From positions 1,472,001-1,536,000 of the forward strand of contig OZ219926.1 of assembly GCA_964291405.2 (NCBI GenBank): a stretch of DNA of 64,000 nt. The letters are read 5' to 3'. Source of the stretch: Thermodesulfobacteriota bacterium (GTDB lineage: Bacteria > Desulfobacterota > Binatia > Bin18). Positions within the stretch are counted from its first letter, which is position 1. Every line of letters begins with the position of its first letter. The position numbers and the translations under genes were made by a program. Shown here piece after piece: positions 1 through 64,000 of the stretch. The notes under the pieces were generated by a model. That model saw only the letters and a program-made list of their open reading frames with translations. It did no database searches and was not told the origin of the DNA.

Positions 1-1743
1 AAATCCGGAAAATCGCAGGCGTATTACGATGCTATTAAGCAAAAATTCGCCGAGGAACGCGACTTGAGGCTGCACTACCGCCCGGAGGGCACGGCACAGT
101 ATACATCCGACCTCTCCGGTTCTTTCGCCAAATACGAGACCGACCCCTACGGCGGGGAGATTATCCCCCGCAAGCCCATCAACGATACGGTCGAGTGCTT
201 GTTTATCGGTGGAGGATTCTCGGCTCTGCTCACCTCGGCCCGGCTGCGGGAGTATGGCGTTGAGAGTATCCGCATTGTCGAGCGGGGAGCGGACGTCGGG
301 GGGACCTGGTACTGGAATCGCTACCCCGGGGTGGCCTGCGACGTGGCTTATGATTACCTGCCGTTGCTTGATGAGATGGACTACGTCCCCAAAGACCATT
401 ACGCCAAGGGACCGGAAATCCTGGCCCACTGCCAAGCCATTGCCAAAAAATACAATTTATACGAGCTGGCGGTTTTCCAGACCACGGTCACCTCAACTAT
501 ATGGAACGAAGAAGAAGAGATGTGGTACCTCACCACGGACCGAGGTGACCACATGAAGGCCCGCTTCGTGATCTGCGCCAACGGCACGCTGTCCAAGCCC
601 AAGCTGTCCAAAATTAAGGGGATGGAGTCCTTCAAAGGCCACTCCTTTCATACCTCGCGCTGGGACTATGAGTACACCAAGGAGGACTTGTCCGGCCTGG
701 AGGATAAGGTCGTCGGCATTATCGGCACAGGGGCAACTGCGGTGCAGGCCATTCCCGGTCTTGGTGCTTCGTCCAAGGAACTGTACGTGTTTCAACGCAC
801 GCCGTCGTCGATTGACATCCGAGACGACTGGCCGACCGATCCTAACTGGGCACGCAAACTGAAACCGGGCTGGCAGGCCAAGCGGCGCGAACGTGCCATG
901 CGCGGACCGCGGCTGACCGAGGAGCAGAAGGCCGAACGGGCGACCATGTCTCGTGAGGAAAAAATCCGACGACAGGAGAACGCCAATATCGACTATATGA
1001 TGCGGATTCACAAACGCATTGACGAGGTCGTGAAAGACAAAGTCACTGCCGACGCACTCAAGCCCTGGTATATGTTTATGTGTAAGCGGCCCTGCTTTCA
1101 CAACGACTATCTGCCGACCTTCAACCGTCCCAACGTGCACCTGGTCGATACCCACGGGAAAGGCATCACCGAGATCACGGCGAAAGGACCGGTGTTTGAC
1201 GGGATACAGTACGAGCTCGATCTCCTGATCTATGCCACCGGCTTCGAGGTGCAGAAGACCGGGATTTACAATCAGATCAGAGGAGAAAACGGTCTGGACC
1301 TGAACGATAAATACAGCACCGGCATCCGTACCCTGCTCGGTATTCACTCGCAGAGCTATCCCAATCTGTTTATCATGGGGGGCTACCAGGCCTCATTTCA
1401 GTTTAATCTGACGGATATGCTGCAATCTCAGGGCGACCATATTGCGGCGTGTATCGACTATGTGCGGCGGCATGACTATCAGTCCATCGATGTGATGCCC
1501 GAGGCGGAGGAGTGGTGGGTACAGGAGGTGATCCATCATCGTGGCAAAACCACCCGCAACCAGGACTGTACGCCGGGCTATTACAATTTTGAGGGCGAAT
1601 TTCAGCGCCGTCAGGATGGTAATTATAACGGTGGCTTTCCCAAGTATGTGACGCACTTAAAAGAGGTCCGGGCACGGATGACAGAGAATTTTGTGTTTAC
1701 GAAAGAAAGAATAAATCAGGAGTGCAGCCACCAAAGAAAGTAA
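1..1743 (+). CDS. Baeyer-Villiger-type flavin monooxygenase (5' truncated by window edge)
   Basis: Frame is open from base 1 (KSGKSQAYYDAIKQKFAEERDLRL). Motifs: GGGFSA and GTGATA Rossmann motifs, GGTWYWNRYPGVACD, and the FKGHSFHTSRWD BVMO fingerprint. Confidence 0.92.
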   Translation, partial: KSGKSQAYYDAIKQKFAEERDLRLHYRPEGTAQYTSDLSGSFAKYETDPYGGEIIPRKPINDTVECLFIGGGFSALLTSARLREYGVESIRIVERGADVGGTWYWNRYPGVACDVAYDYLPLLDEMDYVPKDHYAKGPEILAHCQAIAKKYNLYELAVFQTTVTSTIWNEEEEMWYLTTDRGDHMKARFVICANGTLSKPKLSKIKGMESFKGHSFHTSRWDYEYTKEDLSGLEDKVVGIIGTGATAVQAIPGLGASSKELYVFQRTPSSIDIRDDWPTDPNWARKLKPGWQAKRRERAMRGPRLTEEQKAERATMSREEKIRRQENANIDYMMRIHKRIDEVVKDKVTADALKPWYMFMCKRPCFHNDYLPTFNRPNVHLVDTHGKGITEITAKGPVFDGIQYELDLLIYATGFEVQKTGIYNQIRGENGLDLNDKYSTGIRTLLGIHSQSYPNLFIMGGYQASFQFNLTDMLQSQGDHIAACIDYVRRHDYQSIDVMPEAEEWWVQEVIHHRGKTTRNQDCTPGYYNFEGEFQRRQDGNYNGGFPKYVTHLKEVRARMTENFVFTKERINQECSHQRK

Positions 1744-1779
1744 GGAACCAAAATCAAGAAAAGCAGGAGAACATTACAC

Positions 1780-2592
1780 ATGACCACAACATACGAAACA
1801 TTTACCCTCGAACGCTCCGGTCCTATTGTGACCGTCTCTTTCAATCGACCGGCAAAACTCAATCCCCTCAATGAGCAGGTGCTGCGCGAGTTTCTGGCCA
1901 TTACCTATGAGCTGCAAGAGGACGAGGACTCACGGGTTGTGGTCCTGACCGGCAAGGGCCGTTCGTTCAGTGTTGGTGCGGATATGAACGCCCTGTCCAA
2001 GAGCTCCAAACCGGAAACCCAGGCCGCACTCACCGATAGCGCCAGGCTGCGGATGGCAAAGCTCGGCTGGCGGGTGATGGACGAGTGGGAACGCCTGGAC
2101 CAGATCAGCATTGCCGCGGTCAATGGTTTTGCGGTGGGTGGCGGCGTGTCCTTGGCCATGGCGTGTGATTTTCGTATTGCCGCCAGCGGCGCCCGCATGT
2201 GGTTGCCCGAGGTGCGGCTGGGCGTACCGTATATGTGGGGCTCCATTACTCGCATGATTAACCTGATCGGCATGGCCAAGGCCAAAGAACTGGTGATGAC
2301 CTGTGATGAGCTAACCGCAGAAGAAGCCTGTGAGGTCGGCTTGGTCAATCAGGTCGTGCCGCTGGAGGAGTTGCACGACGCGGTCCACGCCTTTGCCCAG
2401 AAGCTGCTCAACAAGCCGCCCATGGCACTACGTCGCACAAAAGAATTTTTCAAAGCGCTGAGCACCAACAAGGCCGGCGATATTACCTATGCCGATGCCC
2501 ATCTGGGGCTGGCCTGCACGCTGGGAGAAGACATGCGCGAGGCCGTGGCCGCGTTCCAAGAGAAACGTGATCCGGTGTTTGTCAATCGCTAG
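1780..2592 (+). CDS. Enoyl-CoA hydratase/isomerase (crotonase) family protein
   Basis: FSVGADM, AAVNGFAVGGG and LPEVRLG motifs; AGGAGA RBS. Confidence 0.93.
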   Translation: MTTTYETFTLERSGPIVTVSFNRPAKLNPLNEQVLREFLAITYELQEDEDSRVVVLTGKGRSFSVGADMNALSKSSKPETQAALTDSARLRMAKLGWRVMDEWERLDQISIAAVNGFAVGGGVSLAMACDFRIAASGARMWLPEVRLGVPYMWGSITRMINLIGMAKAKELVMTCDELTAEEACEVGLVNQVVPLEELHDAVHAFAQKLLNKPPMALRRTKEFFKALSTNKAGDITYADAHLGLACTLGEDMREAVAAFQEKRDPVFVNR

Positions 2593-2625
2593 GCAGAGTC
2601 AGAGAGTTGAGCCGGAGGGACCCGC

Positions 2626-3897
2626 ATGCAACAGACCGCCATTGATCCGGTCCAGTACGACACCCTTGTTCAAAACGAGCGGGTCCACAGGTCGCTGTAC
2701 ACCGACCCGCATATCTTTACCGATGAGTTGGAAAAGATTTTCTACCACGGCTGGGTGTTCATCGGGCACGACAGCGAAATCCCCCAGCCGGGGGACTTTA
2801 TTACCCGCCAGGTCGGTACCCAGTCGGTCATCCTGGTGCGTGGCACGGACCATAACATCTCGGCCCTCCTCAACCGCTGCGCGCATCGTGGCACGACCGT
2901 CTGCCCGGCGGAACGTGGTCACGCCCGCACGTTTACCTGTCCCTATCATGGCTGGAGCTATGACCTGAGTGGCGCCTTGCAGGGTGTCCCCTACCCGGCC
3001 GGATATGGGGAGTCTTTCGATAAAAAGGCGTATGGGCTGACACGTGTGCCGCGGCTGGAGAGCTATCGTGGCTTCGTGTTCGTCAGTCTGAGTCCGAACG
3101 GTATCTCGCTGGCCGACCATCTTGGCACGGCGGCGCAACTGATCGACCGGGCGTGTGATCTCTCGCCGGAAGGCGAGATAGAACTCAGCGCCGGTTGGAT
3201 CAAGCATCGCTATCCGTCCAACTGGAAAATGCTGCCCGAAAACGACACGGACGGCTATCATCTCGGCTTTGTACACCGCTCCATATTGAAAGCGGTCGGC
3301 TCGCAGTATCGGCGTTTTGTGGGTGAGGAAAAAAGCATCAAGTCCGTCCTGCGCGACTGGGGGAAGGGTCACACGGAAATCGATTTTGTGCCCGCCTACC
3401 AGCAGCCGTTCGAGTGGTTCGGCGGCGTCTCGGAGGGGCTGGCCGCATCCTATCTGGCGGCCATGGAGCGCAGCTATGGCAAAGAGGAAACCCAGCGCCG
3501 GGTTTTCGACGGCCCGCCGCACGCCTTTATTTTTCCCAACCTCTTTTTGGCCGAGATGAATATCGCCATCATGCAGCCCGTCAGCGTGGACGAATGCGTC
3601 CATTGGCACACGCCCCTATTTCTCAAGGGTGTGCCCGAATTCAACAAGCGCCTGTTGCGGCAGAGCGAAGCGGCAATGGGGCCGGGGTCGTTTCTGCTGC
3701 CCGAAGATGTGACGATTGCCAGTCGCAACCAAGTCGGATTAGTGACGCGAAACGCCGAGTGGCTGGAGTTGAGTCGTGGCCTGAACCGTGAGTATGTCGA
3801 TAGCCAACAGCAGCGCGTCGGGCATATGACCGATGAGACAACCAATCGGGCGTTTTGGTTGCACTATCGCAGCGTGATGCAAAACGGCCAGGCCTAG
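2626..3897 (+). CDS. Rieske ring-hydroxylating oxygenase alpha subunit
   Basis: Rieske ligands CAH...CPYH; mononuclear iron motif ENDTDGYHLGFVH. Confidence 0.93.
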   Translation: MQQTAIDPVQYDTLVQNERVHRSLYTDPHIFTDELEKIFYHGWVFIGHDSEIPQPGDFITRQVGTQSVILVRGTDHNISALLNRCAHRGTTVCPAERGHARTFTCPYHGWSYDLSGALQGVPYPAGYGESFDKKAYGLTRVPRLESYRGFVFVSLSPNGISLADHLGTAAQLIDRACDLSPEGEIELSAGWIKHRYPSNWKMLPENDTDGYHLGFVHRSILKAVGSQYRRFVGEEKSIKSVLRDWGKGHTEIDFVPAYQQPFEWFGGVSEGLAASYLAAMERSYGKEETQRRVFDGPPHAFIFPNLFLAEMNIAIMQPVSVDECVHWHTPLFLKGVPEFNKRLLRQSEAAMGPGSFLLPEDVTIASRNQVGLVTRNAEWLELSRGLNREYVDSQQQRVGHMTDETTNRAFWLHYRSVMQNGQA

Positions 3898-3902
3898 CAG
3901 CT

Positions 3903-4394
3903 ATGGTGTCCGACGCCGAGTATAGAGCTGTTGAGGCATTCCTGTACAAAGAGGCGCGCTTCGCGGATGAGGCGCGCTATGCGGACTGGGAAGCCTTGTG
4001 GACGGACGAGGCCGTGTACTGGGTACCGGCGACAACCGACCCGGAGGCTGATCCCAACACCCAGATCTCGCACATCTACGACAACCGACAGCGGATTGCT
4101 ACGCGCATCAAACTCCTGCAAAGCGGCCATCGCTACAGCCAGGAGCCGGCCTCGTTCATGCGCCGGCTGATTTCCAATATCGAAGTCGAGAAAAACGGAC
4201 ACAATGAATTCGTTGTGGGCTCGAATTTTCTTTTGGTCGAACTCTCGGTTCAAGCCAAACATGAGACCCATCTATGGGCCGGACGCACGACGCATACCCT
4301 TCGGCGGATTGATGGTGAGCTTAAGATGAGCCGTAAAAAAGTCGTTTTGGTCAACGCCGCCGAGCCGCTGCCGAATATGTCGTTTCTGATATAG
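3903..4394 (+). CDS. Ring-hydroxylating oxygenase beta subunit
   Basis: FLYKEARFADE...W..LW...YWVP and KKVVLVN motifs; ATG 5 nt after the alpha stop. Confidence 0.92.
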   Translation: MVSDAEYRAVEAFLYKEARFADEARYADWEALWTDEAVYWVPATTDPEADPNTQISHIYDNRQRIATRIKLLQSGHRYSQEPASFMRRLISNIEVEKNGHNEFVVGSNFLLVELSVQAKHETHLWAGRTTHTLRRIDGELKMSRKKVVLVNAAEPLPNMSFLI

Positions 4395-4432
4395 CCCAGC
4401 AACAACGCTGATACCCGCAGAACTGGCGGGGC

Positions 4433-6076
4433 TCAAGCTCCTTGTGTCGGCTCGATCACGGTCGCCAGCTTTTCAGCAGCTCTCGCCAACTCGGTCTGTA
4501 ATGTCGGGGTTCCATTTTTTCCGTACACGCCAAAGACTTGGCGGTCCGGTCGCAGGATGACGGCTTGGCCGCCACCTATGCGCTTGAACCACGCGGCAAG
4601 GTCACCGTCCGTATCGACAACGGTGGTCGTGTTTGAGGGCGCGCTGTCGCCGTGGGTTGCCTGGCTTGCGACCTGGATAAAGCGCGTCTTGAGTGTGGAA
4701 AATGTCTGGGCGGTTGCCTCGGTGATTGCATCCGCAGGGTTCATATTCAGTCCGAGCACGGCAAAGTCGCCACCCAGGGCCGTGTCCAGCGCTATCCGCT
4801 CGCCTGACCTCGTTGCGACGACGGGTTGATCAATTTGATGCCCATGGGCGGTCTTCGCACTCGGTGGCGTGGTCGTGTCGAACAGTCCGGGGCCGAGCGG
4901 CCAGGCCGGCTCCCATAGAAAGGGTTTTTGCAGGACAGGAAAAACGCTCGCCAAAGAGAAGAAGGAATCACGCAGCACGGCCGCGACAGGGTGCGTTGTT
5001 TGGATAACGCTTCCAGTACGGATGGCCTGTTCAATAATCGTGCGGGCATGAGGGATGCGCTCTGACGGATAGGTGTCCAGCAGCTTCGAAGCGTAGCGCC
5101 CGGTCAGAACACCTTCGAGTTTCCAACACAGATTATAAGCATCGCGGATACCGGCGCACATGCCTTGGCCGAGAAAAGGCGGGGTTTGATGGGCCGCATC
5201 GCCCAGCAGAAAAACGCGCCCTGCCCGCCACGACCGGGCAAGCAGTCCGTGAAAAGTATACACCTTCTTCCGAATAAGCGTGCACTGCTCCGGCTGAAGG
5301 TCGTCGTGGAGACGATGCAGATGGGGGGCCATCAGGGCAAGGACACGCTCTTCTCGTTCAAGCTCCTCAGGGTCATCGTCGGGCCGGAGCATAAACTCCC
5401 AACGGATGTGGCGACCTTCGCAGGGGACCAGCGTCGTTGGTCTGTGTCGGTCACAAACTTGATAGACCCGTTTGCGAAACGCGAAATCCCCCTCTAGCAG
5501 AATATCGCAGACCAACCACGGTTCATCGGTATTCAGCGTATCGAGCAGAATACCAACCAGCTCGCGGGCCGTACTCGTTGCCCCGTCACAGCCGAGGAGG
5601 TAGGGACTCCTGACCTCTTCGTGGCGGCCACTCTCCCGGTGTGAGAGGGTGACGTGCAGGCCGGTGTCATCCTGATCGAGCGTTTCCAGGGTCCAGCCGA
5701 GTCGGACCTCAACCGAGGGATAGCGTTCGACCCCACGGCGCAGATGCGCTTCCAGCGCTGGCTGGTTGAAGAAGTTCGCATTGGGCCAGCCGTGACGGAT
5801 GGGCATACCACCCAGGTCCAGGGCCATCAGCGTACGGCCTTTTCCGTTAACGAAGGCCACGTCGGTCGCCGGCTGTGAGACACTTTGGATTTCGTCTGCC
5901 AGCCCAAGGGACTGAAAGATCCGCATGGTCTCTCCGTCAAAGTGCACGGCCCGCGGAATATCGTAGATCTCGGTACTCTGCTCGACCACCAGCACCCGCA
6001 CTCCGCGCTGCCCGAGCAGGTTCGCGGCCACCGCCCCGGTCGGGCCGTAGCCACAGATCACAACATCGTAGTTCAC
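4433..6076 (-). CDS. FAD-dependent aromatic hydroxylase (MhpA-like)
   Basis: GYGPTG, PRAVHFDGE, GCDG, LLGDAAHQTPPFLGQG and C-terminal RPD motifs. Confidence 0.9.
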   Translation of the reverse strand: MNYDVVICGYGPTGAVAANLLGQRGVRVLVVEQSTEIYDIPRAVHFDGETMRIFQSLGLADEIQSVSQPATDVAFVNGKGRTLMALDLGGMPIRHGWPNANFFNQPALEAHLRRGVERYPSVEVRLGWTLETLDQDDTGLHVTLSHRESGRHEEVRSPYLLGCDGATSTARELVGILLDTLNTDEPWLVCDILLEGDFAFRKRVYQVCDRHRPTTLVPCEGRHIRWEFMLRPDDDPEELEREERVLALMAPHLHRLHDDLQPEQCTLIRKKVYTFHGLLARSWRAGRVFLLGDAAHQTPPFLGQGMCAGIRDAYNLCWKLEGVLTGRYASKLLDTYPSERIPHARTIIEQAIRTGSVIQTTHPVAAVLRDSFFSLASVFPVLQKPFLWEPAWPLGPGLFDTTTPPSAKTAHGHQIDQPVVATRSGERIALDTALGGDFAVLGLNMNPADAITEATAQTFSTLKTRFIQVASQATHGDSAPSNTTTVVDTDGDLAAWFKRIGGGQAVILRPDRQVFGVYGKNGTPTLQTELARAAEKLATVIEPTQGA

Positions 6077-6126
6077 GCTACGTTACCTTCCAGCGCCGAC
6101 AGACCGCGCCGGACGCCGAGAACCGT

Positions 6127-7056
6127 TTAGCCGTGGGCTTTGTTCCAGCCTTCGATAACGGCCGGCATGTCTGGAGGTTGGAAGAATACTTCGGGCTGAC
6201 GTGTTTCGCCCCAGAGCGACCAGGAATCCGCCATTGGCCAATCCTCTCGAATCTGCCACCCCTCGTCGTCAATAATACGATCCATGTCGGCGAAGTATTC
6301 AAAGAAGGTGCCGCTCGGGTCACACATATACCAGAACATATTGCCCCCGATGGGATGCCGTCCGGGACCGGCGATGTGCGCGCCTTCGTGCGCGCGCAGA
6401 TAGAGCGTGGCCGCACGGCACACGGAGTCGATGTCATCGTGTTCGATAGCGTAGTGGTTCAAATACGGCACCGGACCGGGGGCGAGCAATAAATTATGAT
6501 GATCGGGGGAGCACCGCATAAAAAATGCTATCCCGCCAACGATATCGGATACGCGATAGCCTATGCCCTCGGTATAAAACTGCAAACTCGCTGCAATATC
6601 GGGTGACCCAACGACAATATGCCCAAGCCGACGCGGCGGACGCGGTGTTGCTTCGATCAACAAGGAATGCCGAGCATCGAGCCGATTGCGCTCGCCCGGT
6701 CGATTCATGACGCGCTGTGGCTGAGTCGAGATGTCAGCCACTTCTGCCGGCTCGATCACGACATTCCACTTGTTGACCGGATCAGGAACGCGCAGCGTGC
6801 CATTGCTGCGTTGTGAGGCGATGCCCAGCCCCTCAAGGTTCTTGACAATCCCGTCCAGGTCTTCTTCGTTTTCACACCCAACACGCATCTCTCGTAATTG
6901 CCGAAACGGGGCTTCGTTGATTGTGATTTGGCCCGGCTGATCCGCCGGTCCCCAGCTCCGGGAGCCACCAGTAAAACCAATCTCTTGGTAAAACGTATCG
7001 AGCATAGCCGGGTCGGGCACGCCGATTTCCACTCCGAGCAGTCTGTGCAACGCCAT
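6127..7056 (-). CDS. VOC / extradiol-dioxygenase-like protein
   Basis: LGHIV, DHHN, LNHYA, GRHPIG and YMCDPSG..FEY motifs; start placed at ATG 7056 after a GAGGAG RBS. Confidence 0.85.
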   Translation of the reverse strand: MALHRLLGVEIGVPDPAMLDTFYQEIGFTGGSRSWGPADQPGQITINEAPFRQLREMRVGCENEEDLDGIVKNLEGLGIASQRSNGTLRVPDPVNKWNVVIEPAEVADISTQPQRVMNRPGERNRLDARHSLLIEATPRPPRRLGHIVVGSPDIAASLQFYTEGIGYRVSDIVGGIAFFMRCSPDHHNLLLAPGPVPYLNHYAIEHDDIDSVCRAATLYLRAHEGAHIAGPGRHPIGGNMFWYMCDPSGTFFEYFADMDRIIDDEGWQIREDWPMADSWSLWGETRQPEVFFQPPDMPAVIEGWNKAHG

Positions 7057-7215
7057 AGTCTGTCCCCTCCTCTTTTGGGCATTGGTGTTGGTCTGGCTTG
7101 TCATATGCAAGGCGGGTGTCTACCATTCATTGAGTCACCTGCCTCAACACGAGACTGGGCATATCATGAAAGAGATTTTCATCAAGCGAGACAGAAGCAG
7201 TGCAGGGTTGTTGGC

Positions 7216-8220
7216 ATGGTGACGATGCTCCTTTTGCTGGGCGCGATTCCGTTTGTCTGGTACGTGTGGGAGCGGCGGCAGCGGAAAACGCAACCCATGC
7301 CGGGCGGCATGCACGAACTCATCACCCTTCCCCACGCTGAAGAGTGGGAGCTCTATCACAATGCCTTTTCACTCTGCTCAAAGAAAACTCGGGTGTGTCT
7401 GGCCGAGCTTGGCCTTCCGTATAAAAGCCATCACATCGACCTGATCGAGACCGGCGCCTACGAAAACATTTCACGCCATTTCCTCCAAGTGAACCCTGCT
7501 GCATTGGTTCCCGTCCTCGTCCATAACGGCCACCCGATCTACGAGTCCCACGAGCAGCTCGCCTACGCCGCCCAGCATGCCAGCCAGCCGGCTGCGCTTG
7601 TGCCTGAGAACAAAGAACAGCGCAACGTCATGGAGTATTGGGTTCACAAATCCTCGCTGGTCGGAGACGACCCCCTCGCCAGCATCGATGAAACCGCGGG
7701 GAACGCTGTCCCTGGGCTCACGATTCCCATCTTTGCCGCGATGATCGAGCACGTTCCGGTCTCGCGTATTGTGGAGGGGCTGTTGTTCCATCGCTTGAAA
7801 AAACGAGCTCTGTTCTTCTTGGTGCTGAAATTTCGAGGCGTCCGGCGTCTGTCGCGCTTGAAGCCGATTATGAAGATCCTCCGTAGTAGCCGGGCCGCGA
7901 TGCACACCCACCTGGATGAGTTGGAACACGCCCTCGACCAGAGCGACGGCCCGTGGATTCTTGGCGAGCAGTTCACGCTGGCCGATGTGGGGATGATGGT
8001 TATCCTGGAACGCCTGCGCGAAGTGGACTGGCTCGATGAGTTCCTGGGGGAGCGTAGACCCCACGTCAGTCGCTATTGGGAGGCGCTCCAAGCGCGACCT
8101 AGCTATCAGGCGGGAGTGACTGCATTTGCTCATCCCACCGTGACACAAGGCGCGGAAGAGATTGTCGCGCTCAAACAAACTGACCTCGCCTTTCGCGAGG
8201 CACTCGTCGGAGCACTGTAA
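7216..8220 (+). CDS. Glutathione S-transferase family protein with N-terminal hydrophobic anchor
   Basis: FSLCSKK, VNPAALVPVL, YES and FTLAD motifs; start inferred at ATG 7216 (or 7225). Confidence 0.85.
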   Translation: MVTMLLLLGAIPFVWYVWERRQRKTQPMPGGMHELITLPHAEEWELYHNAFSLCSKKTRVCLAELGLPYKSHHIDLIETGAYENISRHFLQVNPAALVPVLVHNGHPIYESHEQLAYAAQHASQPAALVPENKEQRNVMEYWVHKSSLVGDDPLASIDETAGNAVPGLTIPIFAAMIEHVPVSRIVEGLLFHRLKKRALFFLVLKFRGVRRLSRLKPIMKILRSSRAAMHTHLDELEHALDQSDGPWILGEQFTLADVGMMVILERLREVDWLDEFLGERRPHVSRYWEALQARPSYQAGVTAFAHPTVTQGAEEIVALKQTDLAFREALVGAL

Positions 8221-8310
8221 GCGAACGGCAGAATCGACAACAGCCGACAGGGCAATCGTTTCGGGATCAGTCCTGCCTCTCACCAAGTCCCATACACCCG
8301 CGATGCCTTC

Positions 8311-9162
8311 TCATATCTCGGCCATTACCCCCGCCAGGGTATGACCCCGCAAACGTTGGAAGCTACCGTAGAGGCTCAAGATAAGGCCGGGTAATCCCGG
8401 AGCCGTAATCTCTTGGGCAAAAGACGGCCGCTTGAGGAGGCTTTCGTAGTGCGTCTTGAGTCGCGGGTGACGCTGGATGGGATAGCCGGCACACACCAGC
8501 CGATGGAGAGAGATAAACCAGGCGACCTCAAGCACAGAGATCCGTTGTCCGATCAGCCACGTATTCGCCCGTAACCATTGCTCAAGCGTCTCAAAGGCCG
8601 TAGCAAAGACATGGACCGAGGCCCGGGCCTGGTCCGGTCGCACTCCGTCCTGGGCAAAGGCGCGCCACCAGGCAACTTCTTTGTCTCGCTTGGTGTCCGG
8701 CGCACCGCTTTTTTCATAGGCCTCTAGCACCTTTGGTGGCTTTTTTGCCAGGACGTACGGCACCAAAAATCCCATGGTAATCGTTCGCAGGTCCATATGC
8801 AGCGAGTCTTCAAGCGCCAGGGATTCCCGAACTCTTGCGCGCTCAAGCGTATTCTGGGGGAAGAGCGATGGCGTCGGCGAGGGCAGCTCATCAAGGTATT
8901 CCATGATGTCATTGCTCTCGACATGGACAACACCATCATGGACCAGCACCGGGACAACGCCTCTGGGATTGATGCCGAGAAACCATGGCCTGGTATGCTC
9001 CTGACGGAGAAGATCGACCGGATGGGATTTCCACGCAACCCCCTTTTCCGCCAAGAAGATCCGGACTTTCTGTGAACACGAGGAGCCATGAAAGTGTAAG
9101 AGATGAATGCCCTGCCAACTCTTGACCTCTTGCGTGGTGATGGCTTCGTCAGAAAGCTGCAT
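8311..9162 (-). CDS. Glutathione S-transferase family protein
   Basis: SSCSQKVR, INPRGVVPVL and ESNDI motifs; GAGGAG RBS. Confidence 0.9.
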   Translation of the reverse strand: MQLSDEAITTQEVKSWQGIHLLHFHGSSCSQKVRIFLAEKGVAWKSHPVDLLRQEHTRPWFLGINPRGVVPVLVHDGVVHVESNDIMEYLDELPSPTPSLFPQNTLERARVRESLALEDSLHMDLRTITMGFLVPYVLAKKPPKVLEAYEKSGAPDTKRDKEVAWWRAFAQDGVRPDQARASVHVFATAFETLEQWLRANTWLIGQRISVLEVAWFISLHRLVCAGYPIQRHPRLKTHYESLLKRPSFAQEITAPGLPGLILSLYGSFQRLRGHTLAGVMAEI

Positions 9163-9286
9163 CAGACCGCTCCTCGTTTATGATATGCGGGGAAAGATAG
9201 CGGCAGGGGGAACGCTAGTCTATACGGGCGGTGTGACCCCGCGTTGATACACTGGTAGACAGTAGCCCGGCCTCTCACCCATTGCC

Positions 9287-10759
9287 CTACGTCAACGTAC
9301 CCCCTCCTGCAGGCTGTATGCGCTCTCCCGCAGCCACAATGCCCCTGAGCATACCGGAAAAGACCAGTTGGTGAAGCGGGTAAACGCCATACCAGTAGAC
9401 AAGACCCAAGAGGCCGCGCGGGTCGAAGCTGGCGGTTTGGCGAATGGTGGCCTGATGCTCATCGCCTTCAACAACAAATTCCAACCAGGCCCGACCGGGA
9501 AGCTTCATCTCGGCCTGCAAGCGTAAAAGGCGGTCGGGCTCAATGGCCTCGACCCGCCAGCAGTCCAGCGTGTCGCCGACCTTGAGTTGGTCGGGATGAG
9601 GCCGACCGCGGCGCATGCCGACTCCACCGAGCAGCAGGTCGAGAAAGCCACGCAGTTGCCACAGCCAGTTACCATAATACCAACCAACCTCCCCACCAAT
9701 ACGGCGAATCGGGCGAAAAGCCACTGCCGGTGAGACGGGAACGCGGGTAGTCCGAGAGTCAATCAGGCGGTGACCAAACCGAACACCGCCCCACGTCCGT
9801 AGCGGACCGGCCATGGAGAGGGCGTCAGACCAGCGGGACTCGGCAAGCTCCCGGTCCTCGTTCCGGAGGGCCTGGGCAATGGCCTTATGCACCCCGACGG
9901 GACGAATGGCAAAATGCTGCAAGGCTGAGTCGTCCTGCACGATGGTTGGATGCCGCAAACTCTCGACCAGTTTGCGACCAACGCGGGCATAGAGCGGCGT
10001 GACCAAACCTAGCCATAAACTCGACAGACGTGGCGTCAGAACCGGAACGGAGAGCATCCAGCGCCGGACCCCCCGCTGCCGGGCATACTCCTGCATCAAT
10101 TCCCGATACGAGACCCGGTCGGCTCCTCCAATTTCAAAGATTTGGTTTCCCGCACAGCGCAACTCGAGCGCGTCTGTCAGATAGGCCAGTAAATCCGTAA
10201 TGGCAATCGGTTGGGCTTGAACAGATACCCAGCGCGGCGTGAGCATGACGGGTAAGCGTTCGATCAAGGCCCGGATCATTTCAAAAGACAGACTGCCAGA
10301 GCCGATGACAATAGAAGCGCGCAGTTCAATGGTCTGGACGCCTGAGGCGCGCAGGATGTGGCCGACTTCCTGTCTGCTCCGCAGGTGAGACGAGAGCGGG
10401 CCGGTGCTGTCGCCCAGACCGCCGAGGTAGATCAAGCGCCGGACTCCAGCTTGGCGCGCGGCCCGTCCGAAATTGTGGGCCGCCCGACGGTCCTGCGCCT
10501 CGAATGCTCCGGCCGATCCCATGGAGTGGACGAGGTAGTAGGCCGTATGCACGTTCTGGAGCGCAGCATCCAGAGAGGCCGGATTCAGGACATCGCCGGC
10601 GACCACTTCAGTATGCGGCCCAACCCGTGACCGTAGAAATGCGGGCTGACGCGCGAGACAGCGGACGATATAGCCCGTCCGTTCCAGGGCTTTGAGCAAA
10701 CGCCCACCAACATAGCCCGTCGCGCCGGTGAGCAAGATGCGTTGAGGAGACTCGCCCAC
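9287..10759 (-). CDS. Atypical SDR / NAD(P)-binding protein with DUF2867-like C-terminus (YbjT-like)
   Basis: TGATGYVG, AYYLVHSM and C-terminal AEMKLPGRAWLEF...GL.YWY motifs. Confidence 0.88.
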   Translation of the reverse strand: MGESPQRILLTGATGYVGGRLLKALERTGYIVRCLARQPAFLRSRVGPHTEVVAGDVLNPASLDAALQNVHTAYYLVHSMGSAGAFEAQDRRAAHNFGRAARQAGVRRLIYLGGLGDSTGPLSSHLRSRQEVGHILRASGVQTIELRASIVIGSGSLSFEMIRALIERLPVMLTPRWVSVQAQPIAITDLLAYLTDALELRCAGNQIFEIGGADRVSYRELMQEYARQRGVRRWMLSVPVLTPRLSSLWLGLVTPLYARVGRKLVESLRHPTIVQDDSALQHFAIRPVGVHKAIAQALRNEDRELAESRWSDALSMAGPLRTWGGVRFGHRLIDSRTTRVPVSPAVAFRPIRRIGGEVGWYYGNWLWQLRGFLDLLLGGVGMRRGRPHPDQLKVGDTLDCWRVEAIEPDRLLRLQAEMKLPGRAWLEFVVEGDEHQATIRQTASFDPRGLLGLVYWYGVYPLHQLVFSGMLRGIVAAGERIQPAGGGTLT

Positions 10760-12136
10760 TTACCGCTGCGATTCAAAAAGATACACCCGCCCGACGTTGA
10801 CCTCACCCATGATGTGCTGGCCAGGGGTACTCATGGCGAACTCCGGAATGCCGTCCTGATTCAGATCGCCCGGCGAGAGTACGGTGTAACCGAATTTTGA
10901 CCCCTGGTGGCCCCACGGGTTATCGAGCGTCATGAGGTGCCGCCCGTCACGCCCATTATAGACAAACACCTCGCCTTGGATGTCGAACGCATCCACAGCC
11001 TGAAATGGAGCCCCAACTAAAATCTCAGGTATCTCGTCCGCGTTCACGTCCATGCTGGTGGCCAGCGCCCAGCCAAAGCCAGCATGCTTGCGCGGAAACG
11101 GATCTTTGAGGGCATAGATCACGGAGCCGTCTGTCCCGCTGATGGCGTAGGCAGCGCCCTGGCCCTGATAGGCACCCACGTCATGGTAGGGCGCGCCGAC
11201 CAGCAGATCGGGTGTCCCATCTTTATTCAGATCCCCGGCACTGACCACACGCCAGCCAAAGGTTGAGCCTTCTTTGGGCTCCGGGTTTTCGACCGTGAGC
11301 AATAGCTGGCCGTCTGCGCCGTTATAAATATACGCTCGCCCTTGGACACTCAGATTGCCGACCGTGGTGTAGGGCGCACCCACCGCGATCTCCTGGACGC
11401 CATCCTGATTGAGATCTCCGGCGGAGTTCACAAACCATCCAAACGCAGAGCCCCCCCGGTCGGTGGGCGGTCGAAGTGTATAGACGAGCGATCCATCCTG
11501 GCCGCTGTAGACAAACGCCCTGCCCTCTCCGTCCTGGTTATAGGCACCCACAACCAACTCGGGGATAGTATCACCAGTGACATCACCAATGCCGGTGACC
11601 GACCAGCCAAAGCCCGCGCCAGGCTGCGATTGCGGCGGTTTGAGCGTGAGCAAATACGCCCCGTCCGCGCCGCTGAAGACGTAGGCTTGGCCGCCTTTAT
11701 TCTGGCCAAAGGCACCGATCAATAAATCTGGTAGCCCGTCCCGGTCCACATCGCCAGCCGAGGCCACCGAGCAGGCAAACGCCGCGGCCTTTTGCGGAAA
11801 CGGATGATCGAGCGTATAGAGCAGTTTGGCCGTCTGCCCGTCGAAAACAAAGGCCCGGCCCTGGTGGTCCACGTTTTTCCCGGACTTTTCAGCACCGCCG
11901 AAGCCGACTTCCTTGCCGGTCATACCCTTCCTGGCATAGGGCTGGTCATACGCCCCAACCAGGTAATCCGGGATGCCATCGCCCGTTATATCGTCCAGCA
12001 TGGCCAGCGAGGTAGAAAAACTGGAAAAACGCATACGAATAGGATTATCCAGGATTTTTATATTCGGGCCGGCCCACGCAGAGGAACTCACCAGCAGAAG
12101 GACGGCGAGAGAGAGGCTCACCAGCGGAAACATCAC
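10760..12136 (-). CDS. Secreted FG-GAP (integrin-alpha-like) repeat beta-propeller protein
   Basis: Signal peptide ending AWA; seven DxxxDxxx(D/E) calcium-loop repeats, most with FG...GAP/GAY elements. Confidence 0.88.
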   Translation of the reverse strand: MMFPLVSLSLAVLLLVSSSAWAGPNIKILDNPIRMRFSSFSTSLAMLDDITGDGIPDYLVGAYDQPYARKGMTGKEVGFGGAEKSGKNVDHQGRAFVFDGQTAKLLYTLDHPFPQKAAAFACSVASAGDVDRDGLPDLLIGAFGQNKGGQAYVFSGADGAYLLTLKPPQSQPGAGFGWSVTGIGDVTGDTIPELVVGAYNQDGEGRAFVYSGQDGSLVYTLRPPTDRGGSAFGWFVNSAGDLNQDGVQEIAVGAPYTTVGNLSVQGRAYIYNGADGQLLLTVENPEPKEGSTFGWRVVSAGDLNKDGTPDLLVGAPYHDVGAYQGQGAAYAISGTDGSVIYALKDPFPRKHAGFGWALATSMDVNADEIPEILVGAPFQAVDAFDIQGEVFVYNGRDGRHLMTLDNPWGHQGSKFGYTVLSPGDLNQDGIPEFAMSTPGQHIMGEVNVGRVYLFESQR

Positions 12137-12172
12137 AAAACTCCTTACTACAGTATGATAGCGGGGGCTCCG

Positions 12173-12205
12173 CCCTCACTCCTCTCCCACTGGCGGGAGA
12201 GGAGG
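12173..12205. repeat. REP-like intergenic palindrome
   Basis: CTCCTCTCCC-ACTGGC-GGGAGAGGAG perfect 10-bp stem preceded by CCCTCA. Confidence 0.5.
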
Positions 12206-12211
12206 CCAGAC

Positions 12212-13087
12212 TTATACTCCTTGAGCCGCTTCCACAATGGGCGCGACGGTGTCTAGGCAGGCCATGGCTTGGCCGGTCGCAATCGCTTTGGCAAAGGGCT
12301 GGGAGAAGAGCACGATCCGGCTTGCGCCAGCGTCACGATAGGCTTTCATCTCATCGGCTGAGAGGGCCCCGTCTTTGGGATCAATAAAAGCCGACATCTG
12401 CAAGGCGTCCGGGTCACGGCCAAACTCTCTGGCCATGGTACGAATCGATTCGACCTTGGTTTTATAGTCCTCAGGGTCAAACGCGAGCGGACACCAGCCA
12501 TCGTAGCTCCGGGCGACGCGCTCCAGCGCCTTTGGCACGTGGCCGCCCAAAAAGATAGGTGGACCGGCCTTTTGGACGGGCTTGGGATCGCAGAACACAG
12601 GCGGGAACTGGACCATTTCGCCTTGATAGCTGGGCTGTTCCTCGGTCCAGCAGAGGCGTAGCGCTTCGGTTGTTTCGCGCAGGCGTCGCCAGCGTAGTCG
12701 GAAGTTGGTGCCCATGACCTCGGTTTCTTCGCGCAGCCAGCCGGCACCGACGCCAATAATAGTCCGACCACCGGAATAGAGATCGAGGGTGGCAATCACT
12801 TTTGCGGTGATGAGCGGCTCGCGCTCCGGGAATAAACAAATACCGGTGGCCAGCTTGAGCGTGGTGGTGGCGGCCGCGGCCATAGTCAGCGCAATAAACG
12901 GGTCGGCCCAACGGTTGTAGTGCTCAGGCAGGGTCCCTCCCCCAGGCACCTCGGTTTTGAAGCCCACGGGAATCACCGGATGCTCGGGTATCCAGAGGGA
13001 CTCAAAGCCCAAGCCTTCGACCCGTTGCGCGATTCCAGTGATATTCTGCGTCTCTACTGTTGCCGGCACAAGGATACCAATATCCAT
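12212..13087 (-). CDS. LLM class F420-dependent oxidoreductase
   Basis: GFESLWIPEH, DPFIAL, GVGAGW, PKPVQ and PPIFLGG motifs. Confidence 0.9.
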   Translation of the reverse strand: MDIGILVPATVETQNITGIAQRVEGLGFESLWIPEHPVIPVGFKTEVPGGGTLPEHYNRWADPFIALTMAAAATTTLKLATGICLFPEREPLITAKVIATLDLYSGGRTIIGVGAGWLREETEVMGTNFRLRWRRLRETTEALRLCWTEEQPSYQGEMVQFPPVFCDPKPVQKAGPPIFLGGHVPKALERVARSYDGWCPLAFDPEDYKTKVESIRTMAREFGRDPDALQMSAFIDPKDGALSADEMKAYRDAGASRIVLFSQPFAKAIATGQAMACLDTVAPIVEAAQGV

Positions 13088-13196
13088 ACGTTGCCCTCCT
13101 TCTGATGCGTACGATTACAATGGGAATTATCGACTCTTAGGAAGGGAAGCGGGAGCAGGCAGCCTGCCCACTCCCATTATCTGAAAACAAGGCGTT

Positions 13197-14921
13197 TTAC
13201 GCACTGCGGACAACACGCCCCGGCCGGGCGCCCGTGTCTTTTCCGTTTTCCTGAACGACTTCACCGCTCACATAGGTTTTCTCATAGCCTTGAGCGGTCT
13301 GCATCAGACGCGGCATACCGGCCGGCAGATCGTAGACCATCTCGGGATGGCTGACGCTCAGATTGTCATAATCAATCAGGTTCACGTCCGCCTTGGCCCC
13401 TGGCTCAAGCGTACCGCGGTCCTGCATGCCAAAGAGACGCGCGCCGTCGTGGGTGAGTTTCTTGACCACAAACTCCAGCGGCAAGCGCTTGGGATCGTCC
13501 TCGGCTTTGTCCCGCGCCCAGTGGGTCAGGGCATAGGTGGGGACACTTGCGTCAATAATCTGACGCACGTGGGCGCCCGCGTCGCTGCCACCCATCACCG
13601 TAATGGGATCACAGATCAGCTGGTGGAGCGAGTCGGCGTTGCCATCCGCGTAGCCGGCGGCGGCATACATCAGAAAAGCCCGACCGTTTTGTTCGAGCAT
13701 CAGATCATAGATCACCTCGCGTGGACTGCGGCCTTCACGCTGGGCAAGCGTCGCAATGCTCCGGTCAGCGCTCGGCTCGTAGCTCAGCTCCTCACCCATG
13801 GGATAGGTGCGCTCCCAGACCCGCGCATTCTGATACAGCAGGGACATCCCGGTGGTGTGGGGGTCCTGTTCCGTGAGCAGCTTCTGGCGTAGCTCAGGTT
13901 TCCGCAGCTCGGCCATCTTTTCGTCGTGAGACAGTTTTTTCAGCGGTTGAAAACTCGGCAGATATTCAAACGGATTCTCCCCCTGGAAGCTGAACAGAAC
14001 ACAAACCGGGCGCACAAACACCATCGGCGTGATCGGCACGCCCCCTTCCACCGCGGCGGTACATTTCGCCATGACCTCGAGCCATTGGGTTGGATAGCTA
14101 TTGTTCTGAGGCAGGAGGAAGGTCAAGGGGCAGCCCGTCGCCCGGGAGACTCGGATCATCATATCCACTTCTTGCAGCAGGTCCGGGTCTTCGCCGGCAA
14201 TACCGCGCGGCACCATCTCCAGAATACCGCGTCCGGTTGAGCGCACGGCCCGGGCAATCCCGATCAACTCATCTTCATGGGCAAATGTGCCGGGGACCGG
14301 TTCGCCGTCATTGGCCGTATGCACCAGCGTCCGTGAACTCGAAAAGCCGAGTGCACCGGCGAGGACGGCGTCTTTGACAATAGCGGCCATCTTGGCGATG
14401 TCTTCTTCAGTCGCGGGTTCGTTCTTTGCTCCGCGCTCACCCATGACAAAGGCCCGCACCGCGCCGTGCGTAATCATACCACCCGCGTCCAGGGTGCGGG
14501 GCATACCATCCAGCACATCGAGATATTCGGCAAAACTTTGCCAGCCCCACGGCAGCCCGGCCGATAATGACGGAGCGGGAATGTCTTCAACACCTTCCAT
14601 GAGGCCGATCAGCCACTCGTGGCGATCTGGCGTGGCCGGCGCAAAGCCCACACCGCAGTTCCCCATGACCACGGTCGAGACACCGTGCCAGAGCGACGGC
14701 GTCATTTGTTCGTCCCAGGCCACCTGGCCGTCATAGTGGGTATGCGCATCGACCCAGGCCGGTGTGACCAACAGCCCGTCGGCATTCACCGTCTGCTTTG
14801 CGCTTCCCAGGTCTTTGCCGACAGCGACAACGCGCCCCTCGGCAATGGCCACGTCGCCAGTGAAAGCCGGCTTCCCCGTTCCGTCAACAATTTTTCCACC
14901 GCGAATAACTATCTCGTGCAT
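13197..14921 (-). CDS. N-acyl-D-amino-acid deacylase family amidohydrolase
   Basis: DAHTHYD, GNCGVGFAP, SDAGAH and TGARPGR motifs. Confidence 0.92.
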   Translation of the reverse strand: MHEIVIRGGKIVDGTGKPAFTGDVAIAEGRVVAVGKDLGSAKQTVNADGLLVTPAWVDAHTHYDGQVAWDEQMTPSLWHGVSTVVMGNCGVGFAPATPDRHEWLIGLMEGVEDIPAPSLSAGLPWGWQSFAEYLDVLDGMPRTLDAGGMITHGAVRAFVMGERGAKNEPATEEDIAKMAAIVKDAVLAGALGFSSSRTLVHTANDGEPVPGTFAHEDELIGIARAVRSTGRGILEMVPRGIAGEDPDLLQEVDMMIRVSRATGCPLTFLLPQNNSYPTQWLEVMAKCTAAVEGGVPITPMVFVRPVCVLFSFQGENPFEYLPSFQPLKKLSHDEKMAELRKPELRQKLLTEQDPHTTGMSLLYQNARVWERTYPMGEELSYEPSADRSIATLAQREGRSPREVIYDLMLEQNGRAFLMYAAAGYADGNADSLHQLICDPITVMGGSDAGAHVRQIIDASVPTYALTHWARDKAEDDPKRLPLEFVVKKLTHDGARLFGMQDRGTLEPGAKADVNLIDYDNLSVSHPEMVYDLPAGMPRLMQTAQGYEKTYVSGEVVQENGKDTGARPGRVVRSA

Positions 14922-15123
14922 GCACAGACCTCCTTTGATGCGCTTCGTCTGATCGTTGGTATTGGCCTAGAACACCATATACCTATCTGGCAACCAGCCT
15001 GAGAGCAATATCAGGTAATCGTCGTCCTATACGGAGTACGCCGCGGGGTTGCGAGGTCAGCCCCTCGCGGCTAGGTAACAAGGAGGCAAGGGATTGGAGA
15101 AACCACAAACTAACAGGAGGAGA

Positions 15124-15558
15124 ATGATGAGTGAGAACACCTATAACGGGAGTTGTTTTTGTGGAGCCGTGCAGTTGACCGTCACCGGTCCCCCCGCGGC
15201 TATGGGCTACTGCCACTGTGAGTCATGCCGCCACTGGTCGGCGGGACCGGTCAACGCCTTTACCTTGTGGCCGCCCGATGCCGTGCAAGTCACCCAGGGG
15301 GCGGACAATATTGGGACTTATGCCAAGACCGATAATAGTCATCGCAAGTGGTGTAAGGCCTGCGGCGGTCATCTATTCACCGAGCATCCCGGCATGGGCC
15401 TGACCGATGTGTATGCGGCCGTGATCCCGGACCTTCCTTTTCAGCCTGGCGTGCACGTCTTTTACGAAGAAACCGTGCTGCGTATCCACGACGGCATTGT
15501 CAAACAGAAAGATGTGCCGGCCGAGATGGGCGGCTCCGGCGAAGTACTGCCGGAATAA
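15124..15558 (+). CDS. GFA (glutathione-dependent formaldehyde-activating / CENP-V) family Zn protein
   Basis: GSCFCG, CHCESCR and CKACG motifs; AGGAGG RBS. Confidence 0.9.
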   Translation: MMSENTYNGSCFCGAVQLTVTGPPAAMGYCHCESCRHWSAGPVNAFTLWPPDAVQVTQGADNIGTYAKTDNSHRKWCKACGGHLFTEHPGMGLTDVYAAVIPDLPFQPGVHVFYEETVLRIHDGIVKQKDVPAEMGGSGEVLPE

Positions 15559-15569
15559 TCTCCTCTCAG

Positions 15570-15593
15570 CAGCCCCACCTGAGGGTGGGGCTG
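15570..15593. terminator. Hairpin between convergent genes (possible terminator)
   Basis: CAGCCCCACC-TGAG-GGTGGGGCTG perfect 10-bp stem; no U tract. Confidence 0.5.
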
Positions 15594-15643
15594 ACAATCG
15601 GGCCGGGGCAAAGAACCGCGGCCATCGATGTGGCGCGAGGGGT

Positions 15644-17038
15644 TCAGGCCGCCAGCAAGCCCTGGCGCGTGACCCAGTCCAGGGTCTCATTCAGCCCCTT
15701 TGTATAGCGTACGAAGATTTCGTCCACTTCATCCGCAGAGACGATGAGCGGCGGACACAGCGCCAGCGTGTCGCCGATGGCCCGGGAAATCAGGCCGTTG
15801 TCTTTCATGCGGGCCAGGCTGTATTTCCCGACTGCGGCATCTGGATCAAAGGCCTGACCGGTCGCCTTGTCCATCACCAGCTCGCACGCACCGACCAGGC
15901 CCTTGCCGCGTACCTCGCCGACTAGCGGGTGGTCGGCCAGCTGTTGCAGGTGGGCCTGAAACTGCTCACCGAGCCGGGCCGCCCGCTCGAAAATTCCGTC
16001 TCTTTCATAGATTTCGAGCACCTTGAGCCCCATAGCCGCCGAGACGGGATGGCCGCTATAGGTAAAGCCATGACCGAATATTCCCCATTCTTTGCTCACC
16101 TCGGCAACCGCCTGATAGATGAACTCGGGGATCATGACCGCGCTCAACGGCAGATAGGCCGAGGTCAGCGACTTGGCCAGGGAGATGGTGGCCGGCTGAA
16201 GATCAAAGGTCTGGGCAGCAAAAGGGTTGCCCGTCCGGCCAAAGCCGGTGATGACCTCGTCGTCGATGAACAGGACGTCGTATTTTTTCAGTACCCGCTG
16301 GATCTTCGGGAAATATGAATCCGGCGGTACCAGCACACCCCCAGCACCCATAATCGGTTCGGCAATAAACGCCGCGACCGTATCCGGATTTTCCGCCAGG
16401 ATGAGCCGCTCCAGATTATCGGCCAGTCGGGTGGTAAAGTCCTCTTCACTTTCGCCGGGCTCATGAAAGCGGTAGTAGTGCGGGCAGTCGGTATGCAGAA
16501 AACTCTCGACCGGCAGATCAAACCCCTGGTGAAAGGGAGCTAAACCGGTCGCACTGGCCGCGGCGAACGTTACGCCGTGGTAGGCTTTGTTCCGGGCAAT
16601 GATTTTTTTCTTCTCAGGTCGCCCGACAGCATTGTTGTAATAGCGCATGAGCTTGATCTGCGTATCGTTCGCGTCGGAACCCGAGAGACCGAAAAAGACT
16701 TTAGAAAATCCACCCGGCACAACCGTCTTGAGCTTTTCCGCGAGCTGCATGGCAGCGTCGTGGCTCTTGTCGGTGAAAAGATGGCCATAGGACAGCTTCT
16801 TGATCTGCTCGTAGGCCGTCTGGGCGAGCTCTTCGTTGCCATAGCCGAGTGACGTGCACCAAAGTCCGGCCAGCCCGTCAATATACTGCTTACCGTCTTC
16901 GTCCCAGACATAAATCCCTTCACCCCGCACGATCATCAGCGGCCCCTGTTCGTTCAGGGTGGCGATCTGACTCATGGGGTGAAACACGCTATCAAGGTCG
17001 CGCCTACCGAGCGGCGTTAGTGTTCCTGACTCGTTCAT
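15644..17038 (-). CDS. Class III (omega) aminotransferase, PLP-dependent
   Basis: GLWC, SGSDAND, AYHG, DEVITGFGRTG, LAKSLT (PLP lysine) and HGFTYSGHP motifs. Confidence 0.93.
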   Translation of the reverse strand: MNESGTLTPLGRRDLDSVFHPMSQIATLNEQGPLMIVRGEGIYVWDEDGKQYIDGLAGLWCTSLGYGNEELAQTAYEQIKKLSYGHLFTDKSHDAAMQLAEKLKTVVPGGFSKVFFGLSGSDANDTQIKLMRYYNNAVGRPEKKKIIARNKAYHGVTFAAASATGLAPFHQGFDLPVESFLHTDCPHYYRFHEPGESEEDFTTRLADNLERLILAENPDTVAAFIAEPIMGAGGVLVPPDSYFPKIQRVLKKYDVLFIDDEVITGFGRTGNPFAAQTFDLQPATISLAKSLTSAYLPLSAVMIPEFIYQAVAEVSKEWGIFGHGFTYSGHPVSAAMGLKVLEIYERDGIFERAARLGEQFQAHLQQLADHPLVGEVRGKGLVGACELVMDKATGQAFDPDAAVGKYSLARMKDNGLISRAIGDTLALCPPLIVSADEVDEIFVRYTKGLNETLDWVTRQGLLAA

Positions 17039-17072
17039 GGTTCGCTCCTCCGTTGGTCTATATGCCCATTAG

Positions 17073-19052
17073 TCACACAGTTGCCTCATCCGCCCAGTAC
17101 GGCATACTCCGCGCCTTCATCATCTGGCGAAAGGCGCGGGTCGAGTTGGGCAATAACTCACCGGTCCCCCAGTCACAGATGACCCCATACTGGCGAATCA
17201 CATCGTACAGGTCGAGCTGGCCCGTGCGGAAGCGCTCGGCAACCTGCTGCGGATCCTCCTCCAGCCAGCGCTTGCGCTGCGCGGCGATCCGTCGGCGTTC
17301 TGCCCGGGTGGCGGTTGCATCGATTTCGTACTCCGCCAAGTCCTCGTCGATGACCTTGAGCACAACGCCGTAGTCTTTGCGTGCCCGCTCGACCGACACA
17401 TAGTCATCCACGACGTCTTCGAGCACTCTTTGCGGGTCGCGTTTAAGCGGATCACCATAGCCTCCGCCACCCGAGGTCCCCCGCCAGAAACGCGCTCCGG
17501 TATGCACGGGAACATTCGAGAACACCGCGCCCAGGAAGCGCGCCTCCTCACCCGGTGGTTCAAGCCAGAGCCCGTGCGGGCGCGCCGGGAGGCCGCCCTC
17601 AATACCCCACACGATCGACCGTTCACGGTCGCAGAAATAGGAGAACACGCAGTTTTCCACGTCCAGGATGGTGCCACCTTTGTCGAGCCCGACGCCACCC
17701 CGCCATTCTCCAGGGCCGGCGCTGTCGGTGACGATCTCAAAACGGTCGGTCCGAACCGGACACAACCGTTCCTGGCCTTCAACCGGCTGGATCATCAAGC
17801 CCACACCAAAGCACGAGGCCGTCACGCCGAGCCCGTCCCGGCCATTCCGGCCACCCCAGCCACCGGACAGCCAGTCGTACAGCATAAAGTAGGGACGGTC
17901 CTCTCCGCGGGCGTCATAGCCGCCGGTTTGCAGATACTCGATGTTAAAGGCGCACGCCATGGCCCGCTCCGGCATGAGAGCGGAGAAGAGCTCAAAGATC
18001 GCATTCATGATCTTCTCGAAGCCCATGACAAAGCCGGATACCGCCACCGGCCAGCGGGCACTGACGATGGTATCGTCAGGAACGATGACCTTGACGGTCC
18101 GATACAACCCGGCGTTCAGCGGGACATCTGGAAAAAACGTTTTCATACCGGACACAATGCCGGCAAAGGTCCCCCCGAAGGCACAGTTGTAGATGGAGCC
18201 TATCGTCGGGTGAGAACCACTGAGGTCGAATTCCGCCTCGTCACCCCTGATCGTCAGTTTGACCCGGATGGGGATCATCCCTTCTTGCCCGGCCGGATCC
18301 TGATCGACAAAATCGACCGTCTCCCACGACCCGTCAGGCAGTTCGCTCAGGCGGAGACGTATCGCGCGTTCGACATAATCCTGGACTTCTGCAAAGGCGG
18401 TGATGATGGTCTCAACGCCGTATTTGTCGCACAGGCGGAGAATTTCTCGCTCGGCAATACGCGTTGCCTGGGTCTGGGCGTCCATATCGCCGATGATGGC
18501 ATCGGGGTCGCGGGTGTTCTTGGCCACGAGGCGCGCCACATCGCTACAGTACTCGCCCCGCCGCCAGATCTTGACCGGTGGCACGCGGATGCCTTCCTTG
18601 AACATCTCGTGTGCACTGACATCAAACGACCCCGGTACGCTGCCACCCATATCCGCCCAGTGACCGTTTGCCTGGCTCCAGGCGATGAGCCGGCCGTCAA
18701 CAAAAATCGGCAACAGCACCCGGGTATCGTTGAAGTGCGTTCCGCCCACATACGGGTCATTGATCAGAAAGATATCCCCTGGATGGATATCGTCGCCAAA
18801 CTCGTCAATGACCGCTTTACAGGTGTAGTGCAGAGTCCCGACGTGGGCCGCCAGGTCCTGATTTCCCTGGGCCACGGTATTCCCTTCGGCATCGCATAGC
18901 GCGTTGGAGAAATCGCGGTTATAGACCACGAAGGAGTAACAGGTCCGACGCACCTGCTCTGCCATCTGATCCACGATATTCACGAAAGCGTTGCGCAACA
19001 CCTCGAAGGTAACCGGGTCGAGGGTCGTGCTGGGTGTGGGTAATTTGGTCAT
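17073..19052 (-). CDS. Hydantoinase B / oxoprolinase family subunit
   Basis: NDPYVGGTHFND, HWADMGG..PGS and GGGGYGDP motifs. Confidence 0.92.
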   Translation of the reverse strand: MTKLPTPSTTLDPVTFEVLRNAFVNIVDQMAEQVRRTCYSFVVYNRDFSNALCDAEGNTVAQGNQDLAAHVGTLHYTCKAVIDEFGDDIHPGDIFLINDPYVGGTHFNDTRVLLPIFVDGRLIAWSQANGHWADMGGSVPGSFDVSAHEMFKEGIRVPPVKIWRRGEYCSDVARLVAKNTRDPDAIIGDMDAQTQATRIAEREILRLCDKYGVETIITAFAEVQDYVERAIRLRLSELPDGSWETVDFVDQDPAGQEGMIPIRVKLTIRGDEAEFDLSGSHPTIGSIYNCAFGGTFAGIVSGMKTFFPDVPLNAGLYRTVKVIVPDDTIVSARWPVAVSGFVMGFEKIMNAIFELFSALMPERAMACAFNIEYLQTGGYDARGEDRPYFMLYDWLSGGWGGRNGRDGLGVTASCFGVGLMIQPVEGQERLCPVRTDRFEIVTDSAGPGEWRGGVGLDKGGTILDVENCVFSYFCDRERSIVWGIEGGLPARPHGLWLEPPGEEARFLGAVFSNVPVHTGARFWRGTSGGGGYGDPLKRDPQRVLEDVVDDYVSVERARKDYGVVLKVIDEDLAEYEIDATATRAERRRIAAQRKRWLEEDPQQVAERFRTGQLDLYDVIRQYGVICDWGTGELLPNSTRAFRQMMKARSMPYWADEATV

Positions 19053-19068
19053 GATCGCATCCTCACTC

Positions 19069-21087
19069 TCAGACCGTAATGATGAGATTCAACCACGGGT
19101 CAACCGTAACCGAAGCTCCCGGCGGCACGAGGGTGGTTGAGTCGAGCTGCTGGATCACAGCCGGCCCGGGCAGTTCCGCGCCACTCGACAAGTCGTCCCG
19201 CCAGTAAATCGGGGTCTCCAACGACTCTTCATCAAACCCGATCTTGCGCCAGGATCGCGGCTCGGGTCTGGCCGTATCAGCAACGTGCCTGGCCAGTTCG
19301 GCTTTGGGCGTCAGCCCGACTGCCGTCAGGTTCAGGCGAAAGATCTCGATGCCGGCGCCGGCACGCCGGTAGTTATATTCCCGCTCGTGCGCCGCGCCGA
19401 AAGCGTCAACGGCCTCCTGCACACTGATAAAGGGCGTCCCGACAGGTACGGCAAGCGACCGCCACTGGCCACTATAGCGCATGTCGATCGTCCGCTTGAG
19501 GATGATGTCCTTGTCTGCAACTCCCTCTTTGGTCAGCCGCGCGTGCGCCTCAGCCTCAAGCAGTCGAAACTCCGCTTCTATTGCCTGGGGGTCGGCTTGT
19601 GCCGTATCGACCAGATAGGTCGTCAGGAGATCGTGTTGGATGTCAACCAACAAACAGCCCATAGCAGAGGTCACCCCGGGGTGGGGTGGGACGATGACCG
19701 TCGGGATGGACAGCTCTGTGGCCAACGCGGCCCCGTGCAGCGGTCCAGCCCCACCGAAGGCAACCAGCGCGAAATCGCGGGGGTCGTAGCCGCGCATGAT
19801 AGACACCAGACGAATGGCGTCCGCCGTATTGGCGTTCGCAACATTGAGAATTGCCTTGGCAGCAGCCTTCACATCCATGCCGAGGGGACGCGCAATTTTT
19901 TGCTCAAGCGCCGCGGTCGCGCGAGCCAGGTCGAGGTCGAGGTTTCCGCCGACCAGGTCTCCACCCAAACGCCCCAGGACCAGGTTGGCATCGGTATTGG
20001 TGGGGTTCTCGCCGCCGCGGCCATAGCAGGCGGGACCTGGGATGGAGCCGGCCGACTGCGGGCCGTTACGGAGCGAGCCCGCCTCATCGATCCAGGCAAT
20101 CGAGCCACCCCCAGCTCCAATGGTCTTGATATCGATACTCGGGAAACAGATCGGATGTCCGTGCTCAATATGCCAGTCACGGGTCGTCAACATCTGCGAG
20201 TCCCACACGAGCGACACGTCGGTACTGGTGCCACCCATATCGAAGCCTATCGAATTGGGAAATCCGCACAGGTTGCCGATGTAGCGGTTTGCGATGGCGC
20301 CGGCGGCAATACCAGAACTCGCCAGGCGCGCGGCCTGCGAGCCGACGCCCTGGGGCGTCATCACCCCACCGCCGCTATGGAGGAGTAGCACATCGCTGGT
20401 ATAACCACCCTGTTTCAGCCGCTCTTGCAGACGCAGGGTATAAGCCCCGATCACCGGGTGCAGCACGGCGTTGACGACTGCGGTGGAAAACCGGTCGTGC
20501 TCAAAAATTTCGGGCAGGACCTCAGCCGACGTCGAGATGGCCACCCCCGGCAATTCTTCTTCGAGAATGGCCTTCAGCGCCTGCTCGTTCGCCATGTTTG
20601 CAAACGAGTTCATAAAGCAGATGGCCACGGCCTCGTATTTGCGTTTGCACAGTTTCGCCGCAAGCGCACGCGCCTCGGCAACATCAATCGGCTTCTCAAC
20701 CCTGCCCGAGGAATCGGTACGCTCCGCAATAGGCAGGCGATCCCGCCGGCGAATATACGGCGGGGGGTTATCACGGTAGGCGTCCCATAAGTCTTCTTTC
20801 GTGGACCGGCCAATTTCGATGACGTCGCGAAAGCCTTCGGTGACGACCATGGCGGTGTGGGGCAGGTTGCGCTCGATCAGCGCGTTGGTTGCAACCGTGG
20901 TGCCGTGCGCAAACAGCGTCACATCGGAGAGCGCAATACCGGCCTTGTCGAGCCCGTCCAGCGCGGCCTCAATGGGATCCTTGGAGGTAGGGACTTTTGC
21001 AATGTGCAGCGCATTCGTGGTTTCGTCGAGAACACAGACATCGGTAAAAGTACCGCCAATATCAACGGCAACACGGACGTTGGTCAT
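19069..21087 (-). CDS. Hydantoinase A / oxoprolinase family ATP-binding subunit
   Basis: DIGGTFTD, HGTTVATNA, DMGGTSTD, GAGGGS and FGGAGPLH motifs. Confidence 0.93.
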   Translation of the reverse strand: MTNVRVAVDIGGTFTDVCVLDETTNALHIAKVPTSKDPIEAALDGLDKAGIALSDVTLFAHGTTVATNALIERNLPHTAMVVTEGFRDVIEIGRSTKEDLWDAYRDNPPPYIRRRDRLPIAERTDSSGRVEKPIDVAEARALAAKLCKRKYEAVAICFMNSFANMANEQALKAILEEELPGVAISTSAEVLPEIFEHDRFSTAVVNAVLHPVIGAYTLRLQERLKQGGYTSDVLLLHSGGGVMTPQGVGSQAARLASSGIAAGAIANRYIGNLCGFPNSIGFDMGGTSTDVSLVWDSQMLTTRDWHIEHGHPICFPSIDIKTIGAGGGSIAWIDEAGSLRNGPQSAGSIPGPACYGRGGENPTNTDANLVLGRLGGDLVGGNLDLDLARATAALEQKIARPLGMDVKAAAKAILNVANANTADAIRLVSIMRGYDPRDFALVAFGGAGPLHGAALATELSIPTVIVPPHPGVTSAMGCLLVDIQHDLLTTYLVDTAQADPQAIEAEFRLLEAEAHARLTKEGVADKDIILKRTIDMRYSGQWRSLAVPVGTPFISVQEAVDAFGAAHEREYNYRRAGAGIEIFRLNLTAVGLTPKAELARHVADTARPEPRSWRKIGFDEESLETPIYWRDDLSSGAELPGPAVIQQLDSTTLVPPGASVTVDPWLNLIITV

Positions 21088-21183
21088 ACCTTATCCCTCA
21101 CGACAGGCAGGAAGAGTGGGAATCTCGGCCATCCCAGGGCCTCACCGTTTAGCGCTCTATCGAATATATACCATCTAGTGGCG

Positions 21184-21212
21184 GGTATACTCACTCGCAA
21201 CTTCCGCGTCAA
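21184..21212 (-). promoter_or_regulatory. Candidate sigma70 promoter for the lactamase-aminotransferase operon
   Basis: TTGACG-N17-TATACC about 100 nt upstream of the start codon. Confidence 0.4.
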
Positions 21213-21429
21213 CAACTAAGTGCTACTCACGGAACAGCCGCTACCTATCCTCACACCAACGGGCGGGAAAAGCGGTCAGAGGCTCGGTGTAGGGCAAGCC
21301 TAAGAAGAACCGCTTGAGAATCTCGCCTCCAAGGCAAGAATCGTATTCAGGCCGGGCAGTTAATCCCGGACGGAATTTCCTAGTTTAAGGTCTTGGTCGG
21401 TCTTGACCGTCACGTTGGCTGCGGCTGGA

Positions 21430-22625
21430 TCAGACATCTGCCTTGGGCGTCACTCTGAGCGGCAGGCGGGTCAGACCGACCAGACGGTTGTTATTCGTCC
21501 ATTCGAGATCGCCGACAATCTCGAAGTCCGCGTAGTGGGCTAGCAGTTCTTCAAACACGACCCGGATTTCAAGCCGCGCCAGATTGGCTCCCAAACAGAA
21601 ATGGGTACCGAGCCCAAAGCCAATATGAAAATTGGGGCTGCGTCCGATATCGAACCGGAACGGGTCTGTGAACTCGTCTTCATCCCGGTTGGCCGACATC
21701 TCCCAGATGGTAACCTTTTGTCCCTGGCGAATGCGCTGTCCGCGCAGCTCGACATTGCGCGTCGTCGTGCGGCGCTTGTACACGGACGGCGAGGTCCAGC
21801 GCACGATTTCTTCGACCGCGCTCTTCATCAGGGTTGGATCGGTACGCAGTCGTTGCAGTTCGTGCGGGTTTTCAATCAGCGCCACCAGGCCGCCGGCAAT
21901 GGAGCTGCGCGTGGTCTCGGCCCCGGCCGGAAAGAGCAATGCAAAAAAGGCGCGCAACTCACGATTGTCGAGTTGCGGGGAGCCGTCCTCTAACCGGGCG
22001 TGAACAATAACGGACAGGATGTCGTCCGCGGGTCGCGGCGTTTCTGCTCCACGATCCTGATCCGCGTACGCGCCCAGACGTTTGATATGCTCCAGGGCCA
22101 GGGCTTCGCCCGTCCCGGCGCCTATGGCCAGGTCAACAATATGCCCCAGCTCTTCTCGATCTTCCTGCGGGATCCCGAGAATAATGCAGATAGCCTGCAG
22201 GGGCAGTTCGCGCGCCACGGTCGGCACGAAATCAAACGGCTCGCCGGGCGAAATGCCGTCAAGAATATGGCGGGTCCGTTCCCTGAGTTGGGCTTCCAGC
22301 CGGCCGATCATACGCGGCAGGAAGCCGGTATTGACCAATCGCGCAACCGGCGATGCTTGGGGTCATCCGTCTGGTTCAGTTGATAGCCGGCTCCCCTGCC
22401 GTCAAAAATCTGCGTCCCGCCCAGCTCGGAGGAAAACGTCTCGGCATCCTTAAAAACATTCACCACGTCAGCGTAGCGACTCACCACCCAGAACCCCTCA
22501 CCGCCCGGCGTATGCTCGGTCGGCGCATGCCACCAGACCGGGGCCTCACGCCGCAGGTGACAAAAAAATTCGTGCGGAAAGCCGTTGGCAAACGAACGGC
22601 CATACGACAGATCAACAGACTCCAT
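21430..22625 (-). pseudogene. Cytochrome P450, frameshifted (pseudogene or consensus error)
   Basis: The N-terminal part (22308-22625) and C-terminal part (21430-22338) join after a shift near 22340. EEIVR and FGLGTHFCLG heme motifs are intact. A compensating indel pair lies near 22056/22029. Confidence 0.85.
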
Positions 22626-22650
22626 AGCGCTCTCTCGTCAGTGGGCTTGT

Positions 22651-23148
22651 TTATATATGGTAGATATCCAACACACCCTCAATAACGTCGTTCAAGAGGG
22701 TGATCTTCTTTTTGGCGATCCGATAGCCCGCCGGCGTTCGCCGGAGCAGGTGCTCATAAAAGCCGTAATAGAGGAACGACCGCTGTTTCCCAGGCTTGTA
22801 GGCCTTCACCTGCCAGTGCGCCGCCACGGCCGGCCGGTCGGCGTCCTCATTTGTGAGACGGATATTGGTAATCAGGTGGCAGGTCCGGTCCAGGGGCTGA
22901 GAGGCCGGTGACAGGCCCGACTCGATCCGCCAGACCCGGTCTTCCAGTCCGGCCTTGCTGTTGTAGTAGATCAGCGACAGCTCGGTCTGCGGGTCGTTCG
23001 TGGGCCGCCTTCATCAGTCCAGGCCGGCACCCAGTATTCCGCATCGTCGGCGTACAGGGCCAGCCAGTCCGCCCAGCGGTGCTGGTCCAGGCAGGCGGCT
23101 TCGTCAAACAACACCTGGGTGCAGTCGCGCCAGCAGGTCAGCCGGCAT
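22651..23148 (-). pseudogene. Benzoate-dioxygenase-like beta subunit (BenB-like) with two compensating frameshifts; not in the ORF track
   Basis: Manual translation: MPADLL/RDCTQVLFDEAACLDQHRWADWLALY...YWVPAW/...ELSLIYY..KAGLEDRVWRI...KKKITLLNDVIEGVLDIYHI*; shifts near 23130 and 23006. Confidence 0.85.
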
Positions 23149-24554
23149 GGCCGTTTCCGTATGTAGCTCCCTGGCCCTGGCTCATGAGGGCCAGCCAGCG
23201 CCGGTACTGGCCCTGAAAAATGATCTCGTCCTGAAAGTTGCTGCTGCTGGCAACTGGTTGCAGGTCAACTGAGCGGGCTTCGGCATCGGCGCCCGAGACG
23301 GCTCCGGCCGGCGCCGCGCACATAGCCCTGCTGCCAGCGCACCTGGTAGCCGTTAAAGCCGCGCTGGCAGGCCTCGAACGCGGCCAGGTCGTCCGGGGTG
23401 CCAACCCCGCTGGCGTTGAAAAAGTCTTCGTACTGACGCAGCCGGTGAGCCCGCGTCTCGGGGGCCTCGCCCACCGGCGCAAGGCAATAGGTCGAGACCA
23501 GGGTCTTATCGACCGCCAGCGGGATGACGACCCGAATCTGCGCCGAGATCTGATCCATCAGAAACACGTTCGGGTAGAGCAACAGGTTGCGCAGCCGCTC
23601 GACCATCCAGCGCGCCTGCGCTTCCCCATATTGGGCGCACAGGGCCTCCCGCTGGGCGTACGAGGGCCGGACCTGCGGGTTGGGGTAGTCGGTCCACAGC
23701 AGGGTATGGCCGTTACCCAGGTCGTAACAGCCGGTCGCGTTGGTCGGGGCGTCCAGGCGTTCGGCGTCCAGGGATTGTACCTCGTCCGAGCCCGAGCGCG
23801 CGCGGCGCTGGACGACGCCCACAAAGGTGCGGTGGACCACATCGAAATGATAGCCGTCCACGCCGTTCTCCACCTGGAGTTTCCAGTTGCCGTGATAGGT
23901 ATAGTCCGCGCTGCCGGCGACCACCTCCCAGCCGTCCGGGGCCTGGTCGGCCAGCATGTCGATGGGCGGCAGGGCCGCGGCCAGGTGGTCTTCGAGGGCG
24001 GGCACGTCGGCATTGAGCGAACCGAACAGAAAGCCTTTGTAATTGGCCAGCCGGGCGATGGGCGTGAGACCGTGCGGCTGCTCCTCGAACGCGGCCGGAT
24101 AGGCACCGTTGGCATGGTCCTTGACGCTGATCAGCCCGCCGGCGGTATTGAACGACCAGCCGTGATACGGACAGGTCAGCACCCGCTGGTTGCCGCGTTT
24201 GAGCTGGCATACGGTGGCACCTCGGTGCGGACAGGCATTGATGAACGCGCCGATCTGGCCAGCCTTGTCGCGCATCAGGAGGACCGGCTGGCGGCCCATG
24301 CTGGTCGTAAAGAAATCGTGGGGCCGGGCAAGCTGGCTCTCATGCGCCAGGTAGATCCAACTGCCCTCGAAGATGTGCTGCATCTCCAGATCGAAGACGC
24401 GCGGGTCCCGGAATACGTCCCGGTCCACCGTAAACACGCCCTGCTCGGGGCGGTCTATGATGTAGTCGCGCACGTCCCGTTCAAGGTCTCCGACCGGTTG
24501 CCGGCCGTTCAGACCGGTGCCGGATGCAACTGAGCCAACAGTCTGGATGCTCAT
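23138..24554 (-). pseudogene. Benzoate-dioxygenase-like Rieske alpha subunit (BenA-like), frameshifted near the C-terminus
   Basis: CPH...CPYH, ENGVDGYH and RQYEDFFNASG..TPDD motifs. The C-terminus GADAEAR...QDEIIFQGQYRRW continues in another frame after about 23305. GGAGGAG RBS. Confidence 0.85.
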
Positions 24555-24690
24555 TACTGCAACTCCTCCCGAATCATTACGTTCCCGGTCACAGTCCCCT
24601 GTCAAACGTTGTGTCCCGGTTCGGACCGACTGTCAACCATGGATGTTAAACCTAGGCGACGCAGGCGGCGCCCCACACAGCTCGTCCGCT

Positions 24691-26163
24691 CTAGACAACG
24701 TCATAGGCTTCGAGTCTGGGCGCGGCCATTTCGGCGTCGAAATGGGCCTGAGACCAGGGCCAGCTTGCCGGCACACCGTGCTTGTCCAGATACCAGCTAT
24801 TACAGCCCGTCGCCCAAATCGATTTCTTGGCGGCCTGCGCGCGGGACTGCTCATAGTCATCCGTGGCCGGGCGACTGGCACTGATTTCCCGGCACTCGCC
24901 CGTTCGTATTTTTTCCATGAGTTGCAGGATATAGCCCAGTTGCAGTTCGGCGATGCGGATCAAGGAAAAGTTGCCAACCGGACCGTTGGGGCCGTTCAGC
25001 ATAAAGAAGTTCGGAAACTCCGGGATGGAAATCGAGAGATAGGCAACCGGATGGTCCGCCCATACGTCGTCAAGATCGACACCGCCCCGGCCACGCACCA
25101 GGGTCGGTCGGATAAAACGGTCGGCCCGAAAGCCGGTCGCCAGCACCAGGACGTCCAGCTCGTGCAGTTTGCCGTCCTTGGTCCGGACGCCTTTGGGTTC
25201 GACGGTTTCAATACCGGAGACCACGAGTTCGGCGTTCGGATGCTGAATGGACTCATAGAAATTGGGCGACAAAATGAGACGCTTACACGCCGCCCGATAA
25301 CTTGGCCGGAGTTTCTCACGTAATTCCAGGTCTTTCACCGTGTCTTCAAGGTTGGCCAGGCAGACGGCTTCAATCTCCTTCATCTCGGGGGAATCAGAAT
25401 CAATGACCGCCTTACTAAAATTTTCAAAAAACTCTTTCTGTTCTTCGCGTAGCGCGTAGATTTTCTGTAGGTCGTTGGCAAACGCGGCTCGCTCGGCAGC
25501 CGCGTAGGCGTCGTTCTCCATTTTGAAGACCCACTGCGCGGTCCGCTGGAATAATGTGTAGCGGGCCACCCGCTCAACCAGGGCGGTGGTAATCTGGATT
25601 GCGGTCGAGCCGGTGCCGATCACGCCAACCCGCGCGCCGTCGAGCGGGACGCTGTGGTCCCACTCGGCACTGTGGAAGTGTGCGCCCTCGAAGGTGTCGA
25701 GACCGGGGATAGCCGCCCGATTGGGATGGTGCAGCACGCCGGTGGCGGCAATGATGATATCCGCCTGGTCTTCACGTCCCCTGCTGGTCCGAATCTGCCA
25801 GCGGCCGTCAATGAATTCGCAGGCCGTAATCTCTTCCTCAAAGCGGACGCGGTCTACAACGGCGTACTTTTGAGCAACATTCTCGAAATAAGCCCGAATC
25901 TCAGGGCCCGGAGCAAACACCTGACTCCAGTCCGGGTTGGGTTCAAAAGAATAGGTGTACGAATGCGCCGGCACGTCGCAGGCCAGCCCCGGATAGGTGT
26001 TCGCACGCCAGGTGCCGCCCAGGGCGTCTGACTTTTCATAGATGATGAAGTTGTCATAGCCGGCCTCACGAAACTTGATGGCAGACAGAATGCCGGCCAT
26101 GCCCGCGCCGATGATGACGATGCGCGGGTCTTGAGTGTTCAGATTAGGGGTGGGTTCAGTCAT
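24691..26163 (-). CDS. Flavin-containing (Baeyer-Villiger-type) monooxygenase
   Basis: GAGMAG, GGTWRANTYPGLACD, FEGAHFHSAEWD and GTGSTA motifs. Confidence 0.92.
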   Translation of the reverse strand: MTEPTPNLNTQDPRIVIIGAGMAGILSAIKFREAGYDNFIIYEKSDALGGTWRANTYPGLACDVPAHSYTYSFEPNPDWSQVFAPGPEIRAYFENVAQKYAVVDRVRFEEEITACEFIDGRWQIRTSRGREDQADIIIAATGVLHHPNRAAIPGLDTFEGAHFHSAEWDHSVPLDGARVGVIGTGSTAIQITTALVERVARYTLFQRTAQWVFKMENDAYAAAERAAFANDLQKIYALREEQKEFFENFSKAVIDSDSPEMKEIEAVCLANLEDTVKDLELREKLRPSYRAACKRLILSPNFYESIQHPNAELVVSGIETVEPKGVRTKDGKLHELDVLVLATGFRADRFIRPTLVRGRGGVDLDDVWADHPVAYLSISIPEFPNFFMLNGPNGPVGNFSLIRIAELQLGYILQLMEKIRTGECREISASRPATDDYEQSRAQAAKKSIWATGCNSWYLDKHGVPASWPWSQAHFDAEMAAPRLEAYDVV

Positions 26164-26239
26164 GCATCTTTCCTTTCTTACACGCTCCGTAGAATTACAT
26201 AGTGAGTCTCACTCTGGTCGGTTCGGTCAATCGAGGTTT

Positions 26240-26494
26240 TTACCGGTAGACATCGCGTCTATGCCCAATGTGAAGGATCGTAATACGGCGCTGTGTATCA
26301 TCAATCTCGTAGATTATCCGATAGTTGCCGACCCGAAGACGCCACCCTTCCCGGCTACTCAACTTGGTGCAGCCAGCGGGTCGTGGGACGGCCCTCAAAC
26401 GGCGGAGCGCCTCACTCACACGGTTGTACGTGTCTGACGGCAGCCCGGCGAGTTCTTTCTGAGCACGTCTCAGGATAACGACGGAATAGGACAC
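26240..26494 (-). CDS. relE: RelE/ParE family toxin
   Basis: PRPAGCTKL...WRLRVGNYRIIYEI...IGHRRDVY; GTG start overlaps the antitoxin stop (TAGTG). Confidence 0.9.
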   Translation of the reverse strand: MSYSVVILRRAQKELAGLPSDTYNRVSEALRRLRAVPRPAGCTKLSSREGWRLRVGNYRIIYEIDDTQRRITILHIGHRRDVYR

Positions 26495-26694
26495 TACCGA
26501 GTCTTTTCGATTTCGGCGAGGGCCTGTTCGAGCGGGATGGCTTCATCCTGGGTTGATTTGGCCGCGTCATAGGCTTTGAGCGATTCCAGTTCTTCCAATT
26601 CCTGAAGCAACTTGGCGTACTCGTCCATACCCAATAACACGGCTATCCGCCTTCCATCCTTATCAGTCACAAAACGTTCATGGACGGCACTCAT
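26494..26694 (-). CDS. Cognate type II antitoxin
   Basis: 66-aa acidic protein directly upstream of and translationally coupled to the toxin. Confidence 0.8.
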   Translation of the reverse strand: MSAVHERFVTDKDGRRIAVLLGMDEYAKLLQELEELESLKAYDAAKSTQDEAIPLEQALAEIEKTR

Positions 26695-26805
26695 ACCGAC
26701 TCCTTTCCCCGCGACCAGGAAACCGAAGTGGACTCTTTAGATCGCACCATACCACAACCTGACGGCGCTCCTAAAGACTCCGCCGGCTGCGGTACGGAAT
26801 GACAG

Positions 26806-28035
26806 TTACACAAAGCGCGGGCTGGTATACACGGGCAGACCAAAGGTACGCCGCCCGAGCAGGGCTTTGCCTTCCATACCGGCAAAGGGCTGATGGATAA
26901 CCGCGGCCCGCACGTCGCGGTACATCTGTTCCATGGGGTTCTTCTTGAACAGGGCCGCGCCACCGACCATGCGCATGGCTTTATCAACCACCTGAACGCA
27001 GGCTTCCATCACAAACTGAAAACACGAGATCAGATTAATGAGGTCTTCCTGGGTTCGCACTGTGACGTCGTCGTGGGCGGCAACGGCCTGATGCAGCATG
27101 GCCCGTGCCGAGCGCAGACCGATTTCCATGTCCGCGGCCAGGAGTTGATTGCTCGGATAGTGGGTCATGGGCTGGTCAAACGGCTCTTGTTTCCGTCCAG
27201 CAACCCAGTTCATGGCGTAATCGCGCGCCGCCTGGGCCAGGCCGATATAACACGCCGGGCCGGAGGCCACCCACCACGAGGCGGTGATGTCGGCGATGGC
27301 GTCCCAGCTTTGGGCCGGTCGTAACACTGCGGCATCGTCGGGAACAAAAACATTATTCCAGACGACATCATTACTCTGCGAGGAACGGATGCTCATCGTA
27401 TCCCAGTTGGTCTGAATTTCGACGCCCTCGGCCGTGGTCGGAAAGAAGCACAGCAGGCATTGCGGGCCGTTGTCCGGGTCCTCATAGCGTGCGGTCGTCA
27501 GCAGATAGTCGGCTCCCGCGGACATGGTGCCGAAGCCGCTTTTGCCGTTCAGCCGGTAGCCGCCGTCCACTCTGGTCGCCTGACGGGTGGTATCGTTGAT
27601 GCCGGCAAAGCCGACCGAGCTGTTCATTTTTGGATCGCTGACTGGTCCCCCGAAAATCAGGCCGTCGGTCACTGTCGCCCTGAGCATGGGCTCCAGGGCG
27701 TCCACCTGTGGCCCCTCGCCCTTCTGATTGAGCCGCCACAGGTCGGCCAGAATGGAGACCACGATGTGGTGCATATTAACGGCAATGGCCATGGGCAGGT
27801 CGCCGTAGGCCAGACGTTCCTGGGCCAGCGCAATATCCAGCGGTGTGGCGCCGGCGCCGCCCAGCTCTTCCGGGACGATGAGCGCGGTATAGCCCGAGGC
27901 CTTCATGGCCGCCACGTTTTCATGCGGAAAGCTGCTGTCCGCATCGTGCTCGGCCACCCGCGTTTGGAAATCGTCAGCATGCTTCGCGGCCATATCAATC
28001 AAGCGCTGCTGACGCTCGGTTGGATTCGTTGCCAT
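26806..28035 (-). CDS. Acyl-CoA dehydrogenase family flavoprotein
   Basis: VPEELGGAG, LNGK..FGT, WDTMSIRSSQS and MEQMYRDVRA motifs; AAGGAGG RBS before ATG 28035. Confidence 0.9.
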   Translation of the reverse strand: MATNPTERQQRLIDMAAKHADDFQTRVAEHDADSSFPHENVAAMKASGYTALIVPEELGGAGATPLDIALAQERLAYGDLPMAIAVNMHHIVVSILADLWRLNQKGEGPQVDALEPMLRATVTDGLIFGGPVSDPKMNSSVGFAGINDTTRQATRVDGGYRLNGKSGFGTMSAGADYLLTTARYEDPDNGPQCLLCFFPTTAEGVEIQTNWDTMSIRSSQSNDVVWNNVFVPDDAAVLRPAQSWDAIADITASWWVASGPACYIGLAQAARDYAMNWVAGRKQEPFDQPMTHYPSNQLLAADMEIGLRSARAMLHQAVAAHDDVTVRTQEDLINLISCFQFVMEACVQVVDKAMRMVGGAALFKKNPMEQMYRDVRAAVIHQPFAGMEGKALLGRRTFGLPVYTSPRFV

Positions 28036-28261
28036 GTTTGAAACCTCCTTGCTTTCCATGCGCTCTGTTCTAACCGGACAGGCGTCAGGTTCGTATCAGA
28101 CAAACCGGACAAGCGTCAAATTTTAGTCCATTAGCCGTCCCCGCATGACTGCTCACTCGGCTCGTGACACTTGTCGCCGCGTCCCGGTCCAGCCGTCCCA
28201 GGGCAGGTTCGAGTGGCCAGGCCACCAGGGCCGTGCTACACACACGACAGGAGGGCAGATT

Positions 28262-29065
28262 ATGACACAGCCATCAACTTCCACCGCTCACGAGCAGCCG
28301 AGCTACGACTGGCCCACGCTAATCGATGAACTCAACCGCCGTCTCCACCTGCGCGCCACGCCAATCGGCATGAAATGGTTTACCTCGGTCGAGGAAATGG
28401 AGGCGATTCCCCGGCTCCGGCGTCCCAAGAATATCCACACCGCCGACCAACTCGTCGCCCAGGCCGCCCGGCTCAACTGGACTGTCGGCCTGACGGCAAA
28501 AGACCTGGTCGGCAGCCAGTGCTCGGCCGTGTTGGGTCTCGCCCCCCAGGACGAGGAGTGGCGGTGCGGCAAAACCATGGCCGGAGTGTGGTTTGAGACT
28601 GAGCAGGACTCGGCCGCCCACCAACAGGCCATGGATGTCGTACCCTACGGCCGCTATCAGGCCCTGGCGGTCTCGCCGCTGGTGTCTGGTCGGCTCAATC
28701 CGCCGGATATCTGTCTGATTTACGCCACCCCGGCCCAGATGATCCTGCTGATCAACGGCCTGCAATGGACGGGCTATAGAAAAATGCAGTGGGGCAGCGT
28801 GGGCGAGTCGGCCTGCGCCGACTCCTGGGGACGGGCCAAGCTGACCGGGGAGCCGAGCGTCTCGATTCCGTGCTATGCCGAGCGGCGCTACGGGGGCGTG
28901 CTTGAGGATGAGCTGCTGATGGCCATGCCGCCCCACTACCTGCCGAAAGCCCTGGACGGCCTGGCCCGGTTGGCCAAGAACGGGCTATCCTACCCTATTC
29001 CCCAGTACGGCATCCAGAGCGATGCACGGGCGGGTCTGGGCTTCAGCTACAAAGACGTGAAGTAG
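28262..29065 (+). CDS. DUF169 family protein
   Basis: PDICLIYATPAQ, GESACAD and IPCYAERRYGG motifs; GGAGGG RBS. Confidence 0.8.
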   Translation: MTQPSTSTAHEQPSYDWPTLIDELNRRLHLRATPIGMKWFTSVEEMEAIPRLRRPKNIHTADQLVAQAARLNWTVGLTAKDLVGSQCSAVLGLAPQDEEWRCGKTMAGVWFETEQDSAAHQQAMDVVPYGRYQALAVSPLVSGRLNPPDICLIYATPAQMILLINGLQWTGYRKMQWGSVGESACADSWGRAKLTGEPSVSIPCYAERRYGGVLEDELLMAMPPHYLPKALDGLARLAKNGLSYPIPQYGIQSDARAGLGFSYKDVK

Positions 29066-29120
29066 GCAGGCCGACCCAGCTCACGAAGTTGAGACAAGCC
29101 GGACACCCGGCCCTGAGCCG

Positions 29121-29167
29121 GGCGAGCCCTCCCCAAGCTCTCGCCATTTATACTCACAATATGTTAC
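29121..29167 (+). repeat. Imperfect direct repeat, copy 1 (partner 33383-33428)
   Basis: About 37/47 identity by manual alignment, ending in an identical CTCACAATATGTTAC. Confidence 0.7.
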
Positions 29168-29325
29168 CTCCGGCAACGGGGTCACGGTCGTCCCGCCCTG
29201 CTGCTCCTCAGTCGCCTTAAACCTTAGCTTTCCCTCTGCAACGACCGTCTTCTCTCTGTGCTACCTCGCCTGCCCTCCCTCTGCGCCATATTCTCTTGCT
29301 TATCTCTCTCCCTTCTGCCAATACT

Positions 29326-29390
29326 TTGACATGTACCCCATGTGGCTAGAAAATGGAGCAGGCAGCATGAAAAATATATCCAGAGGCATA
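29326..29390 (+). promoter_or_regulatory. Candidate promoter and operator of the response regulator
   Basis: TTGACA-N17-GAAAAT, then AAAAATATATCCAGAGGCATA, which is shared with 31815-31835. Confidence 0.45.
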
Positions 29391-29427
29391 CTGATGACCT
29401 AATCCGGCTTCCGTAGGCGAACTTCCT

Positions 29428-30129
29428 ATGCCGATCCCCACACCGAAGTCCACAAACGACTCCGCCAGTGGCGGGGCTGGCCAGACAACGGCGATACTCA
29501 TCGAGGACCACCCGCTTTTTCGGGACGCGCTGCTACAAGTTCTGAATTCCTCACAAGAGTTCGTGGTGGTCGGCGCTTATGGCTCTGCAACCGCTCTCTG
29601 GGATTCCCCGCCAAAGTCACCTCCGCTGCTAGTGTTGGTGGACCTTCTTCTGCCAGACGGTGACGGGGTATTACTGGTGAAGGAGTTCGCACGTCGCTTT
29701 CCTGAGGCACGTGCGGTCATCTTGACTGCATACACGGACGAATGGAATCTTGAAAGGGCACGGAACGCCGGAGTTTGGGCGTTCATCGGGAAAACGACGG
29801 AGCCGGAGACGATCCTGTCGACTCTGCGGACCGTGGCCGGAGGCCAGAAAGTTTTTCCGCGACAGCGCTCAGTTTCGCCGAGCGCGCGCGGCGAGCTGCA
29901 GAATACCTCCCGATTTGCATCCCCGACCCGGATTTTTCAGCTCAGTGCCCGGGAACGCGAAGTCGCTCGCTTGCTAGCAGCCGGATGCTCGAATCAAGAT
30001 ATTGCCCATACGCTCTATATCAGTCACGGCACGGTCAAATTGCACGTTTCGAGCATTTACGAAAAACTCCAACTCCACGAACGCTCGCAGGCCATCGTAT
30101 ATTTGTTGGAGCATAAGAATCTTCTGTAA
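29428..30129 (+). CDS. NarL/LuxR-family response regulator
   Basis: Receiver domain IEDH...LVDLLLP; HTH LSAREREV...SNQDIA..L.IS..TVK.HV. Confidence 0.92.
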   Translation: MPIPTPKSTNDSASGGAGQTTAILIEDHPLFRDALLQVLNSSQEFVVVGAYGSATALWDSPPKSPPLLVLVDLLLPDGDGVLLVKEFARRFPEARAVILTAYTDEWNLERARNAGVWAFIGKTTEPETILSTLRTVAGGQKVFPRQRSVSPSARGELQNTSRFASPTRIFQLSAREREVARLLAAGCSNQDIAHTLYISHGTVKLHVSSIYEKLQLHERSQAIVYLLEHKNLL

Positions 30130-30146
30130 CGACGCAGGATCATCCC

Positions 30147-31733
30147 ATGAGCCAGCCGCCAGAAAAAGCCTGCTTCGCGTCAGCTGACAACGCCTCTTCC
30201 GAGCGAAAACAAACCGCGCAAATAGAAAGAAAGCGCAACGAGACCGGTTTGACAGGCAGCTTGTTGGGGCGAGCACTACTCAATGGGATTATCTGTTTGC
30301 TGCTCGTGATCGCAGCAACCCGTCTCGGGGATGTCCCATTGCACATCGGTAGCATCGTTATCGCAAGCCTCACGCTACTTAGTTTTCTGGTCATCGAATT
30401 GTCCCCTTATCACGTGTTTGCCTTCCCGGCCGGGGTAGCCGCGTGCCTGATGTTCCTCTTGTGGGGACCTGGCGTAGCCCCGCTTATTATCACCGGTTGG
30501 ACCCTATCGATTATTATCCAGTATGCACTCTGGCAACGGCGGCGGTGGTCCTTTTCGCCTCATTCCCTGGAAGCGCTAGAACACGCCACGTTCCCCTTCA
30601 CCCTCATACACCTCATCCAGAGGCGGGTTCCCCCCATGGTGGACTGGATCACCGCCATGATCGTCAGCACCCCCTTCTATCACTTCAGTGGTGGCCAATT
30701 TCCCACACGAATGGAAACCTGGGCCGAGCTGGGTACGGTCACCGGGTTTCTTTTGAGCGTTAACCTTGTCTGGCTGGGGATCTGCGAAGTGCGCGCGAGA
30801 CTGTGGAGGATAGGGTCTCACCTAAGCCAACCGGAGAGTTTTCGGCTGTTTACGCGCACGTTGCTCGCGGTGTTTGTGCCCCTGCCCGGCACAGTCCTGA
30901 TTCTGTTTGCCCTCAGTCAATATTCCGACAAGGGGGCAATGATATTGATCCTGAGCACAGGGGCGAGCGTACCGCTCCATTACGCGCTCAAGTCGTTTCT
31001 CACCGCAAACGTTTCCTACCTCAAAGTCCAACAAGAACAGGATAGGCATCGGCAAGCGGTCATGTTGGCCAGCCATACGTCTCTGATTGTCCACGAAGTT
31101 TTACACGAAGTCGGTACGCTGAATCTGCTCCTTCACCTCTCGGAGCAAACACTTCGTAAGGATGGCACAAGTCAGATGAGCCTGAGATCCACACTGGCAG
31201 ATATGCGACAAGTTGTGCAGCAACTTGAGCGAGCTATTGAGCAGTTCCGAGTGTATCTACGGCAACAAGGAGGGCAATACGAGCCGTTGTCTATCCAGGA
31301 GGTAGTACGAGAGGCGATTGAAACGTTACGCATTCGATCAGAGCATATCTTTCGTGTCCACACGGATGGCATTAGTAACGCAGACCTCGTGTTGGGAGAC
31401 ACGCTTTTAGTCGAGAATGCCGTGCAGAATGTCTTGCGGAATGCGTTGGAAGCCTCGCCGCCTGCTGGACCGATTGGGCTTGAATTGACCAAAGACGAAA
31501 TCGGGCGAAACATTCAAATTAGTATAGTAGATAGAGGGTCTGGTATGACCCCGGAAGGAGTGGAAGAGGCGTTTAACCCCTACCATACGACTAAAACAAA
31601 AGGACTTGGGTTAGGGCTCTACCTCGCACGTGAGATTATTGAAGCTCATGGTGGGTACGTCAAGATTACCTCGCAGCTGCATAAGGGAACGACAGTCCTT
31701 CTCTCGCTGCCTCTGCTGGAGCGTACCCCTTAG
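30147..31733 (+). CDS. Multi-pass membrane sensor histidine kinase
   Basis: Several TM segments; NVLRNA, DRGSG, FNPYHTTK and GLGLGL ATPase boxes; HEVLHEV H-box. Confidence 0.88.
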   Translation: MSQPPEKACFASADNASSERKQTAQIERKRNETGLTGSLLGRALLNGIICLLLVIAATRLGDVPLHIGSIVIASLTLLSFLVIELSPYHVFAFPAGVAACLMFLLWGPGVAPLIITGWTLSIIIQYALWQRRRWSFSPHSLEALEHATFPFTLIHLIQRRVPPMVDWITAMIVSTPFYHFSGGQFPTRMETWAELGTVTGFLLSVNLVWLGICEVRARLWRIGSHLSQPESFRLFTRTLLAVFVPLPGTVLILFALSQYSDKGAMILILSTGASVPLHYALKSFLTANVSYLKVQQEQDRHRQAVMLASHTSLIVHEVLHEVGTLNLLLHLSEQTLRKDGTSQMSLRSTLADMRQVVQQLERAIEQFRVYLRQQGGQYEPLSIQEVVREAIETLRIRSEHIFRVHTDGISNADLVLGDTLLVENAVQNVLRNALEASPPAGPIGLELTKDEIGRNIQISIVDRGSGMTPEGVEEAFNPYHTTKTKGLGLGLYLAREIIEAHGGYVKITSQLHKGTTVLLSLPLLERTP

Positions 31734-31902
31734 CAATTCTCCCTTATACTCCGCTCTTCTCACTCCTCAGCCGTTGATCTGGACCAGCCTGCGATGCTGA
31801 TCCACCAACCCACAAAAAATATATCTACAGCCATATTCTGCTCTCGAAACGAAACCTGGTAAGTTTTCGTACCGGGTTAAGATGAGTGAAAGAAGGAGTA
31901 AT

Positions 31903-33288
31903 ATGACACTTCACCTAAATGCCTTTACCCAATGCTCTCCCTGTCCCCAGTCGAAGGGGCAATGGAAACATCCTCACGACCGCTCGTCGTGGGGCTACCG
32001 TGACCTGAACTACTGGATCGAAATTGCGCAAACCCTCGAACGGGGGTGTTTTGATGCGCTGTTTTTCGCTGACATCCACGGCACGTACGATGTATACCAG
32101 GGGGCGCGAACAATGGGGGTCCGGCATGCCGTCCAGATCCCCTGCAACGATCCGCTGGTGCTCATCCCAGCGCTGGCTCACGCCACCCGCCATCTGGGGT
32201 TGGTTTCCACATATAGCACAACGTATCACCCGCCATACCAAGCAGCCAAGGTCTTTTCTACCCTTGACCATCTGACCGAAGGGCGTGTGGGTTGGAACGT
32301 GGTCACCTCTTATCTCCGGGATGCTGAGCAGAACGGATTGGGTAAGACACTCCCTCACGACGAACGCTACGACCGGGCCGATGAGTATATGGAAGTCGTC
32401 TACAAGCTATGGGAGCAAAGCTGGGAGGACGACGCCGTCGTGCTTGACCGGGACCGCGATGTGCACACCGACCCAGCCAAGGTGCATGAGATCCATCACA
32501 CAGGGAAATATTTTTCGGTTTTAGGTCCACACATTTGTGAGCCCTCGCCTCAACGGACACCGGTTCTCTATCAAGCGGGAACCTCGGAGCGAGGAATTGA
32601 GTTTGCTGCAAAACACGGCGAGGCGCTGTTTGTGGTCTTCCCTAATACCACGGTGTGTCGGGCATTCACTGAACGTATTCGGGCGTGCGTCCAGGAGAGC
32701 GGACGTGCTCCCACTCACGTCAAGATTCTGATGGGCATCGTACCCGTTGTGGGCGTAACGGAAGCGGAGGCACAACAGAAATACGAGATTGCCAAGACGT
32801 ACGCGAGCCCGGATGGGGCGCTCGCGCTGTTTGGAGGCTGGACCGGCATTGATCTTTCAGCCTATGGGCCGAAACAACAACTGGCACAGATTGAATCTGA
32901 GGGTATGCAATATTTGGCACAGTATTTCTCCTCGGTTGACTCAACCCGACAGTGGACCATTGGTGAGATCACGGAGTGGCTCTCAATTGGCAGTGTGATG
33001 CCGATACCGGTGGGTACCCCCCAGCAAGTTGCCGATGAGCTGGAACGTTGGGTGGAAGAAGGAGATGTTGATGGCTTTAATATCTTTCCGGTGTACTCCC
33101 CCGGGGGATATATAGACTTTGTTGATCTCGTCGTGCCAGAGTTGCAGCGGCGCGGGCTCTTCCGCACGGGCTACGAGGGAAGTACCTTGCGAGAACACTA
33201 TTTTGGCAAAGGCCAACCACGGCTCGCAGCAGATCACCCTGGCAGTGTAGTGCGAAATATGGCCAATACTTCGCGTATGAGGCTGTAG
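31903..33288 (+). CDS. NtaA/DmoA/SnaA-family FMN-dependent LLM monooxygenase
   Basis: FDALFFAD, GRVGWNVVTS, HDERYDRADEY and PSPQRTPVLYQAG motifs; AAGGAG RBS. Confidence 0.92.
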   Translation: MTLHLNAFTQCSPCPQSKGQWKHPHDRSSWGYRDLNYWIEIAQTLERGCFDALFFADIHGTYDVYQGARTMGVRHAVQIPCNDPLVLIPALAHATRHLGLVSTYSTTYHPPYQAAKVFSTLDHLTEGRVGWNVVTSYLRDAEQNGLGKTLPHDERYDRADEYMEVVYKLWEQSWEDDAVVLDRDRDVHTDPAKVHEIHHTGKYFSVLGPHICEPSPQRTPVLYQAGTSERGIEFAAKHGEALFVVFPNTTVCRAFTERIRACVQESGRAPTHVKILMGIVPVVGVTEAEAQQKYEIAKTYASPDGALALFGGWTGIDLSAYGPKQQLAQIESEGMQYLAQYFSSVDSTRQWTIGEITEWLSIGSVMPIPVGTPQQVADELERWVEEGDVDGFNIFPVYSPGGYIDFVDLVVPELQRRGLFRTGYEGSTLREHYFGKGQPRLAADHPGSVVRNMANTSRMRL

Positions 33289-33382
33289 CTTCCTAACGCC
33301 GCAATGGGCCAGAGGAATTTCTAGATCCCCCTGGCATAGTGTAACCATTCTGTTCCAGACGCAGGCCTTCAGGGCCGCGCTC

Positions 33383-33428
33383 GGCGACTCCTCCCCGGCT
33401 CCTGATATTTTTTCTCACAATATGTTAC
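33383..33428 (+). repeat. Imperfect direct repeat, copy 2
   Basis: Matches 29121-29167; bases 33411-33427 also recur inverted at 33683-33699. Confidence 0.7.
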
Positions 33429-33562
33429 TGTCGGTCGGCCGAGGTTTTACTCTCCCCGGCCCCGCCGTTGTCAGACGGTCGGGGCCGGTCGCAGACCCGC
33501 TCTCGGCAGGTCCGCGGTCGTCCGGGCCGTAACCCTCTAAACGCCGGAGAACGGACTTAATA

Positions 33563-33691
33563 TAACACTGTGTGATGAAAGACTTGCAATACCACCGGGA
33601 CTGTGTTAGAAATCTGTGAAGAATCACAGTCGCACAGCCGCTGCCGTCCCAGTGCGGCAAACCTCAGGGAGTCGGATTTATATAACATATT

Positions 33692-33706
<15 letters not shown>
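33563..33706 (+). promoter_or_regulatory. ect promoter region with repeated operator-like sites
   Basis: TAACA-N3-TGTGA at 33563 and 33683; TATAAC -10-like hexamers; TGTGA-N6-TCACG at 33691. Confidence 0.5.
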
Positions 33707-35905
<2,199 letters not shown>

Positions 35906-35906
<1 letters not shown>

Positions 35907-36823
35907 TGGCACCGACGAGCTCCGGCCGCGAAGACCTGTATCCGTCTCGGATAACCGGTCAGCCACGGCTGACCGAGCGCCTCGACCCGGTCGTCTACCC
36001 CAGCGATTCGGTGACGCAGCGACTGTCCGCCTCTGAGGTCGAGTCCTACGCGCAGCAGGGCTATCTGGTTGTGGAGCACCTGTTCCAGCCGGCTGAAATC
36101 GCCACGCTGAACCGCGAGTTGGAGCAACTGGTGCGCTCCGACGATATTCGGGATCGGGATGAAACCGTTGTCGAGCCCGGAGACCAGGCCGTGCGCTCGA
36201 TCTTTCGGGTCCACAAATTGAGCCGTGCATTCGAGCGGCTCGCCCGCGACCCTCGCGTCCTGGATGTGGCGCGTCAGTTGCTCGGCAGCGAGGTCTATAT
36301 CCACCAGTCCCGCGCCAATCTGAAGCCGGGTTTGACGGGCAAGGAGTTCTATTGGCACTCCGATTTCGAGACCTGGCATGTCGAGGACGGCATGCCGCGT
36401 ATGCGCGCTCTCAGCGTGTCGGTCGCCCTCACGGCCAACTTCACCTTCAACGGGCCCTTGATGCTGATCTCCGGCTCACACACCAGCTATGTTGTCTGCG
36501 CCGGTCGGACGCCTGAGAACCACTACAAGCAGTCGCTCCGCAAGCAGGAGTACGGAGTACCCGACCCGCATTTCCTCAAGCGGCTGGCCGACCAGGGCGG
36601 TATTGTCGCTCCCGTCGGGCCGGCCGGCTCGGCGGTGTTCTTCGACTGCAACACGCTGCACGGCTCAAACTCGAATATCTCTCCCTATCCCCGGCGCAAT
36701 GTCTTCATTGTCTATAACAGCGTTGCCAACACCCTGGAGGAGCCCTTTTGCGGTCTCAAGCCGCGTCCCGAACACATCGCGACCCGCGCGGACTTCGCCC
36801 CGCTGCTTCCTCTGTGCGCATGA
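35906..36823 (+). CDS. ectD: Ectoine hydroxylase
   Basis: Signature FYWHSDFETWHVEDGMP. Confidence 0.96.
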
Positions 36824-36847
36824 GTGGGGTAGGAGAGCCCTCCCCCC

Positions 36848-38305
36848 ATGACCCTGCTCAGCTTCGGCTTCTTCCTGTTGCTGTTCGTCCTCATCGGGCT
36901 GCTGTCGGCGCTGCGTCGCGAGCCGACCGGCGTCGACTACCTGCTTGCCAGCCAGCGCGTCAAACCCTGGCTGGTCGGGCTGTCGGCGGTTGCGACCAAT
37001 AACAGCGGCTACATGTTCATCGGGATGATCGGCTACACCTATACCTCCGGGCTATCCTCGGTCTGGCTGATGGTGGGCTGGATCGTGGGCGACTTCGTGA
37101 CCTCCCTCTTTGTGCACCAGAAGCTGCGGGTGGCGACCGAGGCGCGGCGTCAGCACAGCTTCGCCGGCGTCCTGAGCGCCTGGCATGGGACCGACTACCC
37201 GCGCCTGCAAGCCCTCGGCGGGCTGCTGACGATTGTGTTTCTGGGGGCCTACGCGGCGGCGCAGTTCAACGCCGGCAGCAAGGCCCTGTTTGTGCTGTTC
37301 GGCTGGGAGTACGGGGTGGGGGCGGTCGTCGGAGCGGTGATCGTCCTGCTGTACTGCTTTGCTGGCGGCATCCGGGCGTCGATCTGGACCGATGCCGCCC
37401 AATCGCTGGTGATGATCTCGGCGATGGGCCTCATGCTGTGGGTGGGGCTTCGGGAACTCGGCGGTTGGCAGGCATTCGGGGCCGCGCTCGGCGACGTCTC
37501 ACCCGGCTTCATGGACTGCTTCCCCGAACGGGCGGCGTTCGGCGGCATTGGCGGCTCCGTGCTATTCGTCCTCGGCTGGCTGTTCGCCGGGGTGGCCGTC
37601 ATCGGCCAGCCGCATATCATGGTGCGCTTCATGGCCATGGACGACCCTGGGCAGATGTGGCGCGTCCGGTGTTATTACTACGGCTGGTTTATTGCGTTCT
37701 ATGCACTCACCATCTGCGTCGGCCTGGCCGCCCGGCTGCTGCTGCCCGACACCGCCGACTTCGATGCCGAACTCGCCCTGCCGACCCTGGCCGGAGAACT
37801 GCTGCCGCCGCTGCTGACGGGGCTGGTGCTGGCCGGGCTGTTCGCGGCCACGATCTCGACGGCTGATTCGGTCATCCTGAGCTGTACGGCAGCGCTCACC
37901 CGCGACTTTTCGTCCCACCGGTTTCGGAGCTACGCGGCGACCAAACTGGCGACGGCCCTGGTCACCCTACTGGCCCTCGGTATTGCCCTGAGCCGCAACG
38001 AAAGCGTCTTCAACCTCGTCCTGATCGCCTGGTCTGCGCTGGCGAGCGCCTTCGGTCCGCTGCTGCTCGTCTACGCGCTCAACCAGAAGCCGACCGAGGG
38101 GCTGGCCCTGGCGATGATGCTCGTCGGGATCGGTGTCGTGCTGCTGTGGCGCTCCCTGGGCTGGCACGAGACGGTCGCCTATGAGGTCATGCCGGGCATG
38201 CTGAGCGGTCTGGCGCTCTTCGCCCTCGGCAGGTGGCTGGGACGCTCCGCGCCCGCGCGGGAGGTGTTGGGCGGGGGACGGGTGGGTTCCACCGGGTCCG
38301 GCTGA
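36848..38305 (+). CDS. Sodium:solute (PutP-like) symporter
   Basis: LSAVATNNSG, WTD, GQPHI.VRFMA and STADS motifs; many TM segments. Confidence 0.9.
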   Translation: MTLLSFGFFLLLFVLIGLLSALRREPTGVDYLLASQRVKPWLVGLSAVATNNSGYMFIGMIGYTYTSGLSSVWLMVGWIVGDFVTSLFVHQKLRVATEARRQHSFAGVLSAWHGTDYPRLQALGGLLTIVFLGAYAAAQFNAGSKALFVLFGWEYGVGAVVGAVIVLLYCFAGGIRASIWTDAAQSLVMISAMGLMLWVGLRELGGWQAFGAALGDVSPGFMDCFPERAAFGGIGGSVLFVLGWLFAGVAVIGQPHIMVRFMAMDDPGQMWRVRCYYYGWFIAFYALTICVGLAARLLLPDTADFDAELALPTLAGELLPPLLTGLVLAGLFAATISTADSVILSCTAALTRDFSSHRFRSYAATKLATALVTLLALGIALSRNESVFNLVLIAWSALASAFGPLLLVYALNQKPTEGLALAMMLVGIGVVLLWRSLGWHETVAYEVMPGMLSGLALFALGRWLGRSAPAREVLGGGRVGSTGSG

Positions 38306-38403
38306 ACCCACGGCTGCTTTCTCTCCAGACCTGTGCTACGACAACCCAGGTCCAACCGACGGCCGGGACAGCCGGCCGCGGAACATCAAGAGAAGAGCAG
38401 CCC

Positions 38404-39897
38404 ATGAAACAACGCATAGTCGTAACCGGTTGGGGGCAGGTGACCCAAGCAAAACAGAGTCATCCACCCTTCCTGGACCCGGTCGATCTGATGGAACAGG
38501 CCGCGAGCGACGCCGGCAAGCTCGCTGGGGCCGATGTCTGGAGCCGAGTCGATACAGTATTGGTCGTGCGCACGCAGAGTCGCAATTTGATCGACCCGGC
38601 GGGTGCGCTCGCCGGGCGGCTGGACATGAAGCCAGCACACACCCAGGTGTCGGGCATTGGCGGCGAGATGCCGCAACACTTCGTGAATCAGGCTGCCGGC
38701 AGGCTGGCACGGGGCAAATCCAGGGTGGTGTTGATCTGCGGAGCAGAAACCTATTATCCGAGGAGTGCCGATGCGGTGACCGGCGAGGCCATGCTTGCCC
38801 AAGGCGTCCCGGACGATTATGACGCCGACGACGCGGTTGGTACGGACCCGCTTGAGGAACGACACGGCTTGCGTCTGCCCATCCACGGCTTTCCTCTCTT
38901 CGAAAATGCTCTGTGGGCCAAGTCTGGCCTGAGCCGCGAGCAATGGCTCAACCAAGTGGGTCAGATGTGGGTCGGATTCAGCCAGGTGGCGGCCACGCAC
39001 CCCAATGCCTGGACACGCACGGCGCTTACGGTTGACGAGATTATTACCCCATCAGCCGACAATCGACCCATCTGTTTTCCCTACACCAAACGCATGGTAT
39101 CGCTGGTTTCGGTAGACATTGGCGCGGCGCTCATCATGACCACCGAATCAATCGCGCGTGAAATGCGTGGGGGCGGTGCTCATCCGGTGTACTTTCTCGG
39201 CGGTGGCTATGCGAAGGACCGGCAACGCTTCCTGGTCGACAAAGCCGATTTTACCCGGAGCCCCTCGCTGGCTGCGGCAGCGGCAAAGGCCCAAGCGCGT
39301 GCCGGTATCGGCGTCGCGGAGATAGAAGGCTTCGATTTATACAGTTGTTTCCCCTGTGCCGTCTCCGTTGCCCGCCGAGAGCTCGGCTTGGAAGAGCGGG
39401 ACCCGCAAACCTTAACTACCACCGGAGGGCTGGGATTTTTTGGTGGACCGGGCAGTAACTATGCCTTACACGGCATTGCCACCCTGGCCGAACGCATTGC
39501 TGAGGGAACTTTCCAAACCGGCATGAGTACTGCGCTCGGTTGGTTTATGCACAAATACGCCGTAGGGGTCTACGGGAATAAGCCGAACGATGCGGACCAC
39601 ACCGTCGCCGACCAACACGATGATGCAAACCCCGATGCGGGTTCCCCACCGGTTGACCGGGTAGAAGCGTTCAACGGGTCCGGCACGATTGAAACCTACA
39701 CGGTAGTGTACGCGCGCGATCATTCACCGTCGCACGGCATTATTTTTGGTAAGACCGAATCCGGCCAGAGGTTTGTGGCAAATTCCGAAATGAACGCCGC
39801 GACCTTCGACGCGCTGACGAAAGAAAACTGCATTGGCAGACAGGTCAGCGTGGCAGGCGATCAGACCGGCGTGAATCGAGCTCACCTAGTGGAATAA
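38404..39897 (+). CDS. Thiolase-like protein (TLP1 type with C-terminal extra domain)
   Basis: NRPICFPYTK, DLYSCFP, TTTGGLGFFGGPGSNY and IETYTV motifs. Confidence 0.85.
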   Translation: MKQRIVVTGWGQVTQAKQSHPPFLDPVDLMEQAASDAGKLAGADVWSRVDTVLVVRTQSRNLIDPAGALAGRLDMKPAHTQVSGIGGEMPQHFVNQAAGRLARGKSRVVLICGAETYYPRSADAVTGEAMLAQGVPDDYDADDAVGTDPLEERHGLRLPIHGFPLFENALWAKSGLSREQWLNQVGQMWVGFSQVAATHPNAWTRTALTVDEIITPSADNRPICFPYTKRMVSLVSVDIGAALIMTTESIAREMRGGGAHPVYFLGGGYAKDRQRFLVDKADFTRSPSLAAAAAKAQARAGIGVAEIEGFDLYSCFPCAVSVARRELGLEERDPQTLTTTGGLGFFGGPGSNYALHGIATLAERIAEGTFQTGMSTALGWFMHKYAVGVYGNKPNDADHTVADQHDDANPDAGSPPVDRVEAFNGSGTIETYTVVYARDHSPSHGIIFGKTESGQRFVANSEMNAATFDALTKENCIGRQVSVAGDQTGVNRAHLVE

Positions 39898-40104
39898 TCC
39901 AGATCGTTGTTCTCATTCGGGAGGGATACCTGGCTCAAGGAGCAAAAACGAATGGGAAAGAGTTTTTTATCAGACAGGTATCCCTGACCCCACAACCTCA
40001 GGATTATCTGGTGTTTATTGGTGCGGCGTTTGATCGCTCGGCGCTTCCTGCTGCGCTCGACTCGTGTCTCGTACCACACTAGAGCCATGGCAATCCGGGT
40101 CAGC

Positions 40105-40159
40105 TTGACAACCCCGGACCACTATTGTAATAAAATCTCTATTACAATTATTATGCAAT
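40105..40159 (+). promoter_or_regulatory. Promoter with Fur/Zur-family-like operators
   Basis: TTGACA at 40105; perfect inverted repeat ATTGTAATA-N7-TATTACAAT (40124-40148) overlapping ATTACA-N7-TGCAAT. Confidence 0.6.
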
Positions 40160-40248
40160 AATGAATTCCCACGCACTGAACGAGCAGCCTTATTCCTCAT
40201 CACGATGACCCAGGCAAAGTCACGGATTTTCCAGAAGGGAGAGAAAAA

Positions 40249-40902
40249 ATGAATCGATATCTTTTAGCCGCGGTCGTTTTCACCATGAGTGCGGTTCCAG
40301 CCTTTGCGCACCACCCACTCGGTGGCCTGCCAATGGAGACACTAACCGACGGACTCTTGTCCGGCGTTGGACATCCGCTCTTGGGCTTTGATCATCTCTT
40401 CTTCGTTATCGCCGTTGGCATTGCGGCGCTTTACACCGGCCGCCCGAAACTGGCAACGGCCGCCTATATTGGTACGATGATGCTTGGCTGCCTGCTGATG
40501 AGTTTTGGCGTTGGCCTGCCTGTCAAGGAATTTGTGATCGGCGTTTCGCTTCTCGTTGTCGGCGGCATCCTTTTGTCCGGTCGTGCCACGGGTCTTACTC
40601 TGGCTGTCGGACTTTTCGCAGTTTTCGGCCTTTTCCACGGATCAGCCTTTGGCGACACGATCGCGGCCCAGGAAGCAGGAGCAGGCGTTACCGTTCTGGT
40701 GGGCTATTTGGTCGGGCTTGGCCTGCTGCAATACGGCTTGGCGCTCCTGGCCGGATTTGTTGCTCAAAATCTGCTGAAGGCGACCGAGGCGCAACATATT
40801 CATGCCCGCCTCGCCGGCGCTGTTGTTGCCGGTGTCGGCACGTTTCTCACGCTTGAGAACATTGAAGGCCTCGTCTTCGATATATTGGGTCTGGCTGTCT
40901 AG
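40249..40902 (+). CDS. HupE/UreJ family Ni/Co transporter
   Basis: Signal peptide followed by HH; HPLLGFDHL and GLFHG motifs. Confidence 0.9.
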   Translation: MNRYLLAAVVFTMSAVPAFAHHPLGGLPMETLTDGLLSGVGHPLLGFDHLFFVIAVGIAALYTGRPKLATAAYIGTMMLGCLLMSFGVGLPVKEFVIGVSLLVVGGILLSGRATGLTLAVGLFAVFGLFHGSAFGDTIAAQEAGAGVTVLVGYLVGLGLLQYGLALLAGFVAQNLLKATEAQHIHARLAGAVVAGVGTFLTLENIEGLVFDILGLAV

Positions 40903-40954
40903 TAATCCCAAGCCAGACCCCGGACCGGGCTCACCGCATGGCCGAGGAGTCAGC

Positions 40955-41395
40955 ATGACCGAAACTGCCTCATCCGTTTTGGCGAAAGGGTCACCGACAT
41001 CTCATGGCACCTTTCGGTCATCCGTACTTCACGTGTGCACGTCCTGTAGGGCACCTGGCTCTCCGCGTGAGCCACGAGAGAGTCGAGCCGGCTTCAAACT
41101 CTATCAAGAGCTTCGCGCGACGTTCCATGAGAGCCCATTGGGCCACCACGTGGAGGTCAGGCCCACCGAGTGCCTGAGCGTATGCCCGCGCCCCTGCGGA
41201 ATCGCGCTCTCGTCGCCCGGAGCGTGGACCTACCTCTTCGGGGATCAGTACCCGGGCAAGAGCGCACGTGACATCGTAGAGTGCGTCTCGCTCTACATCG
41301 ATACCGGAGACGGGTTTATGCGGCGGGAGCGACGTCCGAAGTCCTTCCGCGCAAGCATTCTGGGGCGTGTGCCGCCATACGAGGGAGGGCGCTGA
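40955..41395 (+). CDS. DUF1636 family putative metal-binding protein
   Basis: VCTSC, ECLSVCPRPC and WTYLFGD motifs; GAGGAG RBS. Confidence 0.85.
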   Translation: MTETASSVLAKGSPTSHGTFRSSVLHVCTSCRAPGSPREPRESRAGFKLYQELRATFHESPLGHHVEVRPTECLSVCPRPCGIALSSPGAWTYLFGDQYPGKSARDIVECVSLYIDTGDGFMRRERRPKSFRASILGRVPPYEGGR

Positions 41396-41598
41396 TGCAT
41401 CCTAGCAGAAGGCATGCTTCCGCTCAGCCAGGCCGTCGCGTGGAGCGCCCTGACCGCACCCGCCGTGGTTTGGAGTCTCCGTCACTGCCCACTTGGTCAG
41501 ACGCAGTGCGTGTGTTGACGAGCGCTGAAACGCCTGCCGTGACGCCATCCGGCCCCATTGGTCTCGCCGTGTCGCAGGGAGAAGAGAGAACATGTTGA
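41395..41598 (+). pseudogene. cbiM: Remnant of an ECF Co/Ni transporter (cbiM 5' end)
   Basis: Coupled ATG (TGATG); MH/LAEGMLPLSQAVAWSAL after a +1 shift; truncated after about 30 codons. Confidence 0.7.
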
Positions 41599-41900
41599 TC
41601 AACACATCACCACGCCGCCCGAACCGCGAACGGGTTCGACGTATTAAGGAGGCATTGCGCGAAGCGCTGAGCCTCTCCCATGACACGACGGTCACGGTCA
41701 CCGAGCTGGCGTGTCTCGAAGAAGGCTGTGCGCCCATCGAGACCGTGGTTGGCCTGCTTCGGCCCGATGCGCCACAGCTCCAGTACAAACTGCACAAACC
41801 CACGGACGCCGTTGACGCCGAAGACCTGGTCCAGGTCTGCACGGCGTGGGGATTCGACGTCCAGATTCCGGTGCTCGCACCGCTGCTCCAGGAGAACTAG
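41592..41900 (+). CDS. Small conserved protein with ELxCxExGCxPxET motif
   Basis: ELACLEEGCAPIETVV; abuts the COG0523 gene. Confidence 0.75.
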   Translation: MLINTSPRRPNRERVRRIKEALREALSLSHDTTVTVTELACLEEGCAPIETVVGLLRPDAPQLQYKLHKPTDAVDAEDLVQVCTAWGFDVQIPVLAPLLQEN

Positions 41901-43271
41901 ATGGATACACCAAATTTAGATTTAGGAATTACACCTCGACAAGTACCTGTTACCATCCTCACCGGCTTCCTCGGCTCTGGCAAGACGACCCTGCTCAACC
42001 GAATCTTGAGTGAGGAGCACGGCAAGCGCATTGCCGTGATCGAGAACGAGTACGGGGAGGTCGGCATCGATCAGGCGCTCGTCATCGACGCCGACGAGGA
42101 GATCTTCGAGATGTCGAACGGCTGCATCTGCTGCACGGTACGCGGAGACCTGATTCGCGTACTCGGCAATCTCATGAAGCGCCGCGACAAGTTCGACTAT
42201 GTGTTGGTGGAAACCACAGGGCTCGCCGATCCCGGTCCGGTCGCTCAGACGTTCTTCATGGACGACGAGATTCGCGCGGAGTTCTCGCTTGACGGGATCG
42301 TCACGCTCGTCGATGCAGCCCACATCGAACAGCAGCTCGGCCGAAGCGACGAAAGCACGGAGCAAATCGCTTTCGCAGACGTCCTCGTGCTCAACAAGAC
42401 GGACCTCGTCAACGGCGAGGCGCTCGACAGGCTCGAAGCTCGGCTCCGAGACATGAACCGCATGGCGCAAGTCGTGCGTAGCGAGCGGGCGAACGTCTCC
42501 GTCGACACGGTACTCAACCTCGGCGCCTTCGACCTGGACCAGGTGCTCGAGCGTCGTCCCACCTTCCTCGAGTCGGAGTATCCGTTCGAATGGACTGGAG
42601 TCTATTCGCTCCATACCGGCCGCTACGAACTTAGCCTCGCCGATGGGCCTGATCCTGCGATGTCGCTCGTCGTCGTGTCCGACCAGGGCACGGATGACGC
42701 TGCCCTCCGTGAGGGTGCGGAGTGGTGTGTGCGGCGGTACGCCGAACCTGCGGAAATCATTCGCCCGGGGGAAGAAATTCCTGTCGGAAAGCATGTGAAC
42801 CTCCGGCTCGATTCCCCAGGGCGCAAGTCGTTCTTCTTGGAGGTCGATACGCCGGTGCGGGTTGGCCTCTACGCCCAGCACACCGCGGAGGAGTTCGACC
42901 TCCAACTGACGAACGCGGATGGAGCGACAATCAGGCAAGAGATCGAGCGAACCTGGGTCGCACAGCACGAGCACGACGACGAGGTGGGCTCGATCGCGAT
43001 CGAGAGGGACGGCGACGTCGATCCCGACAGGCTCAACGCCTGGCTTGGCGAACTGCTCCGTGAGCGCGGGGTGGACATCTTCCGAATGAAGGGCTTCATC
43101 AGCCTCGCGGGCGAGTCGCATCGCTTCGTCTTCCAGGGGGTTCACATGCTCTTCGATGGACAGCCGGATCGGCCATGGGGCGACGCGCTCCGGCGCAATC
43201 AACTCGTCTTCATCGGTCGCAACCTCGATGAGCAGAGCATGCGGCGGGGGTTCGAAGCATGTCTGATTTGA
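41901..43271 (+). CDS. COG0523/CobW family GTPase metallochaperone
   Basis: GFLGSGKTT, ENEYG, GCICC, ETTGLADP, NKTD and CobW_C RMKG...QGVH...LVFIG motifs. Confidence 0.95.
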   Translation: MDTPNLDLGITPRQVPVTILTGFLGSGKTTLLNRILSEEHGKRIAVIENEYGEVGIDQALVIDADEEIFEMSNGCICCTVRGDLIRVLGNLMKRRDKFDYVLVETTGLADPGPVAQTFFMDDEIRAEFSLDGIVTLVDAAHIEQQLGRSDESTEQIAFADVLVLNKTDLVNGEALDRLEARLRDMNRMAQVVRSERANVSVDTVLNLGAFDLDQVLERRPTFLESEYPFEWTGVYSLHTGRYELSLADGPDPAMSLVVVSDQGTDDAALREGAEWCVRRYAEPAEIIRPGEEIPVGKHVNLRLDSPGRKSFFLEVDTPVRVGLYAQHTAEEFDLQLTNADGATIRQEIERTWVAQHEHDDEVGSIAIERDGDVDPDRLNAWLGELLRERGVDIFRMKGFISLAGESHRFVFQGVHMLFDGQPDRPWGDALRRNQLVFIGRNLDEQSMRRGFEACLI

Positions 43272-43293
43272 ATGTCGAGCAGGAGGGGTCTGC

Positions 43294-44427
43294 ATGAGCG
43301 GCACCGAGAGCAGTGAAATCGTCTATGACGTAGTGGTCGTCGGCGCCGGTGCCGCAGGCGTGGGTGCCGCGGTGGCTCTCAAGCATGCTGGCATCGAGAA
43401 CTTCATAATTTCCGAGCGTCAAACGGTCGGTGCATCGTTCGCCTCCTGGCCGGCCGAGACTCGCTTCATCACGCCCTCGTACCCAACCAATTCGATTGGC
43501 ATGCTCGATTTGAACTCGATCGCGATTGGCACTTCACCCGCGTTCAGTTTGGGGGTCGAGCATCCGACGGGTAAAGAGTACGCGATGTATTTGCGTGCAG
43601 TAGCAAAATTCTTTGAGTTACCTGTACGCCAGGATACCGACGTGAGGCGGGTCGCAAAGGTTGGCGGCGGCTTTCGCATCGATACGGCCGACGAGACCTT
43701 GCAAGCCAAGCACGTCATTTGGGCCGCTGGAGAGTTCCAATACCCACGCTCAGGCGGGTTGGTTGGGAGCCAATTGTGTCGCCATACCGCGACCATCGCC
43801 AGCTATGAAGAGCTTGACGGGGACGACTTCATCGTTGTGGGTGGCTACGAAAGTGGTGTCGACGTGGCCTACCACCTGGCGTGTCGCGACAAACGAGTGC
43901 GGTTGTTCGACAAGGGTTGCCCGTGGGAGAACGAGAGTTCCGATCCCAGTGTCACGCTTTCCCCGTTTACGCTCGAACGGATGCATGAAGACCAGTTTGT
44001 TGAGCAAGTGGAACTGCTTCCGCACACACCTATCGAATCGGTCACTCGCGTGGACACCATGTATGAAGTCACGGCTCGGGACGGGCAGCGGTTTCAAACC
44101 CGCGTGCCGCCACTGTTGGCAGGCGGATTTGAGGGGAGTCACAAGTTAGTCGCGGATTTGTTTGAACGACGCGACGATGGCTCTCTGATTCTGAGCGAAC
44201 AGGATGAATCGACCATCGTACCGGGAGTGTTTCTGTGCGGTCCCGCAGTTCGCCATAACAATTACGTCTTCTGCTTTATCTTCAAATATCGACAGCGACT
44301 CGCCGTTGTCGCCAAAGCAATTGCGACCTCGTTAGGGCTGCCGGCGAAAGAGTTGGAAGAGTACTACCGCCAGTGGGGCATGTATCTCGACGACCTCTCC
44401 TGCTGTGGGGAGGAGTGCGTATGTTAA
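43294..44427 (+). CDS. NAD(P)/FAD-dependent oxidoreductase with Cys-rich tail
   Basis: GAGAAG, GGYESG and FCFIFKYRQR motifs; C-terminal LDDLSCCGEECVC. Confidence 0.88.
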   Translation: MSGTESSEIVYDVVVVGAGAAGVGAAVALKHAGIENFIISERQTVGASFASWPAETRFITPSYPTNSIGMLDLNSIAIGTSPAFSLGVEHPTGKEYAMYLRAVAKFFELPVRQDTDVRRVAKVGGGFRIDTADETLQAKHVIWAAGEFQYPRSGGLVGSQLCRHTATIASYEELDGDDFIVVGGYESGVDVAYHLACRDKRVRLFDKGCPWENESSDPSVTLSPFTLERMHEDQFVEQVELLPHTPIESVTRVDTMYEVTARDGQRFQTRVPPLLAGGFEGSHKLVADLFERRDDGSLILSEQDESTIVPGVFLCGPAVRHNNYVFCFIFKYRQRLAVVAKAIATSLGLPAKELEEYYRQWGMYLDDLSCCGEECVC

Positions 44428-44648
44428 TGGGAAACGCCGAAGGGGCCGTCGCGTCTGACGCGAGGCGAAGCCGACGAGCCAGGATGCGGAGCATCGCATG
44501 GCTCGGACAAACGGCTGCCAGCGTTTGCTGGATTGGCAGCATGCTGACTGACGGGATCAGATCCGGTGGGGACTGGTTGCAGTTGTGTGCTGCATCCGCA
44601 TGGCTGTTGGCCAACATCGCAGCGATTGCGACTGCCGAAGCTGATTGA
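44421..44648 (+). CDS. Small two-helix membrane protein
   Basis: GGAGGAG RBS; overlaps the upstream stop; two hydrophobic segments. Confidence 0.6.
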   Translation: MLMGNAEGAVASDARRSRRARMRSIAWLGQTAASVCWIGSMLTDGIRSGGDWLQLCAASAWLLANIAAIATAEAD

Positions 44649-44649
44649 T

Positions 44650-45714
44650 ATGTCGGCGGCAAGAGTTCGACGCAGGTCTGATTTGAATGTCGACAGCCCG
44701 AGGGGTGTTCTTCGCCGGGGCTGGTCTGCGGCGGTCGGCGACTACGCCATCGCCGGGGGTTGGAGCCTACGCGGTGAGGCGCTGATGGTCGGTGATGCTG
44801 AGGGTGGCGTTTACGCACTTGACGGCAAGTCTGGCGCGACCGTCTGGGCGCGGCGCGGGGTTCATGAAGGCGGTGTGCTCGCGGTGGCGATCCACCCAAG
44901 TGGAACCGCGTTCGCTACGGCCGGCCAGGACGGACGAGTCTTAATCTGGAGTGCTGCCGAAGGTCAGGTAAGCCGGGCTATCGACATCGGAAGCGGTTGG
45001 GTAGAAAACGTGGCGTGGTCGCCGGACGGCCAATGGTTGGCGGCCTCCTGCTCCCGGCAGGTTCGTGCGTATGGTGCGGACGGCGCGGAGGTTTGGCGAT
45101 CTGATGATCATCCCAGCACCGTCAGTGCGATCGCCTGGTCGGGCGTAGGGGAACTGGCGACGGCCTGTTACGGTCGAGTGACGTTCTTCGACGCGTCCAC
45201 CGGCGAGCTTCGCCAGAAGCTGGAGTGGCAGGGCTCCTTGGTGTCGATGGTACTGAGCCCGGACGGAGATATCGTGGCCTGCGGCAGCCAGGACAACTCG
45301 GTGCACTTCTGGCGTCGCTCCACTGAGCAGGACTCCATGATGTCAGGATACCCTGCCAAGCCGTCGGCCCTGGCTTTCGATGACACCGGCACCCTCTTGG
45401 CCACCGGCGGAGGGGAGGCGGTGACGGTCTGGAGCTTCCAGGGAAGTGGTCCCGAAGGCACGCGACCCGGCGTTCTAGAGCTTCATGCTCAACCCGTCAC
45501 GACGCTTGCCTTCGCTCGCCGCGCGATGCGCCTGGCATCGGGAGGCCGCGATGGTGCCGTGGTTGTGTGGTCGCTTCAGAGAGATGGAGAAGGCGATCCG
45601 ATAGGAGGCGCGGTTGTGGCGGGCGTAGTGGCCGAATTGTACTGGCGGCCAGACGGGCGGGCGCTTGCCGCGCTCGACGCGCGGGGTGGCGTGACGGTTT
45701 GGCGGATAGGATGA
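44650..45714 (+). CDS. WD40 repeat protein
   Basis: Repeated WSPDG / A(T/S)GG.DG.V..W units. Confidence 0.88.
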   Translation: MSAARVRRRSDLNVDSPRGVLRRGWSAAVGDYAIAGGWSLRGEALMVGDAEGGVYALDGKSGATVWARRGVHEGGVLAVAIHPSGTAFATAGQDGRVLIWSAAEGQVSRAIDIGSGWVENVAWSPDGQWLAASCSRQVRAYGADGAEVWRSDDHPSTVSAIAWSGVGELATACYGRVTFFDASTGELRQKLEWQGSLVSMVLSPDGDIVACGSQDNSVHFWRRSTEQDSMMSGYPAKPSALAFDDTGTLLATGGGEAVTVWSFQGSGPEGTRPGVLELHAQPVTTLAFARRAMRLASGGRDGAVVVWSLQRDGEGDPIGGAVVAGVVAELYWRPDGRALAALDARGGVTVWRIG

Positions 45715-45831
45715 ACAAAGGCTGCCAAAAAGGCCCTGGTCGGTCACGCGTATTGTGCTAACCGGAGTGTTGGCGGAACCCGTACCCAGCTATAAACGCT
45801 AGGCGCTTTTCCGTCTCGCTCAGGAACCCTT

Positions 45832-47406
45832 TTACTTCATTCGGTTCACATCGTCCGGGTTGATCAGGTCCGGGGCGGTCCAGCCCTCGATGCCGTATTC
45901 CGCCATACACTGATCGACAAATGATTTGAGTTGATCCGCGCGGCCCATTGCTATAGCCGCAGGCACGTTTTCGAGTTTAATATTCTCGTAGTTACCGGCG
46001 TAGTTGCGCTCGTACAGTTCGTGCCGCCCGCCAAACTCGGTCCCGATCGCGTCCCACATAATCTTGAGCAGCTTGACGCGCTCCAGCGCATCGTAATCGT
46101 TGGAGCCGCGTAAATACTTCTCCAGATAGGGCTGGAGCTCCGGCGTTTTGAAGTCTTTCACGTGGGAGTTGAGATAGATCAGACCGCTCGAAATGGTTTG
46201 CTCGACAATCTCTTTGATACGGGGGTAGGCGACCGGAGCCAGGACGCGGTAAGCCAGGCCGTACTCCGTGTTGGGCTGGAGGGCACCATTGACCCATTGC
46301 TCGGGTGTCTTGGTCATTGCCTCGGTCAGGCCCCAGAACATATGGCGCCAAGCCAGCACCTCACCGACCTGGACCTGGGCGCTACGCTGGCTCTGTACGC
46401 CAAGCGCGTCGAGCGCTTTCAGCAGTACTCCGGCCAGAAAGTCCAACTTCACCGCGAAACGCGTGCAGCCGTGCAGGGTAAAGCGCGGGATAAAACCCGA
46501 GCCGGGGAAAAAGGCGTTGGCCTTATCCAGATCGCGATAGACAAACAGATTCTCCCAAGGGATGAGAACCTTGTCCAACACCAGAATGGCGTCGTTCTCA
46601 TCCAGCCGGGAGGATAGCGGATAGTCGAACGGACTCCCCATGGTGGCGGCGTGCAATTCATACGACGGGCGACAGATAAGCTTCACACCCGCACTCTCCA
46701 TGGGAATCATGGCAAACAGCGCCATCTCGGGTTTGCCCAAGGGCGTTGGGCCGTAAAAGCCGATAAAATTATGGTGCGTCAGGGCAGAGCCGGTCGCAAC
46801 CACCTTGGCGCCACTGACGATGACTCCTGCGTCGGTTTCTTTTTCCACCTGCACATAGACATCTTTCACCTCGTCGGGGGATTTGGCCTTATCGACCGGC
46901 GGGTTCACCAGCGCGTGGTTGAGAAACAGGCAGCGCTCCTGGGTGTGACGATACCAGCGTAACGCGTTGTCCTGATACGGCGCATAGAATTCGGCGTTTG
47001 CGCCCAGGGTGCCGGTCAGGCTGGCTTTGTAGTCCGGCGAGCGTCCCATCCAGCCGTAGGAGATACGCGCCCACTCGGCAATGGCATCCCGGCTGCCAAC
47101 CAGGTCTTCCTGACTCTTCGGTACCTTGTAAAACTTATGCGTGAACCCGCCGTTCCCCGTATCGGTCGGCGTGCTGAGCGTCGGTCCTTTTTTCGGGTCG
47201 TGCAGCGCATCATACATGCGCGCCAGCATACGGGCGGAATTCCGAAAGCCAGGATGCTGGGTAACGTCTTTGACGCGCTCACCATAAATCCAGACCTCTC
47301 GGTCATCCCGTAGGCTGTCAAGAAACTCTTGGCCGGTCAGGGGTCTTTGTCCGCTCTCACTATCGGGTTGCGACCTCGGGTCGGCGGCCTGTGTCTGTTG
47401 GCTCAT
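45832..47406 (-). CDS. hpaB: 4-hydroxyphenylacetate 3-monooxygenase / phenol hydroxylase, oxygenase component
   Basis: [32 protein letters not shown] and [10 protein letters not shown] motifs; GGAGGA RBS. Confidence 0.88.
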
Positions 47407-47510
47407 CGTCTGTCCTCCAAGCGCACCTGCTGCGGTCTGCTTCTGTCTATAGGGCGGACCATATTTCGGCAAGTTCGAGCACACCGGAGCGAGACGGCGG
47501 CCCTAACCAT

Positions 47511-50500
47511 CTACGGTCGAAACTGCAACGCCCTGGGCACAAGTCGCGTCGGCTGAGACACGACTTGATAGGCGGTTTCCACCCACTCACAGATATAGCG
47601 ACGGGTATCCCTGGGATCGATCATTTCTTCGATCTGGAATTTATTTAACGGGCCGAGCGGTCCCCGCACGCTCTCGATCCGGGCGTTGAGTTCTGCGCGG
47701 AATGCAACTGGGTCATCCGCTTCTGCCAACTGGCGTTTATAGGCCGCTTCGATGCCGCCCTCGGGTGGAATCCCACCGACATCCGCAGCTGGCCAAGTGA
47801 CGCGCATCGAGGGTTCCGAGCGCGGGGTAGCATAATTGTTCCCGGCCACGCCGAAACTGCGCCGCATCAGGACGGTGAAAATGGGGACCCGGACCTGGGC
47901 GAAGGCAATCATCCACTCCGCCCCTTTGCGAATCGTGCCCGTCCGCTCATGCTCCAAGCCGACCGCGAAGCCGGGATTATCGACCAGGTTCAAGAGCGGC
48001 AGATGGAACAGATCGCACAAGTCCAGGTGCCGCGTCAGCTTGTCACAGCCGTCGGCGGTCAACGCGCCACCGTTGGCGTGCTGGCTGTCGGAAGCAATTA
48101 CGCCCAGGGGGTAGCCGTTGAATCTCACAAACCCGGTTACTTGGTCGGTCCCCCACAAGGGACCTATCTCAAAAAAAGAGTCCCGGTCGGCCATCAATCG
48201 GATGGCCTGCCGAATATCAAAGGTCGTGGTCCGTTTTCTGGCGATGAGGGTCGCGAGTTCCTCTTCACGCCGATTGACCGGGTCGCTCGCGCGGGCCGCG
48301 TACACGGGCGGCACCTCATACACGCTGGAGGGCAGATAGGACAGGAACGTCCGCGTCATCTCCATGGCTTCTTCTTCGGACTCTGCCAGGTTGTCTACCG
48401 CGCCATTCGTACAGTGAATATGCCAGCCGCCGAGTTCCTCCTTGGTGATATCGTAGCCCATGGCATGCGAGACAACCGGTGGTCCAGCGACAAAGAGCTG
48501 GGCGATATCGCGCACCATCACCGAGAAATGACCCAGGACGGCCTTGGCCGCGCCAATGCCGACCACGCTGCCGAGCAGCAGATTGACCACCGGTATGGTC
48601 GCTAGCTGCTCGGTATACATGGTGCTGCCCAGGTGTCCGGGCAGATACGATCCACCGCCACCGGCCACCCGTGGCCTGCCGGCTTTGATTGCGCCCGAGC
48701 TTTCCCTGGCGCTACTTTCCCCCTCTTTTTTCTGTGCCGGCACCATGGCCGCGACACTGCCCCCACCGGACGAGCCGTCCAGCAGCCGGATCGAGGGCAT
48801 CCGCATCTCCGTTGCCAGGCGGTCCAGGTATCCGCTCTTTGCCGCGATCGCCCCATCTGCGTGGCCTCCCCGTGACGTGAAGTCGTCGGCACACACCACG
48901 ACACTCCGCTTGTGAACTTTCCCCCATCCACCCACACTGTTTGCGGGAGTAAAGCCGGTGATTGTGCCTTCTTCATCATAGGACGCAAAACCCGCGACAC
49001 TGCCGACCTCCCGAAAGGAGCCCTCGTCCAACAACAGATCAATCCGCTCGCGGCAGGTCAGCTTGCCGCGAGAGCGTTGGCGCACCACACCCGAATCGTT
49101 GGAGCCAGCCGCCAGCCGCTGTTTGGCAAATTTTTGCAGGAGCGTGACCTCTTCCAGCACCTTCTCCCAGGGGTGGACATCCTCTGTCGTCTGAGGGGTG
49201 TCAGCGTGTGACGGGGACACAACGGCCACCACCTGTCCTGCGGCGACGGTATCCCCGGCCTGGAGCGGTTGCAGTGCCGCTATGACCCCCGCACAGCCTG
49301 CCGTGATCATGGTTTCCATCTTCATGGCGCTCACGACCAGCAGCGTGTCACCGGGAGACACCCTATCACCCACGCTCACGCGAACCTCCACCACAGAACT
49401 CTCCAGGGGACAGTGCACGGCTTCCTGACCCTCCGCCACCTCTAGGGCCGGTAAACGTGAAGTCGGTACGGAACCCTGTTCCAGAGTCGTAATACCCAGC
49501 TTGGCAGCCTGTTGCTCCAGCAAGGCAAGCGCGCCGCCTTCAGTCGCGGAGAAAGAAACGGTGTTCATCTCCGGAATCTCTGCCAATAATGATGTTCTGG
49601 CATTACCCGCCTGAACGGCCGGATGGTCGAATATGGCACGCAGCTGGTGCAGATTGGTTTGCAGACCATCAAGATGAAACTCATCAAGCGCCTGCCGCAT
49701 GCGGGTAATTGCGGCTGTGTAAGAGCCGGACGTACAAATGAGTTTTGCCAGCAAGGGGTCAAACTGTGGCGGTGGGGCATACCCCAGATAGCCACACGCA
49801 TCTACCCGAATACCTGCGCCCGAGGGTTCCTTATAGGCCGTAATGCTCCCCGTACTCGCGGCAACGACACGGGCCTGCACGGCAAAACCGCGCGGTGTGC
49901 CGACTGCGTGCTGGTCACCAAGATCAAGCGAGGCGAGCGTTTCACCCGCGGCGATACGAAACTGGGCCTCGACCAAATCAATACCGGTGACCTGTTCGGT
50001 GACCGTATGCTCAACCTGAATCCGCGGATTACATTCAATAAAAAAATACTCGCCGGTCTCGGGCGAGACCAGGAACTCGACTGTGCCGGCATTCACATAC
50101 GCGGCCGCCTTCACAAGGGTGATTGCATCGGTGAGCATCTGCTCTCGTAGCGTAGGGTCCAACCCTGGGGCGGGGGCCACCTCAACGACCTTCTGGTGGC
50201 GCAGTTGGACCGAGCAGTCGCGTTCGTACAGATGGATGACATTACCATATGAATCCGCCAGAATCTGGACCTCGATATGCCTGGGCCGAGCGATCAATCT
50301 TTCGAGAAAGACGGCTCCGTCACCGAATGCGGCCTGGGCCTCGCTGCGGCAGCGCTCAAATGCCTCGGCCATCTGCTCGGCCCTTTCGACGGCTCGCATA
50401 CCGCGCCCCCCGCCCCCGGCTGCGGCCTTGAGCATCACGGGATAACCAAGCTCGCGGGCCAGCTTCTCTGCTTCTCGCGCTGAGCCTATAGGTTCGGTGC

Positions 50501-50903
50501 TACCGGGCACGACGGGAATGTCCAGCGACTCGGCAAGCGCACGCGCTCTGACTTTATCGCCGAATAAGGCCAGCGTCTCCGGCGACGGACCGATGAACGT
50601 GATGCCTTCGGCAGCACACAACGCGGCAAAAGCAGCATTCTCGGACAAGAAACCATAGCCAGGGTGCAGACAGTCACAACTGCGGGATTTGGCGGCCTGC
50701 ACGAGTGCGTCCGCGTTCAAATATGCCTCAACAGCGTCTGCCGCCGTACCGATCTCATGACTTTCCGTCATACAGCGGGTGTGCAGTGAAAACGCATCAA
50801 TGGCTGGATACACCCCGGCCGATTCCAGGCCCAAGGCCGTCGCGGATTTGGCAATGCGAATGGCGATTTCGCCACGGTTAGCGATCAAGACGCGGGTATG
50901 CAC
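47511..50903 (-). CDS. Single-chain biotin-dependent acyl-CoA carboxylase (BC-BCCP-CT)
   Basis: ANRGEIA, HPGYGFLSEN, GGGGRGMR, AMKME biotin site and a C-terminal carboxyltransferase domain; GTG start inferred. Confidence 0.92.
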   Translation of the reverse strand: MHTRVLIANRGEIAIRIAKSATALGLESAGVYPAIDAFSLHTRCMTESHEIGTAADAVEAYLNADALVQAAKSRSCDCLHPGYGFLSENAAFAALCAAEGITFIGPSPETLALFGDKVRARALAESLDIPVVPGSTEPIGSAREAEKLARELGYPVMLKAAAGGGGRGMRAVERAEQMAEAFERCRSEAQAAFGDGAVFLERLIARPRHIEVQILADSYGNVIHLYERDCSVQLRHQKVVEVAPAPGLDPTLREQMLTDAITLVKAAAYVNAGTVEFLVSPETGEYFFIECNPRIQVEHTVTEQVTGIDLVEAQFRIAAGETLASLDLGDQHAVGTPRGFAVQARVVAASTGSITAYKEPSGAGIRVDACGYLGYAPPPQFDPLLAKLICTSGSYTAAITRMRQALDEFHLDGLQTNLHQLRAIFDHPAVQAGNARTSLLAEIPEMNTVSFSATEGGALALLEQQAAKLGITTLEQGSVPTSRLPALEVAEGQEAVHCPLESSVVEVRVSVGDRVSPGDTLLVVSAMKMETMITAGCAGVIAALQPLQAGDTVAAGQVVAVVSPSHADTPQTTEDVHPWEKVLEEVTLLQKFAKQRLAAGSNDSGVVRQRSRGKLTCRERIDLLLDEGSFREVGSVAGFASYDEEGTITGFTPANSVGGWGKVHKRSVVVCADDFTSRGGHADGAIAAKSGYLDRLATEMRMPSIRLLDGSSGGGSVAAMVPAQKKEGESSARESSGAIKAGRPRVAGGGGSYLPGHLGSTMYTEQLATIPVVNLLLGSVVGIGAAKAVLGHFSVMVRDIAQLFVAGPPVVSHAMGYDITKEELGGWHIHCTNGAVDNLAESEEEAMEMTRTFLSYLPSSVYEVPPVYAARASDPVNRREEELATLIARKRTTTFDIRQAIRLMADRDSFFEIGPLWGTDQVTGFVRFNGYPLGVIASDSQHANGGALTADGCDKLTRHLDLCDLFHLPLLNLVDNPGFAVGLEHERTGTIRKGAEWMIAFAQVRVPIFTVLMRRSFGVAGNNYATPRSEPSMRVTWPAADVGGIPPEGGIEAAYKRQLAEADDPVAFRAELNARIESVRGPLGPLNKFQIEEMIDPRDTRRYICEWVETAYQVVSQPTRLVPRALQFRP

Positions 50904-51254
50904 TATCAGGTATCCCCCTCTCCGACTCCTTTTCTCCCCCATTCATTGCACGAGAACGTATCATAGGTGAAGGCGGGTAGCGGAAACGTATACATCAGTC
51001 ATCCGATTCTTACGGGGAAATATCAGCCGAACGGGACACGATCATCCGCTCCGAGGCGCAGGACTCGCCCGGTGCCGAGATCTCAGGTCGAGAGGCTGGC
51101 GGTGGCAGCGCAGCCACGTGCGGTGGTCTGAGCACACGAATCGCCTGAGGTCGATCTTAGCGCCCGCCCCGGGGCCGCCTTGGCATCCAGGTGATTCGCT
51201 CACGCTGAACGCGCATCATTTGTCACCGACCCCGTTAAGGGGGCTCGTTTTTGG

Positions 51255-52007
51255 TTACAGCTCCAATGGCATTTTGAAGTAGGTGTGCATGATCCGGTCG
51301 CGGTGCTCCAACAACATAGGATCCACCGCGGCGGTGACCTCGGCCGGCGTGTTTTCGAACATTGGTCGAATGGACAGGTCGAGCAAAATGTCTTCGGGCG
51401 GTTGGAGGACAACGAAGTTGCTAAACGCGGCCCAGTAAAAATCTGCGGCCGTCACGGCTTGTCCGATGATGTAGTCGCTCCCGCGGGCTTTTTGCGCTTT
51501 GAGTGTCGCGGCGAGTTCTGTCATGAATGTTATGACTCGCGGATTGGCCAGTTTCGCGTCCACGTCGCGGTAGCCATATTTCAAGCCAAATGCAGATGGC
51601 CCGGTTGCGTCATCAGCCGGACGTATCATGTCGAGCCGTCGGTTCCAGCCGAAACCCAGCTCGCCGCAAATCTCGTGACCGATGCCGAACAATTGAATGC
51701 GCTCGGCTGCGTTTTCCGGCACGAGCGGCTTTTCCGGTGCGAGTCGTTCGAGCAAAAGCAAAATATCATCCCAACGGTTGATGGGTTTTTCGTCGTTCCA
51801 GGCAACCACCGGCCCGCTATTCGTACCCGACCACGCGAGCAGCTCCGGGTTTTCCTGCATCGGTTTCTGCGGTCCGAGCGTAAAGTCCAAGGACTTGTAC
51901 TCCATCATCGCCTTCACAGCCACGCCCCAGGCACTGGGCATCCCTCGCACTAAAATAAGACGGAGGCCATCCGCGTTGATGGCTTGATTGATGTCAACAT
52001 AGTCCAT
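51255..52007 (-). CDS. Divergent GST-like protein
   Basis: PSAW, SGPVV and YIIGQAVTAADFYWA (GST C-terminal-like); GGAGGAG RBS. Confidence 0.7.
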   Translation of the reverse strand: MDYVDINQAINADGLRLILVRGMPSAWGVAVKAMMEYKSLDFTLGPQKPMQENPELLAWSGTNSGPVVAWNDEKPINRWDDILLLLERLAPEKPLVPENAAERIQLFGIGHEICGELGFGWNRRLDMIRPADDATGPSAFGLKYGYRDVDAKLANPRVITFMTELAATLKAQKARGSDYIIGQAVTAADFYWAAFSNFVVLQPPEDILLDLSIRPMFENTPAEVTAAVDPMLLEHRDRIMHTYFKMPLEL

Positions 52008-52152
52008 TGCTTGTCTCCTCCTATCTTCGATTCCGAGATTTTTCAGATCGCACCTTAGCGAAATTGCAAGTCACCGGCTACCAGCCATTTCAGGATGGAA
52101 ATGGTGTGAAGCGATCGTCTTCTAGGCTATTGGAAAGAAAAGAGGGGAGGAG

Positions 52153-52225
<73 letters not shown>

Positions 52226-52313
52226 ACAGTGACAAACGAATGGAGGTTGGGTCAGTGCGTTAGTGCAGAAATACTGCCATGTTCTCCGGCAGGCGTCAAC
52301 TCGCAGACAGCCC

Positions 52314-54911
52314 CTATTGCGGACCAATGGCAATGGCAAACGGCTTCTTCCCGACCTCAATCGTGGCGACGACTTGTTGAGCGAGCGTACTGAAGACCTG
52401 GACGACCTCACCCTCGTCCTTCCGGGAGCCGAACATCGTCACATAGCCCCGCAGGCCGTTTGGCGTAATCGCGATGGCGTACGGTTCGTTATCAACCGCA
52501 TTGAAGCGCGGATTAAAAGCCACATTAAAAGACGGGGTGCTGAGTTCCGGATTAATGTCTTCCTCCGTTATCACCGATACGGTTGCGTCAAGGAAATTTG
52601 CGACAAAAGCATCCACCTTCAGTTCCCGTTTCACCAAGTCCATTGCCGTTCCAGGTATGACGGCTACCCCGGCAGGCTGCACACCAACTTGCAGATGCTG
52701 CACCCCGCTTGTTTCCGAATCAGTATCAACGACGGTGTTCGTTGCTGTATCGATAAAGGAGACTGTATCTCCATTGTCGTTTCCCTCATCGGTATTAATC
52801 GCCCCAAAATTCGTCACATAGACGCGTGTCCCATCTGACGTGACCGCAACCCCGAGCGGCCCCTCTCCCACCACAATCGGGTCAGGCAATGGGGTATGCG
52901 TTGTCAGGTCAATCACGGTCACGGTGTTATCGTCAAAGTTCGGTACATAGGCCCGTTGCCCATCCGGAGTGACGGCAATGGACTGCGGACTCTGGCCCAC
53001 CGCTATGGTGGTTGTCTGTGTCTGCGTAGCGGTATCTATGACAGAAACGTTATTGTCCTCAATATTCGTTACATAAGCGGTGGCTCCATCCGGAGCAAAG
53101 GCAACCCCCTGCGGCTCCTTGCCAACGGTGATCGTGGCCACGACCGTCTTTGTAGCCGTGTTGATAACGGAGACCGTATCGTCTCCGGCATTCGCCACAT
53201 AAGCCTCCCGCCCGTCCGGACTGATCGCAATGCCGCGCGGTCGGTCCCCGACCGGGATATGCTGCACCCCGTCCGCCTCGGGGTCGGTGTCAATAACGGT
53301 ATTCGTGCTGGTACTGATGAGCGCCACGGCGTTGTCATTCACCAGGGTTACATAGGCTTTGGCTCCATCCCCCTCCTCACATTCACTCGTATCGAGTATG
53401 CAGAAGTCGTGGTCGGTCTCCTCGTCCCTGAAACAGCTGAGGCTGCCCTCACCGAACCCGAGCGCCTGGCAGCTCAGTTCACCAAGCGCCTCTCTGTCAC
53501 ATTCCTCTCCAACATCTCGTCCACCATTGCCACACAGGGGCCAGGGCAGAAAACACTGGCAGCTCTCATTCCAGAGAAATCCGGCGTCCACCGTCATTGT
53601 TTCATCCTCGCCCTTGGCCTTGATATCCACATCCTGAAGGGTCAATAATGAGCCGGTCACTGTTACACTGCTCTCTTCGGTCAGCTTAAAATCGTCGAGC
53701 AACTCGGCATCTCCCAATCGGACCACGGAGACCTCGTGATCGAAAATCCGGGTCTCAGCCGGGTCCGCAGTGTCCCGGATTTCGACACCAATCGTCCGCG
53801 CGCCGCTGGGAATCAGATTGAAATTGATGAGGCCGCCAAAACCGGTATTCGGGGGCGCCACTGCGGGGTGAGCGGCTTTGACATCAGGCCGATCCGAGCA
53901 ACACGGAATTTCCTCCCCAACCTCGATCGGGGGGTCGCCGTCTATCCGCAGCAAAACACGATCAATCTCGGCATCGGGGTTTCTGGTAAACGCCCAGCCG
54001 GACACCATCCCGATTCCCCCTGCCGTGACCTGGGTCACAGTCGTCGCTTCCAGTAGCGGTGGATTTTCAAAGACCGCGGTGATCTGACTAGCATTTTCGT
54101 CTGCGGTGTCATCCTCGCCGACTGCGACCTCATCTTCACTGCCTGCCGTCTCCTCCTCCCCATCCGAAGTCTCATTCTCCTCGCTTGTGGTCTCCTCTTC
54201 CCCGGCTGCTGTCTCATCCTCCTCGATCGGGGCCACATCTTCCCCGGTCGCCACTATCCGCGAGCCAACCACAACCAGTTGCTGAATATTGGGCTGCCAG
54301 GCTAACCAGAGTTCGCCCGACGCCCGCTCATTGCTGTGCTTATCACGAAAAGTGACGTTCTGGAGCATAAGCTCCTGCGTTTCAGGGTTGATCTCGTGAC
54401 TGGTGGAGCCGATCAGACTCGGACGCTCAAGGAATGTATAGCCGGCCGGGCGGACGACGGTCACGGGGTGTTCGATGATTTCACTCTCAACGCCCTCGGC
54501 GGATATCGTAATGCGAACCGTATGTTGTCCCTTCGCCTGGTCCGCTCCCCTCTCCTCCGGGCCTTCTCCGATGCCGCTGAGTTCACCGAAGTTAAACACC
54601 TGCCCAAAGCCGCTCTTGAGCGCGTGCTCGCCATACTCTTCCTGGACATCTCTCCGATCCACACAACAGGGAATCTCACCGTAGTCCTGGCCATCAATGG
54701 AAAGCTGAATGGTAACGGGCAGTGCAACCGGATTGTCGGGATCGTCGGAGACCGCAAACGCCCAGCCGGAAATGAACCGAACCCCGCTCACAAACTGGTC
54801 CTCGCCCGGATTCTCTAATACTGCCTGAATTCCAGCCCAGACCGTGCGTGTTGCCCCTACGGTCAGGAGGAGGGAAACAATAACGGACAGCATGACACAT
54901 CGCTTATTCAT
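52314..54911 (-). CDS. Secreted multidomain protein with YVTN beta-propeller
   Basis: Signal peptide; two ENP...SGWAF...IPCC.DR.DV domains; acidic linker; CGNG...EECD module; AYV(T/A)N..D.TVSVI repeats. Confidence 0.85.
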   Translation of the reverse strand: MNKRCVMLSVIVSLLLTVGATRTVWAGIQAVLENPGEDQFVSGVRFISGWAFAVSDDPDNPVALPVTIQLSIDGQDYGEIPCCVDRRDVQEEYGEHALKSGFGQVFNFGELSGIGEGPEERGADQAKGQHTVRITISAEGVESEIIEHPVTVVRPAGYTFLERPSLIGSTSHEINPETQELMLQNVTFRDKHSNERASGELWLAWQPNIQQLVVVGSRIVATGEDVAPIEEDETAAGEEETTSEENETSDGEEETAGSEDEVAVGEDDTADENASQITAVFENPPLLEATTVTQVTAGGIGMVSGWAFTRNPDAEIDRVLLRIDGDPPIEVGEEIPCCSDRPDVKAAHPAVAPPNTGFGGLINFNLIPSGARTIGVEIRDTADPAETRIFDHEVSVVRLGDAELLDDFKLTEESSVTVTGSLLTLQDVDIKAKGEDETMTVDAGFLWNESCQCFLPWPLCGNGGRDVGEECDREALGELSCQALGFGEGSLSCFRDEETDHDFCILDTSECEEGDGAKAYVTLVNDNAVALISTSTNTVIDTDPEADGVQHIPVGDRPRGIAISPDGREAYVANAGDDTVSVINTATKTVVATITVGKEPQGVAFAPDGATAYVTNIEDNNVSVIDTATQTQTTTIAVGQSPQSIAVTPDGQRAYVPNFDDNTVTVIDLTTHTPLPDPIVVGEGPLGVAVTSDGTRVYVTNFGAINTDEGNDNGDTVSFIDTATNTVVDTDSETSGVQHLQVGVQPAGVAVIPGTAMDLVKRELKVDAFVANFLDATVSVITEEDINPELSTPSFNVAFNPRFNAVDNEPYAIAITPNGLRGYVTMFGSRKDEGEVVQVFSTLAQQVVATIEVGKKPFAIAIGPQ

Positions 54912-54914
54912 GAT

Positions 54915-55745
54915 TTATTCAGTCGCCTCTTCCACAGCTTGTGCTCCCACCGTAGCCACCCGAATTCCCACTTCCTGGGCACGCTCCAGCAGTGTCAAGC
55001 GCTCTAGCATGAGCGTCTTACCAGCCTCAATGGCTAAAACGGCAGCCTTGACCTCATGCATGACCGCGATGGTATCGGGTCCAACGGCCGGCACATCAAA
55101 ACGCAAATCCTGTTGCGGCTTGCTGACCTTGACCACAACACCGCCCTCCCCACCCAATGTGCCGCCGCGCCGAATAGCAGCGTTTGTGCCCTCAACGCCC
55201 TCGACCGCCAGGACCGTGCCTCGCTTGACGACAACACTCTGTCCGATATCCCAGCGACCAATCTCTTTTGCTACCGCAACACCGAGCAGGATATCTTGCC
55301 ACTGCTGCGCATCCGGCTCAGCGCGAGTCAATACTCCCTCCTGGGGCACGAGAGATGATAGGAAACGGGTTGATTCGACAATCGTAATCCCCTCGTCTTC
55401 AAGTTCCTGGGCCACCCCCCGCAGGATCACATCGTCCTTTAGACTCGGCAGTTTACTAATGAAAGCCATCCCCCGTGCATCGGGCTGTATCTGTGTCATG
55501 GCACCGGTCTTATAGATGCCTCCGGCCATGACGGCTTGAGTCACCCCGGCCTCGTGGAAGGTGGTAATAATTTTCCCGAGTTCCCCGACCCGCACCCAGG
55601 TGACGTGGGACGCGTGGTCGTGAATAGCCTGAGGCGTTTCCCCTTGATGAGCGACGGCAATGATCTCAACCCCCTCTGCGCGGGCCGCCGCGCAGAAGAG
55701 AAGCGGAAATTGTCCATTGCCTGCAATGAGACCAAGACGCGCCAT
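54915..55745 (-). CDS. lpxI: UDP-2,3-diacylglucosamine diphosphatase
   Basis: GLIAGNGQFP, DIGQSVVV, AVEGVEGT and QDLRFDVP motifs; follows lpxA. Confidence 0.93.
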   Translation of the reverse strand: MARLGLIAGNGQFPLLFCAAARAEGVEIIAVAHQGETPQAIHDHASHVTWVRVGELGKIITTFHEAGVTQAVMAGGIYKTGAMTQIQPDARGMAFISKLPSLKDDVILRGVAQELEDEGITIVESTRFLSSLVPQEGVLTRAEPDAQQWQDILLGVAVAKEIGRWDIGQSVVVKRGTVLAVEGVEGTNAAIRRGGTLGGEGGVVVKVSKPQQDLRFDVPAVGPDTIAVMHEVKAAVLAIEAGKTLMLERLTLLERAQEVGIRVATVGAQAVEEATE

Positions 55746-55779
55746 GGAGCCGGACGCTCGCTAAAGGGGCACAACACGG

Positions 55780-56607
55780 TTAGCCAAGATCATCTTCGCT
55801 CTCTTGGCCGGCATTCCGTCGCGGACGACAAATACCTCGTTGTGAGTTGGCAATGAAATCCGTCAAATGGACGACCTCAGGGGATGACGCCTGTTCCTGG
55901 CGTGTGCGGTCGACCGCCTCTTTCAGCGTCAATCCCTCGGCGAAAAGCGTCCGATAGGCTTTTTTGAGCGCGTTCAGTTGTTCCTCGCTGAACCCACGCC
56001 GTTTGAGTCCGATGAGATTCAGACCAAACAAACGGGCTCGATCTCCCTGGGCAACGCAGTACGGCGGCACATCGAGAGAGACCATCGCCCCCCCACCAAG
56101 GTAAGCCGACTCCCCAATACGCGTAAACTGATGGATGGCAGCTAGCCCACCCACGCCAACATAATCTTCGAGTATGACGTGGCCGGCCAGGGTCGCACAG
56201 TTCGCCAGAATCACATTGTTTCCGATCTGACAGTCGTGCCCCACATGAGAGTAGACCATGAAGAGATTGTCATTCCCGATCCGCGTTACCATCCCGCCAC
56301 CAGCGGTGCCGATATTTAAGGTGGCAAATTCACGGATGGTATTACGATCACCAATGGTGAGGCTGCTGTCCTCCCCTTGATATTTCTTATCCTGTGGGAT
56401 GGCTCCAACGCTCGCGAATTGAAAAATGGTGTTCTCGCACCCAATCGTCGTGCACCCCTCAATCACGCTATGCGGCCCGATACTGGAATCCCGGCCAATA
56501 CGAACCTGCGGACCAATCACCGCATAGGGTCCGACGTGGACCCCGTGATCAAGCTCCGCTCCAGGCGCGATCACCGCCGACGGATGGATCACGGTCTCGG
56601 TACTCAC
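55780..56607 (-). CDS. lpxA: Acyl-ACP--UDP-GlcNAc O-acyltransferase
   Basis: Hexapeptide repeats; PQDKKY, HVGHDC, LAGHV and HQF motifs. Confidence 0.96.
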
Positions 56608-57089
56608 GCCTGCGGCTCGCTTTCCTGGTCCACATCAACAACCGTAAATTCGAGCTCCGCCGCGACCTGCCCGTCAACCCGAGCGGTTCCCTGCATTTTC
56701 CAGAACGTGCCACGACGGCGTAGGATTTCCACTTCCATCAACAGCTGATCGCCAGGAACAACCTGGCGTCGAAAGCGAACGCGGTCGAGCCCGGTCAACA
56801 TCGCGAGTCGGTGCGGCGACTGGGCCGGCAACTGGGAAGGAACAGCGGTCTCCGCGGAAGAATCGACAGACGAACGCGCCAGAATACCACCAGCCTGCAC
56901 GACAGCTTCGCAGATGAGTACGCCGGGCATGAGCGGGTGGTCGGGGAAGTGCCCGACAAAGAAAGGCTCATTGATCGTCACGTTTTTGAGTGCGACGATA
57001 CGTTTCCCAGCCGAGATTTCCACCACCCGGTCAACGAGGAGAAACGGGTAGCGATGGGGGAGAACAGCAGCGACAGTGGGATGATCCAT
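56604..57089 (-). CDS. fabZ: 3-hydroxyacyl-ACP dehydratase
   Basis: [23 protein letters not shown] and MPGVL..EA motifs. Confidence 0.95.
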
Positions 57090-57114
57090 GTGACGGTGAG
57101 CACGCAACCGTCTC

Positions 57115-57660
57115 TTAGTTTTTAAAAGAGATCTTGGTGCCTTTTTTATTATAGGCTTCGATGACCGACTCAGTCAGATCAATACTTTTTGAGCCGTACA
57201 GCACAACCGTATTATTGCCCTCGAGAATAACCGAATAACTCCCCTGTTCGCCAAGATCGTTAACGACTTGACGGAGTTCAACCAGGATGCGCGCGGTCAG
57301 TTCGCGGTCTCTGATCTTGAGTTCCTCCTGGGAATCTTTATATAGACGTTCAAAGTCCCGCAGCTCCTGACGGTAGTCGCGCTGCAACGCGATCCGTTCG
57401 TCGTCCCGGAGTAAGAGAGCTTTTTTCTCAAGCTCCTCCTTGAGCTTTTCGACTTTTTCCCGGCGCTTTTCGAGCCTTCGTTCCATCCGCCCCACTTCGG
57501 CCTTAAAAGTGTCTTTCGCTTTTTTTCCGGCGCTCGACGTATTCAGCGCAATCTGGAGGTCCACATAGCCGACCTTGATGTCGTCAGCCCCTTCACCACT
57601 ATAAGGGAAGAGGAGAAAACCAAGACTCACAGCGACACAAATGATTTTTTTCCAATACAT
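57115..57660 (-). CDS. skp: OmpH/Skp periplasmic chaperone
   Basis: Signal peptide, KVGYVD, coiled coil and DLT motif; directly after bamA. Confidence 0.9.
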
Positions 57661-57746
57661 ATCTCTCTCCATTGTTAGAGTGCTTGATCCAAACGTCTCC
57701 CTGGGCGTAGAGACGGACACACGGAACTGCGGGTCACACCTTCAGA

Positions 57747-60389
57747 CTAATAAAGCCCACCATACCGGCCTCGTCCGCCGCCAATACCACCAGTTGCGCC
57801 ACCGAACGAGAAGTGAATATTGCTGGTACGCTCATTTTTTTTCGCATTGAGCGCCTTGGCCAGGTCGATCCGGATGGGTCCGAACGGCGACTTCCAGCGG
57901 ATCCCGGCCCCGACCGAGTAACGCAAATCTCCAAGGTCAACACCTTGCTCAGCCGTAAAGGCATTGCCGATATCGCTAAAGACTGCGCCCCTCAGGTTCA
58001 GTTGTTTCACAATCGGAAAACGCAGCTCATTCTGGAACGTCAGCTGTTGGCTACCGCCAATCGGCCGATGATACGTTTCTGCACGTATCCCGTTGGGCGC
58101 CTCTCTATCATTAATCAAAACCGTGACAGGCCGACGCGGCCCTAAACTCCGTTCACCAAACCCCCGGATGGAGTGTAGTCCACCGGGGAAGTAGCGGTCA
58201 AACAGCGGGAGGTCGTCCTCCAGGATTTTTTCAGCCTTCCCGCCGATAACGGGTTCATCCGTAAAGTCAATATCACCCACCCCATACCCAAAGAAGTTAT
58301 TCGACATCCAGGTCAATTGCCCGAAACGCGGGTTGCGATAGACCGGGAAGAAAAACTGAGCCTGAATTTCGGCCTTGCTATACGTCGCATCTCCCCCAAG
58401 ACCGGCCTGACTGAAATTGATTTGTTGATAGGAGCCGGCGGTCGGATCCATGGGGTTGTTGAGGGTATTGCGCCGAAGGGTTGGCGTAATTCTGCTCGTG
58501 ATTTGGGTCCCCTTTTCGGCCCGGACCGCATCAGGAGCAATCGGTTCAAAATTGTTGATCTTGGATTTTTCCCACTGGTATTGCATACCAATATCCACAT
58601 CCTGCAGAGGGAAGCCCCACAGGGTTTTGAGCCCCAACTCGTCAATGGGGTAGAAGAGCCGTACCCCGCCGCCCGTCCCGCCACGGTCAAAATCCTCAAA
58701 CGCAAAGCGCCAGTCAAAGACTTCTGTCCCAAGGGTCAGATGGGTATCCAAGAAATAGGGGTCAGTCCAACTAACGGTCGAGTTCCGATACCGGCTGCCC
58801 ATATTGCCGCTGATCACAAACTGATGGCCATACCCAAAGAGATTCGTTTCCTGAATACGGGCAGAGCCAATGAGACTGGTCGCGGTATTAAATCCGGCCC
58901 CAATACTGAAGGCTCCGGTTTGGGTCTCTTTGACATCGACCAACACATTGAGCAGATCGCTCCGCGCCCCCCGGCGTGTCGCAATATTCACATCCTGGAA
59001 AAACCCAAGTCGCTGTACCCGGGCACGGCTGTGCTCTATTCTGGTGGCGTTGAACTTGCTCTGCTCGGCAATGCGCAACTCTCGCCGGATCACCTTGTCA
59101 CGCGTTTTGGTATTGCCCGCAATATCAATCCGGTCGATATAGACTTCCGGTCCTTTATCAACCCGATATGAGATATTGACGACGCTGTCGTCCTGCTCGA
59201 CCTGGGTTTCCGGCTCGACGTTCACAAAAGCAAAGCCGTGGTTACTGAAATAGCCGGTTAACCGAAAGACATCTTCTCGGAGATTGCTGGCCTTAAAGAC
59301 CTCGCCTTCTACCAGGGCAACCGCCCGCAGAGCCTGGTCTTCACTCCCAGGGAAATCGCCGACAATATGCACTTCGCCAAGGGTATATTGCTCGCCCTCA
59401 TCGATCCGGATGGTCACATGCATCCCGTCATCATGGCGTTCGATTTTCGGCTCATCGACTTTGACGTTGATATAGCCGTTATCGTAGTAATAGGCGGTAA
59501 TCCGCTCCGTGTCCGTCTTGAGCGCCTCTCGGTTGAGCGTCCCCATGCTCGTGAAGCGAGATAAAAAACTCTTCTTGCGAGTCGCCATAATGGATTGCAG
59601 CCGGGCGTCTTCAAACGTCTCATTACCCTCAAAATGGATTTGGGCAATACCGGTCGGCTTCTGTTCCTCGATTGTAAAGGTCACCGCAGCTTCTCCCGGA
59701 CCGACCTGCTCGGCCCGATACGAGATATCGGTGTCTAGATACCCTTTTTCTTCATAGGCTTTTTTGGCGTCTTCTATCCCCCGCCTGATGCGGACGGGGT
59801 TGAGAATGGTGCGAGGATGAATTTTCAGCGCGACCTCAAGCGCTTCTTTGTCGAGCTTCTTATTTCCTTCGAAGTGGACTTCGCGAATGAGTGGCCGCTC
59901 ACTGACCCAATACGTCAGGATGTTACGCCCGTTTTCTCGCTCGAACCGCGCTTCCACATTATGGAAGAATCCCATGTCATAAATGGACCGAATATCAGCA
60001 TCGACCGTATCCCGATTCAACACGGTGCCAGGCAGAGCAGAGGTCCGAATGCGGATCGCCTCTTCCTCAACACGGTCATTGCCGCCAATCACAATTGTAT
60101 CGACAATGTCGGCCAGCTCCTCAGGCTGAGCCGATTTGAATGTGTCGTCTTCCAATTCATCTGCTTCGACCACTGCTGCGTCAGATTCGTCGCCGTCTTC
60201 GATTGCTTCTTCTTCAAGCAACGTCTCGGCTTCAAATTCATCCACTTCAAAGACATCGTCAGGAAGGACATCAGGAATATGATCTTCCAAGAGTTCTGCG
60301 TCGTCAGCCCAGGCAGGGGATACAACCCCCAGAAGCCCGAAGCAGATGAACAGACATATGCTAGTAATTACGAGAAATGTGCGAGTCAT
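57747..60389 (-). CDS. bamA: Outer membrane protein assembly factor BamA
   Basis: POTRA repeats (GNTKTRDKVIRRE), IRGF and G.RW.SPFGP motifs; start inferred at the signal peptide MTRTF. Confidence 0.95.
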   Translation of the reverse strand: MTRTFLVITSICLFICFGLLGVVSPAWADDAELLEDHIPDVLPDDVFEVDEFEAETLLEEEAIEDGDESDAAVVEADELEDDTFKSAQPEELADIVDTIVIGGNDRVEEEAIRIRTSALPGTVLNRDTVDADIRSIYDMGFFHNVEARFERENGRNILTYWVSERPLIREVHFEGNKKLDKEALEVALKIHPRTILNPVRIRRGIEDAKKAYEEKGYLDTDISYRAEQVGPGEAAVTFTIEEQKPTGIAQIHFEGNETFEDARLQSIMATRKKSFLSRFTSMGTLNREALKTDTERITAYYYDNGYINVKVDEPKIERHDDGMHVTIRIDEGEQYTLGEVHIVGDFPGSEDQALRAVALVEGEVFKASNLREDVFRLTGYFSNHGFAFVNVEPETQVEQDDSVVNISYRVDKGPEVYIDRIDIAGNTKTRDKVIRRELRIAEQSKFNATRIEHSRARVQRLGFFQDVNIATRRGARSDLLNVLVDVKETQTGAFSIGAGFNTATSLIGSARIQETNLFGYGHQFVISGNMGSRYRNSTVSWTDPYFLDTHLTLGTEVFDWRFAFEDFDRGGTGGGVRLFYPIDELGLKTLWGFPLQDVDIGMQYQWEKSKINNFEPIAPDAVRAEKGTQITSRITPTLRRNTLNNPMDPTAGSYQQINFSQAGLGGDATYSKAEIQAQFFFPVYRNPRFGQLTWMSNNFFGYGVGDIDFTDEPVIGGKAEKILEDDLPLFDRYFPGGLHSIRGFGERSLGPRRPVTVLINDREAPNGIRAETYHRPIGGSQQLTFQNELRFPIVKQLNLRGAVFSDIGNAFTAEQGVDLGDLRYSVGAGIRWKSPFGPIRIDLAKALNAKKNERTSNIHFSFGGATGGIGGGRGRYGGLY

Positions 60390-60578
60390 GCGTGTCGCGT
60401 CTGCCTTTGAGACCGCCCTTTTCCCTACCAAAATCACCTCACATTGTAAAGGCAGCAATCCCCTGCGCATCCTCCCTGAAAGGAGCCGGGGAGGGCGTGA
60501 CAAACACTAGAGTTTTCGCATAGGAAGCGCCTTGGCCACAGCCCCTCCCCCTCACACGCATCCCTGGTATGGCTCCGG

Positions 60579-61277
60579 TCAGGAGGTCCCGTCTCCTCGG
60601 CCTACCTCGGTGAGTATTCCATGTTTGAGTCGCAGAGTCCGGTCCATCGCCGCGGTCAGTTTTTCGCTATGCGTGACAACAATCATGGCCACGCCCAGGG
60701 CCTGATTCAGCGCGAGCAGTAAGCGTAGCACCCCCTCGCCGGTCTCGGGGTCAAGATTGCCGGTCGGCTCATCCGCCAGCACCAGCCGGGGCTTCAGGAC
60801 CAAGGCACGCGCAACCGCTACCCGTTGCTGTTCTCCCCCGGACAATTCTCCCGGTCGGTGGCTCAAACGGGCAGACAGGCCAACACGCTCCAATATTTCA
60901 ACGGCACGGACACGGGCCTCCTCCTGGCTGAGTCCGGCGATCAGTCCTGGCATCATCACATTCTCAAGGGCAGTAAAATCCGGCAGGAGGTGATGCAGTT
61001 GAAAGACAAATCCAATCTCTCGGTTGCGTAAGGCGGCCAGTTCTCCTTCGGGCAGGCTGAACAGGTCCTGACCGTCGAGCGTGATGTGTCCTGAGGTAGG
61101 ACGGTCGAGCGTGCCCAGAATATGCAACAGCGTACTCTTTCCCACTCCGGATTCCCCAATAATAGCAGTCCGCTCAGCCGGCCGCAGGGTGAGGTCCAAT
61201 TTTTCAAGCACGCGCACTGCTTGCTCGCCCTCTCCGTACTGTTTGCTGAGCTGTGTTGCCTGGAGGAGATATGACAT
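60579..61277 (-). CDS. lolD: Lipoprotein-releasing ABC ATPase
   Basis: GESGVGKS, LSGGEQQR and ADEPTGNLD motifs; next to lolC/E. Confidence 0.92.
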   Translation of the reverse strand: MSYLLQATQLSKQYGEGEQAVRVLEKLDLTLRPAERTAIIGESGVGKSTLLHILGTLDRPTSGHITLDGQDLFSLPEGELAALRNREIGFVFQLHHLLPDFTALENVMMPGLIAGLSQEEARVRAVEILERVGLSARLSHRPGELSGGEQQRVAVARALVLKPRLVLADEPTGNLDPETGEGVLRLLLALNQALGVAMIVVTHSEKLTAAMDRTLRLKHGILTEVGRGDGTS

Positions 61278-61295
61278 CTCTCAGCAGTCCGTTCC

Positions 61296-62561
61296 TTACT
61301 CGTAGCGAATGACCTCGACCGGTGCCAATCGCGCGGCCTGACGTGCGGGATAGATAGTGGCAAGCAAACAGATCATCATCGACGCGACCCCAACAATGAA
61401 AAAATTCTCCGCATATATTTTCACCGGCAGGGTCGAAACATAGAAAACATCTTTCGGAAGTTCGATAAACTCATAGCGGTCCAACAGCCAACAGCCGACC
61501 CAACCCAGCAGTGTGCCCATAAGCGTCCCGACAACGCCGATGATGAGCCCTTTATAAATAAAGACGCGACTGATGGCATTGCCCGTTGCCCCCATGGACT
61601 TCAACACCGCAATATCCTTACGTTTTTCCATGACCACCATAATCAGCGTGGCAATAATATTGAACGCGGCAACCAGGACGATGAGCAGGAGTACGATAAA
61701 ATACACAACCTTTTCAAGCTTTAGCGCAGCAAAAATATTACGGTTCACCTCGGTCCAGTCTCGGGTCGTATAGGGGAACCCTAACACGCCTTCTAACTCG
61801 CGGGCGACCGTTTGGGCTTGATACACATCACTAATCTTTACCTCAACACCAGTCACCTGTTCGCCAAGGGTAAAAAACTGTTGCGCATCAGCGAGCGACA
61901 TATAAATCAAGGCGCTATCGTATTCAAACATACCCGCGTCAAACACCCCGACAATCACAAAACGCTTCACCCTGGGAACAACGCCAAGGGGGCCGGGGGT
62001 GGTGCTCAGTGGAGAAATGATATTGATCGGGTCGCCTACAAAGACCCCAAGTTGACGAGCCAGTTCGTGTCCTATGAGCACACCGGAAAGCTGAACCGTC
62101 TGGACTGTTTCCTCAGTCTGAAACGTCAACTCCTGTTTTTGGCCGAGCTGATCGACTTCACCAAAAGATAGATGCGCACCAATATCGACCACCGCACTCG
62201 CTAACGAGGGATCGACTCCACGCACAAGCGAGCCAGACACACTCTGTCCCGCACTGACCATCACCTGACCGTAGACAAACGGCGCCACAGCAACCACATC
62301 GGGCACCTGGCTCACCGCGTCAACCACCTCCGCATATCCGTCCACAAAACCCTGCAAGCTGGAAATCACGACGTGCGGATTAAAGCCCAGAATGCGGTCT
62401 CGTAAATCTTCCTCAAATCCCGTCATTACCGCCAAGACGATGTTCAGCGTCATCACGCCAATCATGACTCCAACCATGGAAATCATAGTGATTAGCGAGA
62501 TAAAAACCTCATGCCGTCTGGCTCGCAGGTAACGCAGACTCAGAAAAAGTTCGTATCGCAC
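61296..62561 (-). CDS. lolE: Lipoprotein-releasing ABC permease (LolC/E family)
   Basis: RYLR, VM.GF, VAAFNI..TL.M.V.EK..DIA.L..MGA and YPA..AA...P...IRYE motifs. Confidence 0.88.
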   Translation of the reverse strand: MRYELFLSLRYLRARRHEVFISLITMISMVGVMIGVMTLNIVLAVMTGFEEDLRDRILGFNPHVVISSLQGFVDGYAEVVDAVSQVPDVVAVAPFVYGQVMVSAGQSVSGSLVRGVDPSLASAVVDIGAHLSFGEVDQLGQKQELTFQTEETVQTVQLSGVLIGHELARQLGVFVGDPINIISPLSTTPGPLGVVPRVKRFVIVGVFDAGMFEYDSALIYMSLADAQQFFTLGEQVTGVEVKISDVYQAQTVARELEGVLGFPYTTRDWTEVNRNIFAALKLEKVVYFIVLLLIVLVAAFNIIATLIMVVMEKRKDIAVLKSMGATGNAISRVFIYKGLIIGVVGTLMGTLLGWVGCWLLDRYEFIELPKDVFYVSTLPVKIYAENFFIVGVASMMICLLATIYPARQAARLAPVEVIRYE

Positions 62562-62694
62562 AAGCTACCGGCCCGCCTATCCAAATTGCTGATTCAACAC
62601 TTACCGCTCATTCGGCCTGGCGGGTTTTCTATCATAAAAGAATATCTATTTTTCTTTCTTCGTCATTGGTTAGAATAAAAATTTAATCCAGCAC

Positions 62695-62723
62695 TTGAAA
62701 TATTATTTCAATTCGTTTACCCT
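62695..62723 (+). promoter_or_regulatory. Fur-family-like box overlapping a sigma70 promoter
   Basis: Perfect 8-1-8 palindrome TTGAAATA-T-TATTTCAA (62695-62711); TTGAAA-N17-TACCCT. Confidence 0.65.
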
Positions 62724-62729
62724 GGAGAC

Positions 62730-62783
62730 ATGTGGTGGTGGTTGTGGTGGTGGATAGGCCCCGATTGGGGCACGGGCTCTTGA
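62730..62783 (+). CDS. Putative Trp-rich micro-ORF / leader peptide MWWWLWWWIGPDWGTGS
   Basis: ATG TGG TGG TGG TTG TGG TGG TGG ATA GGC CCC GAT TGG GGC ACG GGC TCT TGA; the ATG lies 7 nt after the -10 hexamer. Confidence 0.45.
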   Translation: MWWWLWWWIGPDWGTGS

Positions 62784-62844
62784 GTGAGCCTTCTTGCTTA
62801 CTGGAATGCCATGACGGTAAAGGAATTTGCGGTCATGGCATTCC
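62730..62844 (+). ncRNA. Candidate structured small RNA / attenuator-like transcript
   Basis: Promoter followed by a GU-rich 5' end and three hairpins (62758-62771, 62775-62790, and a 13-bp perfect stem at 62803-62844). Confidence 0.45.
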
Positions 62845-62917
62845 CCCTCTACTCTCCCTGAGCGCTTTCCTTCGAGAGTCCATTCGTTCCATACACAGCC
62901 CAAGCCATTGTTTTCTC

Positions 62918-64000
62918 CTAGGTTTTTCGCAGCTTGCGTACATCACCGACTCGGACCGTGAGGCCGCTACGGTCGAAGTATTCCAGCAGGGGAATGGCAG
63001 TTTTTCGGCTAATACCGAGCAGGTCACGAAATATGGCCGCGGTAATTTCTCCGTGAGTCGCCACGTAGTCAGTCAGTGCCTCCTTCGCTTGACCTAGCAC
63101 TGTTCCACTGATGTAGAAATCCGGTATAATTTTGACCAGCGTGCCCCGTGACTCAAGCACCCCTAAGAAATCGTTCAGCCGCTTACGAGGAAGTTGTAGT
63201 AACTCCGCCAGCCCCTTCGTGTCCGGTGGGGTGAATTGTCCGTCTTGCACGAGCCGTTCGAGGCGAGCGGCGATGGCCTGCTCTTCCTGGCTCAACGAGA
63301 CAGTGTGGGAGGGCAGACGCAGCAGGCTCTCGTGGCGAACAACAATCCCCTCCGCAATAAGCCGTTCGGCCACAGCCCGAAAAATCTTGGGAGTCAGGCT
63401 AAACGGCAATTGGCTTCGCACCGACTCCATTTCCATCCCCTGAGCCAGCGGAGTCTGGGCGTGAAAGACGGTCAGCATCTTTTCGACGGCGGCAACCAAC
63501 CGCTGCCATTTTGTCGTAATGGAATAGGCTTCGGGATGCTGGGCATCGGGAAAAGGCAGAATCGCCTCATCGTTTGCAAGCAGGACAGTAATTTCCTCCT
63601 CCCGCGCATTCACCCCATGGTAAATCTCGTCCAGCCGGACGGCAAACTGCGGGCAAACTTCCAGATAGGCGTGGCAGGCCTCACGCAGGTCTAGGGTTTG
63701 CAGGGCATGCAAGCGTTCCGTGACCTGAGTTTCCGCCTTACGGTGGCGTTGGGCAAAAGGATTGACCACCACCCCGCCACCCAAGGTCCCCTGCGCGGTT
63801 TGATTTCGCAGCACGAAGTGGTCCCCGCGCAGGGCAACCAAGGGCTCCTGGGCGACAATTTGACACAGGGCTGTCGATTTCGGCGGCAAGACCTCATGCC
63901 CACCAAGCAAGATGATTTTTCCAATGACTTCTGCCGTGCCAAGATGAATGCGCACCCGCTCGTGGTTCACGACCTCGCGTCCCGCGCTCGGCCGAATTTC
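62918..64000 (-). CDS. selB: Selenocysteine-specific elongation factor, C-terminal part (5' truncated)
   Basis: Domain 3 GDHFVLR...TLGGGVV; winged-helix end FRDLLGISRKTAIPLLEYFD..G.T.RVGD.R. Confidence 0.93.
   Translation of the reverse strand, partial: EIRPSAGREVVNHERVRIHLGTAEVIGKIILLGGHEVLPPKSTALCQIVAQEPLVALRGDHFVLRNQTAQGTLGGGVVVNPFAQRHRKAETQVTERLHALQTLDLREACHAYLEVCPQFAVRLDEIYHGVNAREEEITVLLANDEAILPFPDAQHPEAYSITTKWQRLVAAVEKMLTVFHAQTPLAQGMEMESVRSQLPFSLTPKIFRAVAERLIAEGIVVRHESLLRLPSHTVSLSQEEQAIAARLERLVQDGQFTPPDTKGLAELLQLPRKRLNDFLGVLESRGTLVKIIPDFYISGTVLGQAKEALTDYVATHGEITAAIFRDLLGISRKTAIPLLEYFDRSGLTVRVGDVRKLRKT

Follow-up and report, generated by a model that had tools for sequence, protein, structure and literature searches.

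A candidate small RNA derived from a gspC gene remnant in Binatia

A short unit lying between selB and the lolCE genes of a Binatia bacterium is probably the remnant of gspC, a gene for type II secretion, comprising the promoter and the first ~120 nt, that has been kept by selection as a structured non-coding RNA of the plus strand. The region belongs to contig OZ219926.1 of assembly GCA_964291405.2 and was analysed as part of a 64-kb stretch of DNA, here called the window, within which all coordinates are numbered. A first-pass annotation of the same DNA had proposed a Fur-controlled device coupling metal status with tryptophan availability. On the strength of sequence comparison, our verdict is that the unit is a candidate small RNA derived from a gene remnant, and that the Fur/Trp reading is not supported.

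Results

Features of the site

The unit is flanked by two genes on the minus strand. The 3' part of selB (62918..64000, extending beyond the window end) is its convergent neighbour, and a lolCE-type permease gene (61296..62561), the first of a lolCE-lolD-bamA-skp-fabZ-lpxA-lpxI cluster, is its divergent neighbour. Pfam and NCBIfam supported the identities of selB, lolCE, lolD, bamA, skp, fabZ, lpxA and lpxI, confirming the gene context given in the first-pass annotation, namely a unit that faces the selB 3' end and is divergent from lolE-bamA. It had also been stated that no plus-strand gene follows. A mechanically called plus-strand open reading frame of 121 codons (62732-63097, antisense to selB) does exist, but it had no Pfam match and carried a stop in 4 of 14 relatives (L002, L005, L006 and L007), and it was rejected as a gene. 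Elsewhere, the window holds a complete ectoine/hydroxyectoine cluster (ectA, ectB, ectC and ectD, followed by a sodium/solute symporter, at 33692-36823), and its first 28 kb contain many aromatic-ring oxygenase genes.

A plus-strand promoter is predicted at 62695..62723, with the -35 hexamer TTGAAA at 62695-62700, a 17-nt spacer, and the -10 hexamer TACCCT at 62718-62723. This arrangement had been proposed from the window alone; the sequence is present and its layout is conserved in relatives. In the 15-genome alignment described below, the -35 was identical in 14 of 15 genomes, the -10 read TAYYCT in all 15, and the spacer stayed at 17 nt with no indel. Just 5' of the -35 lies a plus-strand A/T-rich box (TTAGAATAAAAA..., 62670..62694), which resembles an UP element and may act as one. 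The box was kept across the 15 close genomes, and an A/T-rich box upstream of the -35 was also found at the gspC promoter of L050, L016 and L055. A simple sigma-70 scan returned 0 sites and did not list the promoter at 62695-62723, because TACCCT fits just 3 of 6 positions of the -10 consensus used by the scan. One relative, L012, has duplicated in tandem 27 nt that span the A/T-rich box and the -35 region (L012:3860-3920 on the minus strand; columns 141-167 of alignment A1); the same genome has the longest GU tract (RNA 139 nt).

Downstream of the predicted transcript start at 62730, the plus strand begins with a GU-rich tract (62730..62757) of (TGG)/(GTGGTTGTGGAT)-type repeats ending in ATAGG. 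This (TGG)-rich tract was the sole example in the 64-kb window when both strands were scanned. Hairpin 1 (62758..62771; GCCCC/GGGGC, loop GATT) and hairpin 2 (62774..62791; GGGCTC/GAGCCT, with a TGA stop inside its loop TTGAGT and a T-rich tail after it) follow, then a pyrimidine-rich single-stranded linker (TCTTGCTTACT, 62792..62802), and then hairpin 3 (62803..62844), in which 13 bp, a mismatch and 5 bp are closed by a GGAA loop and which is likely a 3'-end or barrier structure. A C-rich, G-poor tail of variable sequence (62845..62917) reaches the selB stop codon and might serve for Rho entry. The three hairpins of the first-pass annotation were thus found at the places given for them. Minimum-energy and centroid folds both consisted of three separate hairpins, and the 119-nt stretch folded better than shuffled sequences (z = -3.0), with 1 of 200 shuffles equally good.

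A terminator scan reported one terminator-like site, hairpin 2 with its interrupted T tail, where 0.8 were expected. Hairpin 3 has no U-run after it on either strand, and past it there is no canonical hairpin-plus-U terminator. A scan of 62400-63100 against Rfam 15 at E up to 10 gave 9 matches, all far below gathering scores, the best being a microRNA hairpin model at E 0.14. With no match in Rfam, whose models include Csr/Rsm sponges, SECIS elements and known leaders, the candidate RNA is outside known families. In the lolCE leader, an imperfect 15-bp inverted repeat at 62572-62624 was unconserved in relatives (spacer diversity 0.40). The lolCE leader was also considered as a pairing partner and rejected: a 9-nt match between 62575-62583 and 62751-62759 gives identical, not complementary, sequence on both transcripts, and the spacer holding 62575-62583 on the lolCE leader side is highly variable among relatives.

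Relatives of the window and distribution of the element

Of the 80 loci found by a LolCE protein scan, nearly all bear the title of Candidatus Binatia or of an unclassified deltaproteobacterial MAG. LolE of L001-L015 was 95-97% identical to that of the window, and the 15-way alignment comprised the window and the 14 of these relatives (L001-L015 without L009) that have an alignable selB-lolCE spacer. Eight loci (L019, L020, L025, L044, L048, L050, L052 and L060) carry the titles of Klebsiella pneumoniae or Enterobacteriaceae MAGs. Their LolE proteins are 60-71% identical to that of the window and cluster with Binatia-type loci in a LolE tree, and the titles look mislabelled. Several further peculiarities were seen near lolCE in the sampled loci. 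Just 5' of lolCE, L020:1570-1690 is G-rich with TTAGGGG-like repeats on both strands and L047:3903-3947 is a run of about 40 G. In L064:4001-5172, lolCE seems interrupted, with a 130-residue open reading frame and a match that restarts at 4369, through either a frameshift or an assembly error.

A LolE tree was calculated with FastTree from 75 rows, excluding 6 loci with LolE matches below 380 residues (by our reading L052, L059, L064, L066, L073 and L077). L016 joined the window clade and the L055 group stood apart; the deep forks were not resolved, so that the tree fits one truncation as well as two.

The element is not universal within the clade. In L009, which belongs to the window clade, the element and the spacer are swapped for about 1.6 kb (L009:2360-3990); this insert holds two co-directional open reading frames (117 and 284 residues), neither of which matched Pfam or NCBIfam. 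The selB-lolE spacer of L017 lacks the element, and in L053, which falls in the L055 clade, the copy has decayed. The element is therefore dispensable in some genomes (L009, L017 and L053). A covariance model built from the window and its 14 relatives found no second copies outside the syntenic site in the window and the 80 loci (701,637 bases).

The unit probably derives from the 5' end of gspC

With the same covariance model, L016 proved to have a homologue over the full length (76 bits, E about 1e-20). Matches at the corresponding place and strand were weaker in L055, L056 and L057, and in L064 the match stayed below threshold. In L016 and L064 the match is flanked by gspD and gspC on one side and by lysS-lolCE on the other. 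The link to selB drawn in the first-pass annotation does not hold for these two genomes, in which the homologous element has gspC and lysS as neighbours and selB is absent from the vicinity.

L064 encodes an intact GspC of 296 residues (Pfam T2SSC and PDZ) adjoining gspD. Its GU-rich tract is the very start of GspC and is read in Val/Asp codons; an SD-like motif and the promoter TTGAAT-17-TATCTT precede it. The same layout, a promoter and a GU-rich gspC start region, was found in L078, L021 and L050, so that an equivalent promoter arrangement stands ahead of intact gspC in all four genomes. In L016, the stretch matching hairpins 2-3 runs in frame into GspC, which places hairpin 3 on GspC membrane-helix codons. 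A tblastn search of L016 with the L064 GspC aligned residues 23-295 (E 2e-92), and hairpin 3 overlaps the part of L016 aligned to residue 23 onward. The linker at 62792-62802 corresponds to Leu-Leu-Ala-Tyr codons of the GspC membrane helix, and the window frame after the TGA is still legible as a degraded version of that helix. We also built an HMM from four intact GspC N-termini and searched 7,987 six-frame peptides with it. The L016, L055, L056 and L057 elements scored E 4.7e-14 to 3.5e-6, and the window-clade elements ranked directly next (E 0.017-4.3). The unit thus evidently shares its ancestry with gspC, as regards the promoter, the start region and the codons of the membrane helix.

Gene order tells the same story at the level of the locus. 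Among the 80 loci, lysS is upstream of lolE in 46 and gspC is divergent from it in 15, while selB precedes lolE in 20 loci besides the window. Because many loci are short, these are all minimum counts. They point to gspD-gspC / lysS-lolCE as the ancestral order. The window clade appears to have lost lysS and the body of gspC at this site, keeping only the 5' stump, which now abuts selB.

Intermediate stages are represented in the sample. L016 carries a near full-length gspC (L016:1376-2290, minus strand) interrupted near the 5' end by an in-frame TAG and by a shift of frame within a run of C; the gene may be a genuine, young pseudogene, or the assembly may be at fault. This broken gspC already has all three hairpins. 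The structure may first have arisen as a feature of an mRNA, and a role other than that of a free-standing RNA could account for some of its conservation. L055 and L056/L057, in a separate LolE clade, contain longer gspC stumps with perfect hairpins of their own (12-bp and 9-bp, respectively) about 12-15 nt further 3'. In the L055 group a selD-like gene (L055:2517-3293) lies between selB and the gspC stump; it encodes 258 residues with AIR synthase-related domains, the N-terminal part apparently missing.

The stump is conserved and its helices are maintained by compensatory changes

We compared mean pairwise diversity across the 15 genomes for each part of the unit. The linker was the best-conserved part (0.012), followed by hairpin 2 (0.037), the hairpin 1 region (0.070), hairpin 3 (0.072), the GU tract (0.119) and the promoter (0.129). 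For comparison, diversity was 0.269 at 189 four-fold sites of lolE, and 0.399 and 0.294 in the lolCE-proximal and tail flanks. Across the three helices, 99.2% of 377 alignment cells were paired and 5 pairs had changed on both sides. None of 500 shuffles reached this pairing and slid controls gave 33-51%, although the genomes are close kin and the shuffles overstate significance. When L016 was added through a model-fitted alignment, 9 of 29 pairs had changed on both sides and 99.0% were paired. Both-side changes affected 6 of 18 pairs in hairpin 3, and compensatory changes in hairpin 2 occurred in L010 and L016. One-sided changes in hairpin 1 yield G-U pairs only on the plus strand. The covariation that had been suggested as a check on the stems is therefore present in the relatives' spacers, with five double-changed pairs, or nine of 29 with L016, and the helices first noted in the window are kept by compensatory changes elsewhere. 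Together, the low diversity, the pair changes and the plus-strand G-U fit argue that the element is selected as a plus-strand RNA. The gspC stump, on this evidence, is evidently not decaying and is under purifying selection with compensatory base-pair changes.

This pattern bears on two alternatives in which no RNA acts in trans or at all. The first, which we consider unlikely, is that the unit works in cis only: the promoter would persist because the sequence upstream of it also serves the divergent lolCE promoter, and the hairpins, together with the C-rich tail, would do no more than halt the transcript ahead of selB. The divergent layout, with about 170 nt from the predicted +1 to the lolCE start, is compatible with such sharing. 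In the L055 group, other strong hairpins formed at almost the same position, and 15/15 genomes have a C-rich, G-poor composition over the 70 nt past hairpin 3 (C 24-29 versus G 8-14). However, a mere stop signal would need no near-invariant linker or conserved loops (diversity 0.012-0.04), and the lolCE-proximal spacer is itself highly variable (0.399).

The second is that the unit is a neutral pseudogene stump, functionless and merely not decayed yet. Its derivation from gspC, its absence from L009 and L017 and its decay in L053 would all be expected of such a stump. Yet its diversity is 4- to 20-fold below that of four-fold sites in the neighbouring gene and 4- to 30-fold below that of the flanking spacer up to 100 nt away in both directions, compensatory double changes are seen at nine base pairs, and the promoter is retained in 15/15 genomes. 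We therefore regard neutrality as improbable, and favour retention of the stump by selection as a structured RNA.

The Trp-rich reading frame is not maintained

The GU-rich tract opens a reading frame of 17 codons, MWWWLWWWIGPDWGTGS, seven of them Trp (62730..62783, plus strand; ATG 62730-62732, TGA 62781-62783), which is probably untranslated. Its ATG lies 7 nt past the -10 and coincides with the predicted +1. The first-pass annotation had described a leaderless Trp-rich open reading frame on these grounds; the ATG at the predicted +1 and the 7 Trp of 17 codons are there in the window, but five of the 15 genomes have lost the start or the frame. ATG stands at +1 in 10 of the 15 genomes, and the frame to the stop is intact in nine of those; the tenth, L013, has a 1-nt deletion. 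The other genomes have GTG (L010), ACG (L006, L007 and L012) or AGG (L014) at this position, and in L014 a TGA to TGG change and a 1-nt insertion remove the stop and shift the frame. Start codon and frame are hence kept together in 10/15 genomes (9 ATG, 1 GTG). An ATG/TGG frame shared by relatives' spacers, which had been put forward as a check, is not general among them: four genomes lack the start, L013 is frameshifted and L014 has no stop.

If the unit were a leaderless or dual-function mRNA for a Trp-rich hydrophobic micropeptide, its coding properties should be maintained, and some observations do lean this way. The start codon falls exactly at the predicted +1 in the ten ATG genomes and in the one with GTG, the TGA is retained in 14/15, and the two one-sided changes in the segment IGPDWGTGS are synonymous, L014 aside. 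The tract itself is present in 15/15 genomes and accounts for the variation in RNA length (116-139 nt), its length steps being mostly three or twelve and multiples of three in 13/15. Repeat slippage would give the same stepwise pattern. Against a peptide stand the four genomes with no start at +1 and the disrupted frames of L013 and L014. The third base of each repeat codon is G in all genomes even though Leu, Arg and Lys codons occur, which indicates nucleotide constraint or triplet slippage, and the synonymous changes in IGPDWGTGS are those that preserve G-U pairs in hairpin 1. Diversity by codon position over 62754-62846 was 0.067 / 0.050 / 0.053, with no third-position excess. L064, L078, L021 and L050 read the tract in the Val frame or have it in the gspC leader, and L016 and L055 have no equivalent open reading frame. 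The Trp frame appears to be an out-of-frame reading of what in relatives is the Shine-Dalgarno/Val-rich start of gspC. A micropeptide would be possible in two thirds of the genomes and nothing in the comparison requires one; as an account of the unit it has little probability. A selenocysteine reading of the TGA near selB was rejected because frames are not kept: indels break the frame in L013 and L014, the start is missing in four genomes, and the window frame beyond the TGA runs on into GspC-like codons with no third-position bias.

The hairpins fit the plus strand

A further alternative places the function of the hairpins on the minus strand, where they would serve selB as terminator or 3' UTR, or belong to the lolCE leader. 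The reverse strand folds well too (z = -4.1), hairpin 3 starts 74 nt past the selB stop, and selB, lolCE and the subsequent genes are co-directional. The strands differ in how well the relatives preserve pairing. When the structure was mirrored to the opposite strand for 14 sequences, with L014 and the GU tract left out, 16 of 145 cells were mismatched and pairing was 89.0%, versus 99% on the plus strand. No U-run follows on the minus strand, and the conserved promoter points in the plus direction. L016 has the three hairpins but no neighbouring selB, and the element of L055 is parted from selB by the selD-like gene. A minus-strand function is highly improbable in the light of these comparisons, and we retain the plus-strand RNA.

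The palindrome is a feature of one genome

The first-pass annotation rested its metal-sensing proposal on a perfect 17-nt palindrome inside the promoter, TTGAAATA-T-TATTTCAA (62695-62711; 8-1-8). The palindrome is indeed present at this position; it is perfect in 0/14 relatives, whose complementary arm positions number 3-7 of 8. In the 15-way alignment its left half, which equals the -35, is fixed, and its right half is free to vary. The conserved element within the palindrome is thus the -35 hexamer, and the Fur box as proposed dissolves into an inverted repeat found only in this genome. Across the window, perfect 8-1-8 palindromes numbered 3; composition-preserving shuffles averaged 1.4, and 18.5% of them contained 3 or more. 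The palindrome count is not above chance in the window. The two others are AGACCTGG-T-CCAGGTCT at 41822-41838 and CTTGAATG-C-CATTCAAG at 52183-52199.

A unit under Fur-family control, in which attenuation would link metal status with Trp supply, could point to this A/T-rich palindrome over the -35 and spacer and to seven Trp codons in a short frame with hairpins downstream, but is scarcely credible given that the palindrome is neither kept in relatives nor above chance in number, that the 51 open reading frames of the window include no fur-like gene and no trp genes, that the three hairpins are independent and each kept by covariation, with alternative pairing unsupported, and that the frame is unconserved among the 15 genomes. 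The comparative data on palindrome, reading frame and hairpins therefore contradict the metal-plus-Trp device. Attenuation fails on its own terms as well: the only gene downstream of the unit is the convergent selB, with no regulated same-strand gene, and the hairpins are independent rather than alternative. The fallback offered in the first-pass annotation, a Fur-regulated non-coding sRNA with a GU-rich seed, fared better in part; our preferred reading comes close to it, in that the RNA would be non-coding and GU-rich at its 5' end, but does without the Fur control.

A model for the candidate RNA

In the model that we favour, a sigma-70-type gspC promoter (A/T-rich box, TTGAAA, 17 nt, TAYYCT) would start transcription at about 62730. 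The predicted RNA would consist of a free GU-rich repeat tail, two short hairpins, the free pyrimidine-rich linker and the long terminal hairpin. Transcription would end in the C-rich, G-poor stretch past hairpin 3, a composition that would suit Rho entry, or the RNA would be trimmed back to hairpin 3, which would mark or protect the 3' end. Such termination would keep polymerase from entering selB in the antisense direction. Because the old secretion promoter is retained, the RNA would still respond to whatever controlled that promoter.

The linker is nearly invariant while single-stranded, which argues for a sequence-specific partner in trans. We tentatively suggest that the linker, and perhaps the GU tail, could contact such a partner, be it an mRNA or a protein. 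When the GU tail, linker and C-rich tail were compared with 50 translation-start regions of the window, duplex energies did not exceed those of shuffled controls. A CsrA-sponge function was considered and rejected, the GGA motifs being too few and unconserved. A more far-reaching reading, which we hold to be doubtful, is that the unit represents a new family of riboregulators born from the 5' end of a secretion gene, twice independently in Binatia, reporting the old T2SS signal and acting in trans on envelope functions such as those of the neighbouring lol-bam-lpx cluster. Under that riboregulator reading, trans action would be pairing by the pyrimidine linker or protein titration on the expandable GGU/GGA tail.

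Discussion

The comparison removes a tempting false lead, a metal-plus-tryptophan sensing device, and puts in its place an evolutionary series within one uncultured phylum that would lead from intact gspC through a broken full-length gspC with RNA structure to a 120-nt stump under purifying selection. If expression is confirmed, the unit would be a first candidate regulatory RNA for Binatia. Our literature search returned no prior description of a Binatia small RNA or of a gspC-derived sRNA, with one query too loose for a strict negative, and a term search of the Binatota genome survey (PMC8262859) gave no mention of secretion or of small RNAs.

The unit shares individual features with several known systems. 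Fur-family operators are A/T-rich inverted repeats overlapping promoters, and the window has such a repeat; it differs in that the repeat is restricted to the window genome and the half that is kept is simply the -35. Trp leader peptides and attenuators, including the trans-acting rnTrpL, consist of a short open reading frame with consecutive Trp codons followed by hairpins, and the unit looks alike in this respect. It differs in having no trp genes downstream and no alternative terminator/antiterminator pairing, and in a reading frame that is lost or broken in 5/15 genomes, its Trp frame being a probable by-product of a Val-frame/SD-like tract.

Two families of regulatory RNA offer likenesses of architecture. 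GcvB-type sRNAs carry GU-rich single-stranded seeds. The candidate likewise has a free G/U-rich stretch followed by hairpins, which could in principle pair with C/A-rich mRNA leaders, but it has no sequence or Rfam relationship to them and no target in the 50 start regions of the window, and its GU tract is a length-variable repeat at the extreme 5' end, less conserved than the linker. CsrB/Rsm-type RNAs are protein sponges with repeated GGA-containing motifs. Repeated GGA motifs occur in the free tail of the candidate and one in a hairpin loop, and the ancestral tract overlapped the gspC ribosome-binding region. However, each RNA has just 2-6 GGA, the loop GGA is absent in L013 and L014, no Rfam match to these families was obtained, and no csrA was seen in the window.

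The closest parallel is one of origin. Births of a bacterial small RNA from a coding gene that can be traced stepwise are few, and OxyS is the reference case. According to Krieger et al. (2022, PMC8825220), OxyS is an sRNA born from a peroxidase gene remnant, built from the last ~65 nt of the coding sequence, the 3' UTR and the terminator, with the gene kept at the locus in relatives. The likeness lies in several points: a coding gene divergent from its neighbour was replaced by a short structured RNA from a gene fragment, the intact gene is found at the same locus in relatives, a covariance model made the link, and the RNA stands behind the ancestral regulatory region. OxyS is proven to be expressed and regulatory, whereas for the Binatia candidate both are predictions. 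The two also differ in the material used. OxyS drew on the 3' end of its source gene; in the Binatia unit it would be the 5' end that was kept, with the promoter, the start region and the first ~40 codons, so that a hairpin now lies on what were membrane-helix codons.
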